Shown here: positions 1-64,000 of the stretch, piece after piece | Layout of the letters: each line of letters opens with the position of its first letter | How positions within the stretch are numbered: the first letter of the stretch is position 1 | Source of the DNA: Squalus acanthias | Taxonomy: Eukaryota | Assembly (NCBI GenBank): GCA_030390025.1 | Contig: CM059431.1 | Span: forward strand, 131,256,001 to 131,320,000 | Reading direction: 5' to 3' | Length of the DNA stretch: 64,000 nucleotides | Program-made: the position numbers and the translations under genes | Notes under the pieces: generated by a model | The model's database searches: none | Told to the model about the DNA's origin: nothing | Seen by the model: the letters and a program-made list of their open reading frames with translations, nothing else

Positions 1-811
1 GTGAATATGAAAGCTATGATCTGCAGCAGCTTGTATAGTTTGAGCTGTAGACCAAAATTTAAAGTGGCTGCTAGTTTCACGTTCATAAAGATCTGATTAG
101 AATTGAGAATGAAACTCCCTAATTAGCGCAGCTGGAGTATTCCTTTTCATAGTGCAACATTTGTTTATTGTAACTTTCACTGAATTATCATGAGTCTGAC
201 CTCCTCCTTGCTTCTGTGCCATATGGTGCAGAAGTGCAAAGCATAAAAGCTGCAGCAGCTGACATTTTAGAAACTGGAATGAAAACTGGCACTTGCAGAT
301 TAGCTGACCAAAGATGCACTGCAGTTTAAGCTAACAAGCATGTTAGTTTTGTTCACAAAACAGGATAACAGCATTTAAGATACACAACCAGTACAAACAT
401 TATAGTCTGAAATGCAAGCTTCTCTGGGAAGGTGCATCTCTACGCACAGACTCATAACTGAAGGGAATCATTTTTCAAAACGACTTGGAACATCAGATCA
501 ACAAAAGCATATTCACTAAGAGCAACCTGATTTCATTGAAAAGAACTATGAGATTACATCAAAGTCTGCTGAAACTCCTGTGAACATCAGCATTCTTATT
601 GCTGCTGTGAAAGGCAGATATCATGGGCTGCAGCAGGATTTTGGCAGGCCGCTGAATCTGCTCAGGGATTGGGAGAGAAGTCTGTAAAACAGATTTGATA
701 TGTCAAATGCAAAGCACAAAAACTGACAGAAAAGTGCCAGAATTGTTGATAGCATGAAGTACAAATAATTGGATTGAGTTAAACTTCTGCTTATTGGTGC
801 AGCTATTGCAA

Positions 812-1123
812 ACGTGGCTGCAGTGTGCACCATCTACAAGATGCACTGCAGCAACTCGCCAAGGCTCCTTCGACAGAACCTCCCAAACCCGCAACCTCTT
901 CCACCTAGAAGGACAAGGGCAGCAGCCGCATGGGAACACCACCACCTCCAAGTTCCCCTCCAAGTCACACATCATCCTAACTTGGAAATATATTGGTGTT
1001 CCTTCATCGTCGCTGGGTCAAAATCCTGGAATTCCCTCCCTAACAGCACTGTGGAAGTACCTTCACCACACGGGCTTCAGCGGTTCAAGAAGGTGGCTCA
1101 CCACCACCTTCTCAAGGGCAATT
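812..1123 (+). mobile_element. 3' terminal fragment of a CR1/L2-group LINE (ORF2 C-terminus plus start of the 3' tail)
   Basis: Translates as AAVCTIYKMHCSNSPRLLRQ...SFIVAGSKSWNSLP, a non-LTR ORF2 C-terminus. The tail gctcaccaccaccttctcaagggcaa recurs at 50730-50822 (-) and 63170-63445. Confidence 0.8.
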
Positions 1124-2010
1124 GCCTGATAGTCATTGCCTGACACTTCTGTGGTGCGAATATTACCTGTCGGGCATGGACCGCTTCATTATCTGAGGAG
1201 TTGTGAATGGCGCTGAAAACTATGCAGTCATCAGCAAACATCCCCATTTCTGACCCTATGTTGAAAGGAAGGTCATTGATGAAGCAGGTGAAGATGGTTG
1301 GGGCTAGGACACTGCCCTGAGGAACTCCTGCAGCGATGTCCTGGGGCTGTGATGATTGACCTTCAACCACTACAACCATCTTCCTTTGTGCTAGGTATGA
1401 CTCCAGCCAGTGGAGAGTTTTCCCCCCGATTCCCATTGACTTCAGTTTTACTAGGGCTCTTTCATGCCACACTCGGTCAAATGCTGCCATGATGTCAAGG
1501 GCAGTCACTCTCACCTCACCTCTGGAATTCAGCTCCTTTGTCCATGTTTGGACCAAGGCTGTAATGAGGTCGGGAGCCGAATGGTCTTGGCGGAACCCAA
1601 ACTGGGCATCAGTGAGCAGGTTATTGGTGAGTTAGTGCCGCTTGATAGCACTGTCGATGACACCTTCCATCACTTTGCTGATGATTGAGAGTAGACTGAT
1701 GGGGCGGTAATTGGCCGGATTGGATTTGTCCTGCTTTTTGTGGACAGGACATACCTGGGCAGTTTTCCACATTGTCGGATAGATGCCAGTGTTGTAGCTG
1801 TATTGCAATAGCTTGGCTAGAGTCGCGGCTAGTTCTGGAGCACAAGTCTTCAGCGCGATAGCCGGGATGTTGTCGGGGCCCATAGCCTTTGCTGTATCCA
1901 GTGCGCTCAGCCGTTTCTTGATATCACGTGGAGTGAATCGAATTGGCTGAAGACTGGCTTTTGTGATGGTGGGGACCTCAGGAGTGGGCCGATATGGATC
2001 ATCCACTTGG
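1124..2010 (-). mobile_element. Non-LTR retrotransposon reverse transcriptase fragment (CR1/L2 group), frameshifted
   Basis: ORFs 1632..2069 (KAMGPDNIP, NYRPISLLS) and 1098..1556 ([26 protein letters not shown]) carry the RT motifs. Confidence 0.9.
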
Positions 2011-2304
2011 AACTGTTGGCTAAAGATGGTGGTGGTATTGAATCTGCTACATGAAAACATTGCTACCATTTTTATTCTAACAATTGTACCAGTGATTCAC
2101 TGCTCTAGATCTCACAAATCAGAAAGAGTTCAAAACTGTATTGAACAAAAAAATGACACTTTGTTTTGTAAGCAATGCATAGCACCATCTGATGACTGGC
2201 CATCTGCTTTCCAAACTGGAAACGATCTCTGGGAGTCCACTGCAAAGCCAATGCATGAAAAATGGGTTGTCGCTGTCTATGACCAGATGCAATTGAACAT
2301 GATC

Positions 2305-2742
2305 TTGCTGTGGCTCAGTTGGTAGCACACTTGCGTCTAAGTCAGAAGATTGTCTCACTCCAGGGACTTGAGCACATAAAGCTAGGCTGACACTCCAGTG
2401 CAGTGCTGAGGGAGTGCTGCACTGTCGGAGGTGCCGTCTTTCGGATGAGACGTTAAACCGAGGCCCTGTCTGCTCTCTCAGTGGACCTAACATATCCCAT
2501 GGCACTATTTCAATGAAGAGCTGGGGGGTTATCCCCGGTGTCCTGGGGCCAATATTTATCCTTCAACCAACATAACAAAAACAGATTATCTGGTCATTAT
2601 CGCATTGCTGTTTGTGGGAGGTATTTCCTATATTACAACAGTGACTGCACGTCAAAAAGTTCTTCAGTGGTTGTAAAGCGCTTTGTGACATCCGGTGGTC
2701 GTGAAAGGCGCTATATAAATGCAAGTCTTTCTTTTCTTTTTG
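2305..2742 (+). mobile_element. tRNA-derived SINE resembling Deu-domain SINEs (SacSINE1/AmnSINE1 type) with an L2-type tail
   Basis: A-box TGGCTCAGTTGG at 2311. The body ggtgccgtctttcggatgagacgttaaaccgaggcc recurs at about 58660-58710 (-). Tail is aaggcgctatataaatgcaagtcttt. Family name assigned from recall. Confidence 0.8.
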
Positions 2743-3171
2743 TAAAGTGATTAAAATAATTCTTCCTGCACTTTACACTATTAGTGCAGTACTTTAATAT
2801 AATTGTATTAAAGTAATGCCATTTGTAATGCATTGATTGCACGGTATTAATAGTAACATGTCCATTATTAGTAATTTTTCATTTACTTTGGTCATAGTTT
2901 GGAGTACAATATTCAATGTTAATACTGCATTTTGCCTTAGTGCCTGAAAGTCTTGTTGACTGTTAATAAAAATCTGTTTATTGAAATTTGAGCTGCAGTT
3001 TCTTTACACCAAATTGGAAAATGGTAAAAGTAAAACCCTCACAAAAATAACTTGTTTAGGGTATAAAGCTACTAAAGTGAGTCTGTCTTTAAAAAAAACT
3101 CTTGCCTGATCAACAGACATGCCAGGAAACAGGACTGAACTACTTACAGAGTTTATTAAATGGACATAATT

Positions 3172-3560
3172 TAGTCTAGTGGTTTTGTTTCTGGACCATA
3201 ATCCAGAAGACTGAACTAATAATCCAGAGAACGTGAGTTCAAATCCCACCATGGCAGTTTGAGAATTTAAATTCAGTTTAAAAAACTTGAAATAAAAAGC
3301 TGGTATTGGTAACAGCGACCATGAAGCTGTTGGTTCACTAATATCCTTTAGAGAAGGAAATCTGGCGCCCTTACGTGGTCTGGCCGATATGTGACTCCAG
3401 TTCCACCTCACCATGGTTGACTCTTAACTGCCCTCTGAAGTGGCCAAGCAAGCCTTTCAGTTCTAGCAAACTGTTAGAAGGCCCACCACTACCTTCACAG
3501 GGCAACTAGGGATAGGGAATAAATGCTGGCCTTGCCAGTAATGCCAAGAATGAATAAAAG
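3172..3560 (+). mobile_element. tRNA-derived SINE whose 3' tail matches the LINE at 812-1123
   Basis: B-box-like gagttcaaatccc. The 3' end gcccaccactaccttcacagggcaactagggatagggaataaatgctggccttgccag matches the LINE tails at 63197-63445. Confidence 0.7.
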
Positions 3561-5608
3561 AGAGGTGCATTTGTTATTCCTTATCCCTGAGAAAACTGTT
3601 TACCTGCCGCACTGTGCTCCCTCTAATGGCCTGACAGTGAACTGTTTAAACTTGTCCAGGACTAGCTCCGTCAGTAATTGGTTAGAGTTACAACTAGTCA
3701 TTCTTTGGTACTAAAGCAACCAGACAATTTACTTATCGCACCCCCCCACCCCCCCCCACCAACCCGGCCCCCCACCCCCATGACATGTCTTTGGTCAATA
3801 GAGTGGCAGCTGACCAGCTTTCAATTCTCTCCCAGTGCTCCTCTCAATAGTATGTAGGAGTCCATGAAAACAAGACATTTGACTTAATCTTCCTTCCTCT
3901 GGTGAAGCACCTCACCTCCATTCACTGCCTGCTCTAGACAGTTCAGCTGAGAATGAAAATTCACTGTAAATTCACCAGGTCCTACCATTCTACAGTTTAT
4001 TACTAGGATTCTGCAACCAAACAATCGGTCCTCCGATATTTTAAAAATGCTCTATTTTTAGTGGATTTGATTTCAGTGATACTGAAGTCCATCTGGCCAA
4101 CCAGCAGTGCTTTCCTGTTTAACAGTAAGGCTTGTGTATTACCCTTCATTTCAATTTTTGCTACTATTAACTGTAGGGGGTGGTGGTGTGTGTCAGCTTC
4201 ACCTCTGACTTCTGAGCGGTTCGAATCGCTCCCACTCCCTTAGTTCTAGACCTTGGACTTATTTGGGGGTTGTGACAAAAGTGCAGCAGACAACTGGTTT
4301 TGGTGCAAGAACTTTGATCTTTATTCAAGAGAGAAAATACAATACAACAATCTTAACACTCTAATAAAATGGGGAACACTTCGATACACACGAGGGAAAT
4401 TACAGTAGAAAAATACCTCACCCCTCCCAATCCCACTTTACTAGCTAAGTTGGGCTCTAGAGGACCAGGGATAATGCTCACCAAACGAATCTTTGACAAT
4501 TGAGCTGGTTTGCAGTTTCGGGGTTCGCTGGATGTGTTGGTTAGTGCCTGCCATACCCCAGACGCGGTAGAGGACTTCAACTGCGTATCTGGTCAGTCTT
4601 CGCGAGTCCGCTGATGCGGTAGGGTGCGTATTGGATGTATCGGGTGAGTACCCACTTTTCTTCGGTTAGAGTTAGGGTTTAGAGTCTTTTGAGTAAAAAT
4701 CTTACCCAGGGGTAAGTCAGGAATAGATTGTAGAGTGGAAACTTGCGAGTCTTCGGTTTTCTCCCGAGTTGGTTTTCTTTGGTCGCGGTGGCCCAATATT
4801 ACCCGATTGGTTGGTGGTAATATTTTGTTGGTAGTTTCTTAAGGCTCTTGTTGCCACGATGTGTGCGATGATGTCCTGGGTCACTGAAGCTGTTGAACTT
4901 GGGTGTACGGTAGAATGCTGCCCCGTCTCGATGCTCCGGTTTCTTCTTGTGTGTTGCTTCTTCTAGAGCTGCTGAACTCCGTAACTGCTGAACTCGATGA
5001 ACTCCTGATTGTTGTAACTGTGTAACTGCTCCACTCTTGAACTTGAGAAAACAGGCCTTCAATTGTTCACGAAAGTGTGAAGTGGTTTCGGGATGGTTCC
5101 ATGAGCTGTTGAGCTGTTTCTTAATTGTAGTCAATTGTGCTCAGGTTTCGAGTTTCCTGACTGGGCCTGAGATTTCTATAGAGTGGGTCGAAGTGATCTG
5201 TTTTATGCATGGTTTTGATAGGTCCTGTAATTTGGGTGGGGACTGCTCTTTCTCGGGTCTATTGTTAGGATATTAATGTCTGATAGGGGCCGTTTAACTC
5301 CAAGTGAGGTCATGCGGTTCCCCAGACAGTTTGATTAACTCCAATACCCAAACTGTCTTTTACAGAGGTTGAACCCAACTCCTGTTGCAGCCTTTTTCCT
5401 TTACAAGCCCAAACATGCCTTTTTAAAAATACCAAATCTTGGTTTTTGCTCTGAATCGCCCTCTGTTAGGCCCAATACATTTTATCACCCTGAAATGGTT
5501 AGAAAAGAGTCCAAAGGCCTTTTCATAGAACATAGAACATAGAACAGTACAGCACAGTACAGGCCCTTCGGCCCTCGATGTTGTGCCGAGCATTGTCCGA
5601 GACCAAGA

Positions 5609-8515
5609 TCAAGCTATCACACTCCCTGTCACTCTGGTGTGCTCCATGTGCTTATCCAATAACCGCTTGAAAGTTCCTAAAGTGTCCGACTCCACTATCA
5701 CAGCAGGCAGTCCATTCCACACCCCAACCACTCTCTGAGTAAAGAATCTACCTCGGACATCCCTTCTATATCTCCCCCCATGCACCTTATAGCTATGCCC
5801 CCTTGTAACAGCTGCCTCTACCCGAGGAAATAGTCTCTGAACATCCACTCTATCTATCCCCCTCATCATCTTATAAACCTCTATTAAGTCGCCTCTCATC
5901 CTCCTCCGCTCTAAAGAGAAAAGCCCCAACTCCCTCAATCTTTCCTCATAAGACCTCCCCCCCAAACCAGGCAGCATCCTGGTAAATCTCCTTTGCACTC
6001 TTTCCAATGCTTCCACGTCCTTCCTATAGTGAGGTGACCAGAACTGCACACAATATTCCAAATGTGGTCTCACCAAGGTCCTGTACAGTTGCAGCATAAC
6101 CTCACGGTTCTTAAACTCAAACCCTCTGTTAATAAACGCCAACACACCATAGGCCTTCTTTACTGCTCTATCCACTTGAGTGGCAACCTTCAGAGATCTG
6201 TGGATATGAACCCCCAGATCCCTCTGCTCCTCCACGTTCCTCAGAACCCTGCCGTTGACCCTGTAATCCTTATTCACATTTGCCCTACCAAAATGAATCA
6301 CCTCGCACTTATCAGGGTTAAATTCCATCTGCCATTTTTCGGCCCAGCTCTGCATCCTATCAATGTCTCTTTGCAGCCTACAACTGCCCTCCACCTCATC
6401 CACTACTCCACCAATCTTGGTGTCATCAGCAAATTTACTGATCCACCCTTCAGTCCCCTCCTCCAAGTCATTGATAAAAATCACAAACAGCAGAGGACCC
6501 AGCACCGACCCCTGTGGCACACCGCTGGTAACTGGTCTCCAGTCCGAAAATGTTCCATCCACCACCACCCTCTGCCTTCTATGAGATAGCCAGTTACTTA
6601 TCCAATCGGCCAAATTTCCCTCTATCCCACAACTCCTTACTTTCTTCATGAGACGACCATGGGGAACCTTATCAAACGCCTTACTAAAATCCATGTATAC
6701 GACATCAACCGCTCTACCTTCATCCACACACTTAGTTACCTCCTCAAAGAATTCAATCAAATTTGTTAGGCAAGACTTACCCTTCACGAATCCGTGTTGA
6801 CTATCCCTGATTAAGTTGCCCCTTTCCAAATGGTCATAAATCCTATCCCTCAGGACCTTTTCCATTATCTTACCAACCACCGAAGTAAGACTAACCGGCT
6901 TATAATTACCAGGGTCATTCCTATTTCCTTTCTTGAAGAGAGGAACAACATTCGCCACTCTCCAGTCCTCTGGCACCATCCCCGTGGACAGTGAGGACAC
7001 AAAGATCAAAGCCAGAGGCTCTGCAATCTCCTCCCTTGCCTCCCAAAGAATCCTAGGATATATCCCATCTGGCCCAGGGGACTTATCGACCCTCAGGTTC
7101 TTCAAAATTGCTAAAACATCTTCCCTCAGAACATCTACCACCTCCAGCCTATCCACCTTTATCACACTCTCATCCTCAAGAACATGGCCCCTCTCCTCGG
7201 TGAACACTGACGAAAAGTATTCATTCATCACCTCTCCTATCTCTTCTGACTCCATGCACAAGTTCCCACTACTGTCCTTGACCGGCCCTACCCTCACCCT
7301 GGTCATTCTTTTATTTCTCACATAAGAGTAAAAAGCCTTGGGGTTTTTCTTGATCCGACCCGCCAAGGACTTCTCATGCCCCCTCCTAGCTCTCCTAAGC
7401 TCTTTTTTTAGCTCATTCCTTGCTACCTTGTACCCCTCAATCGACCCAACTGAACCTTGTTTTCTCATCCTTACATACGCTTCCTTTTTCCTCTTGACTA
7501 GACATTCAACCTCTTTTGTGAACCATGGTTCTCTCACTCGGCCATTTCCTCCCTGCCTGACAGGGACATACCTATCAAGGACACGCAGTAATTGCTCCAT
7601 GAAAAAGCTGCACTTTTCGTTTGTGCCTTTCCCTGATAGTTTCTGTTCCCATCTTATACTCCCTAATTCTTGCCTAATCGCATCATAATTACCCCTCCCC
7701 CAATTATAAACCCTGCCCTGCCGTATGGCCCTATCCCTCTCCATTGCAATAGTGAAAGTTACCGAATTGTGGTCACTATCTCCAAAGTGCTCTCCCACAT
7801 ACAAATCAAACACTTGGCCCGGTTCATTACCCAGTACCAAATCCAACGTGGCCCCACCTCTTGTCGGCCTATCCACATATTGTGTCAGGAAACCCTCCTG
7901 CACACACTGTGCAAAAACTATCCCATCCGAACTGTTTGACCTATAAAGGTTCCAATCAATATTTGGAAAGTTGAAGTCACCCATGACAACTAATCTGTGA
8001 CCTCCACACCTATTCATAATCTGCTTTGCAATTTCTTCCTCCACATCTTTATTACTATTTGGGGGCCTGTAGAAAACTCCTAACAACGTGACCGCTCCTT
8101 TCCTATTTCTAACTTCAGCCCATATTACCTCAGACGGCAGATCCCCCTCGAACTGCCTTTCTGCCGCTGTTAAACTATCCTTGATTAACAATGCTACTCC
8201 TCCACCTTTCTTACCAACTTCCCTACTCTTACTGAAACATCTATACCCCGGAACTTCCAACAACCATTCCTGTCCCTGTTCTAACCATGTCTCCGTAATG
8301 GCCACCACATCGTAGTCCCAAGTACCAATCCACGCTCCAAGTTCTCCTACCTTATTCCGGATGCTCCTTGCATTGAAGTAGACACACTTCAAGCCATCTT
8401 CCTGTCTGCCGGTACATTCCTGCGACCTTGATACCCTCCTCAGTACCTCCCTACACTCACCACTGGCTCGTGGACTACAGCCCTTTTTCCCATCCCCCTG
8501 ACAAATTAGTTTAAA
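5609..8515 (-). CDS. CR1 ORF2: APE endonuclease plus reverse transcriptase, uninterrupted
   Basis: Endonuclease motifs YFNARS, AITETW, FYRPP, MGDFN, SDHN. RT motifs [21 protein letters not shown]. The track start at 8626 is a TTG and the first in-frame ATG is at 8017. Confidence 0.93.
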   Translation of the reverse strand, partial: FKLICQGDGKKGCSPRASGECREVLRRVSRSQECTGRQEDGLKCVYFNARSIRNKVGELGAWIGTWDYDVVAITETWLEQGQEWLLEVPGYRCFSKSREVGKKGGGVALLIKDSLTAAERQFEGDLPSEVIWAEVRNRKGAVTLLGVFYRPPNSNKDVEEEIAKQIMNRCGGHRLVVMGDFNFPNIDWNLYRSNSSDGIVFAQCVQEGFLTQYVDRPTRGGATLDLVLGNEPGQVFDLYVGEHFGDSDHNSVTFTIAMERDRAIRQGRVYNWGRGNYDAIRQELGSIRWEQKLSGKGTNEKCSFFMEQLLRVLDRYVPVRQGGNGRVREPWFTKEVECLVKRKKEAYVRMRKQGSVGSIEGYKVARNELKKELRRARRGHEKSLAGRIKKNPKAFYSYVRNKRMTRVRVGPVKDSSGNLCMESEEIGEVMNEYFSSVFTEERGHVLEDESVIKVDRLEVVDVLREDVLAILKNLRVDKSPGPDGIYPRILWEAREEIAEPLALIFVSSLSTGMVPEDWRVANVVPLFKKGNRNDPGNYKPVSLTSVVGKIMEKVLRDRIYDHLERGNLIRDSQHGFVKGKSCLTNLIEFFEEVTKCVDEGRAVDVVYMDFSKAFDKVPHGRLMKKVRSCGIEGNLADWISNWLSHRRQRVVVDGTFSDWRPVTSGVPQGSVLGPLLFVIFINDLEEGTEGWISKFADDTKIGGVVDEVEGSCRLQRDIDRMQSWAEKWQMEFNPDKCEVIHFGRANVNKDYRVNGRVLRNVEEQRDLGVHIHRSLKVATQVDRAVKKAYGVLAFINRGFEFKNREVMLQLYRTLVRPHLEYCVQFWSPHYRKDVEALERVQRRFTRMLPGLGGRSYEERLRELGLFSLERRRMRGDLIEVYKMMRGIDRVDVQRLFPRVEAAVTRGHSYKVHGGRYRRDVRGRFFTQRVVGVWNGLPAVIVESDTLGTFKRLLDKHMEHTRVTGSVIA

Positions 8516-9431
8516 CCCCCCCGAAGAGCCGTAGCAAATTTCCCTCCCAGGATATTGGTGCCCCTCTGGTTCAGGTGCAAACCGTCCTGTTTGTACAGGT
8601 CCCACCTTCCCCAGAATGTGCTCCAATTATCCACATAACTGAAACCCTCCCCCCTACACCATCCCTGCAGCCACGTGTTTATCTGCACTCTCTCCCTGTT
8701 CCTCAGTTCGCTAGCACGTGGCACCGGCAACAAACCAGAAATTACAACATGGTTTGTACTGGCTCTCAGCTTCCAACCTAGCTCCCTAAATTCCTGTTTT
8801 AAATCCCCGTCCCTTCTCCTACCTATGTCGTTGGTACCGATGTGTACCACGACTTGTGATTGTTCCCCTTCCCCTTTGAGGATTCTGAAAACACGGTCCG
8901 AGACGTCACGGACCCTGGCACCCGGGAGGCAACATACCATCCGTGAGTCTCTTTTGCTGCCACAGAACCTCCTATCTGTCCCTCTGACTATTGAGTCCCC
9001 AATAACTATTGCTCTCCTGCTCTCCCCCCTTCCCTTCTGAGCCACAGGGACGGACCCAGCGCCGGAGATCCGGTCACCGTGGCTTACCACTGGTAAGTTG
9101 TCCCCTCAACAGTATTCAAAGCGGTATACCTGTTACTGAGGGGAACGACCACAGAGGATCCCTGCACTGACTGCTTCCTCCTAGCCCCTCTCACCGTCAC
9201 CCATCTATCTTCATGCTTTGGAGTAATTACATCCCTGAAGCTTCTATCTATGACCTCCTCTGCCTCCCGAATGATCCGAAGTTCATCCAGCTCCAGCTCC
9301 AGTTCCCTAACACGGTTTTCGAGGAGCTGGAGATGGGTGCACTTCCCACAGGTGTAATCAGCAGGGACACCTACGGCGTCCCTCACCTCAAACATTCTGC
9401 AGGAGGAACATTTCACTGCCTCCCCTGCCAT
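8506..9431 (-). pseudogene. CR1 ORF1 (zinc knuckle, leucine zipper, SGNH/GDSL esterase) with one frameshift near 9102-9105
   Basis: 9084..9431 has CSSC...CGKC and LENRVRELELELDEL. 8506..9090 has IGDSIVR, HIGTND, DGLHLN. One extra G in the G run would join the two frames. Confidence 0.88.
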
Positions 9432-9627
9432 CCCCTCCAGCTAACTTGCAGATTAAACTAGAACAAAAAAGATCTTACCTGATAGTCACTCTCCTCCTTT
9501 AGGTTAGAGGAGGAGGAAGGGTGGGGGACACTACAAGTGTAGTGTCTCGGGTTTAGAAACCGCCCAACTTATATACAGGTAAAAATTACTCACCTACCCA
9601 GCAACCACTGCATCCCGCACTTTAAAA

Positions 9628-9889
9628 GCCTCTGTGGGCCTACCTGATCGCCGCCGCCTCTTAAGTCCTCCGCCTCGCCGCAGCCGCTCCACCCAGGTCC
9701 GCCGCCTCTGTGGGCCTACTTGGTCGCCGCCGCCTCTTAAGTCCTCCGCCTCGCCGCAGCCGCTCCACCCAGGTCCGCCGCCTCTGTGGGCCTACCTGGT
9801 CGCCGCCGCCTCTTAAGTCCTCCGCCTCGCCGCAGCCGCTCCACCCAGGTCCGCCGCCTCTGTGGGCCTACCTGGTCGCCGCCGCCTCT
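9628..9889 (-). repeat. About 3.4 tandem copies of a 76-bp GC-rich monomer at the CR1 5' end
   Basis: The unit gcctctgtgggcctacctggtcgccgccgcctcttaagtcctccgcctcgccgcagccgctccacccaggtccgcc repeats with a 76-bp period. Confidence 0.92.
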
Positions 9890-10111
9890 TCCTTAGGGTT
9901 TTTTTTCTGAGTTTTGGGGGGATCTGTGAAATCTGCGAATTTTGAGAATCTTGCATAATTCAACCCATGGTCTTTCATTAGGATGAGCTCCAGTTCTGAA
10001 AAAAATGCAATAATAAGTCTTTTGTTCTTCAACTCTATATTATTGACATGCTCCAAAAACAAAATGCATGGTTAAAAATGAGCATATCATGGAGGGTGTA
10101 ATAAATACATT

Positions 10112-10879
10112 GGCCCAAAATTTGTGATTGGAGGCTTCCCTCGGGCAGATGCCTCCGACCTGTAAAAAATCTACGAATGTACCTGGTGACCCGGGGGGTG
10201 GGGGAGGTATTGAGACTTGCGATCCTGGGCCTCTCCGGGTCCGCGCGGGCAGAGGCCCACGTATCTCAGAGGCGCAGGTGGTTTGCAAGCGCCCCTGGGA
10301 TCACGCGGGCCAGCCTAACCAATAAAAGAAGGGTATCCCCATTCATACTTATGGGAGTTCCGTAAGTACAGAACTCCCATAAGTATGAATGAGGATCACT
10401 TAAAAAATACACAAACACATGAAATAAATAAATAAATAAATTACTTAATTAAAATGCCATTTAATTAAATATTTTAAACAAAAATTTAATTTTTTGGAAA
10501 TTTTTTAATATGTTTTAACGGTGCTAAAAATAAACTTTCCTTATTGGACAGGGTTTTTAATGTATAAATGAGTGTTAAAATTTTATTTTTCTATTTTTTA
10601 AAACTCTTATGCTGGTAAAAGCAGGCCTTACGCCTGCTTTAACCAGGCGTAAGAATTTCAGGGGCATTCAGCGGGCGGAAGTTGGGCAAATAGCGCAACT
10701 CTCCACCCGCAGAGGGCCTTTTCCCGTGGATGCGGAGGATCTGTCAAGAAGATTCTTGATAGATCGCAAGTTCCGTGTTTTAGCGCATGCGCTTCGCATG
10801 CCTAAACCCGAAACTTGCGCGGCCCCTATGGGCGCGTACAGACCTTTTACACACCCGTAGGGGTCGCAAAATACGGCCC
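10112..10879. mobile_element. Non-autonomous Harbinger-type MITE (family A)
   Basis: Ends ggcccaaaatttg...caaaatacggccc with 3-bp TSD ATT/ATT. An inverted homologue lies at 38499-40462. Confidence 0.85.
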
Positions 10880-12042
10880 ATTATTGATTAATAAGTTGTC
10901 TAGCTATATGACTAAAGTCTTACCTCTCATTCACATCTGTATGGTATAGTACCTCAAAAGTCTCCTGAGGTAAAAAAAATCATGATTGGGTTAAATCTCC
11001 CATTGATGAACAAAAAATGACAAATCACTATCTGCTAAGTGAAATGTGTTCATTTACTGAAGTGTCCGATTGACTTTAAAAAAATGGATAACCACTATTC
11101 ATTTAAAAAAAACTCTTCAGAAACATTTGCTTTATCCAGAAGCAATCAAAAGAAGGGTTTTTTTGGTTAGCTGTGTGTCTGACACACTTGGAAACTCAAC
11201 ACAATGTTTTTGAGTTTATAAACCAAGCTACTGAGAAATCTGCATTGGTAGAATTTCTGTTTACCTGTTAATCAGTACACACCCTCTGTTCATAGGGACA
11301 TTCCTCAATTACTTAAATCCAGAGAGTATACATGCAGGTAGACAGAGTGAATACTTAACCCCCTGCAGTTGTGTATGGGGTATTGCTAGCGTTTAACCAG
11401 CTAAAACTAGGCAGCTTACCAATATAGAACACTGGTAAGTGTCGCACCAGTTGTCTAGCTAGGACTGTCGTACCCATTGGGGATTGGCTTGCAGTGTTAT
11501 CTGGAACCGAGTGGGAAAAACTCCCAGGTCATCCCAATCCAGAGTTGCTAAACTCCAGTACCATCCTTTCTGCCAAACCTCAGGAATAACTTCATGTGTT
11601 GCTAAAAAAATAAATTCAGAAGTTCACAATAAAGCTGACAAATTCTAGGAGCCAATTCCAGGTTCTCCCATATCCTCAGTTAATTCCTCAGTGCTTCCAA
11701 AGCCTAATACTTTCTTCCTGCACTCCAGTGCTGCTCCACCTATGACTCCCTACCTTTCCCCACTGCTACCAAACATTAGGGCCGGAATTTTCTTTACCTG
11801 GGCAGGTCGGGTGTGGGAGGTTGGCGTGCCAGGTCGCAACCCCGTTGTTGCTTTCATTCCGCTGTAGAAATCAACTCTGCACTGTAGGGGCATATTAAGC
11901 CCGCCCTGCACGTTACCTGGCCCGATGGCGAGTTTTCAGCCGGGATATTTAAATGAGCCATGGCCACATTGCATTTGAAGGTTCATCTAGGAGTGTGTAG
12001 GCAGCACACTGGAGGTTTTCATTGCTCCAACCAGTTGGATAG

Positions 12043-15000
12043 GTGGCTGCACAGAGGCAGAGGGCTGCATTCAAGTTCACCGGTGACTCCCTCCATATGC
12101 TTGTGGAGGGAGTCAGAGCACACAGGGAGGTCCTCTTCCCTTCTAATGGGCGGAAGAAACCTCCCCAGGCTGCAGAGGAGGTCAACAGCAGGGATGTGGT
12201 CAGGAGGACCTGGGTGCAGTACCGGAAACGTTTCAATGATCACATTAGATCAGGAAAGGTGAGTACAAAGCCACACTCAACTTCATCCTGCTGTGCCTCT
12301 CATCACATCCCCATCACTCTGCCATCCCAACCCTACTCCTGCACATCATTACTCACACCAACATACCTTGCATGCCCACCCATCCCTCTCTCTCTATCTA
12401 CATCGAATTGGAAAACCGCAAATGTAACACCCCTATTTAAGAAAGGAGGGAGACAGAAAGCAGGAAACTATAGACCAGTTAGCCTAACATCTGTCATTGG
12501 GAAAATGCTGGAGTCCTTCATTAAGGAATCAGTAGCAGGGCCTTTGGAAAATCATAATGCAGTCAAGCAGAGTCAGCATGGTTTTATGAAAGGGAAATCA
12601 TGTTTAACAAACTTGCTGGAGTTCTTTGAGGATGTAACAAGCAGGGTGGACAAAGGTGAACCAGTGGATGTGGTGTATTTGAATTTCCAGAAGGCATTCG
12701 ATAAGGTGCCACATAAAAGGTTACTGCATAAGATAAGAGCTCACAGAGTTGGGGGTAATATATTAGCATGGATAGAGAATTGGCTAACTAACAGAAAGCA
12801 GAGAGCCAGGATAAATGGGTCATTTTCCGGTTGGCAAACGGTAACTAGTGGGGTGCCACAAGGATCGGTGCTGGGGCCTCAACTATTTACAATCTACATT
12901 AATGACTTGGATGAAGGGACCGAGTGTAATGTAGCCAAGTTTGCGGATGATACAAAGATGGGTGGGAAAGCAAGTTGTGCAGAGGACTCAAAGAATCTGC
13001 AAAGGGATATAGACAGGCTAAGTGAGTGGGCAAACATTTGGCAGATGGAGTATAATGTGGGAAAGTGCGAGGTTATCCACATTGGCAAGAAAAATAAAAA
13101 AGCAAATTATTATTTAAATGGAGAGAGATTACAAAATGCTACAGTTCAGAGGGATCTGGGGGTCCTTGTGCATGAAACACAAAAAGTTAGCATGCAGGTA
13201 CAGCAAGTAATCAAAAAGGCAAATGGAATGTTGGCCTTTATTGTAAGGGGGTTGGAGTATAAAAGCAGGGAAGTCCTGCTACAACTGTACAGGATATTGG
13301 TGAGACCACACCTTGAGTACTGCGTACAGTTTTGGTCTCCTTATTTAAGGAAGGATATACTTGCGTTGGAGGCAGTTCAGAGACGATTCACTAGGTTAAT
13401 TCCAGAGATGAGGGGGTTGACTTATGAAGAAAGGTTGAGCAGGTTGGGCCTATACTCATTGGAATTTAGAAGAATGAGAGGTGGTCTTATTGAAACATAT
13501 AAGATACTGAGGGGGCTCGACCAGGTAGATGCAGAGAGGATGTTTCCCCTCGTGGGGAAATCTAGAACTCGGGGGCATAGTTTCAGAATAAAGGGTCGCC
13601 CTTTTAGAACTGAGACGAGGAGGAATTTCTTCTCTCAGAGGGTTGTAAATCTGTGGAATTCTCTGCCCCAGAGAGCCATAGAGGCTGGGTCATTAAATAC
13701 ATTTAAGGTGGAGATAGACAGATTTTTGCACGATAAGGGAGTCAAGGGTTATGGGGAGCAGGCAGGGAAGTGGCTTTGAGCCCAAGATCAGCCATGATCT
13801 TATTGAATGGCGGAGCAGGCTCGAGGGGCCAACTGGCCTATTCCTGCTCCCATTTCTTATGTTCTTATTTCTTATGTTCTAACCTTATCACATCCCCATC
13901 TTACTAGCCACCGCTCACACTCACCCTCATCCTAATGCAATCATACCAACTAACAACACACAAGCAGGCCACTTGGCATTGCCACCCCATTCCATCATAG
14001 TCTCCCTCTAAAGATGTAACCCATCCAATCCCTACACTCATTCCATCACGCTCACTCAACCTTCTCTGCTTTCCCTCCTTGCAGGAGAACAGAGCTCACA
14101 ATAAGAGGGAGAGAAAGAGAACTGGAGGTGGGCCTCCATCATTAGGCACCCTCACAACAGCAGAGGAGGCTGTGTTGGAAGTATCGGGAATGGCCAAGCA
14201 GCTGGAGGTGGGAGACGGAGAGAGGGGGACATCTCAGCAACCTGGTGACAGAATTACATATCATACATCAGACACTCATGTGGACACTGATGTCATCAGC
14301 CACTGAATGGTCATCATGTGCATAATGGTATCTGTACCCATTCTTTATTTGACATATCTAACTCATCTCTTCAGTCTCCTGAGGGTGCCCCGTCACCAGA
14401 CATGAGCACACCCAGCACCAGTGCAGATACGCACACCTCGGTGGGTCCCACGCGAGATAGAGTAGTGTTGTCACCGGGTCCGTCACAAATCACAAGTGAG
14501 CAAGAGCAGATGGTGGAGACAGGGACAGCAGAGGAGACTCCTCGCCGGAGGGTGCAGGAGTCTCCCAGCTCTACTCAGCTGCATGCAGACGCTGAGCCTC
14601 GGGGGTCATCCAGAAAGAGGGCGATCCTGGAGGTGCAGGAAGAAGTGCAGGGGGCTCTGGCAGGTTTTACAAATGTGCAGAGAATGGAAGAGTCCATCTC
14701 CAACATGAGCACCACTGTGTCGCAGGCGATGGTGACTGTAGGCTCTTCCATGGAAAGGATGGCCACCTGCATGGAGCAGCTAATGCGCCACTCACAGGAG
14801 CACATGGTCTCTATGGAGAATAGATGGCTATCTATGAAGCATAGATGGCAGAGGCTCATAGACCTCCCGTCTAGGAGGGATGTCAGTGTAGAAATGGGTC
14901 CTCATGGCCCCACTGATGTGCAGCAGCCGAGTCTGTCCCTGCACAATCACAGGAGGAGCAGACTTTGGCGGGGCCATCACAGGCTCCAAAGCCCAGAGGA

Positions 15001-15123
15001 CATTCGCCAAGAGTGTCTAAGCAGTGGCAGCAGGGAAGTGAGCAAGCTGCCTCTACCTCTGCTGAAGCTACAGGGGTAGCACCTCGTAGAAGCACACGTA
15101 AGAGAAAGATGACACACAAGTAG
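12043..15123 (+). pseudogene. Harbinger Myb/SANT-like DNA-binding protein gene, spliced (exons about 12043-12258, 14085-14244, about 14375-15123)
   Basis: FTGDSLHMLVEGVRAHREVLF...RTWVQYRKRFND, donor AAG|gtgagt at 12259, acceptor ttgcag| at 14084, then ENRAHNKRERKRTGGGPP in frame. Start codon is GTG and the exon 3 phase is inconsistent, indicating decay. Confidence 0.8.
12406..13880 (+). mobile_element. 5'-truncated CR1 LINE with open RT frame, inserted in intron 1 of the Harbinger Myb gene
   Basis: NWKTANVTPLFKKG...[10 protein letters not shown]...FADD through to the stop at 13779. Tail tcttatgttctta. Confidence 0.93.
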
Positions 15124-15419
15124 ATCCACAAGGGTAGCCACTTGGGTGTTTTAGTCACTGTTAATGTCAAGTTTCCGTTAATGTATTGTCTACCATTAAA
15201 ATCTTTATTTTCACCAGTTTCCCATCGTGGACACATTTGTGCGCACCTTTGGAAGTAGCTTTATGAGCTGCAATGAATGGTGAGACATAACATTACCTCC
15301 AGCAATGGTGATCCATGTGAAAGGAATGGCTTGGTCATTGTAGGGATGTTTTATGGTGTGGCTGTGGTGTGGTGCCTACCTGGTGCAGCATGTGCCAGCC
15401 ATATGGGTGTACTGCGTAA

Positions 15420-16676
15420 AGTTCAGTAAATCTGGCTATGATGAGGCCATCCCAGGCTTCCCAGGCAGCAATGTGCTTGGGTGCTGGTGGGATCTGGACT
15501 GCAGTTTCCTCCAGCTCCTGCTCCTCCTCGTCTTCCAGCTGATGCTCCTCCTCCTCTTCCTGCTCCTCCTCTGAAGAAGAAGCTGTGCACTCAGTGCCTT
15601 GCTCCTCATGCAGCACTAATCTTCGCTGCTGTGCTATGTTGTACAGGGCGCAGCAAACCATGACGATTCTGGAGACCATGGCTGGTGCGTACTGAGGGGC
15701 TCCTCCAGATATGTCAAGGCATCTGAAGCGCATTTTGAGCATGCCTATTGTCTGCTCTATTACACATCTGGTGGAAATTTGGCTTTCAATATATCTCTCC
15801 TGGGCCTCAGTACTTGGCCTCCTAAAGGGTGTCATGAGTCACATCTTCAGTGGGATAGCCCTTGTCTCCAAGCAGCCACCTGGAAAGTCTGTTTGGAGGA
15901 GCGAAGAGCTGAGGGAGGCTGGACTGGCGCAGGATGAAAGAGTCATGACAGCTGCCAGGAAATTTTGCGCACACGTGCATGATGATCTTCCTATGGTTGC
16001 AGACCAGCTGCACATTGAAGGAGTGGAAGCCCTTACGGTTCACAAAGACTCCTGGGTGATGATGGGGTGCCCTGATGGCCACATGTGTGCAGTCGATGAC
16101 GCCCTGAACCCGTGGGAAGCCAGCCAGTGTGGCAAAACCAAGCACCCGCTCAGTAACACTGGCTTCATCAGTGGCAAAGTTGATATAATTGGCCGACTTG
16201 TAAAATGGGGCATCAATGACCTGTGTGATGCATCTGTGGGTGGCCAACTGTGAGATGCCGCAAATGTCTGCTGCAGATCCCTGGAAGGAGCCTGAGGCGA
16301 AGAAGTTGAAGAGGCTGGTGACTTTGACAGCCACTGGTAAGGTGTGTCCACCCACTCCTCTGGGCTGCAGGTCTTGCTCTAGCAATCTGCAAATGACTGC
16401 GATGACCTGGCATGACATCCTGACCCTCCTTTGGCACTGCTGCTCAGTCATGTTGAGGAAGCTCATCCTCTGCCTATATATCCTGTGTTGGGGGTATCTC
16501 CTCCGGCGCGGTGCAGCCCTGCGCTGATGCCCTCTGTCCTGTGAAGCATCAGGTGGTTGAGGAGAAGGTTGGTGGTGTTGTTGTTGGAGCTGCTGGTGTG
16601 CCTGGTGCTGCTGGTGTTGGGGCCCATTGTGGTCCGATTCTGAGGACCAAGGTAAGACAGTATAAATGGCACCCAT
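15420..16676 (-). pseudogene. Harbinger (HARBI1-like) DDE transposase, frameshifted near 15830-15860
   Basis: [46 protein letters not shown] and IEQTIGMLKMRFRCL across ORFs 15822..16676 and 15335..15835. Confidence 0.92.
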
Positions 16677-17592
16677 GCTGATGAAATAGATGGCAGGTCA
16701 AGTAGAGATCAGAGGAGCAAGCTGTCAACGGTGTGATAGGTTGTAACAATGAAGTGAGAATGGATGGCGACTTGCTGGAAGCACTTGCAGCCTGTAGAAA
16801 GCTAAATGTGTGCTGGGAATGCAGTCAGCAACAGCTTCTGCCTGAGGAAAGTGACCAGCTGTGAGGTTGGAGCTTTTATAGTACATTTGATGTTGTCATT
16901 TAATCAGCTGGAGCAATGGCCACTCAACTCTCGCCTCAGGCTGACAGACGTGGTTCCCGAGCTGCATGAATCCCATTGGCAGCCGGGGAAATTCGAAAGG
17001 TAAGCTGACAAACGCTCTTAAGGGTCTGATCTGTTAACGATTTGAATTAGGTCTCCCGCCTCTGCCGGTCGGGTCGCTGCCACACCAGCAAATGTGCCCG
17101 AGGGAAAGGCGCATGGGGGCGGGATGATGGCAAGTTCCTGACCCGCTGCAACTTATTTCAAATTTCCCACCCAACCCACCTCCAATCGCGCTCACACGGA
17201 CCCCAGAAAATTATGGCCTAGGTAAATAACTCCAACTTGCTACATCTTATATACCACTTGCTGTGTAACCCAGACTTTAAAAACGGTAAGAGATAGAAAT
17301 TAAGTACAAAAAAGAATGTATAATAAATAATCAAGGTCACTCATCTATAGTTTTCATGGAAAAGTGGACAGAGCTGCCCAATTGAACTTCAACACAATGG
17401 TAAAAATCCCAGAATACTATGTAATAAAAACAGAATTTGACTTATTTCGTCACCATAAAATCAATGACCCTGATTATAACATTGTGCATTACATGGCATG
17501 AAACCCCTATTATAAAACAGTGTTTCCTCCTTCTGTGAACAGTACTAGAAGAGTTCCATTATATACATCAATCTAAATATCTAACATAAGTC

Positions 17593-17631
<39 letters not shown>

Positions 17632-17811
17632 AATGTACATAAACCTCTATTCCTACAGATATACAGCAAACTATATGCTTTATTCCGTTTGTGTGTGTGT
17701 GTTCTTCTTCTTTCGAGAGTTATTATTTCATATCAGTTCCTCTGGGTTTTTATTTCTCGAGTTGTTTGATTTACTGCGTCTGAGTTGCAGTTCTTAAATT
17801 TGTATACTTCT

Positions 17812-17898
17812 TCTGTATACTTCTTCGTTGGTAACCAAATCATCGAAGGCATAGTCAAATCTGAAGGGCTGGTTACCCAGGAACTTGATTTTATCGAT
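17812..17898 (-). pseudogene. Orphan kinesin-13 (KIF2-like) motor-domain fragment
   Basis: Manual translation gives [29 protein letters not shown], close to KIF2A as recalled ([29 protein letters not shown]). This frame is not in the ORF track. Confidence 0.65.
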
Positions 17899-18082
17899 AG
17901 AAACTGTGGTGTGCTGAGAAGTACAAATACTAGGATGCCCTGTAGGTTCAAAGGTGGAGTGCTGCAACTAAAACTTCAACAGTGGAAGCCAATTGACCAA
18001 ACTTTCAGGACTGAAATTTATACATATTTTATTTCTAAAATATAAATGATATGTAATGCACATACATTGTGCATTATACTGC

Positions 18083-18460
18083 ATAGAATCATCGAATCTT
18101 ACAGCAACGAAGGTGGCCATTCAGCCTGTTGTGCCTGAGCTGGCTCTTTGAAAGAGCTGTCCAATTTAGTCCCACACTCTAGCATTTTCCCCAGAACCCT
18201 GCATGTTAGCTCTCTTCAAGTACATGTCCAATTGCTCTTTGAAAGTTCCTCTGGAATCTGATTCCACCAAACTTTCAGGTAGTGTGTTCCAGATCTTAAC
18301 AACCCTCTGTGTGAAGAAATTTCTCCTCATTACCCCTCTATTTCTTTTGCCAATTATTTTAAATCTATGACCTCTTATTACCGACCTACTTGCCAGAGGA
18401 AATAGTTTCTCTCTCATAATTTTGAATACTTCTATTAAGTCTCCCCTTAACCTTCTCTGC
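18083..18460 (-). mobile_element. CR1 3' fragment
   Basis: ORF 18166..18417 REKLFPL...RGHRFK...NFFTQRVVKIWNTLP followed by a CR1-type tail. Confidence 0.85.
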
Positions 18461-19784
18461 GCTATTGCGATGTTGCTTCTAAGTTATAAGAACCCTTGAA
18501 TGGCGCAAAAGAAAGAGGAAATTATGGAGTAAGTGATTTACGTCATTAATTATGCCACTCCATATTTTCCTGGGACCTTTGCGACTCTCGTCTGTTGCCT
18601 TCACCGAAAACCATTAGAATATAATCATCATAGCTCCGCCCCTATTCAAATCAATGGTGATCGTGATTTACCTGCATTTAAGCCAGTTTTCATACTGCAG
18701 CCAATTAGGCTTAAAAATAATAGTGCTGGTGGCCTGGCAGCAGAGTGATTTATTGCTCCAAGATCGAGTTTAATCTCCCAGTTGTTAAAAATGTATTACC
18801 TTTGCAAAGATTAAACAACCAGGATCTTTGAGTATCCACTTTCCGCACCTGGGATTTTGAATTTTAATATTGCAAAACTATATGTCTGGAGCAAATTCAA
18901 TTTATGAGATAATTTTCTGAATTTAAATGACCCTTTCTGTTTTCCACAGTGCTCAACCGCACTAAAGCCACCAACACAACAAACATACCTTTTAATATAA
19001 ATCGAATTTGCTTATTAATCACTATTGGTTCAATAAGTTATGAATAAATTGATATAAACGTATCTCAAAATCATTTCAAGCCCATCTATTCCGAAAATAG
19101 TCAGCATGTCATTATGTAAATTCATGCCTTCCATAAGGATTTGCGAAATTCAGTCTCATTCAAACAGAAATAATTATCAGTTTACAATATGTTAAATCAC
19201 AAGATTAGTTTGCTTAGCTCATTTTATGTCCTCATAATCCACAAAAAATAAAAGCTAATAACTATTTTATTCCAAATAATTAATAATTTATAATGTAACA
19301 ACTTGGAGTGGCCTAAATTCACAGATCACACACTACAGTGAAACTGACAAGAATCTCAAAACTTGAAAAGTGACACGACATCTTAAGATGATGGTAGATT
19401 AAAGTTTATTAAAGAAGTTACACTTCCATTCACATAAGCTCTCCCGAGGCTTCGCACAGTGAAGGTATCATTACTCCAGCTCTGAGATCGGCACCGTGTG
19501 CCTAATTCACTGAGTACCCCGCTCTGAAGAGGCGGATCCGTAATTTTAATATTTAAATGAGTCTCCTGTCCTCAGATTTTGGGAGCCATTTGAATTTAAC
19601 GGCTGTGAGCTGGGATTCCCAGGGATCGGGAAACCCAGCAGCTAAAGGGAGGCAGGAGCTGCCAGATCTAGCAGGTAAATCCTTTTCCAGCACTGCTTGT
19701 GGGCCAGAAAGAAGAGGAGTGCATCCCCCCGGCCCCTCAAGCAAATCTTCTGCCGTGATCAGCGGAACACACCTCTCCATACCC

Positions 19785-21465
19785 ACGATCTCTCCCTCCT
19801 CGCGATCTCTCCCCCACGATCTCTCCCTCCTCGCGATCTCTCCCCCACGATCTCTCCCTCCTTGCAATCTCTACCTCCTTGCGAACTCTCCCTCCTCGCG
19901 ATCTCTCCCTCTCCGTGCTCTCTCCCTCCCGTGCTCTCTCCCTCCTCGTGATCGCTCCCTCCTCGCGATCTCTCCCTCCCTGTGCTCTCTCCCTCCCGTG
20001 CTCTCTCCCTCCTCGTGATCGCTCCCTCCTCGCGATCTCTCCCTCCTCGCGATCTCTCCCTCCCCGTGCTCTCTCCCTCCCTGTGCTCTCTCCCTCCTCG
20101 CGATCTCTCCCCCAAGATCTCTCCTCCATGGTCACTCCCCCACAATCTCTTCCTGTGAACTCTCCTCCTCGCGATCTCTCCTCGCGTGATCTCTCCCCTC
20201 GCGATCTCTCCCTCCCTGCGATCTCTCCCCCCGTGAACTCTTCCTCCCCGCGATCTCTCCCTCAAGCAGAGTGCCGAGCTGATCAATCGCGGGCAGGAAT
20301 CCGTGAAAAAAAGTGGAACAAGAAAGGTAAGTTTTTTTTTACTTACCTCGGCCACCTCGCCTTTAATCATCGCCCCTGAAGCGGCTGGCCGCCTGATGCA
20401 CGCCTCCTGCAGCTGTCGGTGTTTTCGACCGGCGCTACTGCAGGGGGCGGAAGTCAATTTCGGGTCCGGGGGAGCGCTACCGGGACAATGCGCATGGCGA
20501 TGATGTTACAAACTCTGGGCGAAGGAGATCGGGGCGCAACGCCGTAGCACCTCCGCAAAACTCCCGCTGAATATGACGGGAGTCGATGCCAGCATCGCGC
20601 CCAGTCGCAAAGCCATTTGCGATCTCTCCCCCCTGCAATCTCTCCCCCACGATCTTTCCCTCCCTGCGATCTTTTGATCTCTCCCCTCTGCGATCTCTCC
20701 CCTTGTGATCTCTCCCCTCGCGATCTCTCCCCTCGTGATCTCTCCCCCCGCAATCTCTTCCCTCGCATTCTATCACCCACAATCTTTCACCCCTGCATTC
20801 TCTTCCCCCACGATCTCTCCACCCGCCTTCTCTCCCCCCACATTCTGTTCCCCCCGACAATTTCTCCCTCCCCGTGATCTCTCTACCTGTCATCTCTCCC
20901 CACGATCTCTCCACCCGTGATCTTTCCCTCCTTGATCTCTCCCCCCGCGATCTTTCCCTTTGTGATCTCTGCCCTTGCGATCTCTCTCCTCGTGATCTCT
21001 CCCCTGCGATCTCTCCCCCCGCGATCTTTCCCTCCTTGATCTCCCCACGCTGCGATCTCTCGCACCACGATCTCTCCCCCCTGCGATCTCTCCCCCCGCG
21101 ATCTTTCCCTCCTTGATCTCCCCACGCTGCGATCTCTCGCACCACGATCTCTCCCCCCTGCGATCTCTCCCCTTGCGATCTCTGCCCTTGCGATCTCTCC
21201 CCTCATGATCTCTCCACCCGCCTTCTCTCCCCCCACGTTCTGTCCCCCAACAATCGCTCCCTCCCCATGATCTCTCTGTCATCTCTCCCCCACGATCTCT
21301 CCCTCCCATGATTTCTCTCCCTGCGATCTCTCTCTCCTTATCTCTCCCCCCATGATCTCTCACTCCCTTCGATCTCTCCCCGCGTGATCTCTCCCTCCCT
21401 GCGATCTCTCCCCCCACGATCTCTCACTCCCTGTGATCTCTCACTCCCTTCGATCTCTCCCCGCA
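19785..21465. repeat. Degenerate minisatellite based on (GC)GATCTCTCCC, with a MITE-like piece at about 20265-20620
   Basis: Dozens of gatctctccc units. They account for the many overlapping R/G/E-rich and S/P-rich ORFs. Confidence 0.9.
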
Positions 21466-24367
21466 CAGAGCAGCGAACCTGGTTGGGAACAAAGAGGAGA
21501 GAGAAAAAAAGAAAAAAATCCAGGAGTGACATCACAGGATAGCTGGTAACTGATTAGTTGGTAAAGGTCACATCGCTTTTTTTTGCTCTTCAAGTTAGGG
21601 GCCAGGGTTAAATAGCTGGCTGGAATTCAGCAGAAACTTGGAGATTAGTAACAGTTAATACTATATTAAATTAGTAACTGTTATATTATATTAATAACTT
21701 GAATCAGATACATCTTAGTCTTAAGTTTCTGTAAGTTAGTTAATAGCCTCTTAAATAGAGGCATGGCAGGGCAGCTCAGTCCCGTGGAATGCACATCCTG
21801 TGCCGTGTAGGAAATCCAGGTTGCTTCCCATGTCCTGGACAACCACATGTGCAGGGGGTGTCGTTGGCTGGAGGAGCTTGAGCTCTGGGTTTCGGAGCTT
21901 GAGCAGCAGCTGGCTTCACTGCCAGCTGTGAGGCTGAGAGCTTCGTGGATAGCACGTTTCAGGAGGTGGTCACCCTGCAGATAAAGGGTGTGCAGGCAGA
22001 AAAGGAATGGGTGAATGCCAGACAGAAAAGGAGGACCAGGCAGGTAGTGCAGGAGTCCCCTGAGTGCATCTTGCTCTCCAACCAGTATTGGGTTCTGAGT
22101 ACTGGTGAGGGTGATGGTTCCTCTGAGGAGTACAGTCAGAGCCAAGTCCGTGGCACCATGGGTGGCTCAGCTGTACAGGAAGAAGAGTAGGAGAGCAATA
22201 GTGGTAGGGGATTCAATAGTTAGGGGAGCAGACAGGCATTTCTGCGGCCGCAGATATGACTCCAGGATGGTATGTTGCCTCCCTGGTGCCAGGGTCAAGG
22301 ATGTCACCGAGTGGCTGCAGAACCTTCTGAGGGGGGAGGGTGAACAGTCAGAGGTCGTGGTCCATATTGGTACCAGCGACATAGGTAGAAAGAGGGATGA
22401 GGTCCTGCAGGCAGATTTTAGGGAGCTAGGAAAGAGATTAAAAAGCAGGACCTCAAAGGTAGTAATCTCCGGATTACCCCCGGTGCCACGCGCAAGTGAA
22501 TATAGAAATAGAAGGATAGAGCAGATGAATGCGTGGCTGGAGAGATGGTGCAGGAGGGAGGGCTTCAGATTCCTGGGGCATTGGGACTGGTTCTGGGGGA
22601 GGTGGGACCTGTAAAGGCCGGACGGGTTGCACCTCAACAGGGCCGGAACCAATATCCTCGTGGGGAAGTTTGCTGGTGCTGTTGGGGAGGGCTTAAACTA
22701 ATTTGGCAGGGGTATGAGCACCAGGACGTAACATTAGCAAGGAGATGGGAATATGATGCTGTGACAATAACTGAGACCTGGCTCAAAAAAGGGCAGGATT
22801 GGGTATTAAATATTCCTTGTTATAAGGTGTTCAGGAAAGAAAGGGAAGGAAAGATAGGAGGTGGTGAGGCAGTATTGGTTAAGGAGAGTGTTACAGTGCT
22901 GGAGAGGGAGGATGTCCTGGAGGGGCCAAGGACAGAATCTATATGGCTAGAGTTAAGAAATAATAGAGGTGCCATTACACTACTAGGTGTATTCTATAGA
23001 CCACCAAATAGTGGGGAAGATATGGTGGAGCAAATTTGCAGAGAAATTACAGAGAGGTGCAGGAACTATAGAGTAGTAATAATGGGGGACTTCAACTATC
23101 CTAATATAGACTGGGATAGTAATAGTGTAAAGGGCCGAGAAGGAGAAGAATTTCTAAAGTGCGTTCAGGAGAACTTTCTTGATCAGTACGTTTCCAGCCC
23201 AACGAGCGAGGAGGCATTGCTGGATCTGGTTCTGGTAGTTCAAGTGGAGCAAGTGTCAGTAGGTGAACATTTAGGGGACAGTGATCCTAATATCATAAGG
23301 TTTAGATTAGCTATGGAAAAGGACAGGGAGCAATCTAGAGTAAGAATGTTTAACTGGGGGAAGGCCAATTTCAGTGGGATGAGAACGGATCTGGCCCGGG
23401 TAAACTGGAATCAAAGATTGGCAGGCAAAACTGTAGTGGGCTGCCTTTAAAGAGGAAATAGTTCGGATACAGACGAGGTACATTCCAATGAGGGGGAAAG
23501 GTCGGGCAACTAAAGAAGAGCTCCCTGGATGATGAAACAGATAGCCAATATAATGAAGCAAATAAAGAGCGCGTATGACAGATGTCAGGTTGCAAATACA
23601 TCTGAGAATCAGGCTATATATAGAAAAGTCAGAGGAGAAGTGAAAAAGAAAATAAGAGGGGCAAAGAGAAGGTATGAGAATAGAATGGCTTCTATAGGCA
23701 TATAAATAGTAAATGGGTAGTAAGAGGAGGGGTGGGGCTGATTAGGGACCAAAAAGGAGACCTATGCATGAAGGCAGAGGGTATGGCTGAGGTACTAAAT
23801 GAATACTTTGCATCTGTCTTCACCAAGGAAGAGGATGTTGACATAGACATAGTGAAGGAGGAGGTAGTGGAGACATTTGATAGTATAAAAATTGATAAAG
23901 AGGTATTAGAAAGGCTGGCTGTACTTAAAGTAGATAAATAACCAGGACCAGATAGGATGCATCCTAGGATGCTGAGGGAATTGTGGGCAGAAATCGTGGA
24001 AGTATTGGCCATAACATTCTAATCCTCCATAGATACGGGGGTGGTGCAAGAGGACTGGAGAATTGCAAATGTTATACCATTGTTCAAAAAAGAGTGTAAA
24101 GATAAACTCAGCAACTAAAGGCCAGTCAGTTTAGCCTTGGTAGTGGGGAAGCTTTTAGAAACAGTAAACAGGGACAAAATTAACAGTCACTTGGATAGGT
24201 GTGGATTAATTAAGGAAAGCCAGCATGGATTTGTTAAAGGCAAATCGTGTTTAACCAATTTGATCGAGTTTTTTGATGAGGTACCAGAGAGGGTTGATGA
24301 GGGTAATGCGGTTGACATAGTGTCCATGGATTTCCAAAAGGCGTTTGACAAAGTACCACATAATAGG

Positions 24368-24584
24368 ATAGCAAAATACTGCAGATGCTGGAAATCCGAA
24401 ATAACAACAGAAAACGCTGGAAAAACTCAGCAGGCCAGGCAGCATCCGTGGAGAGAGAAAGAGAGTTGACGTTTCAGGTCGATGACCTTTCATCAGAACT
24501 GGGAAGACCTGAAACGTCAACTCTCTTTCTCTCTCCACGGATGCTGCCTGGCCTGCTGAGTTTTTCCAGCGTTTTCTGTTGTTA
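24368..24584. mobile_element. Penelope-like pseudo-LTR insertion in inverted (hairpin) arrangement
   Basis: Homologous to the Penelope end at 38856-38990. Perfect 80-bp inverted repeat (24401-24480 vs 24506-24585) and 14-bp TSD taccacataatagg. Confidence 0.88.
24464..24500 (-). ncRNA. Minimal type I hammerhead ribozyme motif
   Basis: The minus strand reads agtt-CTGATGA-a-aggtc-atc-gacct-GAAA-c-GTC-aact: stem I agtt/aact, stem II aggtc/gacct, palindromic ACGT in place of stem III. Confidence 0.7.
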
Positions 24585-25620
24585 TACCACATAATAGGCT
24601 CACAAAGTACAGTGGTGCTCCCCAGAGGTCGGTTCTAGGACCACTGCTTTTCTTGATATATATTAATGACTTGGACATGGGTGTACAGGGCACAATTGCA
24701 AAATTTGCAGATGACACAACACTTGGAAGTATAGTGAACAGTGAGGAGGAGAGTGATAGACTTCAGGAAGACATAAACAGGCTGGTGAAATGGGCGGACA
24801 CGTGGCAGATAAAATTTAACGCAGGAAAGTGTGAAGTGATATATCTTGGTAGAAAGAATGAGGAGAGGACATATAAACTAAATGGTACAATCCTAACGGG
24901 GGTGCAAGAACAGAGAGAACTGGGGGTATATGTGCACAAATCATTGAAGGTGGCAGGGCAAGTTGAGAAAGCAGTTAAAAAGGCTTATGGGATCCTGGGC
25001 TTCATAAATAGAGGTATAGAGTATAAAAGTGTGGAAATTATGATGAACCTGTATAAAACACTGGTTCGGCCCCAACTGGAGTACTGTGTCCAATTCTGGG
25101 CACCACACTTTAGGAAGGATGTGAAGGCCTTAGAGAGGGTGCAAAAAAGATTTACGAGAATGATTCCAGGAATGAGGGACTTCAGTTACGTTGATAGACT
25201 GGAGAAGCTGGGGTTGTTCTCCTTGGAACAGAGAAGATTGAGAGAAGATTTGATAGAGGTGTTCAAAATTATGAGGGGTCTGGACAGAGTAGATAGAGAG
25301 AAACTGTTCCCATTGGCAGAAGGTTCAAGAACCAGAGGGCACAGATTTAAGGTGATTGGCAAAAGAACCAAAGGCGACATAAGAAAAACAAAATTTACGC
25401 AGCAAGTAGTTAAGATCTGGAATGTACTTCCTGAAAGGGTGGTGGAGGCAGACTCAATCCTATCTTTCAAAAGGGAGTTGGATAAGTGTCTGAAGGAAAA
25501 ATATTTGCAGGGCTACGGGGAAAGGGCAGGTGAGTGGGACTAGCTGAGGGTCGGCATGGGCTCGACGGGCCGAATGGCCGTCTTCCGTGCTGTAATCATT
25601 CTATGATTCTATGTTTCTAT

Positions 25621-26620
25621 GATCTCTCCCTCCCTCCGGTCTCTCCTCTCGCAATCTCTCACTCCCTTCGATCTCTCACTCCCTTCGATCTCTCACTCCC
25701 TTTGATCTCTCCTTCCCTGCGATCTCTCCCTCCCTGCGATCTCTCCTTCCGTGATCTCTCCCTCCCTTCAATCTCTCCCCCCGTGATCTCCCCGACATGA
25801 TCTCTCCCCCCGTAGTGTCTCTCCCTCCCCGTGATCTCTCCCCCTGCGATCTCTATCTCCCCGAGTTCAGCCGACTCCCCCTGCGATTTAGAATCATAGA
25901 AGCATAGAATAGTACAGCAGAGAAAGAGGCCATTCAGCCCATCGAGTCTGCGCTGGCTCTTTCAAAGAGCAATCCAGTTAGTCCCACTCCCTCGCTCTTT
26001 CTCCATATCCCTGCAATTTTTTTTCCTTCAAGTGTTTATCCAATTCCTTTTTGAAGGCTACTATAGAATCTATATCCACCACCGTATCAGGCAGTGCATT
26101 CCAAATCCTAACCACTCGTTGCATAAAAAGGTTTTTCCTCATGTTGCCTCTGGTTCTTTTGCCAATTACCTTAAATCTGTGCCATCTGTTTATTGACTGT
26201 ACAGCCATTGGAAACAGTTTTGCTTTATTTACTGTATCTAAACCCTTCATAATTTTAAACAATTCTACCTCCCTGCAATCTCTCTTCCCCGCGATCGCTC
26301 CCCCACAATCTCTCCCACCTGCAATCTCTCTTCCTCGCGATCTCTCCGTCCCCGCGATCTCTGCCCCCTAATCTCCCCTCGCGATCTCTCCCCTCATGAT
26401 CTCTTCTTGCCCATGATCTCTCCCCCCATGATATCTCCCTCCCTGCGATCTCTCCCTCTGTGATCTCTCCCTCACTGCGATCTCTCCCCTGCGATCTCTC
26501 CCCCCGTGATCTTTCCCTTTGCGATCTCTCCCCCTGCAATCTCTTTCTCCCTGTGATCTCTCCCCCCCCACCCCCGCTGTGATCTCTCCCTTCCCGTGAT
26601 CTCTACCTACCTCCTCGTTA
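25621..26620. repeat. Continuation of the GATCTCTCCC minisatellite, interrupted by a CR1 fragment
   Basis: Same unit at 25621-25888 and 26265-26620. Confidence 0.88.
25889..26262 (-). mobile_element. CR1 3' fragment
   Basis: ORF 25978..26262 FKIMKGLD...RVVRIWNALP...LQGYGERAREWD, with a tagaatcatagaa tail. Confidence 0.88.
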
Positions 26621-26879
26621 TCGCACTCCGAACCTCCCCACCATGCCCTGATCTTCTGTGATTGCAGGGACCATCCCCAGCAGTCACCGGCTGCGCCTTC
26701 GACCACCGGTTTTCCCGCCCATCAGCCGACCAGCCTCTCAAGCCGGTTGGGAAACAGAGTAAAAAACTGCTAATAAGGTCCTGCCATTAAATTCAGCAGG
26801 ACCTCCATGTTCCCGGGATTTCCAAGTTTCTCGGCCGCAAACACGCCTTCCCTCCCTCCCCGGAAATACTGGGGGCTCG

Positions 26880-27905
26880 GGGCTGGATTTTAATGTATAG
26901 GAACGCTTGGATTTGGGAGCGGGTGGGAGGTTAAAATCAGTGAAATTGGCAGCGCGTCAGGAAGCCAGCTCCAACCCGCCGACTTCCGCATTTCACTGCA
27001 GTGCGTTAGCTGCGTGTGAGCAACCCCTCGGGAGGGGCGGGTTGCCATTTAATATACGTTAATTGCTCAATTAGAGCGATAGTGACATGGGTTTTCAACT
27101 TTAACTTTGTGTGCACGGGTTTCCTGGGCTTTCTGGAACTCTATAACCTGGTGTTGTGCGACCTCTCAATTTTCTGGAACTCGCCAGTGAAAGCAAGGTG
27201 GGAACACAATGGCAATTGAGGAGGCTGAAGCCATGACAGGGAAATATGCCAATAAGTACTTAGTACTCACAGCTGCTTTCTTACCTGCTTGTGGGAAAGG
27301 GTTTGTTCACAGTACTTGTGCTGAGAGATTACTTTACACACTTTGGAGGTTTCTTCAGCACTTTGGAGGTTTCTTCAACACTTTGGAGGTTTGGAGGTCT
27401 GCTCTATCAGATCAACATGGGTGCCGCTTACGCTGCCTTAGATTGGACCTCAGTTAAGGACCAAGATAGCACCAGCAGCAGTAGCAGGACCAGCAACAGT
27501 CTACTGTTCACAGACCTGTAGCTCCACAGGAGAGAGGGGAACAGCAGACAGGTGCAGCTCGCAGGGGTCCATACCCAGCACACAGGGTCTACAGGCAGAG
27601 GATAAGCTTCCTTGACATGTCTGAACACCAGTGTCTCAGGAGGCTCAGGGTGTCATGAGCGGTGGTGGCAGACATGTGCAGGCTGCTGGAACAAGACCTG
27701 CTGCCAGCTGGACCTGGTGGCCATGCTTGACCAATAGCTGTCAAAGTCACCACCACCCTCAACTTCTTTGCCTCCGGATCCTTCCAGGGCTCTGCCGGAG
27801 ACATTTGCAGGATCTTGTAGTCAGCGGCACACAAATACATAAGACAGGTGACTGATGTCTTGTTTGTCAGAGCTGCCAATTATGTCAACTTGGCCTGCGA
27901 TGAGG
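26880..27905 (+). mobile_element. Truncated Harbinger element with 5' part of the transposase (27417 to about 27905)
   Basis: Starts gggctggatttt. Contains gctgtcaaagtcaccaccaccctcaacttctttgcctccggatccttccag ([17 protein letters not shown]), homologous to the transposase at 15420-16676, with stops. Confidence 0.8.
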
Positions 27906-28635
27906 CCTTGTTTTCAGAGCTGCCACCAGATTACAAATATATGCTCCATTGTGAACTGTTGAGATGCACTTTCAACATTTTCATATTCATTTATATAAAC
28001 TTTAGCTAACAAGCATTGAGGCAGAGACTGTAACATAATTTAAAAGGAAATTGGCTAAGTATTTGAAAAGGAAGAATAAAAATATGCTTACAGGGAAAGT
28101 GCGTGCCAATTGGATGAGAATAGATAGCTCCAATGGAAGAGTTGGCACAAGCACAGGCTTGAAGGGTTGAATTGCTGCCTTCTCTGTTATAATTTCTATG
28201 ACTCGGCGGGTAGTAACAGCGGGCATAGTCAGTGATGCAATTACCATTGTGCATTTTTCTGTTTATAAACCTAGCCAAGTTACTTTAACAAAACAGGGAA
28301 TTACAGGCCAGTTAGCCTGACATCAGTCATCTTGAAAATGCTGGAATCCATTGTTAAGGAAGTGGTATCAAGTCACTTAGAAAATCATAACATGATTAGA
28401 CAGAGTCAACATGGTTTTATGAAAGGGAAATCGTGTTTGACAAATTTATTAGAATTTTTTGAGGATGTAACTAGCAGGATAGATAAAGGGGAACCAGTGG
28501 ATGTTGTATATTTGGATTTCCAAAAGGCATTTGATAAGGTGCCACATAAATGATTATTACACAAGATTAGAGCTCATGGGGTTGGAGGTAATATAGTAGC
28601 ATGGATAGAGGATTGGTTAACAGACAGAAAACAGA

Positions 28636-29472
28636 GGGCTGGATTTTCTCAATGGGGAGCTTTTGGAGGCGGGACTCCCACTTGTCGGGTTTTAGTCCCG
28701 CCTCCATCGACTTGTGGCCAACCCACGCTATTTTCCCTTGATTGATCTTGTTAAGCCTGCCCAGCGGGCTTAGTAGGCCAATTAAGGGAAAGTTGGTTAC
28801 TGGTGACATCAGCGAGTGACGTTTCATCTGTCAAGAGCTTTTGACAGCTGAAATGTCATCGTTTGACAGCTCTGTGAAGCTGTCAAACACTGACAATCTG
28901 TCTTCTAAGTTGAGTCTTTACTCACAACTCAATTAGAAAGCCTTCCTGAGCAGAAAGCTGATGCATTTGAGAATGCAGCGGCCATTCTGCTTTCTCTGCC
29001 GGTGAGATGAGGGACTCCCGAGACCTGAATGGATGAAGTCTGGAGGAAGAAGCAAAGGTAAGTAAAGCTTTTAAAATGCTTAACACTCACCTCACACACT
29101 TAACTCTTCACACATGTACTCATCACTCACCTGCACACCGGACCTCTCGGCCCCTCCGACCCCCGCAGACCCACGGCTCACCTCGCTGACCCTGGCGAGG
29201 TTCGGAGCCATCGGGAAGCCCACACTTTAGGTGGCAAAATAGGGATTATCAAAAAAACTGCCTGTTAACTACCTGTTAACAGGCAGTTCATTTGCACTAA
29301 TCCCCTTCCCGCCTCGAGGAGGCGGCTCCCAGCGCAGGTCGGGTCCCCGCCTCCTGGGAAGATGGCACGGAGGCGGGTTGGGAGCGGGATGGGTACCCAC
29401 CCCCAGATTCTGTCATTTTCCCAGCAGTCCCGCCTCCATACCCGCCTCCCCAGAGCTTGCAAAATCGCCCCC
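28636..29472. mobile_element. Harbinger-type MITE (family B)
   Basis: gggctggattttc...caaaatcgccccc with TSD AGA/AGA. Inverted homologue at 34395-35223. Confidence 0.88.
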
Positions 29473-29634
29473 AGAGATTAGGGATAAACAAATCTTTTTC
29501 AGGTTGGCAGGCTGTAACTAGTGGGGTGCCACAAGGATCAGTGTTGGGGCCTCAGCTATTTACAATCTATATTAATGACCTAGATGAAGGGACTGAGTGT
29601 AATGTATCCAAGTTTGCTGATGATACAAAGCTAG

Positions 29635-31343
29635 GTGCTCGATTTTACCAGCCCTGAGGAGGCGGGTTTGGAAGCATGTCAGCTGGTAAAATCGGAAAAA
29701 ATGGCTTCAGACACCCAACCCACTTCCATCCCGCCCCCACGCGATTTTCCTGAGTGTCTGTTCAGCTGCTCCCAAACTGACCCGACTCCAACCGGTGGGA
29801 CAGGTAGTTAAGGCAGTTAAGAGCCTGTTAACTGCCTTGATAATCCTATTTTGACAGAGGTTTCCCATTTTCCTGCCTCTGGCTCCTGTTTCCCGTCTTG
29901 TCAGAAACAGTCCTGCTGCAAGAAGACGAGTTGGTGGAGGACATGATCAGTAGTCATTATTGGTGCAGAACTTTAAAAGCGCTCCTGTAACATGGCTGGC
30001 ATTCAAATGCAACAACTTTGTTGTTGGAGGTTTGGGATAAGATTTTGTAAATCTACTGACCTTGTGACTGGTCAAGCTGACACACATCTGCTGTTTGAAC
30101 TGATTTGAATAATTTCAGGCCACTTTGAGTGCGTGCTTGCAAGCTTCTTGCCTCAACTGTAATCTATAACAACGGGATGGGAACCATTTACATCCTCTCA
30201 TCCTGGTCGCCAGATTCGGAGGAAGAGCAGCGCGGCTTAGTGCTGCCGGATGAACAAGTGACTCAGAACACAGCCTCCTTGGAGGAAGATGAAGAGAATG
30301 ATGAAGAGGATGAGGAAGAGGACAAGGAAGAGGATGATGAGGAGGACAGGGAGTGATGCCTTGTGGGGTCAGATGTGGCCAATCCAGCAGCAGACGACCA
30401 CATTGCTGGCCGTCAGGCAAGGGATGCAGTCATCCATGCCAGATTCGCGTAATCTTATGCTTCAACCACAGGTGGCTGGCATATTGAGATGAATATAAGT
30501 CCGACATTCTCAAAACCCCAGGCATCATCTGTCCAATAAATGGTGGTTTGCGCTCAGTGTCACCACCAACATTCTATGTGGAAATCACCCTGAGCCCTCA
30601 CTCTTGAACTTCCATTTCCCAGAACACAGAGGCCACACTTTAGGTGATCTCAGCAGATCATTAAACCTTTTTCCACACTGAACCCATGTGTGTCTGCACA
30701 CAGACCTCGAGCTCACCTCCTCAGCAATTTGCAGCCAAGCTGCCTTGGTTTGCTGAGGAGGCCTCCTCCTTCCGTTTCCAGGGAAGAGGAGCTCCTGATG
30801 TCCTCTAACTCCCTCAACAAGAGCATGGAGAGAGCCCTCATTGAACCTGGGTGCAGCCTTAGTTATTGGGGCTGTCGTTCCTGCAGCAGCCAGCACCTTT
30901 AAAAGAAAAAAGCATTAATATCACGAAGCCAATGAGTGGAACAAATCTGGCATTTTTTTCAATTCATAGTCAGATAATAAACTGATATATAAAAAAAATC
31001 ATAAAAATCTTTCTGCAATAATTTGACCAGCACTTTCATTCATTAAATTTAGTTCACAACAGATGCTGTCAACTCCCCTTTCTATATATTACACCAAACC
31101 ATCACACTGACATGTTTCCCAAAGGGGACATGGCCCCTTTAAATTTTCATCCAAACAACGCATCATCAGACGCGAGAAACTGACAGCCTCCAAGCAATTG
31201 CCTGGAGGAACCCGCACGTCGGCCGTAACGAGGCCAATCAAGGAAAAATGGTAAGTTGTGGGAGGTGGCAGCCGGGAGCGGGTCAGAACGCCTCCGAGCA
31301 GCGGACCCGCACTCAAGCCGCCTCCATTAGGAAAATCACGGCC
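29635..31343. mobile_element. Internally deleted Harbinger element
   Basis: Right end gaaaatcacggcc. Transposase N-terminus (MGTIYILSSWS) plus acidic tail at about 30177-30450 (+). Myb exon APRFNEGSLHALVEGV...TWVQCGKRFNDL at about 30635-30890 (-). Confidence 0.8.
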
Positions 31344-31616
31344 AAAGAGTCTGCAAAGGGATATAGATAGACTGAGTGAGTGGGCAGTAAGGTGGCAGAT
31401 GGAGTATAATGTAAGGAAATGTGAGGTTATTCACTTTGGTAGGAAGAATAGAAAAACAGACTATTTTTTAAATGGTGAGAAACTTTCAAATGTTGGTGTT
31501 CAGAGAGATTTGCATGTCGTCGAGCAAGAAACACAGAAAGCTAGCATGCAGGTCCAGCAAGCAATAAGGAAGGCAAATGGCATGTTGGCCTTTATTGCAA
31601 GGGGGTTGGAGTATAA

Positions 31617-32451
31617 GGGCTGGATTTTCCAAGCCCCGAGGAGGCGGGCATGGAGGCGGGACAGCCGGTAAATTCAGAGAAAGTGGGGCCGGATGGCAAA
31701 CCCGCCCCCATCCCACCTCCATGCCCTTTTGCCAGGAGGCGGGAAGATATGTAGCTTCGGGTCCCGTCTCCTGGAGGCGGGAAAGACATTTAATCCTTTT
31801 AACTGCCTGTTAACAGGTAGTTAACAGGCAGTAAAAAGGATTCGTGCCATTTTACCTTCACAGGTGAAGGCTTCCCGACCTCGGAGAACCCCACCGGGTT
31901 GGAGGAGACGTGAAGGAGGTCTGCGGCGGTCAGAGGCACCTGGAAGTAAGATGTAGAGGTGAGTGATGGGTGCAAGTGTGGAGTGGTAAGTGTACAAGGT
32001 GAGTGAAAAGTTTTTAAAAATGTTCACTTACCTTGTTTTCTTCCTACAGCCTTCATCCGCGCTGGATCGGGAGAGCCGACATCCTCCTTGTCAATTTCAC
32101 AGACTGGCTGTTGGAACCTCCGAACCAACAAGCATGTGAAGTTTACAAAGTTGAAAGGTTTGATGAGTCCTGAACACAAGGTCTCATCAAACTAAAGAGA
32201 GTGTCAGTGTTTGACAGCTTCACAGAGCTGTCAAACGCTGACATTTCTTCTTTCAAGAAGTCTTGACAGATAGCACGTCTGACGTTGACGTGCTCTGTCA
32301 GTGACTTCCTCCCTAATTGGCCTGCTGAGCCTGCAGGGCGGGCTTAACAAGCTCAATCAGGGGAAAATCCCTCTGGTTGGTCAGGCGAGGATGGAGGCGG
32401 GACATTGACACGACAAGTAGCAGTCCCGCCTCCATTCACAAAATCCAGTCC
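31617..32451. mobile_element. Harbinger-type MITE related to family B
   Basis: TIRs gggctggatttt / aaaatccagtcc and TSD TAA/TAA. Confidence 0.9.
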
Positions 32452-34394
32452 TAAGATTAAGGAAGTCTTGCTACAATTGTACATGGCCTTGGTGAGACCA
32501 CAACTGGAGTACTGTGCGCAGTTTTGGTCACCTTATCGAAGGAAGGATATACTTGCCTTGGAGGCGGTGCAACGAAGGTTCACTAGATTGATTCCTGGGA
32601 TGAGATAGCTGTCCTATGATGAGAGATTGTGTAGAATGGGCCTATACTCTCTGGAGTTTAGAAGAATGAGAGGTGATCTCATTGAAACATACAAGATTCT
32701 GAAGGGGATTGATGGGGTAGATGCTGAGAGGTTGTTTCCCCTGGCTGGTGTGTCTAGAACTAGGGGGCATAGTCTCAGGATAAGGGGTAGGCCATTTAAG
32801 ACTGAGATGAGGAAGAATTTCTTCACTCAGAGGGTTGTGAATCTTTGGAATTCTCTGCCCCAGAGGGCTGTGAATGCTGAGTCTTTGAGTATATTCAAGG
32901 CTGAGATAGATAGATTTTTGGACTCTAGGGGAATCAAGGGATATGGAGATCGGGCAGGAAAGTGGAGTTGAGGTCGATGATCAGCCATGATCTTATTGAA
33001 TGGTGGAGCAGGCTCAAAGGGCCGTATGGCCTACTCTTGCTCTTACTTCTTATGTTCTTATGTAAAGCAATCCTCCTTTAAAGGAGCTGTCACCTCGTTA
33101 AATAGTCTTGCATGACTGTTCATATTAATACCTCACTGCTGACTTCTATAAGCCATCAGTGCAGAGTGATGATGCCATGTCGCCAGTTGCACATCCCATG
33201 CAGATTTTTAACTGGCAAGCAATGTACTAAGGTATTGTGGCTAATCATAACAGCTTATAAGGGTGATTCAGTCATCTGATGCTTCCAGCAAGCAGCAACG
33301 CTCACAGAAAGAGCATCTCAGGTAATCACAAGCCCATGATTTTCTGTCCATAATAAGGACAGTAAAATTAGTCTCCATCTCTGGGCTAAGAAGTAGTTAT
33401 AGGAAGATTAGAATTAAAACAGAAAAAGCTGATGCAATTTCTGATAGGCAAAATGGAAGTTGTGTGAGGGGTGGGAATGCACAACAATCCTTTCTTTTTC
33501 AATACTAAGCGGTGAAGGCCAACATCAGCAATTAAGAGGCTTATTTAAAGGGACAACACCTGCATAGAAAAATTATGAGCACTTCTGCTGCTATTCTTGT
33601 TTGAGTGCTGTGGAAGGATTTGCAACTTCACCACTGATTAGAACACGGAGGTTTTGAGTGAATTGTTGGCAGAATTCATTCTTTATCTTCAGAGAGGGTG
33701 AATGAGAACAGGAGAAATGGGAGTGATTTTAGCAACTCTATTGTGGGGAGAGGAGAAGGAGTAGTAAGAAGAGCAGCAGCACCAGCTGCATGTGCAACAA
33801 GGAGAGCATGCTGGAGCTGCATAGGAGGGGGGTTGCACGCAGGAGACTCTACTCTCCACCTAGGGCCTATAGAGTCAGAATCAGTTACCAGGAGCTCACG
33901 GAGGAGCAATGTCTAAGGGTGTTCAGGTTCTCTTGGCAGACAGCTGTGTAGCCTCCTGCAGGAGAAGGTGTAGCCTTCTGTCCCATCGTCTCACTCACTA
34001 CCAGTGGCAGGCCAAGTGACGTTGCCCTTAATTTCTTTGCTTCAGGGTCCTTCCAGACTGTGGGGGGGGTGCGGGGGGGGGGGGGGGGGGTCAATGCACA
34101 TGTTAGCCAGTTGGCTGCACATGCCTGCTTAAAATAAGTAACAGATGCTCTGTTAGATAAGGCAAGTTAGTGCGTCAAGTTGCCCATGGATAATGCCAGT
34201 CAACATGACAGAATAGTTGGATTTGCAGCATTTGCCAAGTGCCCACAAGTCCAGGCTGCGATTGACTGCACACATGTGGCTATTAACTGCCACATGAGCC
34301 AGCACCCTTTACAAACAGGAAGGAATTTCACCACTCTCTCAATGTGCAGGTGGAGAGTGACCATTGTCTGCACCAATGTTCCCTTAAAACCTAT

Positions 34395-35223
34395 GGGCAG
34401 AATTTTCATTGACCCGTGGAGGCAGGTTTGGAGGCGTGTGGGGTGGGAAAATAGCAGATTCGGGGGTCCCGAACCCATCCTACCCCCAACCCGCTTCCAT
34501 GCCAGTTTCCAGGAGGTGGGTACCCGACCTGTGCTGGGACCCGCCTCCCCGAGGCAGGAAGGGGATTAGTGCCAATAAACTGCCTGTTAACAGGTAGTTA
34601 ACAGGCAGTTTTTTGCCTAATCCCTATTTTTGGCCCTGAAGTGTGGGCTTCCCGACAGGTCTGAACCAGGCCAATTTAGCGAGGCGGACCGTCGGTCTGG
34701 AGGGCTTGGAGGGGTCGAGATGTCCGGTGTGCAGGTGAGTGATGGGTGCATGAGTGCAGAGGTAAGTGTGTTTGGTGTGTGTAAAGTGTTATAAGAACTT
34801 TTACTTACCTTAACTTTGCAGGCTAAGGTGTCGGGAGTCCCTCACATCCACGGCACAGAAAGCAGAATGGCCGCGGAGCTGTCAAAAGCTGCAGTCTCTG
34901 CTTTCTGTGCTGGATTGATTTCTAACTGAGTCTAAGTACAGGGACTCACGTTAGAAATCATATTGTCAGTGTTTGACAGCTTCACAGAGCTGTCAAACGC
35001 TGAAATTTCATCTGTCAAAAGCTCTTGACAGATGAAATTTCAATGGCTGACATCACCTGTATCCAAGGGACCCTTGATTGGCCTGCGAAGCCCGCTGAGC
35101 GGGCTTAACAAAGTCAATCAAGGGAAAATACAGAGGGTTGGCCACAAGTCGATGGAGGCGGGACTACAACCCAAAAAGTGGGAGTCCCGCCTCCATCACG
35201 TCCCCATTGACAAAATCCAGCCC
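34395..35223. mobile_element. Harbinger-type MITE (family B, opposite orientation to 28636-29472)
   Basis: gggcagaatttt...aaaatccagccc with TSD TAT/TAT. Confidence 0.88.
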
Positions 35224-35226
35224 TAT

Positions 35227-35370
35227 GTCTTTGACCAAGCTTTTGGTCATCTGACCTCATTTCTCCTTATGTGGCCCGGTGTCAAGTTTTGTTTTATAAC
35301 GCTCCCGAAAAACGCCTTGGGATGTTTTACTACGTTAAAGGCGCTATATAAATACAAGTTGTTGTTGTAG
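35227..35370 (+). mobile_element. L2 LINE 3' end
   Basis: ggatgttttactacgttaaaggcgctatataaatacaagttgttgttg matches the reverse of 59330-59460. Confidence 0.75.
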
Positions 35371-36133
35371 CTGCCGCGCAGCTGTTTGAAGCTCCAGTGC
35401 AGGCCGCTTGCTGGTTTCTCAATTGAAAAACCGCGCATGCGGAAGTTTGTCCCTTAAAGGGACCCAAAGAAATTAGCGGGAACATATACAGTTGTGTGCA
35501 CGATATGCTGGTTACTCCAACATCTCTATACTTTTTGAGCATCAGCAGCAGGTCTAAGGATGGCTACTAGGGGACAAGGACGACCCATTATTGACATGGT
35601 TAATGACACCCTTCCAACAGCCATGAATCCCAGCTGAAAGGCACCAATCATGGGAGCACCAGGACAGTAATCGAGCAAGCCTTTGGTGCATTGTAACAGC
35701 GATTCAGGTCCCTGCACAATCTGGGGATTTCCTTCAATACCGGCCCCATTGCGTCTCCCATATTATTGTCACCTGCTGCATCCTGCACAACCTCGCAATG
35801 AGGGCAAGACATTGAGCCAGCAGCAGCTAAGGAGAGGTCATCATCAGAAAGAGCTGCAGAAATGTGTGAGGTGTGAGTATTCTTCATCTAGAAAGCTTGC
35901 CGAAAGGTAGAAATAGTAAGTTTGTAAAAGGATGGGAAGTGCTCTTGATCAAGAGAGTGGCTGTCGTGAGAAAAGATGGAAACAATTCGCAGTGAAAAGC
36001 CTTCCAGTTGTGAGCAGGTGAACTCAGGCTGCTGTTTATGGCTGTTGTGAGGGTATCAGCAGCAGGTAAGTGTCTCTTTCTATGGAAGGAGAGCTGGTGC
36101 CGTGACCTGCTGTGAGTGGAGAAGAAACATGTA

Positions 36134-37009
36134 GGCCACAATTTTGTCATTGGATGCGGGTTAGGAGCAGGTCAGGTGATTTCCGGCTTCCAGTCCCGCC
36201 CCCAACTGCATCCGGCCAATGGACGTGAATTTATGTTGATTGACCTTGTTAAGCCCGCCCTGCGGGCTTGCCGGCCAATTAAGAGGAAGCCGGTCAGATG
36301 ACGTCATATGATGACACGTCATCTGCTGGTTTTCTTAAAGGGACCACACACAATTTTTCTTTGACAGCTCATTTCTCAGTGTTTGACAGCATTGAGGTGC
36401 TGCAAACACTGACAATCACTGTTCACAGGTGAGCTCTTGCACCCAGGCTCCCCAATGACTCCGTCCATAGGCTAGAACAGATGGCAGCTGCAGGTGAGGT
36501 TACAGAAGTGATCTGTCACTGGTGAGAGAGGTTCTCCCAATGAGGTGGGACTAGACATTGATTTCAAAACTTGTTACCTACAGAAAAGTGTAAATGTATT
36601 AAAAATGATTTTCCCAACATTTTCTTACTTCTTAAACTCACCAGTGTACCATTGGATCCTTCACACCACTTCTGCAGCTGTCATCAATGCAGAAACACTA
36701 CAGCAGACTCACAACACGCCACACTTACCTGGCGTGGTGTCCGGTCATCGGGAAGCCCGAGGCAGAAGTGGCAAAATTGAAAAAGAGCCTGTTAACTACT
36801 ATCAAGTACCTGTTAACAGGAAGGCAAGTGGCTTTAATCCTCTTCCCGCCGCTAGGTGTCGGGTCCATGCGCAAATCGAGGACCCGACACTTGGGAAGAT
36901 TGATTGGAGGCAGGTTGACGGTGGGATTGAAACCCGTCGTCAATCAAAATGATTTTAACCCTTGACCCGCCTCCAAACCCACCCTCTCAGTGCCGATAAA
37001 ATCGCGGCC
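36134..37009. mobile_element. Harbinger-type MITE
   Basis: ggccacaatttt...aaaatcgcggcc with flanks GTA/ATA. Shares the cctgttaac and tgtttgacagc motifs with family B. Confidence 0.75.
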
Positions 37010-37955
37010 ATAGAGTTTAGGGTGGGAGAAGACCTAAGCATGCATGGAGGGTAGGGTACCAAAGGACTCCAATGGAAAGGTGTGACTCATATAAATGAAG
37101 AGAGGAAGACCTGCATCTTACCCTTGCTCTCCTGGTCAGGCCACCATGAACCCATGTCCTAGGGGTGATGACCACCTTTGATACCCTAGTGCCACCTTTG
37201 GGGAAGCAGACCTACTTTCATTGCCACACTTATTCCACCAGGACCTCCACTGCGATGTTGCTGAACCTAGGAGCTCTACGCATCGACATTCTGCACATGC
37301 TGCAAGCAAGTAGATAAACAGCAGAACTGACTCTTCTCAGGGGAAATGAACAAACAAAAAAATGTTCAAAAATTATTGCACAGAAATTACTCTTCTCAAG
37401 GCCAGTGAACAAAATAAAGATATGCTTAGAAATCACAAAGATCAGAAGGACATTCTTTTGACATTGTGATTTGATACCTCTCTTTTAAGAGGTGCATTCA
37501 TCATATAAATACTGGAGGTCTCAGGGGGAAATCCCACCTCCCAATCGGGTGGTCAGCCTGTCAACGGAATGCAAATAAGGCTTGGCCATTAAAATAGACT
37601 GAGCCTTCTGTTCATGCGATCAGGTGGCCAGAACTATCGCTCTGTCCACTGACTGCCCGAACACTGCCCAGTGGGAAAATCTACCCCATCTTTAAATAGT
37701 TTGAGCTCAACAAACATTTACACCTAGCAAAGAGCTGTTCAATTGATTTTAATTTATTTTAACCTTCTTCTCCACAATCTGCTGCAGCTCTTGAGTAAGT
37801 AGAAGTGAGGGTTGAGAGTCAATTTTGTGGGAAGAATGACAATTGGGAGTGGTAGAATAAATTTGCCCAGGCTGGAATAAAATTACCTATCATTAAGAAT
37901 GATATAAAGGTGTTGCATGAAGTGTGTGATGGCACGCTCTATATACAAGACTTTT

Positions 37956-38394
37956 GGGGGGAAAATTGAGTTGCTTTTTGCCTCCCATTAGTGCCCCATG
38001 CGCAGTGCCCCGCTCGTGCCCCGGCCGCAAACTTCGCTCGTGCCCCCTGACCTACTGCCTGACGCTATGTCCGACAGGGTCAGGCTGCTATGTTTGCAGC
38101 CGGGACGGCGCAAATTAAAGGGCAGGAGCCGGACGGCCATTTTTTTGAGCCGCCTGCCAGCTGTAGTATCGCAGCGCTACCTGTCGACCCGTGTGGCGCT
38201 GCGACACGTAGCGCTGCGATATTCAATGGGAGCGCCCCAAGAGGGAGGGGGAGCGCTTCCAGTAGCACCCCGCCTCCTGCTTGGGGACGCTACCATTCAA
38301 TTTTGGTTGTGGGGGTGTTAAGTTTTCGGGGCGCTAAAAGTAGCGCCCCGGCGAAGTTAGCATCCCAAAGGGGGCACGACCCAATTTTTTCCCC
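37956..38394. mobile_element. Short MITE related to family C
   Basis: ggggggaaaattg...caattttttcccc termini and a gcgct-rich body. Confidence 0.7.
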
Positions 38395-38498
38395 TTAAAT
38401 ATATTATAGAGAAAGCACAAATTATGGGATTTGGGGAGCTGTGAATCAATCACATAACGCTCATGTTGTAAATAAAGTATTCTTGTTTGAAATATATA

Positions 38499-40462
38499 GG
38501 CCCGTATTTTGCAGCCCCTACGGGTGCGTACGAGGTGTGCACACGCCCATAAGGGCCGTGCAAGTTCCAGGTTTAGGCATGCGACGCGCATGCGTGAAAA
38601 CCTGGAACTTGCAATCTGTCAAGAATCTTCTTGACAGATCCAATGCATCCCCAGGAAAAGGGCATCCGCGGGCGGTGAGTTGGCCTATTTGCCCAACTTC
38701 TGCCCAGCAAATGCCTGTGAAATTCTTATGCCTGGTAAAAGCAAGCGTAAGGCCTGCTTCTATCAGTGTAAGAGTTTAAATGAACATAAAAAAATATTTT
38801 TTTCACTCATTTATACATTAAAAAACCTGTACAATAAGGTAAGTTTATTTTTAGGATAGCAAAATACTGCGGATGCTGGAAATCCGAAATAACAACAGAA
38901 AACGCTGGAAAAACTCAGCAGGCCAGGCAGCATCCATGGAGAGAGAAACAGAGTTAACGGTTCAGGTCGAAGACCTTTCGTCAGAACTGGAAAAAAGCAG
39001 GAAATGAAATAGATTTTAAAGCAAGTATAATGCTGGGAAAAGGGGGAGGGGATTAAAGAACAAAAGGGAAGGTCAGTGATAGGATAGAAAGCAGGAGAGA
39101 TTAAGAGACATTAAGAGATATTCAAGGCAAGAGGAGGTGGAAATGGGACAGGTTGAGGAACAAAGGATGGCTCTAGATGAAGTGTGAATTGCGCTGGCAG
39201 AAGGAAGGACAGCTGCCATGTGGGAGGGAAGAAAAAAGGCCAAACAAAAGTGTGGATAAAATTAAAATAAAAATATATATATATGTGATAGGGGTTATGA
39301 TCTGAAATTGTTGAACTCTATGTTGAGTCCAGAGGGCAGTAGAGTGCCTAATCGAAAGATGAGGTGCTGTTCCTCGAGCTTACGCTGAGCTTGCGTGGAA
39401 CAATGCAAGAGGCCGAGGACGGTGAGGTCTGAGTGGGAATGGAGCGGTGAATTAAAGTGACGGAGCTCGGGGTCCCCCTTATGGACTAAACAGGAGGTGT
39501 TCCGCAAAGCGGTCACCCAATCTGCGTTTGGTCTCCCCAATGTAGAGGAGACCACATCGTGAGCAGCGAATACAGTATACTAAATTGCAGGAAGTACAAG
39601 TAAATCGCTGTTTCCCCTGGAAGGAGTGTTTGGGGCCCTGGACAGTGGGAAGGGGGGAGGTATAAGGGCATGTGTTGCATCTCCTGCGCTTGCACGGGAA
39701 GGTGCCGGGCGAAGGGGAAGGGGTGCTGGGGGTGGTAGAGGAGTGGACTAGGGTGTCGCGGAGGGAGCGGTCCCTGCGGAATGCTGAAAGGGGAGGTGAA
39801 GGGGAAGATGCGTTTGGTGGTAGGATCACGCTGGAGGTGGCGGAAATGGCGGAGGATGATCCGTTGAATGTGGAGGCTGGTGGGGTGAAAGGTGAGGACA
39901 AGGGGAACTCTATCGTGGTTCTGGGAGGGAGGGGCAGGGGTGAGGGCAGAAGTGCGGGAGATAGAACGGACACGGTCGAGGGCCGTGTCAACTACAGCAG
40001 AGGGGAATCCTCGGTTGAGGAAAAAGGAAGACATATCGGACATAATTTTAGCCCTTTTAAAACATTTAAATTTATTTTTCAAAAAATGTAATTTTTGTTT
40101 TAATTATTTAATTAAATGGCATTTTAATTCATTTTAAATATGTAATTTTTTTTATTTATTTGATGTGTAGATGTATTTTTTGGGGTATTCCCATTCATGC
40201 TTATGGGGTTTCTGTACATACGGAACCTCCATAAGCATGAATGGGGATTCCCTTCTTTCATTCATTGGGCCGGCCCACGTGATCCCAGGGGCGCTCGTGA
40301 ACCACCTGCGCCCCTGGGATACGTGGGCCTCTCCCCGCAGGTACCCGGAGAGGCCCAGGACCTGCGAGTCTCCGTACCTCCCGGACCACCCGGTACGCGG
40401 GCATTTTATTTGCAGATCGGAGGCATTTCCTGTGGGAAGCCTCCGACCGCAAATTCAGGGCC
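38499..40462. mobile_element. Family A MITE (inverted relative to 10112-10879) carrying a Penelope insertion
   Basis: ggcccgtattttg...caaattcagggcc with TSD ATA/ATA. Both arms align with 10112-10879. Confidence 0.85.
38856..40040 (-). mobile_element. 5'-truncated Penelope-like retroelement with GIY-YIG endonuclease and 3' pseudo-LTR
   Basis: FTCTSCNLVYCIRCSRCGLLYIGETKRRLGDRFAEHL, RKLEEQHLIFRLGTLLPSGLNIEF and RVPLVLTFHP across frameshifted ORFs. Hammerhead-like motif at 38952-38988 with GAAA changed to GAAC. Confidence 0.92.
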
Positions 40463-40589
40463 ATAGTTTAAAACCTCTCCTCTGATCAATTTAAAGAACA
40501 AGAATGCGTTGTTCCTGAATGCTATCTAGTGATTCCTACTAGGAAGGGCTTGTGTGGTTGTCAGATGAAAACAGGATTAGTATTGGCCG

Positions 40590-40720
40590 TGATAAAAACA
40601 GAAAATGCTGGAATCACTCAGCATGTCAAGCAGCATCTGTGGAGAGAGAAACAGAGTTACACATTTCAAGTCGGTGACCTTTTGTCAGAACTGGAAGATG
40701 TTAGAGATTAACAGCTTTTA
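40590..40720 (-). mobile_element. Decayed Penelope pseudo-LTR fragment
   Basis: aaaaacagaaaatgctggaatcactcagc...gtcagaactgg is homologous to 38890-38990. Confidence 0.7.
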
Positions 40721-40737
40721 AGCACGTGCAGAGCCAG

Positions 40738-41160
40738 TCAGAAGGTTGCCGGTTCAAGCCCTACTCCAGCATTTAAGCAAATTATTTAGGCTGACACTTC
40801 AGTTCAGTACTGAAGCCGTGCTGCACTGTCGGAAGTGCCATCTTTTGGATGAGAAGTTAAACTGAGGCTCCATCTGCCTGTACAAGTAGATGTAAAAAAA
40901 TCCCATGGCTCCTTGTCAAAGAAGAGTAGAAAGTTTACCTGGTATCCTGAACCAACATTCATTCCTCAATCAATGCCACCAAAAGAACAGATTAACTCGT
41001 TATTTATTTAATTATTGTTTATGGAACCTTGGTGTGTATCATCTCTGCCTACAAAACAGCAGTCTCTCTGCTTCAAAAAATAATTGATTCGCTGTGAAGT
41101 GCTTTGGGAAGTCCTGAGGATGTGAAAGGCACTATACAAATGAAAGTTCTTACTTTATTT
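40738..41160 (+). mobile_element. Decayed Deu-type SINE
   Basis: ggttcaagccc B-box, gctgacacttcag...ctgcactgtcgga, and tail gtgaaaggcactatacaaatg, as in 2305-2742. Confidence 0.75.
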
Positions 41161-41401
41161 CTTTTTTTGAATTGGCAGTACTTTGTTCCTCAGAAGTGAA
41201 CTGGTAGTTGACAGTTTTCTGTGATGTGAAGAGATGTTTGTGATAGCTAAGATTCTTGTGGCTGCAGATCACAAACCATTTCCTTAATATAGCATCAGCA
41301 ACACTGTTTTTATGACTGCTTTGCCACTGACCTCTCAAGATCAAGAACGTTGTCAGAAGCCTCAACCATCTTTGAATTTCTGAAGTCATCCTGATACTTG
41401 T

Positions 41402-42481
41402 GGGTTGCCAACTCTGGCTGCACATAAACCTGGAAGTACCATCACATGACCTCCCACTTCCAGCCACCCCGCCCAATCAAACAGCCTTTGCTGTCATCGT
41501 CAATATTTTTATAGCTAAAAAGTGTTTAAAGAAAATGAAAAAAAAACTTTTTTTAATGCCACTGTGATTTTTCTCCTGGGTTGCTCACAGCAGTGTCCAG
41601 AGATTAATGTTTAATTCCTGAAGACTCCAGAACAATCCTTTAGGGTTGGAAGATTGGATAAAGAGAGAGTAAAAAGAGACAGAAAAGAAGTGAGAAAAAA
41701 AAATGATTTTAAAAATCTCTAACAACAATTTACTAAGTGTAGGAATGAGACTGCACAGTTTCAATTGTTCCCTTTCTGGGCCGGAGAGGTTGAGTAGCAT
41801 TGCAGGAAATAAATCTTGTCATTAAAAAGGTACTTATGTACTTATGCTGTTAAGTTCCAGCGCTAACTTTCTGTGGCAAGTTTAATTGGCAATTAATGTG
41901 CAAATGCAGCAATATCATGAAACTTACGGGGAAATTGAGGGCGAGCTGCCATCTTTGCGAGGCTAACTCATGGGGTATCTCTTTCTCACCACAAGTTGCT
42001 GGACGATTTATACATTAACAACGGCGAGCGCCATTAAACTCGCTGCTATTTTGGCAGCAAATTCTGGCCCTATATTTTAGCAGGCACACACATAATATAC
42101 AGTTTTATTCCACTGGGACCATACTTGCAGGGATGATCAACTTGTGGCCCTTAGCTACAGAGGCATACATTAAAGACAGTATGCATTAATACCCAACAAT
42201 CCCACGGACAGAGAGAGCTGCCAATCCTCCAGGATTGTCCTGGAGTCTCCAGGAATTAAAGACTAATCTCTTCGAAACTGCTGAGAGTAACTTAGGAGAA
42301 AAATCATAGGGGCATTAAAGAAATTGTGTGTTTTTTCATTTTCTTTGAACAATTTCCTTTATTATTTAAAAAATATTGGAGATGGGTAAAAAAAAGTCTG
42401 TTTGATTGAGCGGGGCGGTTGGCAGTGGGCGGTCATGTGTCGAAACCTCCAGGAATATGTCCAACCAGAGTTGGCAGCCCT
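41402..42481. mobile_element. Two inverted copies of a roughly 250-bp MITE (41402-41650 and 42214-42481) around a fragment of another MITE
   Basis: gggttgccaactctgg vs ccagagttggcagccc, and ctccagaacaatcc vs ggattgtcctggag. 41655-42070 resembles 51620-51980. Confidence 0.6.
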
Positions 42482-43167
42482 ACAGACAGAGCAGCTTGCA
42501 ATGCTGTCGCTGATTCATAAACCATTTTTTACTGGCTCAAAGATTTCAATGCTCCTGCCCACAACCTCACCGATCCTGCTAAGTTTTTTGTTCAAAGTTC
42601 GTGTGAGAAATTGATAACACTGGAATCTTTGCAGGCGACTTTATCAGCAACGATCAAAAAATAATTAAATAATTTCAGTTTAAAATTGGCATATAGGGAG
42701 CACCTTTTTGCTACATCAGATCAGAAAGCTCTCTAGGGCCGGGCAGGAACGTCCAACCTTTTGGAGCTGGGAAGCAGATAACTGTGTCACAACCAGTAAG
42801 TGTGTGGATATGAATACACAGAAACATGCAACTCTGTACATGAAACTCAGAGTTCTGCACGTACAGAAAATCTAAACACTCCCATACACAAAAGTTCCAA
42901 ACCTCTATGCACAAAAAAACAAAGCCCTATAAATAACACGTGTAAGTCCCCCATACACAAAACATCCAATCCCCCATATAAAAAACTGAGTCCCCTCACA
43001 CAAAATGTCCAGTACCCCATACTCAAAAGTTCAAGCCCTTCCCATCCTCTTGTATCATCCTTCTCCCTCCCCTGAATCCCTTCCCTCCACCCCTACTCTA
43101 TCTTCCCCTTTCCTTGGCCTTGGAGGGAAAGTAGTGTAGATTTATTAGAATGATATGTGGACACCAA

Positions 43168-44062
43168 GGGGGAAAAATTCAGTATCGCCCCGTTTGGGGC
43201 ACAATTATCACCCGGGCGCAAAGATTAGCGCCTGGCGTTAATTATCGCCTCCGACTGCAAACTTGACTTTTATCGCCCCTGGAGGTGATTGGAGCGCTAA
43301 ATCAGGCGCTACACATCTGTCTTAAGGCGCAAAGGCCGAGGAGCGAGGCGCTAACTCAGAGCGCTGGCGAAGCTCATGTGATGTCAGTCAGCAATGGAAC
43401 ACAGACACAATGGCCCCAGCCAGTTCTTAAAGGGCAGGGTTGATCTTGCTCTCCATCCACATCCTGCTCATTGCAGCCTTGAATCTCGGCCTGGAGAGAC
43501 CTGTACATCAAATCTGCTGGAAAGAACAATGGAGAGACCAGGGAAAGAGCTCAGAGTGAAACCCCCACAGTCTCTTCTAAATCGATACAAGGAAGGGCAA
43601 ATCAAAATGAACCTGCAAAGTGCTGCTCAGTACCCAAAGCTCCTTCGCACAGCATTGAATCTCTCCAGAAGTCTCTCTCTCTCTCTCTCTCAGAATGCGT
43701 AGTTAAAAAATGTCGCCAACAAAAAAGGCAGGAAGCGGTCGCCTTTAAATAGCGCTCCCCCAGTCCCTTCCTGACTGCAAAATGCTCCCCTCAACCTGTC
43801 GTTGCTAGCGGCAGGCGGTAAGGCAGGGGGCGCCACTCAATATCCGCTCCGGGGCGCTACCGGGGCGTTGCGCACTCGACTGACGTCACGATCTGCCGGC
43901 GCAGGAGATCGTGGCGGTAGTGTTTAGCGCCGCCGCAAAATGTCTGGTTAATTTCCCTGAGCGGCGCAAACATCGCCGCGCCCAGGGCGCTAGTTGCTTT
44001 GCGCCCCATTAGCGCCCTCTTAAGGCGCTAACGGGAGGCGCGACCAACTGAATTTTTCCCCC
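43168..44062. mobile_element. Harbinger-type MITE (family C)
   Basis: Perfect 15-bp TIR gggggaaaaattcag / ctgaatttttccccc and TSD CAA/CAA. Near-identical copy at 52852-53756. Confidence 0.92.
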
Positions 44063-44231
44063 CAAGTGTTAAATTACAAAGAGAGATTACACAAACTAGG
44101 GTTGTATTCCCTGGAATTTAGAAGATTAAGGGGTGATTTGATCGACGTTTTCAAGATATTAAGGTGAACTGATAGGGTAGATAGAGAGAAACTATTTACG
44201 CTGGTTGAGGAATCTAGGACTAGGGGACATA

Positions 44232-45852
44232 TGTAAAGTTTCGCAATTATCGCGATTCAAAATAACGAAAGAGAAGCAGATTCGTTTGATCAGCTTATTT
44301 AAACGAAATGCTGTCATGATATAAAGGACACAGAAGCCTGTAAAATGGCCGCCGCACAGCGTGGCAGAAGCTTCCAGAATTTCAGTGGGCAGACAAGATG
44401 GCGTTCGAATATACATTTCAAATATAGGACAGGATGCAACCTCTTTGCATTTGTGACAATAGCAAAAGATATAAGTGCTGGAATCGTTTTCCATGCACAA
44501 GTAAGGACCATTGTACTGGGCAATCGAAGGCCAATCCAGACACATCAATACACAAATACCCCCACGGCTCTACAATGAGAGAGCCATTCTCGGGTGATTA
44601 AACAAGCATTCGGGGGCCCCCCAAAACCAGTCAGGGAGACGATTCATACAATCCTGGCTGGGCCAACAATGGGGAGAACATTAACGGGTAGTTGGCCAGT
44701 TTCAGGTGCTACCGAAACCCGTTGAAGACAAGAATCGCCCCATGCTGGGAGTTTTGAGCGACAATATTTCACAAAGGACAAACATTAAGATTTGGGCGGG
44801 AGATAAGGGAACACAGCACTATAACTATAGTGAACAAATGTCCATCGCTCTCTTATTCTCTTGATTCGGGGCCTTATTCTCTTATCTCGCTGCTGACTGC
44901 GGAGGGTTTTCGGTGTTCTCTCTGGACTCTGTTGACTATGTTGGGTGGAGCTCAAACGGAACGAGCCGCCTCAACGAGGGCCAGTGACCGGGTGCACCAT
45001 CCCGAGAGTCGGTAAACGGTGTCTGGACCCGAAGGCCCGAAGAGACGAGACGAGACGAGACGAGAAGAAGAGAAGAATCCACGTGCCGCCACGGTCAGTA
45101 AACCCCGACCGCGCCCGAAAATATAGGACTCACTTCTTGAATTCTACAGGTTATTGCACGAACCGGTCAAAGACTCTTCTTCGAATTCTACCGGCAACCG
45201 GTGTCGGACACAGGAAGACTCTTCTTCGAACCGTGTCCGAGTTCTGTCGAGTTCTTCATGACAACGGGGAGCCCAGCCTGCTTGCCGCAGCAGCGAAGAT
45301 AAACAAGTGGGGTACAGAGACCCCTCCAAACACGTGACAGTCAGGCGCTGCAGCGAAACGAGCCGAGTGCCTCACTTTAAAATTCTCCGAAGTATCACGA
45401 GTGGTGAGCATGTTTCCCGATCCTACAAATCTAGATGTAGTGTAGGTATTGATAGGGGAGGGTGGTTTTATTAAGGATAAAGTATAATGTGTTCCCCTTT
45501 TTACGATGTGCCGTGCGTTCTTCATTACCATAGACCAAGCTTTATGAATGTATGTATACTTGTACTCTCGTTAAGTTGCGCCTATGACATGTACTTCATG
45601 ATTTTGGACGCTATGCAATAAAGATTTTCCATTTCGTACTATTCAACTGGGTCTATTTGAGTTTTTCTCTGCATTACTGCTCTCGCACCTAAGTCCAGTG
45701 TCAGAACCGTAAGGGCGAGTGGGTCGAACCACTCACAGGTGCTTATTGCAACAAGGCTGGCCGGAGACCAGAGCAAGCAATAGTATTAGGCAACGAAGGC
45801 CTAACCTCGCACCAGCACCGTCTGCGATACAAGCACGACACAACCCCTTACA
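44232..45852 (+). mobile_element. Solo LTR, 1621 bp (ERV or Gypsy type)
   Basis: TGTAA...TTACA termini, exact 4-bp TSD CATA (44228-44231 and 45853-45856), AATAAA at 45617, and clean interruption of a CR1. Confidence 0.85.
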
Positions 45853-46140
45853 CATAGCCTATAAATTAGAGCCAGGCCTTTCAGGAGTGAAGTTTGGAAA
45901 CACTTCTACACACAAAGGATGGTAGAAGTTTGGAACACTCTTCTGCAAACGGCAATTGATGCTAGGTAAATTTTAAATTTTAAATCTGAGATTGATAGAT
46001 TTCTGTTAACCAAAGGTATTAAGGGATATGGGGGTGGGGGGGCAAAGGCAGGTATATGGAGTTAGGTCACAGATTATCCATGATCTCATTGAATGGCGGA
46101 ACCAGCTCGAGGGGCTAAATGGCCTACTCCTGTTCCTATG

Positions 46141-46740
46141 TTTCTCCACCCCTTCTCCATCTGGCCCCTCCCCTCTACTTCCATCCCTCTTCCCCTCCCT
46201 CATCTTATCTTCCCTCTCCCTCCTCACTTCTTCCCTATTCCCCCTCCTTCCTCTTCTGTTCCCCCTCGCCTCTTCCCTTTCCCTCCTATTCTCTTCTTTG
46301 TTCTCCCTCCCCTTCGCTTTTCTTTTCCCAGCCCTTTTCCCTACTTCTCGCCCCTTCACCCTGACTTCCCGCCTCCCCTTCTTCCCTTTCCTCCTGTTTC
46401 CTTCCCCCTCTCCTATTTTCTTCCCATCCATCTTTCCCCTCCCCGCTTCCCCTCCTTGCTCCCCTTCCTTCTTCCTAGCTCCGCACCCCTAGTCCCCCAA
46501 CTGATCTCTATTCCCCATCCCTATTCCCCATCCCTATTCCTCCCTCCACCATCCCTCTTCTCCCTTAACTTCCCTCTCCCACTCTCCCTCTGCCCTCACT
46601 TTCCTCCTTTGCCCTTCCTCACTTCTGCACCAACTTCCCCACCTTTTCCCCACCCACTCCTTTCCCCCCCACTCCTCCACCTTTCACTCTTCCACTTCCC
46701 CTACCCTACTCTCCCCATCCCTCCCCTCTTCCGCCCCCCT
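46141..46740. repeat. About 600-bp C/T-rich low-complexity tract
   Basis: Almost entirely pyrimidine on the + strand. Confidence 0.9.
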
Positions 46741-46784
46741 CATCATGCCAAAACATCCCTTTTGTCAACTATATTCTGTTGGTC

Positions 46785-47160
46785 ACACTCATTTCTGGGT
46801 CAAAAAGTTGTAGCTTATACCGAAGCTTGAGTTCATGATCTAAGATAAAGCTTCAGTGTAGTATTGAGGGGTGCTGCATTTTTGCAGGTGCCCGTTTGCC
46901 TGATAGTTCTAAAGATTCTATAGCACTCTTTGAGAAAGAACAGGGACACATCTCTGTTTTGGCAACATTCCTCCCTCAACCGACACCAATATAAAAATAA
47001 CAAATTAACCAGCCATTCATCTCATTGCTTTTTGTGGGATCCTGCTGTCTGCCATATGACTGCTGCCTTTGCCTACACAACAACAGTTTTTGCACTTCAA
47101 AGTAATTCATTGTATGTGAAATGAGATGTGGTAAGGCACTAAACCAATGCCAGTTTATTT
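46785..47160 (+). mobile_element. Heavily decayed Deu-type SINE
   Basis: cttcagtgtagtattgaggggtgctgca, cattgctttttgtgggatcctgctgt and aacagtttttgcacttcaaaagtaattcatt resemble the other copies. Confidence 0.55.
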
Positions 47161-48034
47161 TTGTGAAAAGGGTGACATTTTAAAATAAACATTGTAATTA
47201 TCTTCCCACTGCAGCTCTGGAGTGGGGGTGGGGTGGGACTGCAGGAGATACAGCAGGTCTGTATTCACAGGCTGCTGCTGTGCACTCATGCATTAAGGCA
47301 GTTTCATAGCACAGCAGGTCTTTAGCAGCGCCATGAACTGCCTTTGCTCACTAACTATCAGCTCCAATGCAAGAAATCAGCCGTCCCCTTTTTAAAAAAA
47401 ATGAAGTTTGGAAATGTCACTTTAAATCTAGACTGCAAATGAATCTGTTTGCAGTGAAATATTGTTGCAGAACAGATTTACCTGACAAGAATACATTGTG
47501 TTTAGAAGATATGGTTAGGCATTTGAGGTGCGCCTTGTTTCCTTCCCTCGCGGATCGCACATGACGACTCCGGTCCGGGCTTTGCCTTGCACCCTGTTCC
47601 GAAGATCTGAGAGCATCCAGAGGCGGAGGGTTTTTTTTTATTCCAGGATCTCTCTCTTACTCTGAGCTCTCAGTCTCAGCCTGTCCGAGTGAACTTCACA
47701 GATCAGGCACACATCAGGATTTCATCCACACACACAGGATCCATGAGGGTGGGCTCAGGTCGCAGCTCTGCAACATTCAGAGTGTATCGGTAGAGGAACA
47801 AGAGACGACTTCTTGCCTTTTTTTAATAGCCATCCTTAGACAATATATATATATATATATATGTACATGTATCCTAATCTACAGCCGGGGGAAATCTAGT
47901 GGAAATCAGCGACCGCTACCTGGAGAAACCGCCTCAGCTCCCCAGCACTGTGTTTGACAGGACTTTTAAGGGGAGTTCTTCAGGGTTTGGGCTGGGGTAA
48001 AAAAGTGGATTTTCAAAATCTATCTGCACCCATC
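47160..48034 (+). promoter_or_regulatory. Probable glypican-6 proximal promoter and 5' UTR
   Basis: Sequence with no recognisable TE directly upstream of the ATG, with a (TA)n at 47844-47862. The TSS cannot be placed from sequence alone. Confidence 0.45.
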
Positions 48035-48194
48035 ATGTCCTGGATTTCTGCTCTGTTGGCGGTGCTTTGCACTTTAACTGTGTTTTGTGGTTCGGTTGTG
48101 GCTGATGCGAAAGCTCGGACTTGTTCTGAGGTGAGACAGGCTTACAATGCGAAAGGATTCAGCCTCAGCAACATCCCCTACCAAGAGATCTCGG
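48035..48194 (+). CDS. gpc6: Glypican-6, first coding exon (signal peptide and N-terminus)
   Basis: [54 protein letters not shown] matches GPC6 as recalled ([32 protein letters not shown]). 160 coding nt, then a phase-1 donor G|gtaagg at 48195. Exon 2 is not seen in the window. Confidence 0.92.
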
Positions 48195-50729
48195 GTAAGG
48201 ACACTTTAAACATTGGGGGACGGCAGCTCCACAATAGTGCGCCAACTTGCGCACTCGGAATGGTCCAGAAACTTGGCGCTGCCTTTTAAGGTGCACTACA
48301 AGTTGGAGCTATATTTTTACTTCATTTACTTTAGCTGAGATAAATTATTGTTGAATAGAATGAAAGAAAAGACACTAGCATTCACTAATTGAGTTTAGTT
48401 CTGAAGGTTTGAGCAACTGTAGTTAACTGGAAGGACTCGTTTAAATTTGAAGTACAAGGTAGAAAAGCGGGACCTTTTAGGGCAGTAGATGCATCACACA
48501 GTGCTTAAAGAATGACTTTTCCCGTTCAACAACTTTTTTCACTTTATTGGACCAGGGATGGAAATCATCCTTTAATGAGTTATTAGATGTCAAACACAAG
48601 ACCGATCATGTGGTATTCGAGTCTTCTTGCCAGTACTCGAGCACTACAACAGTAATCTATTGCTTCAAAAATATTTGCAGGCTTGCAGGTCAGTGTTTAA
48701 CTGGGACTAATTTTACTGAAAATGAACCCATCATATTGTTATATATATATAAAAACTGAACTGTGTGCTGTATTTTGTGTTGTGGGTGGGGAAGAGCATC
48801 TCTAGTGTGCATGTGAGGTTTGGGCCAATATGTGCATATAGGATCCAAAGAGTAAGTAAGGGTCTGCATGTACCAATGGTAATTAATTTTGAGAGTTTTA
48901 TGCAAAATTGCTTTTTATTTGTTTCCTTCATTATAAATTTTGAGTATTTCAGCAGAATGTGCCTGCAGCAAAGGTGAGTAGTGGGGTTATAACCAAGAAC
49001 AATAGATCTATAACATTGGAGGTACAGCATTAGAATTGCCCTGTCTGGTGATCTTGGTGGCTAGGCACATAAATACTACAGTGAGATTTAAATATGCAAA
49101 TGCACAAATGATTCACGGTGGGTTATATCTTAGTATTGTTACTGAGCAGTTCTAACTTACGTCCAACATACTTTGTGTATGAAGAGAGGAAATTATATTT
49201 GTACATATTGAGAATTAAATTTCCTCCAGTATTTAAACCTGATTACAGTTCAATGGTCTTTTAATAATATTATGAAATAGTAACTGAGATTGGCTTAAAT
49301 TAGAATGGATGCTGATACTGGTAGTCCAGGAATGGGAAGAGATATGGGTTACATTCACAAATGAGACTTGCTTTGGAAGTCAAATAATATAAATCAAAAC
49401 CTGAGAGTTTTACATTTTTAATCAATAACTATTACAACTGTATGTGTATAGTAAAAATGTTTGTAATAAAAATGTTTGTTTTCAGCTAAAATTATTTTAC
49501 AATAATCACTTAATATCACATATTAAAGTCCCCCATTTTCTCCCCACTATCTTCTGCAATAGAAGCATAACACTGAAGATTGTATACTGTTTTACTTCCC
49601 AATTTTATTCTTTGGTTTTGATCAGATTTTCACTGTAATATGCTTAGCATTGCCATTAGAACCCAGTAAACCGGTAACTCCATCGGATTTTTGTAGAAAA
49701 TCTCTGGTGGCTTTGACGTTAATGTTTCCAAATTTCCAGAGGTTCTTGATATTTCTAACTGTGCTTTCACCTTCCATTGGGTTTCATTCACTATCTATTC
49801 AGACTACTGAAATGTTGGCACTGAAATTGTTTATATATCATGTTGATAGCCTTCCAAATATGAGCTCAGAAAACAAATTATATCCAACTGTCATATGTGG
49901 AGTAATTATTATTTATAGCTGTACTGATCAATTTTTGGACAGTATTTCAGATAAACTAACCAGTGCTCATTGTATACACAGAGACAATTAGATGTGAGGC
50001 AGACAATCTGAATTTAGGAAATATGGGGAATTAGTTATAGGGGTAATGCCAATTGTTCCTAATTTTGCTATAGGCTCACCATTAACTGTATCTTTGCAAT
50101 AATCCTAGGCAAGCAAGATCAAGCATCTGTTTCAGGCTGTAATAGAATCCCTTTCTTGTCCGTTACAGGTAGCATTTAGTTATTCATGACTCCGTTCAAC
50201 AGACTTTATGGAGAACACACTTTGACCTTCATTCTGTATGATAAAAGTGGCAAATAAAATGTAAAGGAGGAGTATCACTGGAGTGTCATTAACCATCGTG
50301 GCTCCCTGTGCTATTCTAGGCTGTGTAATTATGACTGTGAAGTGGTGGTGTCCTGGTGGAAAATGGAGAACTGAGCATTTATCATGAGCTTCAATTATGA
50401 GCATTTAATTAATAGATCTACTGGGTCCTAGGAGCAATTTCTCTTTGATTTAGCAGCATGCTGTACTTCTTCATTTAAAGGCGGTATTCCTGTAATTGAG
50501 CCCTACCAATGCTTTGAAAGAAAGAGTGTGAAAATTGTGTAGTATACTGAATGTTTAAATACTGGTGGATCTCCTCTGGCATTGCTCATGTATATGTATG
50601 GATCAGATGTGTTACTGAATACTGTTAAATTATATTTCATGTAGCAACAAAAAATGAAATAACAATGCAATCTCAAGCCCAACCAGTTATAAACTGGAGA
50701 AGAAAATGGTTTCTTTTTTTATTTATTCA

Positions 50730-50822
50730 TTTTTTTTATGGGATGTGGGCGTCGCTGGCAAGGCCAGCATTTATTGCCCATCCCTAATTGCCCTTGAGAA
50801 GGAGGTGGTGAGCCGCCTTCTG
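50730..50822 (-). mobile_element. LINE/SINE 3' tail fragment (same family as 812-1123)
   Basis: ggatgtgggcgtcgctggcaaggccagcatttattgcccatccctaattgcccttgagaag is the reverse of 63355-63430. Confidence 0.8.
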
Positions 50823-52851
50823 AAGCAGGCATTATTTAGGACATTTAATACTTTAATAATATTCACCAACAGAAACTTTTAATTAAATGGAATATATATA
50901 ATTGAACTTTAATTTCGTTAGTAAATTGGCTTAACTTACCCCACTGTGGGGTGGGTTAATAGTTCCAAAAAAAACACTTAAGTCTTGGCACCAGTGGAGT
51001 AGCTGAATGACTATTTACTGACCAAATTATTGTTAAATTATATTATCTTAATGTATTTGGTGTTGGTGAAGACTGGTGTTTTTTTAATCTGCCTGACTAG
51101 ATCAGATGGGAGGCATGGCAAACCCTAGCAGTGGGGTCTAAGTGACCAACGTCTCAGAAACATGCACAGAGCTGGAAGATGGGCTGTTTTATAGCACTCA
51201 TCTTTTTAACAGGTTTCTCTGGCAGGTTATGATACTGAAGGTGAAATTGACCGGCAGCTGTCATGATTGATGTGTCTGTGTCCATTATTTTTGTGTAATG
51301 CGATTGGTAAGACAAGGAGCTGCAATAATGTTGCACAAAAATATTAATAATGTAATGAGCCAACTCTTGCTAGAACAGGGCATCTCGTGGCGTGCACCGC
51401 TAGTTAGACTTTTTCATGCACACTTCAGCTCATTTTTTGCGCCATACGTGCTGAATGTATGAGCTGTTAACGCCACAGCGAGGGCAACAGGGCATCTAGG
51501 ACCTTGGTGAAAGATGGAACCAACAGTCTATCACCTTTACCAATGAGATTTAAGGATTGAGAAAGAAACAGGAACGATGGAGAAAGAGGGTGAATTAGAG
51601 TCAAATCAGGTACAGAAAGAGAAATAAAGAGAAGGAAAGAAAGATTAGACTAAGAGAGTGAGAAAAAAAAGAGACAAAGTAAAAGCTAGAAAAAAATTAA
51701 CAATTTGCTACATGCAGGAATGAGACTCAACAGTTTGAATTGTTCCCTTTCTGGGTCAGAGAGATTGATTGGCATTGCATTAACAATCATCACCTCGTTA
51801 AAAGGGTACTTATGCTATTAATTATAAGCCCTAACTTTCTGCGGTGAATCTAATGGGCAATTAATGTGCAAATAGAGCAAGTTCTTAAAAATAACGGAGA
51901 CACTAATGGCGAGGTGCCGTTTGTGCTTGGCAAATGGAGGAGCAGCTTAATTCGACCAACAAGTTCTGGAGATTCGCAACTAGTGGTCATCACGTCACCT
52001 GATCATTTGTACCGCTTCTGAGATATGTCTGCCGAAACCCTCTGCTATCATTTACGTAGCCCTGCCCTCATGCAAATGACCAGCCCACGTGAGTTTCCTG
52101 CATTTATGCCAGTAAAGCGCTGGCACAGATTAGGCCCAAAGATTTAGGCGCAGCGCGGTTCGAGGTCAGTGATGTGTTTGATTTATAACAATCTGTTCTA
52201 TGGTCGCTAGACATTGTAAAAACAATGAGGAACAACAACAGCTACTTCTGGGGAAAAAAAGTTATCCATCTTCTTCCATGGGTGAAGTATGATGATATTT
52301 TTCTGGAAAACCTGAATACAATAAAATTACTGGAAGTAGAACAAAGCTCAAACTTATAGATAAAAACCGAACTTTAAACAACCAGTTTTCACGCATATGA
52401 ATTAATTAAGAGAGAGACCATTTGATGTATTAACTGATATTTTAATGTTTTTTAGTTGCAATATCCGTTTTTGTTTAAAAAAAATTGTTTTTGCGTCACG
52501 TTACCCTTTTAGCTGAAAAGACATTTGGAGAGATTTTCATTTGTTTTTTGACTTTTGGCCTAGAATTTCCTCGATCCCAATTACGCCGAGAAATTACCTC
52601 CAATAATTTTATTGTATTCAGGTTTTCTAGAAAAATATTGTACTTTAGTCATGGAAGAAGACTGATATCTTGTTTTAGAAGTAATTGTTGTTCCTCATTG
52701 TTTTTACAACGTCCTTTGACCATAGAACTGTATTATAAATCAAACACATGAGACATTGGTTTCACTTAAAGACAGTAACTATTCCCATCAGGTGTAATTT
52801 TAACATGTAGAAAATGGAATGTTGTGTAGAATGATAGTGAAATGATAAAGT

Positions 52852-53756
52852 GGGGGGAAAATTCAGTGTCGCCCCGTTTGGGGCGCAATTATCGGCCGGG
52901 CGCAAAGATTAGCGCCTGGCGCTAATTATCGTCTCCGACTGCAAACTTGACTTTTATCGGAGGTGATTGGAGCACCAAATCAGGCGCTACACATCTGTCT
53001 TAAGGCGCAAAGGCCGAGGAGCGAGGCGCTAACTCAGAGCGCTGGCGAAGCTCATGTGATGTCAGTCAGCAATGGAACACAGACACAATGGCCCCGGCCA
53101 GTTCTTAAAGGGGAGGGTTGATCTTGCTTACCATCCACATCCTGCTCATTGCAGCCTTGAATCTCGGCCTGGAGAGACCTGTACATCAAATCTGCTGGAA
53201 AGAACAATGGAGAGGACCAGGGAAAGAGCTCAGAGTGCAGCCCCCACAGTCTCTTCTAAATCGATACAAGGAAGGGCAAATCAAAATGAACCTGCAAAGT
53301 GCTGCTCAGTACCCAAAACTCCTTCACACAACGTTGAATCTCTCCAGAAGTCTCTCTCTCTATCTCTCTCTCTCTCTCTCTCTCTCAGAATGCGTGGTTC
53401 AAAAATGTCGCCAACAAAAAAAGGCAGGAAGCGGTTGCCTTTAAATAGCGCTCCCCCAGTCCCTTCCTGACTGCAAAATGCTCCCCTCAACCTGTCGTTG
53501 CTAGCGGCAGGCGGTAAGGCAGGGGGCGCCACTCAATATCCGCTCCGGGACGCTACTGGGGTGTTGCGCACTCGACTGACGTCACGATCTGCCGGCACAG
53601 GAGATCGTGGCGGTACTGTTTAGTGCCGCCGCAAAATGTCTCGTTAATTTCGTGAGCGGTGCAAACATCGCCGCGCCCGGGCGCTAGTTGCTTTGTGCCC
53701 CATTAGCGCCCTCTTAAGGCGCTAATGGGAGGCGCAACCAACTGAATTTCCCCCCC
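52852..53756. mobile_element. Harbinger-type MITE (family C), same orientation as 43168-44062
   Basis: ggggggaaaattcag / ctgaatttccccccc with TSD AGT/AGT. Confidence 0.92.
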
Positions 53757-55372
53757 AGTTTGTTTTAAAATGAACTATTGTTGATCGCTCATTTGAGGAT
53801 AATTGAATTTCAAAAATCAAATCATCTTGACAGTATGGTTTATGTTTGGGTTGGGATGGTTATAATCTACAGATACCAATAGTTAATTAGCAAATCTTTG
53901 TATCACCATTTAATTATTCATTCAACAATTCAAGCCAAACATAAATATTAGAAAATGCTTAATCAAAAAAAATTATTTTGCACAAAAGTGAGATGCCTGC
54001 TGCCTCCAGGTGAAATTTTCTGGTGGGGCTATTGCATTAAATGTTAAAATGTGTAGCGTTGCGACATATTTTATGCATGCAATAGGATTTTATATTTCAA
54101 CGTGATTGGATCAGGAATTCTGCATACTGCAGATTGATCAAAAGTTTAGGAATTCTGTGCTTACATTCAGATTTTAATTTGGATTAGCTATTTGTTTATC
54201 TGGAGTCCAATGTACATATTTTTCCAACAGCTCTTTTTCCTGATATATCAGTTGCACAAATTCAAATTCCGTCTATCAACATCTGCTTCTCCTGCTGAAT
54301 TCTATAGTGGATCTATGGCAAATATTGAAATAAAATAGAGTTTGCAAATGAAGAACTGAGAGCTTTTCACAAGGCAATCGCAGAGGGATTCTGTACAATT
54401 CTCAGTTTAAACCCAGTAGCAATCTTGTTTCTGCGTCTTTTAGGACAGGAAGATAGTTTACAATCTGAATTTGATTTGCCATACAGAACGGTGGTGGAGA
54501 CAAAACTACATAAATCAGGAAAAAGAAGTTATGAAAAATTGTAAAGGTTGCAGTATCTGTTCATGATTCTCCAGTCCAGTGTGAGGGTGAAAATTAAGCT
54601 ATTTATGCATTGTACTACAGTGTGTGTTAGGGGAGACATTGGCTGCTAGGCCAGAAGGAGGCTCTGTTGTGTAGCTGGCAACAGTGCTAATACTGCATCA
54701 TACTCTACGAGAGGTATTTAGAGCCAGAATAACAGACCTAGAGTGAATATGTTGAGCAAAACTCTGTCCACACGGACATAACCGTCTTGATATTTTTATG
54801 TTTATTTTGTTGTTCTATAACAGCAGCAATCAAATTATATATACACATGTGTGTGTAAAGACTACTCTCACTTTCGAGGGACAAACATATTTCAGTACAT
54901 GAAAGTGGCCAAAACACACACCAGAGCATTCTATTCTGACTGGATTGAAGAATTTCTTTGTGGAAACCCATTGATATGATATTCTGTCTTCTGGAAATAT
55001 TCAACTGATATTTTTGCCCTTTTTTTAGGACAGTTTTACAGCAAGAGTTACTCATAACCTTATTTTAAGTAATTCATTTAAAATTCAACCATTTATGCTA
55101 AACATTTTGAAGATTATTAATTTTTGGTAGTATTAACTACAAGAAAGAAAGAAAGGCTAAGTGGAAACTTTTTAAATGTATGGTAATAGTTTTCTTATGC
55201 CAGTCAAAATATTTTAATTTTGAATGCATGTTCATATCGAACAGAAAATAGGATACCCAGTTTAAAATTGCATTTAAGGCTCATGAAGATCCATTCAAAC
55301 AAGATTACCTTTTATAGTTTGTACTGGTATCAGATGGGATTTGGGTGTAGAGATTCTTGTAACCTAATAGAA

Positions 55373-56263
55373 TAGCAAAATACTGCGGATGCTGGAAATC
55401 TGAAATAACAACTCAAAATGCTGGAAACACTCAGCAAGTCAGGCAGCATCTGTGGAGAGAGAAACGAAAAATTCGGTTGGTTAGCACCTCCCGTTAGCGC
55501 CTCCGGGGGGCGCTAACGGGGCGCTAGGAACTTAGCGCTAACCACTACCGCCACGATCTCCTGCGCCCACAGATCGTGACGTCAGTTGAGCGTGTAACGC
55601 CCCGGACTGGATATTGAGTTGCGCCCCCTGCCTTAGCGCCTGCCGCTAGGAACGACAGGTAGAGGGGAACGTTTTCAAGTCGGGAAGGGGTTGGGGGAGC
55701 GCTATTTAAAGGCGGGCGCTTCCTGCCTTCTCTTGTTGGCAAAATTTTTGGTTTTAACGCTGTCCTGAGGAGTTTTGGCCCTCAGCACCACTTTTGAGGT
55801 TCCTAAGCGCCGAGCTCTTTCCCTGGGCCTATCCATTAGTGCTTCCAACACAATTGCTTTTGAGGTCTCTCCAGGCTGAGATTCAAGGCTGCAATGAGCA
55901 GGGTGTGGCTGGCCAGCAAGATGGCCCCTCCCCTTTAAGAACTGGATGGCGCCAGTGTGCCTGGCTTCTACGGTAACTGGCATCGCCTGAGCTTTGGTAG
56001 CGTTCTGAGGTAGCGCCTCGCTCCCCGACGTTAGCGCCCTAAGAGAGGTGTGTAGCGCCTGATTTAGCGCTCAAATCACCTCCAGGGGCGATAGAGGCGA
56101 ATTTTGCAGTTGGAGGCGATAATTAGCACCGGGCGCTAAACTTTGCGCCCGGCTGATATTAGCGCCCCTAAAATGGGCGATACCCAATTTTTCCCCCAGA
56201 GAGTTTCTCTCCACGGATGCTGCCTGATCTGCTGAGTGTTTCCAGCATTTTCTGTTGTTATTT
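55373..56263. mobile_element. Inverted Penelope pseudo-LTR pair (55373-55465 and about 56200-56263) split by a diverged, inverted family C MITE (55466-56197)
   Basis: atagcaaaatactgcggatgctggaaatc...gagagagaaac, then the MITE ending caatttttccccc, then ctctccacggatgctgcc...ttctgttgttatttc. Confidence 0.8.
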
Positions 56264-58387
56264 CTTGTAATTTAACTTCACAACCCTCTGGAAATCTGAT
56301 ACAAAACAAATTCAAATATCCTTATATGCATATTTGTATGTATCCTGATTGTTTTAAACCAAAATGGACCATAAATGGAAATTCTATGTGCACTCATTCA
56401 AAATTTCCCAGTGAAATGGCCCGATTTGTTTTGATCTGTGGAATACTTGAAAAAGATGAAAGGTGTAAAACCACAGCTCCTTCCACAAGCAACACGAGAA
56501 AATACATTTCTGTTGGCCAAAAAATGCAGCACATTAGTTGCACTGGTATAAAAGTTGCACATGAGATTGCTAATCCAGATGCATATGTTACAATGGGGAC
56601 TCTTAATTATTAAATAAAGGGGCATAAAAGTATAACTATTACATTGGATTTAATGGTAACTCACGGTAATAATACTGTTGCAACCAATAATGGAGGTCAC
56701 CTAGACTATACTCTATTGGTGAACTAAGGATAGCAGGCCAATTGACGGAGTCAGGCTGTGGTGTTGTCCCTCGCATGCCTTGTCTATCCTTGGGTTTTCC
56801 AGAGATAGTCAGTAGGTCAGACAGCCTCCGTCAAGAAAACACAAGACAGTTGACATTTCGGGTATAAAATCTTTTCTCAAAACTGAAAGATATTAAAAAT
56901 GAACAGCATTTAAGAAGAAACAGTGGGGGGTGGGGAAACACACAAAGACTATACACACAGGAAAAGACAGAATTACATGTAAAGTGCTAAGGTGGGGATC
57001 AAGAAAAAAGTAGGTTATTTCTTTTTCCCCACCACCAGACTTCTGGGTCACTGGAGCCTGCTCCAGTTTGCCAGTTTTTCATACTTTCCTTTCTACTTAC
57101 TGATTCCTCTCCAGCTCTTCTCACACTTTCAGTGACTCGCACATGTCTTTTATTTCTTTTATTTCTCTCATTATGCCTCCTTTTGTCTCCTGTGCATATT
57201 ACTTAATCCCTTTACCATTTCCCGATCCCCACAGTGCATATGATGAATAAGCAAACTTTATCCAAGTTCTGTTCCCTTTTCACGTTCTTACTTATTCCTA
57301 GTTTTCCTTTTTTATTCTTTTGCTTCTGCTTAGATTTTTTCTCTTTTTCCTGCTTTCCTATGTTGTGTTACCTGCCTCACCCTCTTTCCAGGTTTAAGGA
57401 GGCGTTATGTTTGTTGAGGGGGTTGGTAAATCTTTCTTTTGTGTTTGTTAAACACTACACCACCACATAGAGATGATATTCCAATTGTAACAAATTATTA
57501 ACATATAATTGTTTGGGTGTATATTGTCACAGTGAAGATAATGGCCTGTAATTTGTGGTCAGTGGCATTGCGACGGCAATCACCACTGACCTCTAAGAAA
57601 GCTGCCCACAGAGATCTCGTGATCTCTGTGGTGAAAACTTGTAGTGATGTGAATAGGGGGTTCCGAGCAAAGTGCAGCAGTGATGTCATCAAGCTGTCTA
57701 AGCAACCAATCACAATGAAGAATTCTGACAGACAACAAACCAGGAAATGAAAAGCACTGATTATCTGCACTTTTTAAAAATGTTGGAGAGCGAAATAAAG
57801 ATTGGGATATATGCATGGGGTTAAGGTAGAAGCTGAAATATCATGAACAAACTTTAAAAAAAAAATCTTTTTTTTTAATTGTAATTTTTATCATAATGGA
57901 GAAATTTGACATTCCACAAATATAAAAATTAGTTTTTCAGGGCCAGAATGGTTGTTTAGCAGTCAATACACTGTGAAAACCCTAGTTACACCTATTCCAA
58001 CAAGGCTTAACATTTAATGGGTTATTTAACAGCGATATTACCCCGGAAAAGCCCAAGTTTTCATCAGTTCCACTGATTTCACTGATCTCACTGATTGGCG
58101 GCAATGGGGGTGGGGGGTGGTGGTCCACAGCGCAGCCAGTGTCGGAGCAGTGAATGACTGACCGCAACTTCAGGATTTCCACGTTTAGATGCACATGCGC
58201 TACATCCTGAAGTTACTGTCTGTTTCAGAGGAGTATTGACGGCGAACACTGACAGTTTGCCGTCATTACCCACTGCAAAATCCGGGCCAATGTTTAGTCA
58301 TTCAGGCTGTTATCCTTCACCAGCAGTTAAGACCACTTTTTAATGATGTAATTTATCTTCTGGCCGTCACTACTATGTTGAGTTAAA

Positions 58388-58757
58388 GAAAGAAAGACAG
58401 ACTTGCATTTATATAGCGCCTTTCATGACCCCAGGAAGTCCCAAAGCGCTTTACAGCCAATGAAGTACTTTTGAAGTGTAGTCACTGTTATAATGTAGGA
58501 AATGCGGCTGCTAATTTGCGCACAGCAAGCTCCCACAAACTACAGTGCGATAATGACCAAATAATCTGTTTTTGTGATGTTGATTGAGGGATAAATATTA
58601 GCCAGGACGCCCAGAATAACTCCCCGGCTCCTCTTCAAAATAGTGCTGTGGGACCTGAGAGAGCAGACGGGGCCTTGGTTTAACGTCTCATCCGAAAGAC
58701 GGCACCTCCGACAGTGCAGCACTCCCTCAGCACTGCACTGGAGTGTCAGCCTAGATT
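58388..58757 (-). mobile_element. Deu-type SINE, 5'-truncated
   Basis: Reverse complement of 2382-2740 (gacttgcatttatatagcgcctttcatgacc; tttaacgtctcatccgaaagacggcacctccgacag). Confidence 0.85.
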
Positions 58758-59329
58758 TTCAAATTCCATTCTTTCAAGTTCAAGTTCCATTCTTTCCTTA
58801 CTGTTCCGACAAATTATTTATTCATCCCTTGTTTTAATCCTTTCACCCAAGATAATTACAGATGAGGAAGGCATCGTAGTTGATCCACCCAGAAATATCC
58901 TGATTTCCCCCCTCTTTTATAGCATCCCAATCGTTTATTAAATGCTCCCAGTGTTTTTGCCTTCACCACTATATTTGGGAAACCATTCCATGCATTGATC
59001 ACTCTTTGTGAGAAGAAGAACTTCCTGGTATCAGTCCTAAGTTTGCCTTTTACTAGTTTGAACCTTGTCTCCTTGTCCTATGCTTGCAATTTAGTTTAAA
59101 ACAATTTTTGGATTTACCTTTTTCCATACCATTTACTATCTTACCCCTAAGATTGTTTCTCAGTCATCTCCTTTCAAAGCTGAAGAGCCCAAGTTCTCTA
59201 GTTTTTGCCCATGGCTCTGACATGTGACACTAAGGATCAACCTTGTGACTTTTCTCTTCTATCTCGGTGATCAAAACTGGACACAGTACTCAAGCTCAGG
59301 TCTAACCAGAGCATTGTATGGTTTGATCA

Positions 59330-60180
59330 CAACAACAACAACTTGCATTTATATAGCGCATTTAACGTAGTAAAATGTCCCAAGGTGTTTCACAGGAGCA
59401 TTATCAAACAAAATTTGACACCGAGTCACATAAGGAGATATTAAAGCAAACTTGGTCAAAGCAGTAAGTTTTAAGGAGTGTCTTAAAGGAGGAAAGAGAG
59501 GCGGAGAGGTTTAGGTAGAGAATTTGAAAGCTTGCGGCATCGGCAGCTGAAGGCATGGCTGCCAATGGTAGAACGATTAAAATCGGGGATGCGCAAGAGG
59601 CCAGAATTGGAGGAGCACAGATATCTTGGAGGGTTGTAGGGCTGGTGGAGGTTACAGAGATAGGGAGGGGCGAGGCCATGGAGGAATTTGAAAACAAGGA
59701 TGAAAATTTTAAAACCTCAGGAACCAATGTAGGTCAGCGAGCACAGGGATGATGGGTGAATGGAACTTGATGCGAGTTAGGATACGGGCAGTAGAGTTTT
59801 GGATGAGCTTAAGTTTATGGAGGGTAGAAGATGGGAGGCCGGCCAGGAGTGTGTTGGAATAGTCAAGTCTGGAGGTAACAAAGGCATAGATGAGGGTTTC
59901 GGCATAGATGAGGGTTTCAGCAGCCGATGAGCTGAGGCAGGGGTGGAGTTGGGCGATGTTACGGAGGTGGAAATAGGCGGTCTTAGTGATGGAGCGGATA
60001 TGTGGTTGCACGCTCATCTCGGGGTCAAGTAAGATACCAAGGTTGCGAACAGTCTGGTTCAGTCTCAGACAGTTGCCAGGGAGAGGGATGGAGTCGGTGG
60101 CTACAGAACGGAGTTTGTGGCGGGGACTGAAGACAATGGCTTTGGTCTTCCCAATATTTAGTTGGAAGAAATTTCTGCTT
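59330..60180 (-). mobile_element. L2 LINE 3' fragment inserted in a decayed CR1 (about 58900-59330 and 60180-60530)
   Basis: NFFQLNIGKTKAIVF, VRNLGILLDPEMS and FVTSRLDYSN, with a (TTG)n tail. Confidence 0.85.
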
Positions 60181-63169
60181 ATCACTACTTTCTCGGACTT
60201 GTATTCTACTGATTTGGCTACATAGTTCAACATTCTATTGGCTAACTTGATTGCTACTGTCCATTAGTTGGACATGTTAAGTGTTGCATCTACTAAGACT
60301 TCTAGGTCTCCTTAAACTTCATTCTTAGCTATTTCAATACCATTCGTGGAGTACTTGTGATGCCCATTTTTTCTTCCTATGTACAGCACTTTACACTTAT
60401 CTGCATTAAATTTCATCTGGACTTGTTTTGCCCACTATGTATTTTATCCAACTCATTTTGTAATTCCTGGACTGCTTCCTCTGGCTTGTCTGCCTTTCCC
60501 AGTTTGGTATCATTTGCAAATTTGACTAATTTCTAAAGACAAGGGAGTTGATTTTAACTGCCTCCCTTAGCGGGGCAGTAGTGGCCTGAAAATGGCATTT
60601 GGTCACTTCCTGCTCTGTCTGTGCTGGTGCTTTAGCTGCTGATATCTTGGGTAGGGCACTGAGAAGGGTGGCTGGACCACCTGCCTGTTTCAGGTAAGAG
60701 GCTACTTGTTATGTGCAAATAGGGGTCCTATGATGTATATAGGGTCCTGATTGAAATTTTGAGGTACAAATCGACGGAAAGTGCACCCTTGACGCACTGC
60801 CATTGAACGGCTTATCCAATGGTCCTTAAAAGGGCCATTGGAGGCCACTCAAATAACAGCCAAAAGGCCATTTTAACTTTTATTTTTGTGGTTCCCGGAA
60901 GAGCAGGAATGCTTCCCCATACCTCACAAAAATACTGTGACCCTCTGCTGGATTGTCTGCAGCTCCCTCACTAAAAGTCACCCCCCACCCCCACTAAAAC
61001 CCCAGGCTCCAACTGCCAGCTGGCCAATTTCCCGCCCAACTGTCAAGTTATTTTGGGCCTCACGGTATCAATTGGTAGGCACACTCCACCCATTGTGCAT
61101 CTACATTTAAAACCAGCCCCAAGTAGTGGCCCCAAAACTAATCTCTGTGCCATCCTACTTAATAGCATCTCCACTCTGTTTTCTCTTCCTCACAATATGG
61201 CGTCGCTTCAGCAGGTAAGTCGTGATCTTTTTTTAAGAATTTGGTTCTACTGATATCGGAGTGAGATCAGAACCAGAAGCTTAAGTGGGATTGTATTTAT
61301 TGGTAAAGAGTGGAAATAGATTGAAGTGGAGTGGGGGAAAGAGACACTGGAGAAACCTAACCGCGTTATTGGAAATTTAAGGGGATGGAAATAGAGCGAA
61401 CAGAAGTTATTGCGCTAGAAATAGCATGGAGAAGATAGAAAAAAACAGGCCGGTATTGAAATGGTCTAGCACTTAATAGCAGCAAGTAATGCTTCAGTGA
61501 TCTCTTGTATTACAATCCTTACTGTATAATATTGTGATGCAAGTAAGCTGGTTGTCAGACGATGTTACATTGGGATAGTTTTGATATAATTAAACAAACT
61601 GACAAAACTTGTAAATGTGAAGTGCATGACTGGTCATAAAAATAATTTTACTGACTTAGTTTATTGCTTCAGCACGTTAAAAGACTCAGTAAAGATCTCT
61701 TCAGACCAGTTGATCTAGGGAATTGGTTTTCAGTGATACAAATTGGAATTTACAGCAAGGTTGGCATTAAAGAGACTCCCAGATAAAGCAGCTAATGTGT
61801 CAATTAACATCTTTAAACAGAGCTGAATGAATATCTGTGTTGGAATAGGATTAAGGTTTATAAGAATAAATACAGGTAGAGATAATTGAATGTGTGGAAA
61901 CGATGGTTTGTGAGCTGTTGGGATCATGAAAATGTCATTCCAAGGAAGGAAACTAGTTAAGAATGAATAATAGAAGTATATTATGGAGTTTGATTTGATT
62001 TATTTCTGGTTCAAGTGGGGAGAAACTTTACAGAAGCTTTTTTCAAGAAATTAGATGTGTTGGGTAGAGTGCGTGATAGAGTGATTGGACACTGTCTGTT
62101 TAAATGATCAGGAAATGGACATGGATAAATAAATGTAAATTTCAATTAAATAGTGATTCCTCCCACCTCTATTCAGTTTACTTTATCACTGCCAACTTCC
62201 ACCCAGTGAGATAATACATTGTTGTGTCAATGTGAAATGGATTCTTTACAAAAATGCACCAGATCCAGTGAGGATTTTTCTGGCCTGCTGTCTTCTTTGT
62301 TTGAGTGGTTGGAGTAAATAAGCAGCTTCACCAATTTAAAATGGTATTCGCAAACCCCACTTCATCAACAAACAGTGGACACATGCAGGCTTGGAAAGGT
62401 CTCCAAGGCCTTTCTCTTTGTCAGTCTTTTGTGGTTGAAAGCCTTTTAACTGTTTTAACAACTGAGGAACAGATGTTGTAATGTTTAATACAGTTTGTTA
62501 CTTAGGTGCTAAGTAGTGCTATGCACCTGCATTTTTGTTAATGACTAGAGGAAGCTGTCACAAAAAGCCCTGTTTAAAGAAAAGAAAATTGTATTGAGCT
62601 TCATTCGTGAAAATATGAAGTGATTTCGGTTTTTGCTGTTTAATATTTTGGTACTAAATGTATCTTGTTAGACATGGGGCCAACATTTTTGAATCTCAGT
62701 GGAAAAGTAGATGTGGGTAAATGGTGGAACATTGAAAGAAAGCATTAATAGATTAATTGGCACTGCTCTAAGATTTCCCTACCCATCAAAAACAAAAGTA
62801 AGAATGCTAGTGAAAACTTTTGAAAATAGAATTTAACTTGTTAAGGCCTTGTTAAAGGCAATTAATCAGGAAGGAGCTCATGCAACATTACATATTTGTT
62901 GTGTCACATTAGAAGATCAGTATTTAATCTCCAGTCAGACCTGATGAGTAGTATAAGGATGGCAAATAATTGAGCAGCAGGAGAGCAGTGAATACTAGAG
63001 GAGTTTTGAACAAGATTGGCCATGTATCAGCCAGGCATATTGAAGGAGAGAGGAAGCCCAGATGGCATACTCATGAATTGCAGTGGATTTACTACAGTAG
63101 AGTCAATCACCAAGGCAGGAAGATCAGTGCACGAGGAAGCTTGATCTTACTAGGGAGTTTGTATCAGCA

Positions 63170-63445
63170 CAAGAACAGCAGCAATTCAAAGAGAAGGCTC
63201 ACCACCACCTTCTCAGGGCAACTAGGATGGGCTATAAATGCGGCTTTGCCAGCATTGTCCACATCCCGAGAACAAAAACCTACAAATACACTTAACCATA
63301 ACAAATACAGTTGGGAGTACCTTCACCACACAGATTGCAGCGGTTCAAGAGGTAGCTCACCACCGCCCTCTCAAGGGCAGTTAGGGATGGGCAATAAATG
63401 CTGGCCTTGCCGGCGACACTGACATCCCATTAATGAATAAAAAAA
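63170..63445 (+). mobile_element. Two tandem LINE 3' tail fragments
   Basis: gctcaccacc...agggca..tagg.atgg...taaatgc occurs twice and matches 1060-1120. Confidence 0.75.
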
Positions 63446-63744
63446 CCAATTGTACCACACTACCAGTGATGGTGAAGATTGCCACGGCCCTCAATATACT
63501 TGTCACATGGGCCTTCCGGGCACCAGCAGTGGACATCTCAGGATGCCATTTTGCTGCATCAACCTCTGGTAGTGAGGGAGCTGAAAGCCTATAATGTCAC
63601 GCACCCATACCTTTCAGCAGTAATTAGAAGCAGAGAAGCCAGGGTGCTACGTGTTTGAGGAAATCATTGTCCAGTTCTTCCAGTGAGCACATATGTACAA
63701 GCACAGACTGCCATTTGCATTCCTTGTTCAGTTTCCCCAAACAT

Positions 63745-64000
63745 TGGCCCCGATAGTTGTGGAAAGGGAACGGGGTCTGTGGGGTGGGTTGTAGGGGGCG
63801 GGAAACCTGGAAATGCAGGTAGAGCGGAGGTCCTGCCGAATTTAATGGCAGGACCTCACTTGAATTTTTTTTCTCCATTTCCCGGTCAGTAGCCAGCCAG
63901 ATCGAGAGACTGCCTGGCTGTCGGGCGAGAAGGCCTGTGCTGGAAGGTTGCAGTGGTGAGAGGAGGACGGGGGAGATTGGGGGGGAGGGAGGTGTTGAAC
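63745..64000. mobile_element. MITE end, running off the window, homologous to about 26620-26878 (inverted)
   Basis: ggaggtcctgccgaatttaatggcaggacct vs aggtcctgccattaaattcagcaggacctcc at 26776-26806. Confidence 0.7.

What the first reader, a model, noticed from the sequence alone, without database searches (positions are those of the whole stretch)
8440..8530. Canonical -1 slippery site U_UUA_AAC joins CR1 ORF1 to an ATG-less ORF2
Seen: on the minus strand ORF1 ends GGT TTA AAC TAA, so the heptamer TTTAAAC (8515-8509) is phased X_XXY_YYZ directly before the stop. ORF2 is open in the -1 frame through it (TTT AAA CTA ATT). The first ORF2 ATG (8017) lies 166 codons later, after the endonuclease motifs NARS, TETW and YRPP. 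Established: U_UUA_AAC is the coronavirus-type slippery sequence, whereas L1-type LINEs use reinitiation for ORF2. Inference: this CR1 makes a gag-pol-like ORF1-ORF2 fusion (esterase-endonuclease-RT) by programmed frameshifting. The downstream sequence is G-rich (GGGGGATGGGAAAAAGGG), but I cannot confirm a stimulator structure or whether this has been reported before.
Basis: partly seen in the sequence, partly recalled or inferred. Interest (0 to 1): 0.75.

Follow-up and report, generated by a model that had tools for sequence, protein, structure and literature searches.

The report
Ancient ribosome slip site in LINEs
A common vertebrate jumping gene (CR1 LINE) ends its first gene with the same seven-letter 'slippery' sequence from sharks to land vertebrates, so its enzyme gene is probably made when ribosomes slip back one base, as in retroviruses, but this has not been tested in the lab.

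Summary
Observation confirmed: TTTAAAC (8515-8509) is in X_XXY_YYZ phase before the ORF1 stop. ORF2 is open in the -1 frame, and its first ATG (8017) would lose about 130 endonuclease residues. One correction: this copy's ORF1 is broken near 9105, so the claim applies to the family. The site is conserved as RNA. In 14 junctions (37-84% identical), Leu-Asn is TTA-AAC in 14 of 14, while other conserved Leu/Asn columns reach at most 67%. ORF2 is in the -1 frame in 10 of 10 testable loci, and a G tract follows about 10 nt downstream. Sister ORF1 lineages end in GN or KN, which fit other slippery heptamers; one DNA locus shows U_UUU_UUA. Against: no hairpin or pseudoknot was found, 5 of 10 loci have an in-frame ATG 1-2 codons after the site, and there is no experiment. 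Best reading: programmed -1 frameshifting to an ORF1-ORF2 fusion (0.78). Ten paper searches found no CR1 report, but key older papers were unavailable. This scan reported the same idea earlier on another piece of this genome.

The parts
9628..9890 (-). 5' UTR, 3.5 copies of a 76-bp GC-rich tandem unit
9105..9431 (-). ORF1 5' half: ATG 9431, Cys-x2-Cys finger-like motif and coiled-coil-like segment; frame broken by a net one-base loss near 9105 in this copy
8506..9105 (-). ORF1 3' half: SGNH/GDSL esterase ending Leu-Asn-stop
   Evidence: PF13472 E 1e-13; PDB 4c1b ORF1 esterase E 2.5e-29
8509..8515 (-). Slippery heptamer U_UUA_AAC in ORF1 phase
8506..8508 (-). ORF1 stop TAA directly 3' of the heptamer
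   Evidence: a stop lies here in 13 of 14 junctions
8489..8498 (-). Conserved unstructured G tract (GGGGG-AT-GGG), 10 nt after the heptamer; candidate stimulator. It also holds an out-of-frame ATG at 8493
8381..8509 (-). Frame-preserving linker at the start of the -1 frame, 43 codons, no ATG
5609..8515 (-). ORF2 in the -1 frame: APE endonuclease and reverse transcriptase, uninterrupted; 966 codons after the shift; first ATG at 8017
   Evidence: PF03372 and PF00078
5524..5608 (-). 3' UTR with a short hairpin and a 7-bp terminal microsatellite (3.3 copies)
   Evidence: (hairpin in MFE and centroid, z only -0.7)
22692..22701 (+). Junction of a second, decayed CR1 subfamily (68-72% identical): C_TTA_AAC plus TAA, same phase, then a shortened G tract

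Best explanation
The element is an esterase-type CR1 LINE whose ORF2 is reached by programmed -1 ribosomal frameshifting. Ribosomes start at the ORF1 ATG, and most stop at the codon right after U_UUA_AAC, making ORF1p (about 308 aa). A minority slip back one base on the heptamer and continue through a variable linker into the endonuclease and RT, making an ORF1-ORF2 fusion of about 1,270 aa, like Gag-Pol. The stimulator is probably not a local hairpin or pseudoknot. The candidates are the linear G tract 10 nt downstream (bound by a protein, or a G-quadruplex) and the adjacent stop codon. Shown here: sequence, phase, frame, nucleotide-level conservation. Inferred: slippage, the fusion protein, the role of the G tract.
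For: (1) The terminal codons are TTA in 14 of 14 and AAC in 14 of 14 junctions, and the X position is T in 12 of 14. ORF1 nucleotide identity is 37-84%. Four other conserved Leu columns share one codon in only 36-67% of rows and a conserved Asn column in 58%; TTA is 10 of 108 Leu codons nearby. (2) ORF2 is in the -1 frame in 10 of 10 loci, although the linker runs from 35 to 91 codons. In several loci that frame closes 3-5 codons upstream of the heptamer end. (3) No ATG precedes endonuclease motif I in the window family or L022. A start at 8017 would lose the equivalent of L1 endonuclease residues 1-132, including E43 (alignment; the catalytic role of E43 is recalled). (4) 48 of 59 homologs with the esterase DGxH motif end in LN, including named shark, ray, frog and turtle proteins and a snake protein. 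The residue before LN lacks a U-ending codon (M/W/Q/E/K) in 1 of 107, against 125 of 642 at nearby positions. (5) Heptamer switching: among 50%-cluster representatives, 45 of 75 DGxHL-type tails end in a tripeptide that a slippery heptamer could encode (35 xLN, 9 QGN/SGN, 1 SKN), against a 4.2% background; 6 more carry xKN at one tail position. L029 shows T_TTT_TTA in phase at the DNA level. U_UUA_AAC, G_GGA_AAC and A_AAA_AAC are listed among the most shift-prone sites, and U_UUU_UUA is the HIV site (PMC5009743 passages). (6) The Gly codon of the G tract is GGG in 11 of 11. Diverged contigs align without substitutions over 8490-8519 and stop aligning just after the tract. (7) In the window the first ATG after the stop (8493) is out of frame in a strong context, which would divert scanning ribosomes.
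Against: No stimulatory structure: the local fold has z +0.8; 11 of 12 junctions fold no better than shuffles; the consensus fold has 0 pairs; no shared long-range partner was found. An in-frame ATG lies 1-2 codons after the heptamer in 5 of 10 loci (L013, L015, L018, L019; UAAUG in L021) and further down the linker in 3 more; internal linker Mets also occur in P0098, P0123, P0125 and P0128. X is C in the second window copy and G in L005; L006 has no stop after the heptamer. One contig carries 2 extra bases just 5' of the heptamer. 2 of 14 metagenome loci that reach the ORF1 end lack the site (L016, L025). 30 of 75 DGxHL tails and 8 of 9 DGxHP tails do not end in a compatible tripeptide. The GN and KN cases are protein only. 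L029 ends 2 nt after its heptamer. The counts are not corrected for phylogeny. There are no translation data.
Confidence: 0.78

Rival explanations
1. Termination-reinitiation: ribosomes finish ORF1 and restart at an AUG or near-cognate codon next to the stop (SART1 UAAUG type, or L1 type). ORF2p is then a separate protein, and TTTAAAC and the G tract are conserved as a restart signal. This may also run alongside frameshifting in some amniote-type lineages.
For: UAAUG in L021; TAG-NN-ATG in L013, L015, L018, L019; GTG at that codon in L008 and L010; near-cognate ATT overlapping the stop in both window copies. SART1 uses UAAUG with a downstream element (PMC3894237).
Against: The codon at that place is TGT, TGG, TCG, GCG or GAA in other lineages while the heptamer stays fixed. 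It does not explain why the motif matches X_XXY_YYZ in phase, or why sister lineages end in GN, KN or U_UUU_UUA. Out-of-frame ATGs follow the stop in the window (8493) and in L008 and L010.
Confidence: 0.14
2. Protein constraint only: the C-terminal Leu-Asn is needed by the esterase, the slippery look is a by-product, and ORF2 starts at whichever linker ATG or near-cognate codon (CTG or TTG in the window) is available.
For: The Leu position is also hydrophobic in DGxHP-type esterases. Scattered linker Mets occur at an ordinary rate.
Against: Synonymous positions are fixed at these two codons only. LN stays terminal while the tail length varies from 25 to 39 aa. U-ending codons are favoured one codon upstream.
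Confidence: 0.03
3. ORF2 is put in frame at the RNA level, by splicing, transcriptional slippage on the G run 5' of the site, or an internal promoter.
For: The window has a run of 7 G before the heptamer, and one contig has 2 extra bases there.
Against: The G run is absent in the other lineages. The linkers are purine-rich (pyrimidines 29-49%) with weak acceptor-like sites. No recurrent joint was seen in contigs. RNA reads gave no test (0 reads laid).
Confidence: 0.05

Closest known systems
Dictyostelium TRE5-A / TRE3-A (APE-type non-LTR elements)
   Same: Two ORFs; ORF2 (APE + RT) is said to require a -1 frameshift (PMC5911963, figure legend passage).
   Different: Different host kingdom and ORF1 type; no esterase. 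I saw no shift site or stimulator described. Here a defined heptamer is conserved across vertebrate lineages.
Retroviral gag-pol and coronavirus/arterivirus ORF1a/1b -1 frameshifting
   Same: Same heptamer class and phase, with polymerase in the -1 frame and a stop soon after (PMC5009743 passages).
   Different: Those mostly use a stem-loop or pseudoknot 5-9 nt downstream; none was found here. The host element is a LINE with no protease domain detected.
PRRSV nsp2 and cardiovirus protein-stimulated frameshifting
   Same: A linear motif at a longer spacer (CCCANCUCC, 11 nt 3' of the site) bound by a protein complex (PMC5009743) resembles the G tract at 10 nt.
   Different: The motif here is G-rich, no binding protein is known, and the resemblance is one of layout only.
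SART1 (UAAUG stop-start) and mammalian L1 ORF2 translation
   Same: Bicistronic LINE RNA with ORF2 close behind ORF1; L021 has UAAUG.
   Different: These make a separate ORF2p. SART1 read in PMC3894237; L1 reinitiation is recalled, and only the title was seen in a reference list.
Zebrafish ZfL2-1 esterase ORF1p (PDB 4c1b)
   Same: Homologous SGNH esterase (PMC3905857 passages).
   Different: It belongs to the DGxHP class, in which 8 of 9 tails are not heptamer-compatible, so the signal appears limited to the DGxHL branch.

Membership tests
CR1-clade LINE, vertebrate esterase type | Two ORFs; ORF2 with APE endonuclease and RT | tested here: met
CR1-clade LINE, vertebrate esterase type | ORF1 with zinc-finger-like motif and SGNH esterase | tested here: met
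   feature as in PMC4316615 and PMC3905857 passages
CR1-clade LINE, vertebrate esterase type | 3' UTR hairpin and terminal microsatellite (octamer in amniotes) | tested here: inconclusive
   A 7-bp repeat in 3.3 copies; the hairpin is present but z is -0.7
CR1-clade LINE, vertebrate esterase type | RT groups with reference CR1 rather than L2 in a tree | not testable with these tools
   No curated repeat library was held
-1 programmed ribosomal frameshift signal | X_XXY_YYZ heptamer in zero-frame phase | tested here: met
-1 programmed ribosomal frameshift signal | Open -1 frame from the site into a functional ORF, offset conserved | tested here: met
   10 of 10 loci; one has a linker stop
-1 programmed ribosomal frameshift signal | Nucleotide conservation beyond amino-acid constraint | tested here: met
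-1 programmed ribosomal frameshift signal (coronavirus/retrovirus type) | Stem-loop or pseudoknot 5-9 nt downstream | tested here: not met
   nested folds only, no dedicated pseudoknot program was run
-1 programmed ribosomal frameshift signal | Measured shift or trans-frame peptide | not testable with these tools
   Needs a reporter, mass spectrometry or ribosome profiling
Stop-start reinitiation (SART1 type) | AUG overlapping or next to the ORF1 stop in the ORF2 frame | tested here: not met
   Absent in the window family; present in 5 of 10 loci overall

The most novel reading that the evidence does not exclude
The whole DGxHL-esterase branch of CR1 LINEs, from sharks to amniotes and in unnamed sister lineages, makes its reverse transcriptase only as an esterase-endonuclease-RT fusion by -1 frameshifting. 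[quoted passage not shown] It is stimulated by an unstructured G tract, either through a bound protein or as a natural G-quadruplex, for which the 2016 review knew no natural case. Standard CR1 ORF2 annotations would then have the wrong N-terminus.
Probability: 0.4. Interest if true: 0.88.

Novelty: new variant of a known kind. Interest (0 to 1): 0.72.

Why it matters
How LINE ORF2 is translated is described as an open question (PMC3894237), and CR1 makes up 11.8% of the chicken genome (PMC11835228 passage). A conserved -1 frameshift would give a direct, cheap test of that question. It would show a Gag-Pol strategy in a vertebrate LINE, tie the lipid-binding esterase to the RT, and explain how ORF2p is supplied in cis at a fixed ratio. 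It may also reveal a frameshift stimulator without RNA secondary structure. Chicken ORF2p is quoted as about 95 kDa (PMC2734521), whereas four complete frames here give 109-115 kDa from the heptamer; the inference is that the annotated start lies too far downstream.

Tried and rejected
No whole genome was held, so no genome-wide copy census was possible. Viral contigs: 5 scans; four gave nothing and one gave 4 weak loci (E 4e-4) that were not examined further. Plasmids: no match. GTDB: the ORF1 scan found nothing; the ORF2 scan gave 3 contigs. L026 and L028 lack the ORF1 end. L027 has an upstream ORF that did not match the esterase profile and overlaps ORF2 in the -1 frame; by eye I saw no canonical heptamer there. 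A 401-genome search returned only L029. A search for natural in-frame ORF1-ORF2 fusions gave 1 unrelated fusion among 8000 candidates, which is weak evidence. ORF2 protein N-termini (21 hits) were not counted, because gene callers may write M for GTG/TTG starts (recalled). Raw-read runs gave no test: X22 0 reads, X21 6 reads. The G-quadruplex option improved the fold in only 2 of 12 junctions, and not in the window. The tree does not resolve whether the ATG two codons after the site is ancestral in the amniote-type clade. The sigma-70 scan is irrelevant to a eukaryote.
Full report
Observation. On the minus strand ORF1 ends GGT TTA AAC TAA; TTTAAAC lies at 8515-8509 in X_XXY_YYZ phase. The -1 frame is open for 969 codons to 5609, and its first ATG is at 8017, 166 codons in. 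ORF1 carries a GDSL/SGNH esterase and ORF2 an APE endonuclease plus RT. The esterase matches the solved ORF1 esterase 4c1b. The closest named homologs are from sharks and rays. The element has a 76-bp tandem 5' UTR and a 7-bp terminal microsatellite. This copy's ORF1 has a net one-base loss near 9105 and stops early at 9086-9084, so the mechanism concerns the family and not this insertion. A single heptamer is not remarkable: 26 TTTAAAC occur in the window.

Is the first ATG usable? Aligned to the human L1 endonuclease, Met at 8017 corresponds to residue 133, so a product from it would lack the ETW glutamate that aligns with E43 (the catalytic role is recalled). Contigs of run X13 (959 laid) and a contig of X11 that spans the whole stretch show one listed substitution between 8300 and 8519 (at 8470), and it makes no ATG. 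Contigs drop rare variants and depth is uneven, so this speaks for the dominant family only. The first ATG after the stop, at 8493, is in the ORF1 frame in a strong context and opens 17 codons.

DNA conservation. A metagenome scan with an ORF1 alignment gave 21 loci. Seven end before the junction and were left out. Of the 14 that reach it, 12 have NTTAAAC in ORF1 phase and 2 (L016, L025) do not. I anchored the junctions on that motif near the aligned ORF1 end. Eleven of the 12 resemble amniote CR1; this label is recalled, is supported by a snake protein with a similar tail, and the hosts are not named. With the two window copies there are 14 junctions, 37-84% identical over the upstream 293 nt. 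TTA is 14 of 14, AAC 14 of 14, the X position is T in 12 of 14 (C in the second window copy, G in L005), and a stop follows in 13 of 14. As a control, the other conserved Leu columns of the same alignment share one codon in 36-67% of rows and the conserved Asn column in 58%; the highest other column is a Lys at 91%. ORF2 lies in the -1 frame in 10 of 10 loci where an endonuclease motif is reachable, with linkers of 35-91 codons; L010 has one stop in its linker. In six loci the -1 frame closes 3-4 codons upstream of the heptamer end, which bounds the entry point. A G tract (G4-6, then usually G3-5) starts about 10 nt after the heptamer (7 nt in L005), and its Gly codon is GGG in 11 of 11. In one search two diverged X11 contigs with 21 and 18 differences align from ORF1 down to 8490; all listed substitutions fall at 8520 or above, and alignment ends just past the G tract. 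One of them has 2 extra bases 5' of the heptamer.

Protein evidence. Of 120 homologs, 59 have the DGxH motif and 48 of these end in LN; 60 of all 120 end in LN. Named hosts include sharks, rays, frogs and tortoise/turtle; Callorhinchus ends LNY. In the union (249 proteins) 107 end in LN, and the preceding residue is one with no U-ending codon in 1 of 107, against 125 of 642 at positions -9 to -4 (per-position range 6-50 of 107; not corrected for phylogeny or helix face). Among the 150 representatives, 98 have the motif. After dropping 7 long and 7 duplicate tails, 45 of 75 DGxHL tails end in a heptamer-compatible tripeptide (35 xLN, 8 QGN, 1 SGN, 1 SKN; background 4.2%), and 1 of 9 DGxHP tails does. 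Six more have xKN at tail position 25. The profile was built from LN-ending sequences that I chose, which favours LN hits but not GN or KN. I could not obtain DNA for the GN/KN groups, and their hosts are unnamed. One further locus, L029, ends its esterase with T_TTT_TTA in phase, 2 nt before the contig end. U_UUA_AAC, G_GGA_AAC and A_AAA_AAC are named among the most shift-prone sites and U_UUU_UUA is the HIV site (PMC5009743, passages). A switch between these motifs at the same place is what selection for slippage predicts, and neither protein constraint nor reinitiation predicts it.

Results against. No 3' structure was found: z +0.8 for the window; only L018 of 12 junctions folds better than shuffles; RNAalifold gives 0 pairs; no common long-range partner was found. 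Pseudoknots were not modelled explicitly. An in-frame ATG lies 1-2 codons after the heptamer in 5 of 10 loci, one of them as UAAUG, and further down in 3; only the window and L022 have none before motif I. The tree does not say whether that ATG arose once. Reinitiation may therefore operate instead of, or beside, slippage in some amniote-type lineages. RNA reads gave no test.

Mechanism. Most likely (0.78): -1 tandem slippage at U_UUA_AAC gives a minority ORF1-ORF2 fusion of about 308 + 966 residues, and other ribosomes stop at the next codon. The G tract at a 10-nt spacer recalls linear, protein-dependent stimulators at 11-15 nt, such as the PRRSV motif; G-quadruplexes stimulate shifting in synthetic constructs (PMC5009743, passages). 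That role is inference only. Rivals: reinitiation 0.14, RNA-level joining 0.05, protein constraint alone 0.03.

What is known. A review states that Dictyostelium TRE5-A and TRE3-A need a -1 frameshift for ORF2 (PMC5911963, passages), so frameshifting in a LINE has precedent. For CR1 I found no such report in ten full-text searches. Term searches inside PMC5009743 (first 300,000 of 449,034 characters; CR1 0 hits), PMC8665684, PMC4316615, PMC2734521, PMC3905857 and PMC2881922 ('frameshift' 0 hits each) also showed none. PMC4255032, PMC11835228 (first 300,000 characters), PMC5006619 and PMC13405545 mention frameshifts only in other contexts (passages). I read parts 1-2 of 3 of PMC3894237, which calls ORF2 initiation an open question and lists reinitiation, IRES and 2A. 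Kapitonov & Jurka 2003, Alisch 2006 and a 2020 review were not held. Haas 1997, Kajikawa 1997 and Repbase entries were not consulted. An older passing mention is therefore possible. No supplements were read; the RepBase alignments in them may bear on the spread of the site. The earlier scan note e1-8041403 (same genome, another piece) reaches the same reading and names TRE5-A. It is not independent support; I checked its TRE5-A lead.

Verdict. This is a real and deeply conserved feature with the signature of programmed -1 frameshifting, untested in the lab. It is a new variant of a known kind; interest 0.72.

Noticed in passing
window 21763-25543 (+): A second, decayed full-length CR1 of another subfamily. 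Its junction has C_TTA_AAC and a deletion just after the G tract that removes endonuclease motif I but keeps the -1 frame.
   Followed up: partly
window 9628-9890 (-): The 5' UTR is built of 3.5 copies of a 76-bp GC-rich unit at 98% identity, reminiscent of monomer-type LINE promoters (recalled).
   Followed up: no
window 15335-16697 (-) and 14291-15079 (+): ORFs that look like a Harbinger/PIF-type transposase and a convergent partner gene; the label is from recalled motifs and was not tested.
   Followed up: no
window 39479-40103 (-): ORFs that look like the C-terminal part of a Penelope-type RT with a GIY-YIG-like tail; the label is recalled.
   Followed up: no
window 19557-21423: A long purine/pyrimidine-skewed degenerate tandem repeat that gives spurious Arg/Gly/Ser-rich ORFs.
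   Followed up: no
P0007, P0056, P0124; L026-L029: CR1 ORF1/ORF2 sequences are deposited under bacterial or archaeal names (Pseudomonas, Proteus, Carnobacterium, Aeromonas, Stenotrophomonas, Nitrosocosmicus), most likely host contamination.
   Followed up: partly
L027:1-420: A LINE with a non-esterase-matching upstream ORF that overlaps an ATG-less ORF2 start in the -1 frame; no canonical heptamer was seen by eye.
   Followed up: no
L008 and L010, junction: The ORF1 stop is followed at once by ATG-TGA in the ORF1 frame, a minimal start-stop that would trap restarting ribosomes.
   Followed up: no
P0132, P0136, P0140: ORF2 homologs with a 2A-like 'GDVHxNPG' motif, two of them also with a PHD finger, ahead of the endonuclease: another recoding route in related LINEs.
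   Followed up: no
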